This document shows positions 1-64,000 of a DNA stretch of 64,000 nucleotides, one piece after another. Source of the DNA: Eledone cirrhosa. Its lineage: Eukaryota. How positions within the stretch are numbered: the first letter of the stretch is position 1; each line of letters opens with the position of its first letter. Location of the stretch: positions 80,414,001 through 80,478,000 of the forward strand of contig OZ024747.1 of NCBI GenBank assembly GCA_964016885.1, read 5' to 3'. The notes below the pieces were generated by a model that saw only the letters and a list, made by a program, of their open reading frames with translations, was not told where the DNA came from and did not search any database. The position numbers and the translations under genes were made by a program.

Positions 1-10
1 TTCCAGCAAC

Positions 11-361
11 GTGTTCGGTGGAACTAGCCTGCAAGTTCTGGTGAAAATGCAGCCAGAACCACTTGCTAGGATCCCGCACCGCATATTGCTGGATGGGCTT
101 GCCTACTTACATATCACAGTGGAGGGTAGACGATCCGCTTGTTACCTCTGTGGTGGCAGAGGTCACCTGAGGGCTGCCTGTTCCCAAGCAAACAAAAAAA
201 CACCGATTTTGCCCACACCAACAACTACAACACAACCTCCACCACCACTACAAAAACAACTAACTCCACAAGTTAAAACACAACTGAAAACAATCCCACC
301 CATCCCCCACACAGGAAACAAATACAATAACACCCACACCACAAACACGAGCCGAAAATGA
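11..361 (+). pseudogene. ORF1 (gag-like) fragment with CX2CX4HX4C zinc knuckle
   Basis: CYLCGGRGHLRAAC followed by a Pro/Thr-rich low-complexity tail, as in Tx1-type ORF1. Confidence 0.8.
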
Positions 362-965
362 ACCCCTCCCCTTGAATACGGAAGACGACCCCCTTTCGTC
401 GTCAGACGAGAGGGGGGGGGGGGCACTTTCATAAAGTTAAAAGAAAAAAAAGAAAACACACCACAGGAACACAAATACAAACAACCCCTCCCCAAGACAT
501 AACACAGACATCAACACAAAAAAACACACAACAGCAAACAAAAAACATCACGCAAAAAGAAAAATGTGTATAAACTTACATAAATACAATAAACAAAAAA
601 CTGTTAAACGTTATTTATAATAACAACTTAATAAAAACCGAAGGTTCGAATTTCGCACAAGCAACGGGGCTTCCCCATCTAAAAATGATAAAAGCCCCAA
701 TGGACATTTACAAAACGTTAAAAGACACTTTTAAAGAGGACGTGGGGCCCCCCTGCGTCAGACCCATTAACCGTGTCCTCCTAAAAAATCCCCCCCCCCA
801 GACACCCACAGAACTCCAAACACCCCGACCCCACCACACACTGATGCCCCTACACTTCCACAAAGCACCACCCCACCCAACAACCCATCCCCCACCCCCA
901 TGGAAATTGTACGGCCCGGTCCCCGGGACGCAGAGAGGTAAGTGCCTTTTCTCTTTACCACCAAC

Positions 966-3900
966 ATGGCTGTGTTGAGAATAGGTTGTCTAAATGCGCG
1001 TGGCCTGAGCTCACCTTAGAAGCAAACAATGCTTCTAAATGACCTCAGGTCACGATGTATAAATGTGATGGTTATTTGCGAGGCCCGGATCAGCAGCGTG
1101 CGACAGCTGGCCCCCACCTTTGATGACTTTGAGATGCACGCATCTCTCTGTCAGCCCGGAGGTGGGGGTGGGGTTGTCGTTCTCCTGCAAAATCATCTGG
1201 GTCTCGTTACACAGACGGTACACTTGGACTCGGAGGGTCGACTAGTAGTTCTGGACATTGGCAGTGGTGAAAGAGGAGTTTTTAGGCTTGTCGCCGTCTA
1301 CGGCCCTTTTGGGTCAACGCGGCCGGACTTATTCCATCATCTGGAGACTTTTCTAGGGACCTCCCGCTCCTTGCTTTTAGTGGGAGACTGGAATGGTATC
1401 CTAGATGCACGTTGGGACTATGTAGGGGCATGTCCTGATACAGGGGGTTGTAACAGCCTCAAGGGGTTAATCGGCCGATTCGACCTGGCCGATAGATATC
1501 GACTAGATTTTCCGACTCTGCCAACCTGGACTTGGAGAAACCACACGGTCAATCTAGATCGTACCTAGATAGGTTCTTAGTTAGAAATAAGGATAGGGAC
1601 TTTTTAAGTTGTCCAAAAATGCTCATGGTTGGCTATTCAGACCACAAGTTAGTGACCTCCATGGTCAACCTTGATAGAACGCATAGACAGGGACCCGGTT
1701 ACTGGAAGCTCAACTTGTCCTTACCGGCAAGTAAAGCTTACAGGAACCGGATTAGTACATTAGTTAAGGAGCGGTTGACGGGCGCCATCGTCAACAGCAG
1801 GTGGTGGGGCTCTCTCAAAAGAGAGATTAGAGTAGCTTCAATAGGAGTTAGTAAGGAGTTAGCGTCAGATAGAAATAGGAAGGAAAGGGAGTTGGTAGAT
1901 AGTGTAGAAGAGGCAATTAGAAGCGGCGACGTAGCCAGAGTTCTAGCGTCGAGAACGGCCTTGGGCCAGTTCTTCAACGCGAAACACGAAGGCTGCGTTG
2001 TCCGAAGCAAAATACGTGCTCTGGGAAATGAGGGGACCAAAGCTGTTAGCTGGGCCCGCGTGACAGAAGCCAAGAGTGGGACTAGATCCACTATCCGGTC
2101 TTTGCGAGACCAGGATGGACGGGTGATCCTTGAACCTAAGCAGATGTGCGAGGCCTTTCAAAGGCACTTTGCCCGATTGTTCTGAAGGGACGAGGGGCCG
2201 GATGGGGATGTGGACCTCGGTCCATACCTCGACGGTCTGCCGTGTCTTTCGGACGAGGAGGCGAAGTCCTGCGAGAGGCCGATCTCAGCTGCTGAAATAG
2301 GGGACGTGCTGAGCCAATGCGGCAGACGCAAATCTCCGGGCCTCGATGGTCTTCCATACGAACTGTATTTAAGTATGCCGGACTTGTTCTTCGATCTCCT
2401 CGAAGCGGTCTACTGACACTGACAACAGAACGGCAGAATTCCCTGTTCTGTGACCAAGGGCGTAGTCTCTCTAGTGAGGAGGGGCGAGAACAAGGGGGAT
2501 GAAAAAAGTAATTTTAGGCCAATAACATTGCTAAATGCAGAGTTAAAGATTTTGGCCAAGGAGTTAGCAAAGAGGTTGGCGCTTGTCGAGGGCAACCTGG
2601 TGGGAGTGCGCAGATATGCGCCATCCCGTCCAGGTCCATTCACGACAACCTCCATCTCATGCGATACATCATAGAGAGGGTTGGGAACGAACCCGGCTTT
2701 GGTGGGGCCCTGATCAACTTGGATCAATCTAAGGGGTTCGATAAGGTCGACCAACGTTACCTGGATGCAGTGCTAGTGGCGGCAGGTTTCGGACCCGTTT
2801 TCAGGGGCTGGATCACCGGGACAAGTCAGTCGGTTTGCAACTCGGCGAGTGGAGGGGCAAACCGATGGCCTCCAACGGCGTCATCGGACGTTGGACGTAG
2901 GGCCCGGTGAAGTTGCTCGGGGTCTGGTTCGGGCCAGACCTCCAGGTGGAGAAGAACTGGGGTGAGGTATCGAACAGGGTGTTTGCGCTGACGCGGAAGT
3001 GGGCTGAGTACAAACTATCCCTGAAAGGCCGGGCGGATGTGGCGAACGCTTATATAGCGTCCGTCATCTATTACCGCCTGACCGTCGTGCCTTTCCCAAA
3101 GGAAACGCTCACCAAAATGGAGCGCGCACTCTTCCAATTCCTTTGGAAGAAGCGGGCTCCTTTGGTGAGGAGATCCATCTGCTGTCAACACCCTTCGAAA
3201 GGAGAGCTGCGGATGCCGTGGCTGTTGATACGTAAACACGCATTAAGGCTACGGTACCTCCAGGTATTCCTCACCGGTCAACCGGTGTGGGCCCCGTTTG
3301 TGAGGCGAGCCTTCCCGAGACTCATCTCGCTCACCGAGCTGCAGTCCTGGGTCAAGCAAAGACCGAGAAAACTGGGCGCCTGGCACACCGAGTGTGCCCA
3401 GGCGCTCACGGCTCTCTGGCAGGCGGACCCGGCTATCGGTGGAGACTCCACCTCGTCATTCTATAGAGGGCTGGTGGTTAGTAGGTGCGACCGCGCCCTC
3501 GGACAAGCCCTAGGCATGGAGGAAGACGAACTGGCCAGCCTATTCGGGAGGACATTTGGCCCAGGACCTATGGATAACTTCCAGAAGTCCCTGGCCTGGC
3601 AGTGCTACCGAGAGGCGCTGCCCGTTCGAGAAAAGCTCTACAGACACGGGCGCCCGGGTAGGGACCCCTCGAAAAAATCTGTCCTAGATGCGTGCGCGAC
3701 GAGGACACCGTTGCGCACGCATTGGTACACTGCTCGGGCGTTGCCGATCTGTGGGGCTATGTCGAACGACTGCTGTCACGGGTGGGACCAATCCGGTTGA
3801 CCACTGAGTCCATTGTAACGATCAAGCCGCCCCCCCCTTTCAAAAATGAAGGAGAGGCGGTCTTCTTCTGTGTAATAGCCATGGTGAAAGAGGTGGTATG

Positions 3901-4180
3901 GTGGACACGTTTGAAAGGGCTGAGGTCGGACACCTTTCTCTCCGGCCAACAACTGGTCCTTTTCTTTAAATACCATTTTAAGAGAAGGCTCAGAATGGAG
4001 AGAGAGGTCCTCTACCCCAGCAAGTTTTATGAAAGGTGGGTGAAAGTAGCCAGAATGGGCCGTGTGAAAGGGCCTTCTCTCTTTATCAGCCTAGCGGTGG
4101 AAAGGTGCAAGTGCAAAGGAGCACCCTCTCTCTGTTCTCCTAGGGAAAAGTGTTGCACACTTTTTCGGGGGTGTGTGTAA
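966..4180 (+). pseudogene. ORF2 (APE endonuclease, reverse transcriptase, Cys-rich domain) disrupted by stops, frameshifts and an internal deletion
   Basis: ATG 966 MAVLRIGCLNARGL (TAG 1017-1019); GDWN, SYLDRFLV, SDH (APE); KSPGLDGLPYELY, NFRPITLLNAELKILAK, DQSKGFDKVD (RT); KLLGVWF; ICPRCVRDEDTVAHALVHC near 3676-3733. Confidence 0.92.
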
Positions 4181-4320
4181 CCCCCAAAACGCCTCCTCCC
4201 TATTGAGGACTGTATTGTTAATTTTATATTTGTTATTTGTTTTTTACTCGTTCCTTTATGTAAACTCCCCCCTTGTATTTGTCCCCTTGTTTTGTGCCCC
4301 TGTGGCTAATAAATAGAAAC

Positions 4321-4321
<1 letters not shown>

Positions 4322-4366
<45 letters not shown>

Positions 4367-4512
4367 GTCTGTATGTCAGTCTGTCTCTGTGTCTGTCTAT
4401 CTACCTACCTATGTACGTACCTATCTATCTGTCTGTATGTCAGTCTGTCTCTGTGTCTGTCTATCGACCTACCTATGTACGTACCTATCCATCTGTCGAT
4501 CTATCCATCTAT
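4322..4512. repeat. (TATC)n microsatellite plus an about 64-bp local duplication
   Basis: Direct reading; ctgtctgtatgtcagtctgtctctgtgtctgtctatc occurs twice. Confidence 0.9.
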
Positions 4513-4873
4513 CCATTGAATTTCATAGTGTTCAGATCAAGATCAAGGTCTTATTGTTATTCTAATGCGCTTGTTGCTACTCCGCCATTGTTATTGTCGT
4601 TTAGAACACGCACTGTTTGATATTGTTGCTATCCTTTTCAATCCATTAGAAAAAGGGAATCTCGATACAGTTGGTATCAGCGATGTACAATGAAAATAGA
4701 GTAGTTGACAAAATGCTTTGTTATATTTAATTGTCTATTTACTAAAATTAAATTTTGTTTTATCTTTCAAGGGCCGGTAAAATAATTACTAGTTATGTTG
4801 TGATCAATATTATCAACTAAAACCTACACGTAAATTTGTAAAATTTTGCCGTAAGAAATCATTATTGAATGCA

Positions 4874-5112
4874 GGGCGGTGGATTGGCAGTATAAATTCA
4901 CTATAATTACACTCAGTATAAATTCAATATAGATTCACAGTATAAAGAGATGATCCTTTACGTTCTCAGTTAAAACCCCCGCGAGGTTAGCTTTGCCTTT
5001 CATCCTTACAGTGTCGATAAAATAAAGCACCTATAATGGACTGGGGTCGATTTAATCAACTTTTCCCTTCCCCCAAATTGCTGGCTTTGTGCTTAAATTA
5101 GAAATCATTATT
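4874..5112 (+). mobile_element. tRNA-derived SINE, family A (long variant), head with an internal cagtataaattca expansion
   Basis: ggcggtggattggcag head, ctttgcctttcatcctt...gtcgataaaataaag central domain, ggctttgtgcttaaattagaaatcattatt tail; matches the copy at 59041. Confidence 0.85.
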
Positions 5113-5236
5113 AAATGCAGTGACTTCACACAAACGGGAGAGTATCGGGAAAACTACATTGTGATATTTGTTCTGCCTCTGTATATTAAAGTTCAAGTAT
5201 ATATATATATATATAAAATTAGAAAGTTAACAACAC

Positions 5237-5416
5237 AAAATATAACTATTCCATTACCAAAGGTTTCTGGATCCCAGACAATAATAATATACGTCTGGAT
5301 CTGTTGTCAGATTTCATATTTTTTATCCATAACATCTCTGTCTGACGACAGATCCAGGCGTATATTTTTATTGTTTGGGATCCAGAAACCTTTGGTAATG
5401 GAGTAGTTATATTTTT
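5237..5416. repeat. Inverted repeat (about 75-bp arms, about 30-bp spacer) containing a hammerhead motif
   Basis: 5237-5311 is the reverse complement of 5341-5415 with 5 mismatches. Confidence 0.92.
5336..5403 (+). ncRNA. Type I hammerhead ribozyme candidate
   Basis: Stem I CUCUGU/AUGGAG; core CUGACGA 5342-5348; stem II GAUCC...GGAUC with a mismatched base; GAAA 5385-5388; stem III ACC-UUU-GGU; GUA cleavage triplet ending at 5397. Confidence 0.65.
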
Positions 5417-5821
5417 GTGGAAGGCTCATTTTTCATTCCTTCAAGATCTATATAATAAGTAACAATAATCCCTTCAAGATCTATAGTATATGTAACCAAG
5501 GGTTACCGAGGTTAATTAAATCAACAGCTGCTTTCTCCTAAATTCATGTCGTTATGTAAATGTGATGAATTAGAACTGATAGAATTTATTTAATGTTCTC
5601 AACACCTTTCCTTTGCTCTTCTTAACTGAACCCCTACACAAATACCCACTCCCTTATTTCTCCTCCTACTTCTTTTCAACTCTCTCTCTCTCTTTCCGCT
5701 CCTTTCTTTTCTTCTATTCTTCCTTCCTTCACATCTCCCCTTATCATTCATTCATTATCCGATCACTATCACTACGGCCCACTTCTGCTCACTTTCCTTT
5801 CCTTTTTTCTGATTACATCTC

Positions 5822-6313
5822 AACTACTACTACTACTACTACTACTACTATTACTACTACTGCTGCCATCACCACCACCACCACCACCGCTACTACTACT
5901 ATTACTACTACTACTGCAATAGTAGCAATGTTAATGGTGTTAATGGTGGTGGTGGCGATATTGAAAGTGAAAGTACATATTCTATTAGCGCCGTAGCTAG
6001 CTGGCGGCGACAATTTCCACAGAAGTCAGGTATCTAATCAAGCACACTCTACTGATCAGATGAGATTAGACGAGAGCCAATGTTACTTACCTTCAGGGGG
6101 TGATGGAGGAGGAGAGAGCTAACGATGCTAATGTATGGAAGACCAGTGTATTTCCGTTTGTTATCTTTATTAAACAGATCCGTTATAAGTTAGTTATTCA
6201 TTCATTCGGTCTGTCGTTCTGTCTTTCTTTATTTATTCCTTTCTTTCTTGCTTTCTTTCTTTCTTACTTTCTTTCTTACTTTCTTTCTTTCTTGCTTTCT
6301 TTCTTGCTTTCCT

Positions 6314-6409
<96 letters not shown>

Positions 6410-6949
6410 TCGTTCGTTCTTCTTCTTCTTCTTCTTCTTCTTCTTCTTCTTCTTCTTCTTCTTCTTCTTCTTCTTCTTCTTTTTTGTCCCCCCCCCTCCC
6501 CCCTCCTTCTACCCTCTCGTCATTCTCCTTACCACCTCCTCCTTCTTGCAGCCTTGGTTCAATTTTCTTTCAACAAATACAATTCAACTGATGCCATGGC
6601 ATGGCACGTTTTTCTGGAACTGACTGGATTCACTTGAATTCAGTGCGAACGACTGTGGCATTAATTAGTTAACGACGGGGACACTGGACTCCAAGAAGGA
6701 CGCTCAGATTACAGGAGGTTATCTCTTATTATCTCTATTTTTCTCTCTATCCGTCTCTCTCTCTATATATACATACATACATACCCTCATATGTATTTAC
6801 AAATATTCATATATGTATACAGATGCATATTGTCACACACACACACACATATATATATTGGCACAAACACATGCGCATATATATATATTTATATATATAT
6901 GTATATATATATATGCGTGTATATATGTATATATATGTATATATATGTG

Positions 6950-6993
<44 letters not shown>

Positions 6994-7044
6994 GTTAGAA
7001 ACACACACGCACACACAACATACAGACACTCACATACACACACG

Positions 7045-7075
<31 letters not shown>

Positions 7076-7253
7076 TTGGACAGTAAATACGACTTGAACC
7101 TTAAACCTTTCGCGTTCTATGCGACCATGTTATCAATAATAGAATTAAGTGTCTCCTGGTTGAGTGTGTGTTTATGTATATATATATATATATGTGTGTG
7201 TATGTGTATTTATGTGTGTGTATACGTGTGTATGTATGTGTGTGTGATTGCGT

Positions 7254-7308
<55 letters not shown>

Positions 7309-7315
7309 TGTGTGT

Positions 7316-7350
<35 letters not shown>
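5822..7350. repeat. Microsatellite cluster: (ACT/ACC)n, (TTTC)n, (TCT)n, (TA)n, (CA)n, (TG)n
   Basis: Direct reading. Confidence 0.95.
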
Positions 7351-7352
<2 letters not shown>

Positions 7353-7499
7353 CGACGTATAGAAGGGGATCAGTTCTTCAAAGAATATCAGTTTGGAAGT
7401 TTGGCTAAATAGAAAAAAAGATTTTAAAAAAAAGAAACATTTCATTTGACGTTTCATATTATTGTACAACAACTTTCTGAAATATCCTTGCTTCAATGT

Positions 7500-8060
7500 T
7501 CAGCCTTTATTCTCAAGACTTAATTTATATTCCTATACTATCCAACGTTTACTTAATCCCACCAGGCGCAGTTGGATATCTAATTCTGCAGAAATACCAG
7601 ATGTCATCGTTCAAAGTATCTTCATCATAACGAATATTATTATTATATTTGACCTTTATTTGTCATTTGAAGACTGGTATTATCTTTCGAATTAAGTAAT
7701 TTCCACAACCTTCGAAGATGATAAATCTACAATAATCCGGAATACTCTGCCATTATTTTCGTATGTACTGTTATAGAAATGTCTGAATGGTGCTCTATAT
7801 TAGAAATACATGTTCTGCCGATTACTGAAACTCGTTCTGCCTAGTTTAATGTATTCTATAGTATGTATTCTGACATTGACAACTGTCGCATGGATATGTG
7901 AGTTCATTAGTTACATTCGTTAACATCGTAGGAGGTATCTTCTCAGAACAGATAATATTGCCATTGAACGCAGCTTGTATTCAAACTTATGGACTGGACT
8001 TGATCTTTGCTTTTTGAACTCTGCTGCTGGTGATCGAACTTTGTGGACAGAGATATCACA
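7500..8060 (-). mobile_element. Highly decayed RTE-clade RT fragment
   Basis: Minus-strand peptides AEFKKQRSS (like QAGFRKxRST) near 8000-8030 and NNIRYDEDT (like NNLRYADDT) near 7615-7645, in the correct order. Confidence 0.4.
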
Positions 8061-9911
8061 TGTTAATGCGCAATCTGCAACTGGCGGAGTTTGGCATTAC
8101 AAGAAGAACTGCTGTATGCATTACGTTTTAACTGATATTTATTGTCTTGTATGTATTTAACTATAGAATTGAGACATTTTCGACTTGAAATGATATATCG
8201 TAGTTTAGAGGAATTATACTATTTGACTAAATCTGTCGTATGGTTAAAGTTAGTGAGATGTACATTTTGAGTATTCCCTTGCACATTTCTTCTCCACACA
8301 TGATGTTTATTCAATTTGTTTTATTGTAAATTATGAATATATTTAAAGTCGATTCTGAAAGAACTAATATTAGTCTACGTCAGTAATAATTAACCAGAGA
8401 AGTTCAAATGATTTGAACAGGTTTTATATCATAGTAAAACGTATCATCTGACTTTTCATTGTCTGAGAGAAAATAATGTTCCACAATTGTGTTGTTCTCA
8501 CAGACAAAGAGTCCATCTAGAAGCATCGCATTCTATGTTTACGAACTGCATTACCTACTTTATATATGTTGTCTTTGTTTAAGTTGAACCTCATAACGTC
8601 TGATTTCTTATAATTTTGTATCTTTAATTAAGAAAATTAACAACAAAGCAACTCTACCATCTCTATACCTACTGTAGCCAATGTCACTATCACGACAACC
8701 AGCCTTCATCACATCTTAGGAATGTTACGTCACCAAAAACCCACCACCACCACCATCGTCCTCGTCTTAATTGCGGTTTTTGTTTCTATCATTTGAAATT
8801 AAATTACTCTTAGAAGTTTGACAAAATAATCAACTTATCAATGTTATATAGTATTTGTAAGCCTAGTGTCCTGTTTTGATACGTTAAGTAATTAGTTTCT
8901 TCGGAAGCTCTTGAAATGTTGAAGCTCTTGTGAAGAAAATATTTTAGGATTCTTTGAAAGCTATTTCGAATCTTAGTGTTTCTAAGTGTCGGCTTTAAAA
9001 GGATGTGGTCTTGAAGGCAACAGCTAATCAAATGCTAGATCAAACGGTAATTGGATTAAGGAGATAAATCCACATTTTACTCTTTTAATGTAACTGCATT
9101 TATCACATTTTGGAAAATTATAAATTTGTACCAAGTTGATAATTTCGATAATGCCTCCACAGACAAACCTCTGATATATAATTATTGATATATAATTGCT
9201 CACATAGTAACTGGAATCATTGGAACGGATAAATAGAACGCTGAAATTATGTCCCAAGAAGAATATATTATAGAGATTTAACATAGATTTCTTCTGGTAA
9301 TTTGTGAGCAATATAGTTTCAGAGAAGTCAAATTAGGCCTAGCAAAGTTACACTGAAATTCAAGGAAAAGGCATTAATTTAGTCAACACGCTTTGAAATG
9401 TAGCAATATTTTATAAACGTCTACCTAAAATGTCAACTGATAAGTATTAACACGTTAGATAACTGTTAATGTAGTCTGCACTATCAGCCATACAGTATTA
9501 ATACCGACTAGGCTGCGATAGACTAGAAACCCGTCGCACAAGTATTTAAAATTTCCCGTTCTAATGTCTAGGACTGTCAACCATACACATTGAATTAAAA
9601 TACAAAAGCACGAACTTAAATGAAACAACAAAAAAAAAAACAGAAAAAAAATGAAGCATAAACAAAGAAAAAAAAAACTGTTTTCAGTAGACAGAGATCA
9701 GACTAAGAGTATTCAGCAAAAGACTTCAGAAGTCTCTCCAATTAAGTTATAGTGGACAAACGTAATTTAATTTCTGTAAAATTTACAATGATTCTGACAA
9801 AAGGGAAGAATACATTGAAACTTCTGACAATGAAGTTATGTTTGTGTGGTATAAATCCGACTAAAGTTATCTCCCGAAGGTAATGGCATACATACTCACC
9901 GACGCCTGTCC

Positions 9912-9986
<75 letters not shown>

Positions 9987-10861
9987 CACACATATATATA
10001 AATTTACACACACACACACACATATGTATATATGAATGTATTTATATATTATTACATATGCATGTATGAGATGGTATGTATGAATATGACCATTTCGACG
10101 GTGGAAATAACATAGATTTCAGATAATCATCATACATACAATCTTGTACTGAGTTAGTTTAGGTGGAGGCGTGCTACCGCCATGTTGGTAGTCTCAAAAT
10201 ACGACTCTTTTTGACAGAGAAAATAAACATGCCAATAGTGTCCATGTGTTGAAATGAAATGACGAATGGAAAATCGTTTATAACATTACCGAATATCGTC
10301 GTGTTTTTCTATTTTAGGGAGTATGATTGTTTTAGTGTAAAATCAGTGATAATGAAATATATTATGGTCAAAAGCCTTTCAGTAGTGTGCCTCTGTTCCC
10401 TTTTAATTGCAAAGTGTAGAGCAAGAGTTACAGTATCTAATGTCTTTGATTTTATTTTTTATACAGTAGGATTTTATGCTACTTCTAACAGTCCGAACGA
10501 CGTCTTGAAGACTATTTGACTGTCTCATTTAGTCCATGCTGTCCATGGGGTGGGGTGGGGGTGAAGGAGATGTTTTAGTTGCTGTTTGTGTCCGTCCTTG
10601 GTATTTTCATGGTTTGGTATTATTGGATAGAAATAGACTGTCAGCTGCCCATTAGATAGCATTCAGTATTTCCAAAAGGTATTCAAACCCAAGGAAGTGA
10701 CTTGTAAGGTGTTGTCATCAATGTAAAGTATGTGTATGTGCGTGTGTTTCCAGGAGAGCGAGGTGTTGTTTAGGCCCAGGTGAGCTCCGAATAAACAATT
10801 ATAAGATCAAACATTCTATCTATCATACTTTCCTTCTTATTGAGGTACTGTATCTAAGAAT

Positions 10862-10912
10862 GAAGGCACATGGTTTAGTGGTTAGAGTGACGGGATTACA
10901 ATCGCATTACCG
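10862..10912 (+). mobile_element. SINE family B head fragment
   Basis: gaaggcacatggtttagtggttagag matches the heads at 35399 and 47408. Confidence 0.55.
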
Positions 10913-10978
10913 CTCTAGTTGCTGCAGTTCTTGCATATAATTTAGCCTCTGCCTTCCATAACTCTTGAGAACGATACA

Positions 10979-11927
10979 TCTATATATATAAAACTGTGGT
11001 TGTCTGTCTGTCTATCGATTTTTGGCACACATCTCCTCTTAGAATCTCTCACGGAATTGCACCGAAATTGCTATACTTGTACATTGAGCCCTAGCGAAGA
11101 CATCGGAAAAAAAATATTTCAAATTGACCCACCCTATGTGACGAAATCGAATATAATGTATCGATTTTTGAGCGTAAGTTATCAGTTATTTCCCTTTGTT
11201 CTGTTTACATTGAGCGTCTTACGTAAAAAATTACGCTGGCTTTCTCAGCGTTTAAAATGACATTAACACAATACAACGAACAGTTGTCGAGCCAGCAAAA
11301 TATTGACCTGCAAAATTCATCAGTTCGAACACTAAGCTTCCGTTTTGCTTCATTTCCATTTAAAAGCATTTTAAAACAATATTTTTACTTGAAAACAAGT
11401 CTATTTAAAGACTACGTAAAACAAGCAAATATTTCGTCGTTAGGCGTGCAGACAGACAGTCGTGCAGACAGACAGTCGTGCAGAGAGGTGATATACGCGT
11501 GCAGACAGACAGTCGTGCAGAGAGGTGATATAGGCGTGCAGACAGACAGTCGTGCAGAGAGGTGATATAGGCGTGCAGACAGATAGTCGTGCAGAGAGGT
11601 GATATAGGCGTGCAGACAGACATAACTGATAATTTGGTTACGCTAATGTTTTTCTCTGCGTTGCAGTGTTTACATTTTCGATCTTTGTTAATAAATAACC
11701 AGTGCAGTTTCTATCCCCAGGATCCTCTTTTGTTATAACATTCGGGTTATCGTTATGTTTTCTTAACTTCATAAGGCATATTGTTGGTTGAGGGAATATT
11801 AATCAAAAACACCACATGCAAGTCTGCACAGTAGACACTACAGTTTTTAAGCCAAGAAAGAAACTTAACATTGTAACTTTAACACAGCTACTGAGCGACC
11901 CCGAGCAACGCCGGGCTTTACTGCTAG
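10979..11927 (+). mobile_element. Non-autonomous Helitron
   Basis: 5' TC(TATATATATAAAA) after an A; 3' hairpin CCCG-AGCAACGC-CGGG (11900-11915) then CTAG followed by T; A|T target with no TSD. Confidence 0.85.
11441..11621 (+). repeat. 37-bp minisatellite inside the Helitron
   Basis: Unit taggcgtgcagacagacagtcgtgcagagaggtgata, about 4.5 copies. Confidence 0.92.
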
Positions 11928-12663
11928 TATATGATAAAGCACAACCACCACTCAACAAGATATCACAACTCACACTGCATATATTTCACACACACATTCG
12001 ACGACACACTAAAATAACCCAAGAAAGAGAACACTAAACTCCACAACTATACGAAATTAATGTAGTACACAAAACGTTTCTACATTCTCATGGGTGCATT
12101 GCAGCAGACACCTGAGGAATATGAAGGTGCACCTGGTGATTCAGTGAAAAATCTTATATAACTCTTCAAAATACGATGATGATAGTAATATAGTATTAAC
12201 AAATTAATATAATAAAGATAGTTGTAGAAATAACAATATATAGCTAGCTACAAAAACTAAATAAATAAGTATTGTTCTTGCAGATGATCACCTTTAAGAA
12301 AAAAATAGTTCTGGATAATTAATTAAATTTTGAATTATGCGTTAAAATTATAGAAAGTTGCCAAAAATAAAGATTGCGAATAACATCAATGCTAGCTTTT
12401 ACAATAAACAACCGCCAACTTTGTACTTTACATTTTAGCGTAACAGGCGTCTGATTTGGAAAAGACGTATAATATATATGTGTGTGTATATATATATATA
12501 TACATATATATGTATGTGCGTGTGTATGTATATATACACACGTACACACGCAAACATATATATATATATGTATATATAATATATGTTTGTGTGTGTACGT
12601 GTGTATGTATGTATGTATGTATGTATCTGTGTGTGTGTATGTATGTGTGTGTGTGTGCATGTA

Positions 12664-12704
<41 letters not shown>

Positions 12705-13119
12705 ATGTGTATGTGTGGGTGTGTACACAAGACAACACTAAATGTTCTAAAGTTTACTAATGAAATATGGTTTATCTAATGAAAATATAAAAATATTGTT
12801 ATTGCAATAACCATTCTTGTTGTTATTGTTTATTGTTGTTTCTTGTTGATGTTGTTTTTGTTGTTGATGTTTCTTCTTCTTCTTCTTCTTCTTCTTCTTC
12901 TTCTTCTTCTTCTTCTTCTTCTTCTTCTTCTTCTTCTTCTATTACACATTTTGAGATACAGTTCGGGTCAAACCTCTAGATGGATATGAATTAGTTGAGG
13001 TTTCTAACAGTGTAGGTAGCCACAGAAGATATGAGCTGAGATTAAGCTATACTTAAATTCCTGGGGAGAGTTTCTTTTACTGTTATGCCCTACCCTAGAT
13101 TTCCACTGATAAGACTTGT

Positions 13120-13345
13120 GTGGAGGGTTGACAGTATCGTTAGACCATCGGACAACATGCTTTATTAAATACACAGTTACGTCCCTTTATGTCTTGAACT
13201 TTAAACCTTGCCGAGGTAGGTTGGCGTTTCATCCTAACAAGCTCAATAAAATAATGCACCAGTAATGCACCGGAGTCGATTCAATCGTCTTTCCCTCCCA
13301 CAAAATTGTTGGCTTTCTGCTTAAATCAGCAACCTTTATTATTAT
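13120..13345 (+). mobile_element. SINE family A, diverged
   Basis: Head, tttcatcct domain, gtcgattcaatcg and tail all recognisable. Confidence 0.7.
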
Positions 13346-13879
13346 GGTGTTTTATTTGCATATGCATTGCTTCAAAGACTTAATTTTTTTAAATGATTAA
13401 TTATATTTTGACAAATTGCAGTTTCTGGTAAACTCTAGTTTATAATAAATTGTTCACTCAGTTCAGTAAATAGTTATCGCTTCGTAAGTTAAGTAATCTT
13501 TATAAATATACATACATTGTAATGACTTACTATGTTTTCTTTATATCTTAGCTTTTTATTCAGGCAGAACTAATTAATAATGAATTGGCAATAAATGAAT
13601 GTATGTACGTACTGGATAATGAAAGGATAATGAAGAAATATTAAGTTAACGAGAGATTTAATAATAAATTATGAAACATGACAGAGATAAGCAGATTAGT
13701 TGTAATTATTGAGATTATTTACGTTAAAATATACTCTTAAATGTTACAATAACGAAAATATATCAAACATTTCTAAAATACTGAAGATCGAATTATAAAT
13801 GAAAGTACAAAAAATGTTTATAGATAACGAAGTTATGTATGGTAACCGAACGACGTTCATGTGTATGTGTATATATATA

Positions 13880-14101
<222 letters not shown>

Positions 14102-51340: not shown

Positions 51341-51669
51341 TATAAATAAATATATATATATATATATACATATATATAAATAAATATATATATATATATA
51401 GAATAGAATGAAACGAAATTTCATTTCTCACTCTTAGTACAGCAGTTACTTAAATATAAGTATGCATGTATGTATACGTACATACATATATGTATACAGA
51501 CGTACAGTAGTATATATATACATACATGCACACATACATATATGCACGTATCGGTTTACCGAACATTTATTATAATGCTCGGTTTGTTTGTAAACAAACA
51601 AACAGCCCGAATTACGCCGTACAGTGTTTAGGCAACCACGTCACCTTTTTGTTCAACACTGACACAGGA

Positions 51670-51712
51670 ACGATGTACTAGTTTCAAGCTTATTAGCTAT
51701 CGTCGGCATCGT
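51670..51712 (-). ncRNA. Hammerhead twin with U4C
   Basis: ACGAUG-CCGACGA-UAGCUAAUAAGCUU-GAAAC-UA-GUA/CAUCGU. Confidence 0.7.
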
Positions 51713-52098
51713 ATACCTTCCTGCCAGATGGTTGAACGTCTGAAAGTATATAATTTCCTTATGCATATTAACGGCTGAGCAGCCTAATTTGCATATTGAG
51801 TGAGTTTAGTCGGCCGGGCGCACCGAAAACGATAAATGGAATAGAATTAAACGAAATTTCATTTTTCACTCTTAGTACGGCAGTTACTTAAATGTAAGTA
51901 TGCATGTATGTATACTTACATACATATATGTATACAGCCGTACAGTAGTATGTATATATATACATACATGCACACATATATATATGCACGAATGCTTACA
52001 TTTAAGTAACTCCCGTACTGAGAGTGAGAAATGAAATTTCGTTTCATTCTATTCCATTTATTGTTTTCGGTGCGCCCGGCCGACTAAACTCACTCGAT

Positions 52099-52106
52099 AT
52101 GCAAAT
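52099..52106 (+). promoter_or_regulatory. Octamer motif ATGCAAAT upstream of the hammerhead
   Basis: Exact octamer, retained in the inverted copy (atttgcat near 51787). Confidence 0.3.
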
Positions 52107-52180
52107 TAGGCTGCTCAGCCGTTAATATGCATAAGGAAAGTATATACTTTCAAACGTTTAACCATCTGGCAGGAAAGTAT

Positions 52181-52223
52181 ACGATGCTGACGATAGCTAA
52201 TAAGCTTGAAACTAGTACATCGT
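52181..52223 (+). ncRNA. Minimal type I hammerhead ribozyme, intact core
   Basis: ACGAUG-CUGACGA-U-AGCU-AAUA-AGCU-U-GAAAC-UA-GUA/CAUCGU: 6-bp stem I, palindromic ACUAGU stem III, predicted cleavage after 52217. Confidence 0.85.
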
Positions 52224-52436
52224 TCCTGTGTCAGTGTTGAACAAAAAGGTGACGTGGTTGCCTAAACACTGCACGGAGTAATTCGGACTGTTTGTTTGTT
52301 TACAAACAAACCGAGCATTATAATAAATGTTCGGTAAACCTATACGTGCATATACATATGTGTGCATGTATGTATATATATACATACTACTGTACGTCTG
52401 TATACATATATCTATATACGTATACATACATGCATA

Positions 52437-52481
<45 letters not shown>

Positions 52482-52483
52482 TT

Positions 52484-52951
52484 CAGAATAATCAAAACTA
52501 TGTTCAAAACATTTTATTGCTGACAATCGTTTCTACCAAACTTTCGTTTGGAATCATCTGAGCACTAGCAAAGTTTAGACATATAATTAACTTCCTATCC
52601 GGCAGAACAATCATATAGATACATAGATATTAGTGTTGTCATCAACAGTTTCATATTTTCAGAGTGCAGATGTTGAGGTCAGTGTAAGTGGATGTGACAA
52701 AGATTACAAAATAATAGTATCATAATTAAAGAGGCATTACGGCAAAAAGTTGCTCGGAAAATGAGGACATTAGGAGTACATATGCTGATGACAACATTAA
52801 TATCTATGCTATGTACCTCTATGATTGTTATGTCAGATAGGAAGTTAATTATATGCCTAAACTTTGCTAGTGCTCCGATGATTCCAAACGAAAGTTTGGA
52901 AGAAACGTTTATCAGCAATAAAATGTTTTGAACATAGTTTTGATTATTCTG
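52484..52951. mobile_element. Fold-back element (about 165-bp arms) with a divergent hammerhead pair
   Basis: Arms 52484-52647 and 52783-52951; minus HHR 52518-52564 UGCU-CAGAUGA-UUCCAAAC-GAAA-GUUUGGUA-GAAAC-GAUU-GUC/AGCA; plus HHR 52871-52917 with CCGAUGA. Confidence 0.8.
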
Positions 52952-53089
52952 TAATTCGTATTCCTGCTCTGTAAAACATCTGATGTATTTACATTGAGCT
53001 ATTTTTCTTACTGGTAATAAGGTAGTAATGAATTACTGACCTTTCCTGTTTATAATTATATATAGTATATATATAAGTATAAATAATAT

Positions 53090-53120
<31 letters not shown>

Positions 53121-53273
53121 CGAGAGAGAGTAGAGCTCGACGCCTGAGCTTACACCGTTTTAAGTGTTCTTATATATATATATGTATATATGTAAGTCCT
53201 ATATATATATATACGTAAATACGCACACATATATTCATATATTTACATATATCTATATATACATATGCATATG

Positions 53274-53393
<120 letters not shown>

Positions 53394-54865
53394 GGAATAC
53401 TGTTGGCTTCTTGCTAAAATACTTTCTATACCTTTCATTTATCTGTTAGAACACGAAAAGTGTGAAACAACAGAATGTTCACTTTTCGTGTTCTAACATA
53501 TATGCCTAGCTTCTCTAAAAATTTTTCGGGGATAGCCGTGGTGGTGGTGATCGTATGTCATTAGATAATTTTCAACCAATCAGAGTACCTCTCTCTATAT
53601 CTCTTCCACTGTTACTTACGCCTGTTTCTCTCTATCTGTTCCGTCTCTATTTATATCTCTTACTCTTTCGCTTTGCACTCCTCCCCTTCAATACCATCTC
53701 TCCCCCTCTCTATATATTTGTTACTCTATCGCTGCACGCTCCTCTCCTTCAATATATCAATTACACACGCTTTACACTCCTTTATCCCCAGCGCCCCTAT
53801 ATATACACCCCCCTCTCCCGCATCTATATTTTAATGTACCGTTGCACCGTGAATATATGTGTCTATATATATATATATACATATATATTGTATATACACA
53901 TTCATGTATGTGTATACACATTCATGTATGTGTATACACACTCATGTATGTATATACACTGGTTTTATGTGTGTATTGTAAATTTGTACTGTTAAAACAC
54001 GAAACTAACATTCGATTGACACTTTGATTACCTGTACAGGCAATAGTTATTAGAATGCTGTTGAAGTGTGTATATATTTTTGGGGGACATCCTGTATATA
54101 CACACATTATATATAATACAATAAACAGATAAATACACACATATATATATGAGCTTATTTAATTATAAATATTGTGAATTTTTAACTCAGTTCAATTATA
54201 TATATAAATAGCTTCTACAGGACTAGAACTGTTTCATTCGAAAGAAATCATCATAATATTGAGAGGGGGGACTAGATAAAATATTTCAAATCAAATGTGT
54301 ATAAGTTATAAGTTAAAATGTATAAATAGAGACGATAGTGGAGGTATATCTGTTTAGTGGAACAGTAGACGATAGAATTAAATACAGACGAGAATCTCCC
54401 TTTAATGAAACAGCAGACGATAGAATTAAGGCAATTTAAATTTTAAGCATTTGCATTTTTGCCTTTCATCGTTACGGGGTCGATAAAATAAAGTACCAGT
54501 AATACACTGTCACTAGACGACTTTCAAATTGAATTGTTGGTTCCATTTCTTTAGTATTTTCAATTGTAGTTATCTACTTAAAAAGCGTTACACGGTTAGA
54601 GACATAATTCGTAAGTTATATCTTCCCTATTAAACCATTGCATTATTTCGCCTACAATAGAACAAAAATGAAATGTTCTTTAAAGAAACAGGAATATAAC
54701 TTTATAAAAAAAAAAGTTGCATCCGCTTCTTTTATCATTGATAATTTTTTCGTTTTAATATTAATTGTTTTTTGTAGTTGTTTATATTAAAAATCTTACT
54801 GTAATATTTACTTAAACGAAGGCAGACATCTAAACTTATAGATTAATCTTGAGCGAAGGACTAGA

Positions 54866-54954
<89 letters not shown>

Positions 54955-55449
54955 GAAGAATGATAACATTTTAAGCAAAGAGTTTAATTAGGTAATGACT
55001 TACAAATTTGTTTCAGTATATAGACAAAGCCTGAAGCGCTAATTATAATAATTAGTTAATATACAAAATATATTAATATTATATTAAATATATACTGAAA
55101 CCAATCAGTTTAGCAGAAAGTTTCCAGACAAGAAACACGCATATTTTGCTATCCTCAAACACGTTTACACATGGCATGAAATATAACTAATCCGAGATGG
55201 CTAGGTTTCATCTTCTAACTGGATATACGAAATCCATTATGTCTTGACAACAACATGAGGTAACATTATGTTATTCACAGACACACTTTGTACACTGTTC
55301 CATATCAGAATGTATTTCCTTCGTCACATTCACAAACAGTATTGAAAATATGTTCTTCGGCAAATAAAAATGTTTTGTTCATAATATTTCAACTAGCGAT
55401 TGCTCTACTCCACGCACGACCACCATAAATTAATGACCAGCTCAACACA

Positions 55450-55622
55450 AGTATTGGTAGAGCGTCAGACACCATGCTTTGCAGTATTGTTATGGTCCTT
55501 TGCATTCTAAGTTCAAATCCTGCCGAGGTTAACTTCGACTTTCATACTTACTAATTCGATAAAATAAAGTACCAGTAATGGACTGCCGTAATGGATTTGT
55601 GCCGAAAAATAGAAACACTATT
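55450..55622 (+). mobile_element. SINE family A, diverged short variant
   Basis: gttcaaatcc B box, gataaaataaagtaccag, tail. Confidence 0.75.
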
Positions 55623-56173
55623 AATGTGCAATAAGAGCAAAATATAACGACATTGCTCAATTATTTTATCTAATGTTGTAATAACACAAGGAAATGTTGT
55701 TTGTGTATTTTTTTTTATATTTGCTCATAGGCTTTTACAATTTCGCTCAGCCAACAACTATTAAAAAGTGAGTTGCTTAAGATAACAATTTAATCACAAA
55801 TTGTTGCTATCTTTTAATACACTCCAACAAGTCATCAAATTATGTACAATAAAAACAAATCTTATTAATTTGCTCAGGGAATATAAAGAAAATGTATATA
55901 CACTGATAATTGCAATTGTATGTAAATATTTTGTTTTTGTATTGTATATTTTATGTTTTCTATTATGTATAATATATTGATTTAATATTGATTGTTTTTT
56001 GTAGTTGTTTATATTAAAAGTCTGAAAATATTTTTATACATCTTACACTAATATTTATAAGATAATTTATAATAACAATTACATAATCTAATTACATTAC
56101 AACGATAATTTATTATTAATATATATCCTGTTTAACTAGAGTTATTACAAGCGTTGCCTTAAAAAAATATTAA

Positions 56174-57130
56174 ACTAGACATGAAAAATGCGCAAGCTCA
56201 AAAGTGCCACAGAATGTTATAATAAACCTTCAAAAGTGTGGGACTAGAGTTGTTGCTAAAAAATATTGTAATCATTATATATCGTACATTCTGTGGCATC
56301 CTTTATAAAAATAGCTTAAACCAACGAAGCCTTTATTTTTACGCTATTTCACTTAGTTAATTCTTAGAGTGTAACATATAAAAATAAATACATCTATGTT
56401 TAATGTAATAACAGCTATAAATAATTACGTAATATTATTATCATATACTCATAGTAACAAAATAATTGTGTTGAAACTTAATATGATGCTTATATGAACG
56501 ATCAAATCTATAATGATAATTTCTTAAATATACTAATAGTAAACTAATTTAGTTATCTATTGTTACATTTTCATAGAACTATAATATTAACAATCGTATT
56601 GCATTATCAAATTTTTATCACTACAAACTTTCATATTGGAATTACCTTAAGCCACTTATTATTACTTCGCTTTCGTACTTTTACAGCTGTAGATATTGCG
56701 CTGTATCTTATATCTAATATCAATATCTCGTGGTAATTTGCATGAAGTGTAAAATAGGTTTATTAATAACTTTAATATGAAATGTATTATACAGGGCTGC
56801 GGAGTCGGCCAAAAATTGACTGGCTCCAACTCAGGATCCGATACTCCATTATTTCCTAAATTTCAGCTCCGCAGCTCTGTTATTATATTAATTAATTTAT
56901 TTTATAGTTGTAAATCATATTTTTATATGTTACACTCTAAGAATTAACTAAGTGAAATAGCGTAAAAATAAAGGCTTCGTTGGTTTAAGCTATTTTTATA
57001 AAGGATGCCACAGAATGTACGATATATAATGATTACAATATTTTTTAGCAACAACTCTAGTCCCACACTTTTGAAGGTTTATTATAACATTCTGTGGCAC
57101 TTTTGAGCTTGCGCATTTTTCATGTCTAGT
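56174..57130. repeat. Perfect 213-bp inverted repeat with 531-bp spacer and CTAGT-terminated ends
   Basis: 56174-56386 equals the reverse complement of 56918-57130; no mismatch found by eye. Confidence 0.95.
56792..56879. mobile_element. 88-bp hAT-like MITE
   Basis: TIR CAGGGCTGCGGAG / CTCCGCAGCTCTG; 8-bp TSD gtattata / ttattata. Confidence 0.72.
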
Positions 57131-57149
57131 ATATATATATATATATATA

Positions 57150-57979
57150 TATAAATGAGACGTATAGAGATTGTTTTAGCAAGAAGCTAACGGCATTCTA
57201 TAACATATATGCGACTATAACGTCAAGATGGGAAAAGTAGTTAACGAAAGATTTAGGAAAAATAACTCAAACTCATCTCAAAAAGAGAATCAGGATACAA
57301 ATTCATCCACAGAATTTAGTAAAATCCATGGAAAAATCAATAGACCTTTAACTCATGATAAAACAAAGTTTGAAACACTTATCCTTCAATTTGGAATAAC
57401 ATCAAATGCTCTGTATAGTCTTAAAAGACTATTTCATGAAAACTTTCAGTGGAGATGGTCACGGTTGGATATCATTCATCAGCAGAGCTCAACAGAAAAC
57501 CAGGACTCTCACAGTAATATAGTCCGAAAAAGGGAATTCTAAAACTCGCTAGTTCGCCTTCATGTGTATTTATGAAAAAGCACATGAGGAAAAAACGGGG
57601 CTAGTGGCGTCAGGATGGAAGTGAATATTTATTTACAAGAAATAGCAGTCAAATACATTCTGAAAAAAAAACTCTACAAGGAGTTCAGCAAAATAGCAAT
57701 AATTATCACAGTTTTTATGAAAAAAACCGGGATTAGTCACAGATAGTTTAAGCACTCTAGGAAAAGAATCCGAGTATAAATATAAATGAGACGTATAGAG
57801 ATTGTTTTAGCAAGAAGCTAACGACATTCTATAACATATATGCGACTATAACGTCAAGATGGGAAAAGTAGTTAACGAAAGATTTAGGAAAAATAACTCA
57901 AACTCATCTCAAAAAGAGAATCAGGATACAAATTCATCCACAGAATTTAGTAAAATCCATGGAAAAATCAATAGACCTT
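57150..57979 (-). mobile_element. Retrozyme-like element: 631-bp period, about 200-bp terminal direct repeats, internal hammerhead
   Basis: 57150-57348 repeated at 57781-57979; (TA)n on both sides; HHR at 57408-57488. Confidence 0.78.
57408..57488 (-). ncRNA. Type I hammerhead ribozyme with full stem III, intact core
   Basis: GCUCUG-CUGAUGA-AUGA-(32 nt)-UCAU-GAAA-UAGUC-UUUUAA-GACUA-UA/CAGAGC. Confidence 0.8.
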
Positions 57980-57999
57980 ATATATATATATATATATAC

Positions 58000-58115
58000 A
58001 CTTGTATGACATATATTGATGCTCTAAGGACAGACACTGGTCTCTGGGAGGCGCAGGACATGGCAGCAGTGATGAAGGGCAGAGACCGCTGGAGAGAACT
58101 CGGTAATTTTACCCG

Positions 58116-58118
<3 letters not shown>
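58000..58118 (+). mobile_element. 3'-terminal fragment of an RTE-group LINE inside (TA)n
   Basis: TYIDALRTDTGLWEAQDMAAVMKGRDRWRE matches the TYIDxLxxDTG..AMxDRxxWR C-terminus. Confidence 0.65.
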
Positions 58119-58171
<53 letters not shown>

Positions 58172-58939
58172 GTACGTTTTTGCATGTGACAATAACAAAG
58201 AAAAAATTCCTAGAAAATATAGAAATAGTACACATCAAATCTCTAGAGCAGTTTATGAAAGAATCACTAATCTCGTAGATCACTCATTACTAACCAGAAC
58301 TAAGTACATACACACATACTGCAGGACAACTGCGTATCTTCATTTTCAAATACTCACATAGTGTGATAAGACCGCATTACTGAAAAGTTAGATTAACAAT
58401 ACAATTAGACATATGTATTACATCAAAAGATATTTTTAGCTGATCTACAGGACGTAATTTCAACAGACAAAACAATGCATTTACTATAATTGAATTATGT
58501 ATCGCCCCATAGGCATGAATGTATTAATCCAGTAAATTGAAAAGAAACGACTCGAAAACTTTTGAAATATAGTTTACAGAACAAAGATACTCATTCTTTT
58601 AGGAACTATGAGTATTATGAAAACGGAAATGATTTACAATATATGTTGCACCTTATTAGACCACCCTTCAGTACTCAAATGTGCAGAAAATATTACTTCT
58701 GGCTATCTCTCTCATCATTAGGAAAAATTCTAATTTGAGAAAATATATATAATATAAAATGATTGACATATAATTACATAGCTATAGATTTTCTGGGCGG
58801 TAGCCAATACTTCAAGTTAAGTTTAACTTTCAGGTAGAGAATCTGTTTTTTATAATGAACAAAATGAAAGAGATGACGATGACAAGAAACTCGTCGATGA
58901 CGATAACAACGAAGAAATTTATTATTATTATTATGATGG

Positions 58940-59262
58940 TGTCGATAAGATAAAAGTACCAGTAATACACTGGGATAATTGCTGGCCTTGTGCCAAGAGT
59001 AGAAACAATTATTATTATTATTATTGCGGTGGATTGGCAAGGGCGGTGGATTGGCAGTATCGGTAGAGTGTCGGACACCATGCTTTGCAGCATAGAGTTA
59101 CGGCCCTCGATGGTCTAAGTTCAAATCCCGTCGAGGTTAACTTTGCCTTTCATCCTTACGGGGTCGATAAAATAAAGTACCAGTAATGTACCGGGGTCGA
59201 TTTAATCGACTCTCCCACCACCAAATTACTGACCATGTGCCTATACTAGAAATCCTTATTAT
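58940..59262 (+). mobile_element. SINE family A tail fragment followed by a full-length long variant with a duplicated head
   Basis: Full copy 59041-59262; gcggtggattggca doubled at 59026 and 59043. Confidence 0.88.
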
Positions 59263-59421
59263 GATTTGAAACTTCCTTTGAATTTTGCTTCTTTCTCAAA
59301 TCATGCTGTGTGTCATGTTGACACGTGAGACGAACTTTACTAATACACATATTTTATAATAAAATGACATACAACTGATGCCACAAGGGCATAAATAACA
59401 GTAAATGTCTTTGCAAGTTTT

Positions 59422-59746
59422 TTAAATTGATAATGCTCTTCTCAGGACATGGACAGTGTCAGTAAATACTATTTTCTCTAACTCTTGCAGAGATGGCTTT
59501 CCTGATATCAAGTCCAAATATTTTTCAGTTCCATTTTTTTATCATACTAAGTGCGCCGACTACCATTGGTATTGTACAGGCTTTAAGATGCTATATTTTC
59601 TCAATTTCAATTGATAGATCTTTATACATACTGAGCTTTCTGAACACTTTCGAGGAGATGTTTTGATCTAATGGAATTCACATGACAATTAAGAAACATT
59701 GTTTTTTTCTTTGTGGTCCTTTACAATTATATCAGGTCTGTTGGCC
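59422..59746 (-). mobile_element. 3' end of an R4/Dong-like non-LTR element (restriction-like endonuclease domain), pseudogenised
   Basis: Minus strand ANRPDIIVKDHKEK..CFLI..IPLDQNISSK..KLSMYKDLSIEIEK..IPMVVGAL..VHVLRRALSI*. Confidence 0.8.
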
Positions 59747-60814
59747 TAGAAGATGATACTAAAACGAGGCCGACTGTCTAGCAGTTTAGATGATTCAAGA
59801 CCCCATCTTGGGAAGATAAAAGGATTCTCTAATAAGCATATTGATCCAATCGGGCTAAATTATCGCCTGGAAAGAAATAGAAAACCGTTTGAATTAGAAG
59901 CTTTTGGACATTGCTCCTTCCATCAACTTTATTAACACAAACGCAACTTCTGTAAAGATTTACTCAAGAACGTGAGAAATGTTGTAATTTGCATATCTTC
60001 AATTAATACATCATATGCTGAAATTTAATAAAGAAATGATATGCAACATGTTTTTATCAGAGAATATATAAAAGGCTATCCCAAAGATATGAGCAAATAT
60101 TAAATGATTTTGAATTTTAAAAATGTTCAACAAAAAATTCATAAAGCATGTACCAATCTTTAATCTGTAACTTCCTGTTCGTCTCATCTAATCTCTCTTT
60201 GTATATTATTGCTTCATGCATAGATTTATTGAATTTTATGGACGCTGGTGTCTAAATTGATGATATGTATCTTTCAACATCATGCCTTGGCCTTGAATCT
60301 GTTTAATACGATTAAACAGAGTAAAAAGATATTAATAAAAGAAGTGAAAAACAAATCAAGAAGGCATTCATTTAATGGAAAACGCTGACGTTATTAATTA
60401 AATGTGCGAATTAAATCATTGCTTAGAGTGAGTGAAATGTGGATTGTGATTACAACATTGCCACCATGTAACATGTGAGTATATAGGAGAGCAAGTAAAG
60501 AAACGGGTATTAATATGTGTACATCATAATCATTATGATGATCATCAGGATCGTGGACAGGTTCAGGGTGATCCTGATCCTGATCCTGATCCTGTTTATG
60601 GAGACGAATGAAACAAGCAGTTTGGTTGGAATATTACGTTACATGTAAGTGTGGATCCGTAATTTTTAATGGAGTTATATGGGCGCAGTCTTTGAAGAAT
60701 TTATACCTAGCGAAGGCCATCCCCTCTTCAAGTCTGAACTCAGCCGATTTCTCCCAGAGTGGTAAGAGAGAGAGCGAAAGAGAAGAAGTGAGAAAGAGTC
60801 ATAGGAAAGGAATC

Positions 60815-60965
60815 CCCCAGTATAGGACTGGTGCATTTTATTATCGACCTCAAAATGATGAAATCAAAGATGCTTTCGACGGGATTTGACCTCTGTGCAG
60901 AAAGCCAGAACAAATACCACAAAACATTCTATCCAATGTTCTAAAGACTCTGCCAATTCGCCGCC
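60815..60965 (-). mobile_element. SINE family A, diverged
   Basis: ctgccaattcgccgcc head complement and ttatcgacc domain. Confidence 0.65.
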
Positions 60966-61702
60966 TGATACGGTTCATATACCGAACAATATTCGAAGAT
61001 GACACTGTCCGGCATTGTATTTTTAATGAATTAATTTAAATTCTGGGGTTTCCTTCCCATCCACCTTTTGGTGAAAATTATTCATTAATATAACCATATT
61101 TTTTCTCATGACAAATCGTGTGATTTTAATTAATTAAACTTTCTTCGCTAATGTCAGTATTTTAACACCGACGTTACAGGAATATCGACAATACTTTGAT
61201 TGTATATTACGGATGATTGCTCAACTAACTACGTTACATAATCCCCACTGGTGATTCGTTAGAAGCCTAAAATAGTTGAGAATTTTGTTATTCTTGAAAT
61301 GAAATCCTAGACTTTCCAGTCATTGGCTCGGTGGGAGATATATCTACGTATTTTGTCATAGATTGGAAGAATGCAGATGAGAAAGTCGAAAAGATACAAT
61401 TTAATCAACAGAGATGTAATAAACTCATAGCCTGTCATTTGTACTAAGTTATGTTGATATCTGTTAGTCTCGCGAGGCCATAGGTCTGCACCTGGAAAGT
61501 TTTGCTTCAGTTTTAAATCAAAGTCTGGTAGCTGTCGAGACGGACACGAGAGTAACAATACCATCCACAGTGATTACATTTGAAAGAACCATCTGCCCGG
61601 GATGACATCGTGTTCGTTCGTTTGTTGCTGAGGCTGCCTTTCTTCAGCAGCAAGCGTCAGATATGTCTGTGACGAGAATAATTTACTATGATATTATTGT
61701 GT

Positions 61703-61810
61703 GAAGGCGTGTGGTCGAGTGGTTAGAGAATTGTATTCGCAATCGTGAAGTTATGAACCGGGAGATGCGTTATGTCCTTGAGCAAGACACTTTATTTCAC
61801 TTTGCTCCTT
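61703..61810 (+). mobile_element. SINE family B, partial
   Basis: gaaggcgtgtggtcgagtggttagag...tccttgagcaagacactttatttcac. Confidence 0.7.
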
Positions 61811-62304
61811 CTACCTCGAGTTGCGACCGATAGATAGTATTAGTAATTGGAAAGACCAACGGAAACATTGTTTCCTTGGTCCGATTTGACGAAAGTCGAT
61901 CGACTATATATATATTATTCTGTTCATTATTCACTTACGACTAACGGTGTAAGACGTGGTAACACTCTAAATTAGAGTTTGTTTATTTAATCTCTAGTGC
62001 TAAATTCACTTATACAGATCGGTTTAAATTCGAGAGAGATGAATGCTATCAAAGTGTCTTAAGGTTTTTTTAATGTTACGCCGTAACACAAATAGTCAAA
62101 GTCGATATTCTTAATTCTGTCTTTACTCCACACAAAATTCCGTACCTCGATCCTCTGGGTTTAAATCCCCAAAGAGCCCACTTCATCTTTTATTTCAGCA
62201 GAATCAATAAAATCAATACCAATAATGTACCGTGAGCGTTCAATCAATATATATCCGCGTCATTGGAAAATTGATTTTCTGCCTGGTCAAACGAATCCCC
62301 CCCC

Positions 62305-62401
<97 letters not shown>

Positions 62402-62836
62402 ACACACACACACACTCACACAGATACACACACATACACACACACACAGAGTGTAATTAAAAATAAGTAATCGTGATGTATTGCTAAATTTTCCTTGAAT
62501 AGCAACCAAAAATTTCAGCCATATATATTGTACTGTATGAAAGAGAAATTGTATTATATACATATGCACACGCTTGTCTTACGTTTAAACCTTAAACACT
62601 TTAACTATTTCTGAAGATATTCGTTCCTCTATACAATGTCTAGTTCTGTACGTCGCCCATATTGCATTAATTCTATTGTGTTATATGGGACATCACAGTA
62701 AATAATTATTTTATAAAATTCGAGTAGCAATTGCATCGCACGCTGGATTTTATGGTGCAGTAAATACAATAAAGTTGTCCCCATATATTGCCTACTTCTT
62801 ATTGTTTCTATTAACCTTTTTTGTTATGTTGTAGAC

Positions 62837-63152
62837 CAGGGGCGTACAACAGGCGGCCCGCGGGCCACAATCCGACCCGCCAGACGAGTCAGAGTGGCCC
62901 GTGATGACAGTTTTTAATTTTGACCTTGTAGGCTTATTTAGAATTATTTTTCGTAACCGTAATACAATTTCTGTTAGTTGATCTATACTAAGGGGCTTCA
63001 CTGATAGGGTTATATGTGTTATAATTTCTCAGTGCCATGTCATGGAAAGATGTGGTGAATCTTTGGAATAGTGCTTAATAGATATTAATGGCTCTAATAG
63101 TTGTTCCAATGTTCAAAAGTGGCCCGCCAATGGAATATGTTGCACACCCCTG
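62837..63152. mobile_element. hAT (Charlie-like) MITE
   Basis: TIR CAGGGGCGTACAAC / GTTGCACACCCCTG, subterminal ggcccg motifs, 8-bp TSD ttgtagac / gtgtagac. Confidence 0.85.
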
Positions 63153-64000
63153 GTGTAGACGTTAGTATTCAAGTTGTTTCATTTTGCTATGTCCGTTTGT
63201 ATTATTTTTCATTTTGGTGTTACTGAAAGTAGTCGTATAATACTTATTTTTGTTTATTTTGTCTGTTCTGGATCTTAGCATGTGTTTTTGGCTTTCAATG
63301 TCAGTTAGATTCTTGATTCTTCCAGGCTACAAATGTGCAAACATTGAATAATGATAGAGGTAATCAGAACCAGACACTCACTCCACGTCAGTTATGATAT
63401 TCTCTAGCTGGTTCCGTGTGAATTTGCTTCACCATTTTCCATTCCAAACAAGGCATTCTTGAAATGCCCCCTTAACAACTATTTCATAGAGCATTAGGAT
63501 ATATAGATTGTTTTCAGGCAAACATGAATTATTCAGCATGTGATCGCCTTATACGAAAACGAATTAAGTTTCCTCATTCTTCTTAGGAAGAAAATGAGAC
63601 TGCAATATTATTTTCTAAGTGTTAATATTTGATTAATATCTTAGAAACTAAGAAAAATTCTGTTTCAATAATATGAAGAAACCGTTCAATCACCTTCTCT
63701 TTTATATTATTGGTACTTGGTACATCCAGTTTGACATATCATTACCCATAGTAGCCATTATATCATATATTTTTATATAGAATGTCTTAAAGTGTTATAT
63801 ATTATGAAGATCTTCAGCATGACGCATCTGAGAATGAAAAATAAATTGCAACACTTCAAAAATATTGGCGGCGGTATTAACATTGGGGATTTTTGTTGTA
63901 GTAATACTCGCAGTATGATGTTACTAGTAATTATAGTGTCTCTACTGTTGATTGTAGTGTATTTATGCAGTTGCTTGTGTTCGCTGTGAAGTTGGTGAGG

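Follow-up and report, generated by a model that had tools for sequence, protein, structure and literature searches.

A 438-bp hammerhead repeat in Eledone cirrhosa, probably a non-autonomous retrozyme moved by a Penelope-like element

How does a small repeat come to lie beside itself, once as a partial tandem and once as an inverted, circularly permuted copy, and what kind of machinery would have placed it there? We analyzed such a locus (locus 1) in a stretch of 64,000 nucleotides of Eledone cirrhosa DNA, here called the window, which is AT-rich and dense in microsatellites. We consider it quite probable that the 438-bp element found there is a non-autonomous non-LTR retrozyme, likely mobilised in trans by a Penelope-like element (PLE) through its RT/GIY-YIG protein. 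The anatomy of the element, its shared outer ends, the abundance of its family and its conserved core are the established part of this account, while the retrozyme assignment is drawn from DNA, with expression, cleavage and the PLE partner being predicted.

Locus 1 is made up of the features below, in which monomer coordinates m1-m438 correspond to window positions 51401-51838 on the + strand.

51255..51400, no strand: (TA)n target, left flank, common to the neighbouring 615-bp tandem
51401..51838, - strand (hammerhead sense): unit A, a complete 438-bp monomer with 38% GC, whose 3' end adjoins (TA)n
51401..51453, - strand: tail, a ~53-bp 3' extension (m1-m53) at the outer end of arm A only; the outer end of the inverted arm is without it
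51670..51712, - strand: unit A hammerhead, predicted inactive, with core CCGA instead of CUGA, a private mutation
51839..51990, - strand: A', a partial second unit (m1-151), head-to-tail with A, 92% identical to A by blastn, ending at the inversion junction
51991..51994, no strand: head-to-head inversion junction, flanked by pairable m63-75 and m135-147
51995..52443, + strand: inverted arm B, running m60 to m1 to m438 to m54, 95% identical to the unit by blastn, one unit plus 4-7 nt
52181..52223, + strand: predicted intact type I hammerhead motif, a type I descriptor match in arm B
52444..52478, no strand: (TA)n target, right flank

The earlier note on this DNA had described a 438-bp unit that continues for about 150 bp more and is followed by one inverted, permuted monomer, and both statements held in our alignments (A' and arm B above). 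The unit is 438-442 bp long with a GC fraction of 0.37-0.38, and no LTR pair was visible in the blastn comparison of the 438-bp repeat. The arms measure 590 nt (A plus A') and ~449 nt (B), each longer than one unit, so that the locus consists of 1.35 units plus an inverted arm, with one hammerhead per strand. Pairwise divergence of A, A' and B was roughly equal, at 4-6%. The 3' end of arm B enters (TA)n through a 5-nt TA microhomology. At the inversion junction, m63-75 and m135-147 can form 11 Watson-Crick and 2 G-T pairs, with a forced fold of -10.4 kcal/mol versus -15.8 kcal/mol for the free fold. Locus 1 is an aged insertion and probably inert.

The motif at 52181-52223 is built of a 6-bp helix I, a CUGA-C-GA core, an unpaired U, a 4-bp helix II, GAAA and a 1-bp helix III, with cleavage predicted at 52217/52218. 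Helix III sits in a self-complementary 6-mer (duplex -4.8 kcal/mol), and a distal helix is formed by 52170-52174 with 52224-52228. That arm B carries an intact hammerhead, as previously claimed, was borne out by the descriptor, which matched none of 5,000 mononucleotide shuffles of arm B and gave 0 matches in 30 block-shuffled 64-kb windows. A second, weaker descriptor match, at 19075-19113, fell under the stem thresholds applied to the shuffles. Rfam returned no matches at gathering score across the 64 kb; at E<=10 it returned 99 matches within 51300-52600, none of them to a hammerhead family. We rejected these 99 weak matches, most of which placed miRNA or snoRNA hairpin models on the palindrome or the TA/TG-rich part.

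Folded in isolation, the motif was not better than shuffles, of which 12 to 53 out of 200 were as good across four folds, and its free fold was without helix III. The circularised unit folded at -124.0 kcal/mol versus -91.8 +/- 5.5 kcal/mol for shuffles (0/60 as good; z -5.9), the antisense circle was nearly as stable as the sense circle (z -5.05), and the non-repetitive part of the unit alone gave a fold z of -3.72, with 0/100 shuffles as good. A type I build of 6-bp, 4-bp and 1-bp helices is the canonical metazoan form, for which efficient cleavage is reported to need a second copy (PMC4209133, PMC7229834). The arm B hammerhead would be predicted to cleave efficiently only as a dimer in tandem transcripts. 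Since locus 1 has one hammerhead per strand, it would allow no monomer release by double cleavage, and no 438-nt circle would come from locus 1.

A third locus in the window had been assigned to the same repeat, and blastn comparison confirmed that 45632-45971 (locus 3) belongs to the 438-bp family. It has the following parts.

45632..45773, - strand (hammerhead sense): tail-less arm, m54-193
45774..45795, no strand: AT-rich filler of 22 bp at the inversion junction
45796..45971, + strand: tail-bearing arm, running m176 to m1 to m432

Variants at m145, m152, m154 and m157 are common to both arms of locus 3 and missing from locus 1, which indicates that locus 3 is an independent insertion of another subfamily. 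The reading across the monomer junction that had been ascribed to this locus was not confirmed and amounts to 7 AT-rich bases. The two loci had also been said to have different breakpoints. This proved true of the inner junctions (m151/m60 at locus 1 versus m193/m176 at locus 3) but not of the outer ends, which coincide in the alignment: one arm ends at m54 at both loci, and the other ends at m1 (locus 1) or m432 (locus 3). On the hammerhead strand, the 5' sides meet centrally at both loci and 4/4 outer 3' ends run into (TA)n, and at both loci one arm alone carries an extension of 53-60 nt.

We simulated the chance that both loci share both ends and obtained 0.00126 with uniform ends and 0.00745 when ends were restricted to the 23 TA-run starts in the monomer. 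With both outer ends shared at a chance of 0.001-0.007, the earlier argument from differing permutations is not supported. The longest TA runs of the monomer, at m111 (10 nt) and at m86, m138 and m347 (6 nt each), are unused as ends, indicating that TA microhomology alone does not choose the end sites. The m54 end lies in the loop of a small hairpin in 2/2 predicted folds, and the other end lies in a loop in 1/2. In these two full insertions (n=2), both from the 64-kb window, the shared outer ends point to fixed PLE-type start sites, not to random entry on a circle.

In published PLE insertions a partial tandem lies next to an inverted, 5'-truncated copy, usually in head-to-head orientation, and one arm bears a tail of 30-40 bp (PMC3846280, PMC8557442). 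Locus 1 shows the partial tandem and the inverted 5'-truncated copy, head to head, and locus 3 the inversion; a one-arm tail arising from two fixed 3' sites is present in 2/2 loci, and the target is (TA)n at 4/4 outer ends. Head-to-head arms, a one-arm 53-60-nt extension and a (TA)n target together match the inverted pseudo-LTR (pLTR) plus tail of PLEs, a form that two fixed start sites of reverse transcription produce (PMC3846280, PMC11167929). Work with purified Poseidon protein provides a biochemical counterpart: on AT-rich DNA the protein nicks both strands and extends them, beginning at two positions within the RNA, the spacing of which equals the tail (PMC11167929).

Under the retrozyme and PLE interpretation, a tandem source locus elsewhere would be transcribed into a longer-than-unit RNA, with an uncleaved multimer likelier than a circle. 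The PLE protein would nick both strands of the AT-rich (TA)n target, and the two target ends would prime cDNA at fixed RNA sites, m~432-1 and m~54, with the spacing between them giving the tail. The two cDNAs would stop at variable points and then join head to head, at locus 1 by annealing of the self-complementary TA/TG-rich segment and at locus 3 through filler. The hammerhead may yield monomers or circles at other loci. At locus 3 the short arm reaches m193 and the long arm only m176. Each arm holds sequence missing from the other, a pattern that simple fold-back in either direction would not give and that speaks for two separate cDNAs, unless the centre was deleted later. The junction pairing at locus 1 suits annealing of two cDNA ends or fold-back alike.

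What was the template? Both arms of locus 1 pass the cleavage site and exceed one unit, so it was either a multimer left uncleaved or a circle. For locus 1 and locus 3 a circle is possible, not required, and a linear uncleaved read-through RNA explains the window data as well as a circle does. That the template was a self-cleaved, re-ligated 438-nt circle, with arm B as one full turn and A plus A' as 1.35 turns, seems to us possible rather than probable; this is the model of the earlier note, amended to include fixed start sites. The strongest point in its favour is that arm B is one unit plus only 4-7 nt, which by hand estimate has a ~3-4% chance on a linear multimer with a random junction, but its junction is also explained by the m63-75/m135-147 pairing beside the m54 site. 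The equal divergence of A, A' and B is what copies that entered as identical sequences would show, family contigs close the unit into a ring, the circularised unit folds stably, and the retrozymes of coral, mussel and axolotl accumulate as circles (PMC7229834). Against this, hammerhead cleavage was unnecessary for Poseidon, whose main substrate was unprocessed RNA (PMC11167929). A further difference, G at m56 in A' and in the 5' start of B versus A in unit A, would suit a mixed linear dimer or fold-back, but a single site is concerned and unit A has several private changes. We downgraded it as evidence against a circle because the base in the 3' end of arm B falls inside the TA microhomology.

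A bolder proposal, that the retrozyme is expressed as a circle on which a PLE dimer primes one cDNA per nicked strand at two fixed sites, with arm B made in one turn, appears rather unlikely. If true, it would supply invertebrate genomic evidence that retrozyme circles template PLE-driven retrotransposition, and it would mean that twin priming creates the inverted pLTR and the tail.

We then turned to sequencing runs for the wider family. Twenty runs in 16 studies contain part of arm B; none is recorded as RNA, which makes them uninformative on expression. Four runs (X1, X5, X6 and X21) were aligned to 51552-51990, of which 51889-51990, including the m54 end and m56, was skipped as repeat. Family matches amounted to 8,919 of 17,142,217 contigs in X1 and 43,904 of 12,467,656 reads in X21, and in further organisms to 54 of 8,254,286 in X5 (organism B) and 5 of 23,643,904 in X6 (organism C). 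X1 may derive from the source of the window itself. Summed contig depth was not taken as copy number, nor were depth dips taken as ends. With two loci of different subfamilies in the window and family matches in two further organisms, the repeat is multicopy and dispersed, and is not the purely local duplication that the earlier note had weighed.

The CCGA core of unit A is the exception in this family. At 51705, A restores CUGA, and it was read in 1,315,492 of 1,316,079 depth units in X1 and in 9,306/9,547 and 7,163/7,194 reads in X21, while in X5 and X6 all depth restores CUGA. Among the 40 of 79 variant rows listed, the only other core change was at free position 7 (51702), and a single variant fell in loop II. 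In helix I the most frequent variant, 51709 T>A (693,804 of 1,232,904 depth units in X1), would give a U-U mismatch unless a partner change is among the remaining 39 of the 79 variant rows. Conservation of the core across the family implies selection on an RNA. The hammerhead repeat is thus an abundant, dispersed family with a conserved CUGA core.

Contigs span the m438-m1 junction in X1 (51741-51873) and in X5 (51700-51862), which shows that this junction is ordinary in the family and that the unit closes as a ring. These contigs, the dispersal of the family and the fact that both locus 1 arms run for more than one unit through the hammerhead site support the original proposal that a retrozyme-like element was reverse-transcribed from an RNA longer than one unit. 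Neither window locus has an array with two complete same-strand hammerheads, and no piece long enough to hold two hammerheads was among the listed contigs.

Nine strand-changing joints were found among the 15 of 17 joints listed. We dropped two of them (51609/51851 and 51645/51855), which lie at AATT sites; the remaining seven opposite-strand joints fall at seven different places, off AATT/CATG reference sites, and may include chimeras. The strongest loose ends of X21, at 51612, 51854 and 51855, were rejected as termini, being at AATT sites in a reduced-representation library and probably chimeras, and molecule ends at 51786, 51789 and 51858, also at AATT sites, were treated as restriction-library effects. 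One joint side, at 51676, is <=1 nt from the predicted cleavage site. We did not use it as evidence, because the chance expectation is ~15% (18 breakpoints, hand estimate) and no loose end among the 20 of 504 listed accompanied it.

Could the unit be the pseudo-LTR of an autonomous PLE, with the two loci being its 5'-truncated inverted stumps and not a separate family? Truncation affects most PLE insertions, and pairs of opposite-strand hammerheads separated by 100-700 bp have been ascribed to truncated PLEs (PMC4209133). In PLEs the first ORF codons lie in the tail (PMC3846280), and here a frame of 18 codons begins at the tail ATG (52031) and lengthens to 69 on read-through of its stop (52031-52237, crossing the hammerhead); half of the X1 depth has a sense codon in place of this stop (51807 T>A, 87,971/174,917). 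In A/A', in B and in contigs from two organisms, however, the end of the tail leads on into a further 438-bp unit, which indicates a small closed ring that leaves no space for an ORF. The 69-residue frame, with X at the stop, had no match at E<=1 among longer proteins, weak evidence in that only 2 candidates were scored, and the hammerhead has the canonical build described above, not the minimal PLE form (PMC4209133). We regard the pseudo-LTR explanation as distinctly improbable.

As the earlier note had held, locus 1 has no credible ORF: of the 16 overlapping ATG ORFs with at least 20 aa, the longest has 71 aa and is low-complexity, and Pfam found no family in the five locus 1 frames that were part of a scan of 150 window frames. 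The scan covered 150 of the 151 complex frames of at least 55 aa in the 64-kb window and gave no RT or GIY-YIG family. Exact-pattern scans gave 0 matches each in metagenome, viral and prokaryotic genome contigs. In Octopus vulgaris, PLE families have been annotated (PMC13282606).

An origin at the DNA level, whether as a foldback or MITE-like transposon, a recombination-scattered satellite unit or an assembly fold-back artefact, would suit the fixed outer ends at both loci and the palindromic structure. A target-site duplication would be unreadable within (TA)n, and because palindromes readily lose their centres, a longer form could give locus 3. Yet the ends, although fixed, are asymmetric, differing by the 53-60-nt tail at both loci, and so are not the terminal inverted repeats of a DNA transposon with TIRs and TSD, a possibility that had been raised for this repeat. 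A sequencing fold-back would not show the 4-5% difference between the locus 1 arms, locus 3 belongs to another subfamily, with variants common to both of its arms, and the hammerhead core is conserved family-wide. We give an origin of this kind very little chance.

The retrozyme reading agrees with what is known of such elements. Repeat units in this size range that carry type I hammerheads are classed as non-LTR retrozymes (PMC7229834; review PMC7761336). Like metazoan non-LTR retrozymes, the repeat has a non-coding unit in the 150-450 bp range with GC <50% and one type I hammerhead per unit, and it shares with them head-to-tail copies, high copy number and a stable predicted fold (PMC7229834). 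Its 1-bp helix III with a palindromic loop resembles the axolotl and newt motif that cleaves as a dimer (PMC7229834). Unlike in retrozymes, the copies seen in the window are 1.35 units plus an inverted arm and not arrays of at least 2 hammerhead-bearing units; an 'active' retrozyme has been defined as a tandem array with at least 2 consecutive hammerhead units (Li et al. 2026, bioRxiv 10.64898/2026.07.22.740005). In the same preprint, 8/9 tested retrozyme dimers were uncleaved in vitro, and vertebrate retrozymes are derived from PLE pLTRs, with homology evidence from Xenopus (bioRxiv 10.64898/2026.07.22.740005). PLE-type tail and inversion scars are not described for retrozymes in the accessible text of two of these sources (PMC7229834; bioRxiv 10.64898/2026.07.22.740005), and we found no report of the two on a retrozyme in literature covered mainly through open access.

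To the insertions of EN+ PLEs the loci are alike in the partial tandem, the adjacent inverted 5'-truncated head-to-head copy and the extension on one arm, as well as in the hammerhead upstream of the 3' ends and an AT-rich or microsatellite target that hides the duplication (PMC3846280, PMC8557442, PMC11167929). They are unlike EN+ PLEs in that there is no ORF, the whole repeating unit is 438 bp and the tail is 53-60 nt versus 30-40 bp. A (TA)n bias is described for Naiad, which is without canonical hammerheads, and a microsatellite bias for Neptune (PMC3846280, PMC8557442, PMC11167929). A further likeness is to Chlamys MRC1 of Chlamydomonas, where non-coding PLE dependants have pLTRs and multicopy head-to-tail insertions (PMC8557442). 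Chlamys differs in being green-algal and, in most cases, without canonical hammerheads (PMC8557442); its non-autonomous elements match a known autonomous family at the 3' end, whereas we found no such match here (PMC8557442).

Among cephalopods, 235 hammerhead matches are reported from the giant squid (PMC8490949, PMC6962438). A literature search that covered mainly open-access text, and partly titles and abstract starts, found nothing on the 438-bp family. The kind of element is already known, namely PLE-linked animal retrozymes, and the 438-bp family is a further member. As known here from DNA and from 1.35-unit copies, the element appears to behave like a PLE-mobilised retrozyme.

Arguments about which machinery moves animal retrozymes have relied on co-occurrence and, for Xenopus, on homology with pLTRs. 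The retrozyme-type unit described here carries PLE-specific insertion scars, with a one-sided tail, a head-to-head inversion and a TA target, and adds independent, if small, support from an invertebrate. The thousands of copies of this tiny ORF-free unit would be suited to separating twin priming from fold-back, and a circle from a linear multimer, by their breakpoints.

The window holds several other repeats, among them elements in microsatellites whose anatomy resembles that of locus 1. Directly left of locus 1, a ~615-bp unit occurs in 2.2 copies (49885-51254) that are 96% alike and bounded by (TA)n runs, and this tandem has no CTGANGA..GAAA core pair. Directly right of the (TA)n flank of locus 1, inverted ~170-bp arms at 90% occupy 52479-52956. 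At 57154-57979 there are 1.3 copies of a ~631-bp unit, 99.5% alike and between (TA)n runs, with a CTGATGA..GAAA pair without clear helices at 57482 on the - strand. Young inverted pairs lie at 56171-57133 (216 bp, 99.5%) and 22079-22638 (215 bp, 97.7%), and a CTGATGA..GAAA pair at 22666 on the - strand is just outside one arm of the latter.

An unrelated asymmetric palindrome of like anatomy to the 438-bp loci, head to head and with a ~65-nt extension on one arm, lies at 46557-46775 between (TA)n and (CT)n. A hammerhead-like motif is present in its left arm on the - strand, with the core at 46686 and a palindromic helix III, and the right-arm copy of this motif is damaged; folded alone, the motif gave no hammerhead fold, and 165/200 shuffles were as good. 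A small asymmetric palindrome between (TA)n runs at 46356-46487 has an extension that recurs at 39810-39889 (95%). On the + strand, 35980-36015 is a degenerate minimal hammerhead-like motif near a repeat common to 47405-47630. Positions 1-4180 hold a broken L1/Tx1-like LINE with weak Exo_endo_phos, zf-RVT and zf-CCHC matches, all under curated Pfam cut-offs. A ~180-bp interspersed family, represented by 42130-42314 and found in about ten other places at 75-90% identity, may resemble an octopus SINE.

Follow-up and report, generated by a model that had tools for sequence, protein, structure and literature searches.

Tandem repeats of type I hammerhead ribozymes that are expressed as circles have been published (Cervera and de la Pena 2020, PMC7229834), as has a link between retrozymes and Penelope-like elements (Li, Clavereau and Pollet 2026, 10.64898/2026.07.22.740005). 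In the available parts of both sources, metazoan non-LTR retrozymes consist of tandem units, each of which is non-coding, low in GC and equipped with a single type I hammerhead; they occur as monomers, dimers and multimers together with Penelope-like elements, and are proposed to follow a cycle of circle-templated reverse transcription (PMC7229834; 10.64898/2026.07.22.740005). Their circles measure 170-400 nt on northern blots. Eight of nine Xenopus retrozyme dimers stayed uncut in vitro (10.64898/2026.07.22.740005). Plant LTR retrozymes are described as having hammerhead circles of 600-1,000 nt with ribozymes of type III, together with fixed LTRs, PBS/PPT and target duplications of 4 bp (10.64898/2026.07.22.740005). 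Penelope-like elements and their non-autonomous partners, such as Neptune, Naiad and Chlamydomonas MRC1, undergo 5' truncation, form pseudo-LTRs through partial tandems and target microsatellites, in which target-site duplications are hidden; the non-autonomous partners are arranged head-to-tail (Craig et al. 2021, PMC8557442). For Poseidon from Anolis, the portions of the report at hand state that in vitro reverse transcription starts inside the RNA, at two starts that are non-homologous to the target, that AT-rich DNA is nicked, and that hammerhead cutting is dispensable, uncut RNA being used (Frangieh et al. 2024, PMC11167929). The sole in vitro Penelope system does not depend on the ribozyme. 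To our knowledge, the retrozyme cycle of cutting, circularisation and Penelope-like reverse transcription has been proposed in print, with the integration step not shown.

The window analysed here, a stretch of 64,000 nucleotides from the 3.0-Gb, microsatellite-rich genome assembly of Eledone cirrhosa, contains a real, young non-LTR retrozyme insertion. It occupies positions 57152-57979 and consists of 1.31 head-to-tail copies of a 631-bp unit, bounded by two TA runs (Table 1; unit positions are written q, q1 being window position 57152). An earlier note on this DNA had described a 631-bp element, a figure that stands as the period but not as the length of the insertion, which is 828 bp. Its observation of near-identical terminal repeats of about 200 bp with one difference, and of TA tracts on both sides, was borne out: the direct repeats, spaced by 631, cover 57152-57348 and 57783-57979 (197 bp) and differ at a single position (G at 57193, A at 57824), growing to 205 bp with a second difference when TA-like bases in front are included. 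A target-site duplication was not readable at this insertion, the variable end of which lies against a (TA)n run. In both copies there is an additional A at q129 and the base at q188 is A; the former is absent from every other young-family locus checked and the latter is the sister-subfamily state, so that only q129 is private to the window array. The same note had placed the ribozyme in a unique middle, which is correct for this copy, but the arrangement only marks where copying stopped, and the ribozyme is repeated in other copies. Since the window locus carries a single ribozyme, release of a 631-nt monomer by itself is not expected, and the copy is likely a dead-end product.

Table 1. Features of the insertion in window coordinates (strand "." where none applies)
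Feature	Position	Strand	Support in the genome or fold
(TA)n target run, fixed end (3' end of minus-strand RNA)	57130..57151	.	same TA junction at 176 genomic sites
Complete non-coding unit of 631 bp, from the first copying pass	57152..57782	-	
Small hairpin, 25-39 nt from fixed end	57176..57190	-	
Type I hammerhead motif	57408..57488	-	full three-stem descriptor, covariation, consensus fold
Possible 4-bp pseudoknot between GUUG on the 5' side of stem I (57493-57490) and CAAC in loop II (57467-57464)	57464..57493	-	
Unit-to-unit junction, AT-rich, unpaired in consensus fold	57775..57789	-	82 exact genomic copies
Partial second unit, 197 bp ("terminal redundancy"); variable 5'-truncated end, stops short of second ribozyme	57783..57979	-	
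(TA)n run, variable end	57980..57998	.	TA run at far end in 74/100 insertions

Several further features of the surrounding sequence were recorded. A 963-bp MITE-like element with near-perfect terminal inverted repeats of 216 bp (56171-57133) directly adjoins the TA run to the left of the retrozyme. Next to another TA run, on the minus strand at 53383-53440, lies a 5'-truncated sister-subfamily insertion of 59 bp, and LINE-like frames that are broken, judged by eye to resemble endonuclease and RT, lie on the plus strand at about 1000-4200. Within the unit, a 112-aa plus-strand ORF was rejected as coding, as it has no Pfam match and an indel in the family majority interrupts its frame; the longest ORF has no Pfam match and a frame that is not preserved in relatives. 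The palindrome TGACGTCA, which we take to be a CRE-like site, is present in the family majority and in most sisters and is mutated in the window copy at 57605-57612; it is possibly an internal promoter element.

Judged by its genomic features, the family of the window element is a metazoan non-LTR retrozyme and thus belongs to a class already known, its unit being non-coding, low in GC and devoid of fixed LTRs. At about 630 nt the unit exceeds the circles seen on northern blots for metazoan retrozymes while falling within 51-972 bp (10.64898/2026.07.22.740005), and it differs from these retrozymes in a 32-nt loop II with a possible pseudoknot. Whereas insertion ends are unmapped in the parts of the metazoan retrozyme papers at hand, the window family has a single fixed start, inserts strictly at TA and is truncated to varying extents. 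A fixed 3' end, variable 5' truncation and partial tandems are all present, as in a non-autonomous Penelope-like element, and microsatellite targeting is observed directly in that the insertions sit in (TA)n; unlike Penelope-like elements, however, the family is without an ORF and possesses a full rather than a minimal hammerhead. Two starts at sites non-homologous to the target in Poseidon contrast with one start at a TA-like site here, and the fixed LTRs and type III ribozyme of plant LTR retrozymes are absent from the window family in spite of a similar predicted circle size. A published description of the family was not found in the literature searched, supplements aside.

The minus-strand hammerhead has the architecture that had been proposed for it. 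Stem I comprises 6 bp (57488-57483/57413-57408) and is followed by the core CUGAUGA, stem II comprises 4 bp (57475-57472/57439-57436) and is closed by the 32-nt loop, and GAAA precedes a stem III of 7 bp (57432-57426/57421-57415) with a 4-nt loop; the triplet is AUA, and the predicted cut lies at 57414|57413 on the minus strand, i.e., q263|q262. Within the 64-kb window, the motif is the sole match to the full three-stem descriptor. It had also been called fully paired, and indeed 17 of 17 pairs are Watson-Crick, but this wording overstates stability: mean pair probability of stem II in the window copy is 0.09, and the hammerhead fold differs from the predicted minimum-energy fold, its energy exceeding that of the ensemble by 1.9 kcal/mol when the motif is taken alone and by 5.6 within the 631-nt circle. 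Predicted stability is thus marginal, with covariation favouring the fold, and cleavage without dimerisation, as envisaged earlier, would be plausible given the 7-bp stem III, although stem II is weak. Rfam hammerhead families yielded no match at the gathering threshold and none at E<=5. As a whole, the 631-nt minus-strand circle folds better than shuffled sequences (z -4.6, as compared to -2.9 for the plus strand; 40 shuffles each).

That the motif is not a chance occurrence follows from 1,856 genomic matches to its pattern against none for the reversed control, and from an unguided RNAalifold consensus of 23 full units that recovered a three-way junction with all three stems. Core and stems equal the majority in 98 of 118 units, and sister subfamilies that are about 80% identical have retained the hammerhead and show compensatory changes in its stem II. 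In an alignment of 26 sequences (the window copy and 25 of 34 distinct sequences, after removal of seven further units belonging to arrays already represented, a truncated copy and a copy carrying 2 inserted bases at the cut site), 95.7% of cells pair. Stems I and III barely vary and are therefore little informative, while stem II covaries across subfamilies (C-G in 19 and U-A in 7 sequences at one pair; A-U in 16, G-U in 5 and U-A in 3 at another), counts that are inflated by the relatedness of the sequences. The first pair of stem II is A-U in 9 and unpaired in 17, where the alignment has U-U; active hammerheads with a U-U base of stem II and with pseudoknots between stems I and II are known, and an A-U or U-U base has been published for axolotl (PMC3088659). 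Core position 7 is free among 51 distinct motifs (T in 26, C in 15, G in 10) and the remaining core positions hold, a result that is partly circular as the searches favoured intact cores. With regard to the putative pairing of GUUG with CAAC, all cells of the alignment are paired, with two changes from G-C to G-U, and the pairing is exact in 37 of the 51 motifs; neither the aligned relatives nor these motifs contain a compensatory change. On sequence grounds the pseudoknot is hence possible, being conserved but without covariation.

Across the genome, the exact pattern for the junction between TA run and unit and that for the junction between units gave no matches when reversed. Arrays of 2 to more than 5 units were seen, reaching 5.5, and the family is young, units deviating from the majority sequence by a median of 0.16% (110 units). 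A sister junction pattern has 5,098 genomic matches, internal junctions counted too, in relatives about 80% identical, and nearly all sister loci examined begin at the same point within the TA run. The TA run at the fixed end was also present at loci found without selecting for one. Among the first 100 of the 176 insertions, taken in listing order, length ranges from 22 to 2,315 bp with a median of 354; 64 are shorter than one unit, 36 are longer, and 18 could hold two complete ribozymes. These end positions stem from BLAST, whose alignments can run as many as about 10 bases too far into TA, and one copy ends at an assembly gap. That other genomic copies would differ in redundancy, a check the earlier note had suggested, was thereby confirmed, the range being from none to more than 5 units.

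A start that is fixed and stops that vary are the hallmark of target-primed reverse transcription. This footprint identifies the minus strand, i.e., the strand that bears the hammerhead, as the template. The TA run at 57130..57151 likely served as the primer, and the AT-rich unit-to-unit junction is likely the internal site that pairs with it. Ends cluster at TA microhomology, with 12 of 100 at q59. In addition, of the 14 ends that lie between q18 and q58 on the first pass, 9 fall at q30-31, inside the loop of the small hairpin, which is preserved in relatives by A-U/G-U changes on the minus strand. This cluster recalls the 30-40 bp "tail" of Penelope, a matching second start having been found at one locus only, near q32-35; together with three scattered non-standard starts among 20 arrays, this speaks against a second fixed start for the young family.

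Some loci depart from the simple pattern. A few insertions form inverted pairs (L070, L167, L170, L284, L289), the partners at L284, L289, L070 and L195 lying back-to-back or facing each other; at L195, an array of the young family is joined to a sister-family copy in opposite orientation. The variable ends of L010, L047, L111, L159 and L161 contain short duplications of, or jumps in, the unit sequence, suggestive of slippage while the 5' end is joined. The locus L281 (G000:C1:82127500-82137400) is a satellite of at least 14 sister units, part of which alternates a unit with an intact ribozyme and a unit broken in core and cut site, whereas L282 has period 3 and L283 period 2. As L281 is a long, old, local satellite, its period-2 array was not counted as evidence for multimer circles.

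Taken together, we consider the insertion to be a 5'-truncated non-LTR retrozyme that a Penelope-type reverse transcriptase/endonuclease inserted into a TA microsatellite through 1.31 turns around a predicted 631-nt RNA circle, and assign this reading a probability of roughly 0.65. The 1.3 turns around a circular template proposed in the earlier note are therefore supported as the reading that agrees best with the data, although we reach it by inference. One line of evidence comes from the predicted cut site. Copying passes it 91 times and halts there a single time, the stop rate around it being the lowest in the unit, and 139 of 140 units spanning it are without an indel, one having an indel and five a single substitution. 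The template bond was consequently intact, having either never been cut or been religated. The main ground for favouring a circle is that a template never cut leaves the conservation of the ribozyme across subfamilies hard to explain.

The strongest competitor, which we regard as unlikely, keeps the same element and a Penelope-type enzyme and replaces the circle by an uncut linear tandem transcript that is primed internally, the ribozyme being slow or protein-gated and long source arrays being renewed by unequal exchange. Internal initiation on uncut RNA is precisely what the Anolis element does in vitro in the available account (PMC11167929), stem II is weak, and L170 could be a shorter copy of L004, as both units of each carry 196C. 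The explanation nevertheless requires template cutting to be close to zero (1 stop in 92 arrivals) and does not account for conservation and covariation of the ribozyme. Variant sharing is in keeping with a circle. In a comparison of 177 units drawn from 98 loci, with long arrays over-represented, variants were shared in 144 of 336 cases (43%) within arrays versus 144 of 17,973 (0.8%) between arrays, and 16 of 54 multi-unit arrays contain a variant present in all units that cover its position, many of these variants being subfamily markers found at 2-4 loci. Between arrays, units with the same index share hardly more (58/6,191, 0.9%) than other units (86/11,782, 0.7%), which speaks against copying from a linear tandem, albeit with low power. 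On the other hand, 6 of the 54 arrays are mosaic and long sister arrays exhibit higher-order repeats of period 2 and period 3, as the linear tandem transcript would allow; tandem amplification after insertion thus also occurs and can mimic shared variants.

Clearly less probable is a linear monomer cut by the ribozyme, on which the enzyme would jump from the 5' end to a 3' end and so produce tandems. Such a jump fits the array L041, where a 19-bp deletion covers the cut site in the first unit and the second unit ends at the cut site; two sister copies (L191, L207) likewise end at the cut, and a sister unit in L243 has two extra bases there. The cut site is itself TA microhomology, so that ends are expected there anyway, yet they are not piled up at this position, and the near-complete lack of indels at the cut is at odds with a jump.

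We give very little weight to a unit-length, SINE-like RNA moved by a LINE of the RTE or CR1 type, or to a satellite or rolling-circle element acting at the DNA level, with tandems arising after insertion. Although a fixed 3' end with 5' truncation is shared by all target-primed elements and local amplification of long arrays does take place, there is no pile-up at unit length, and 36 of the 38 copies that reach q600 continue into the next unit, whereby a unit-length SINE is rejected; with the exact junction in 82 places and a strand polarity that matches the ribozyme, this explanation is largely refuted. A plant-type LTR retrozyme or TRIM, which the window copy resembles in its direct repeat flanking a unique middle, is refuted by the fixed-end insertions with redundancy varying from none to several units, by the absence of TG..CA ends and by a ribozyme that is of type I instead of type III and lies outside the repeat in the window copy; with one end fixed and the other free, the repeats are not LTRs, in agreement with the earlier note.

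With regard to the enzyme, elements that combine RT and GIY-YIG are plentiful in this genome. A search for GIY-YIG domains returned 10,597 first-look candidates and 150 scored matches, and 50 loci were examined. Several matches are located at the C-terminus of RT frames and are accompanied by a cysteine linker of the sort described for Neptune in the text at hand (PMC8557442). Two open frames, 938 and 1,096 aa long, have matches to the RT family, and the former matches GIY-YIG as well. The uninterrupted 1,096-codon frame (L173:1275-4562) has an RT match and a GIY-YIG-like end, lies among TA/CA repeats and is a candidate for a recently active Penelope-like element. None of the 50 GIY-YIG loci examined (of the 10,597 candidates) shares sequence with the unit as an autonomous partner would, and the sole profile match at these loci is a 59-bp sister-family insertion in L184, about 1.8 kb from the ORF; the Penelope partner is therefore deduced from the insertion footprint alone. 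Minimal hammerhead-like cores are present in the window at 19108 (-), 46686 (-), 35984 (+) and 40151 (-). The one at 19108 matches a motif downstream of RT and GIY-YIG frames in L174, L175 and L178, and that at 46686 is similar to motifs found in L184 and L187.

Under the preferred circular reading, a source array with at least two ribozymes would be transcribed into minus-strand RNA, its hammerheads would excise a monomer, and a host ligase would close the circle. A Penelope-like GIY-YIG nuclease would then nick a TA run, the 3' end of which would pair with the unpaired, AU-rich site internal to the RNA. The enzyme would copy round the circle and halt at a variable point, often at TA microhomology, and repair would link the halted end to the second part of the split TA run.

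For the family as a whole, we put at somewhat better than even the chance that the ends and junctions of the young family record Penelope-type copying, from one internal AU-rich site, of an RNA circle of about 630 nt that has been cut by the ribozyme and religated, copying passing the cut site in 91 of 92 cases with the ribozyme maintained by selection, and that this ribozyme may use a long loop II pseudoknot missed by Rfam. As the family is young and has a single mapped start, some 180 insertions and older relatives in the thousands, integration becomes testable by counting ends and tracing variants, and the family majority unit provides a defined RNA for testing in vitro. If true, this reading would provide evidence from the genome that these parasites require cutting by the hammerhead and formation of a circle as a step of their cycle, in contrast to the autonomous enzyme acting on its own RNA in vitro.
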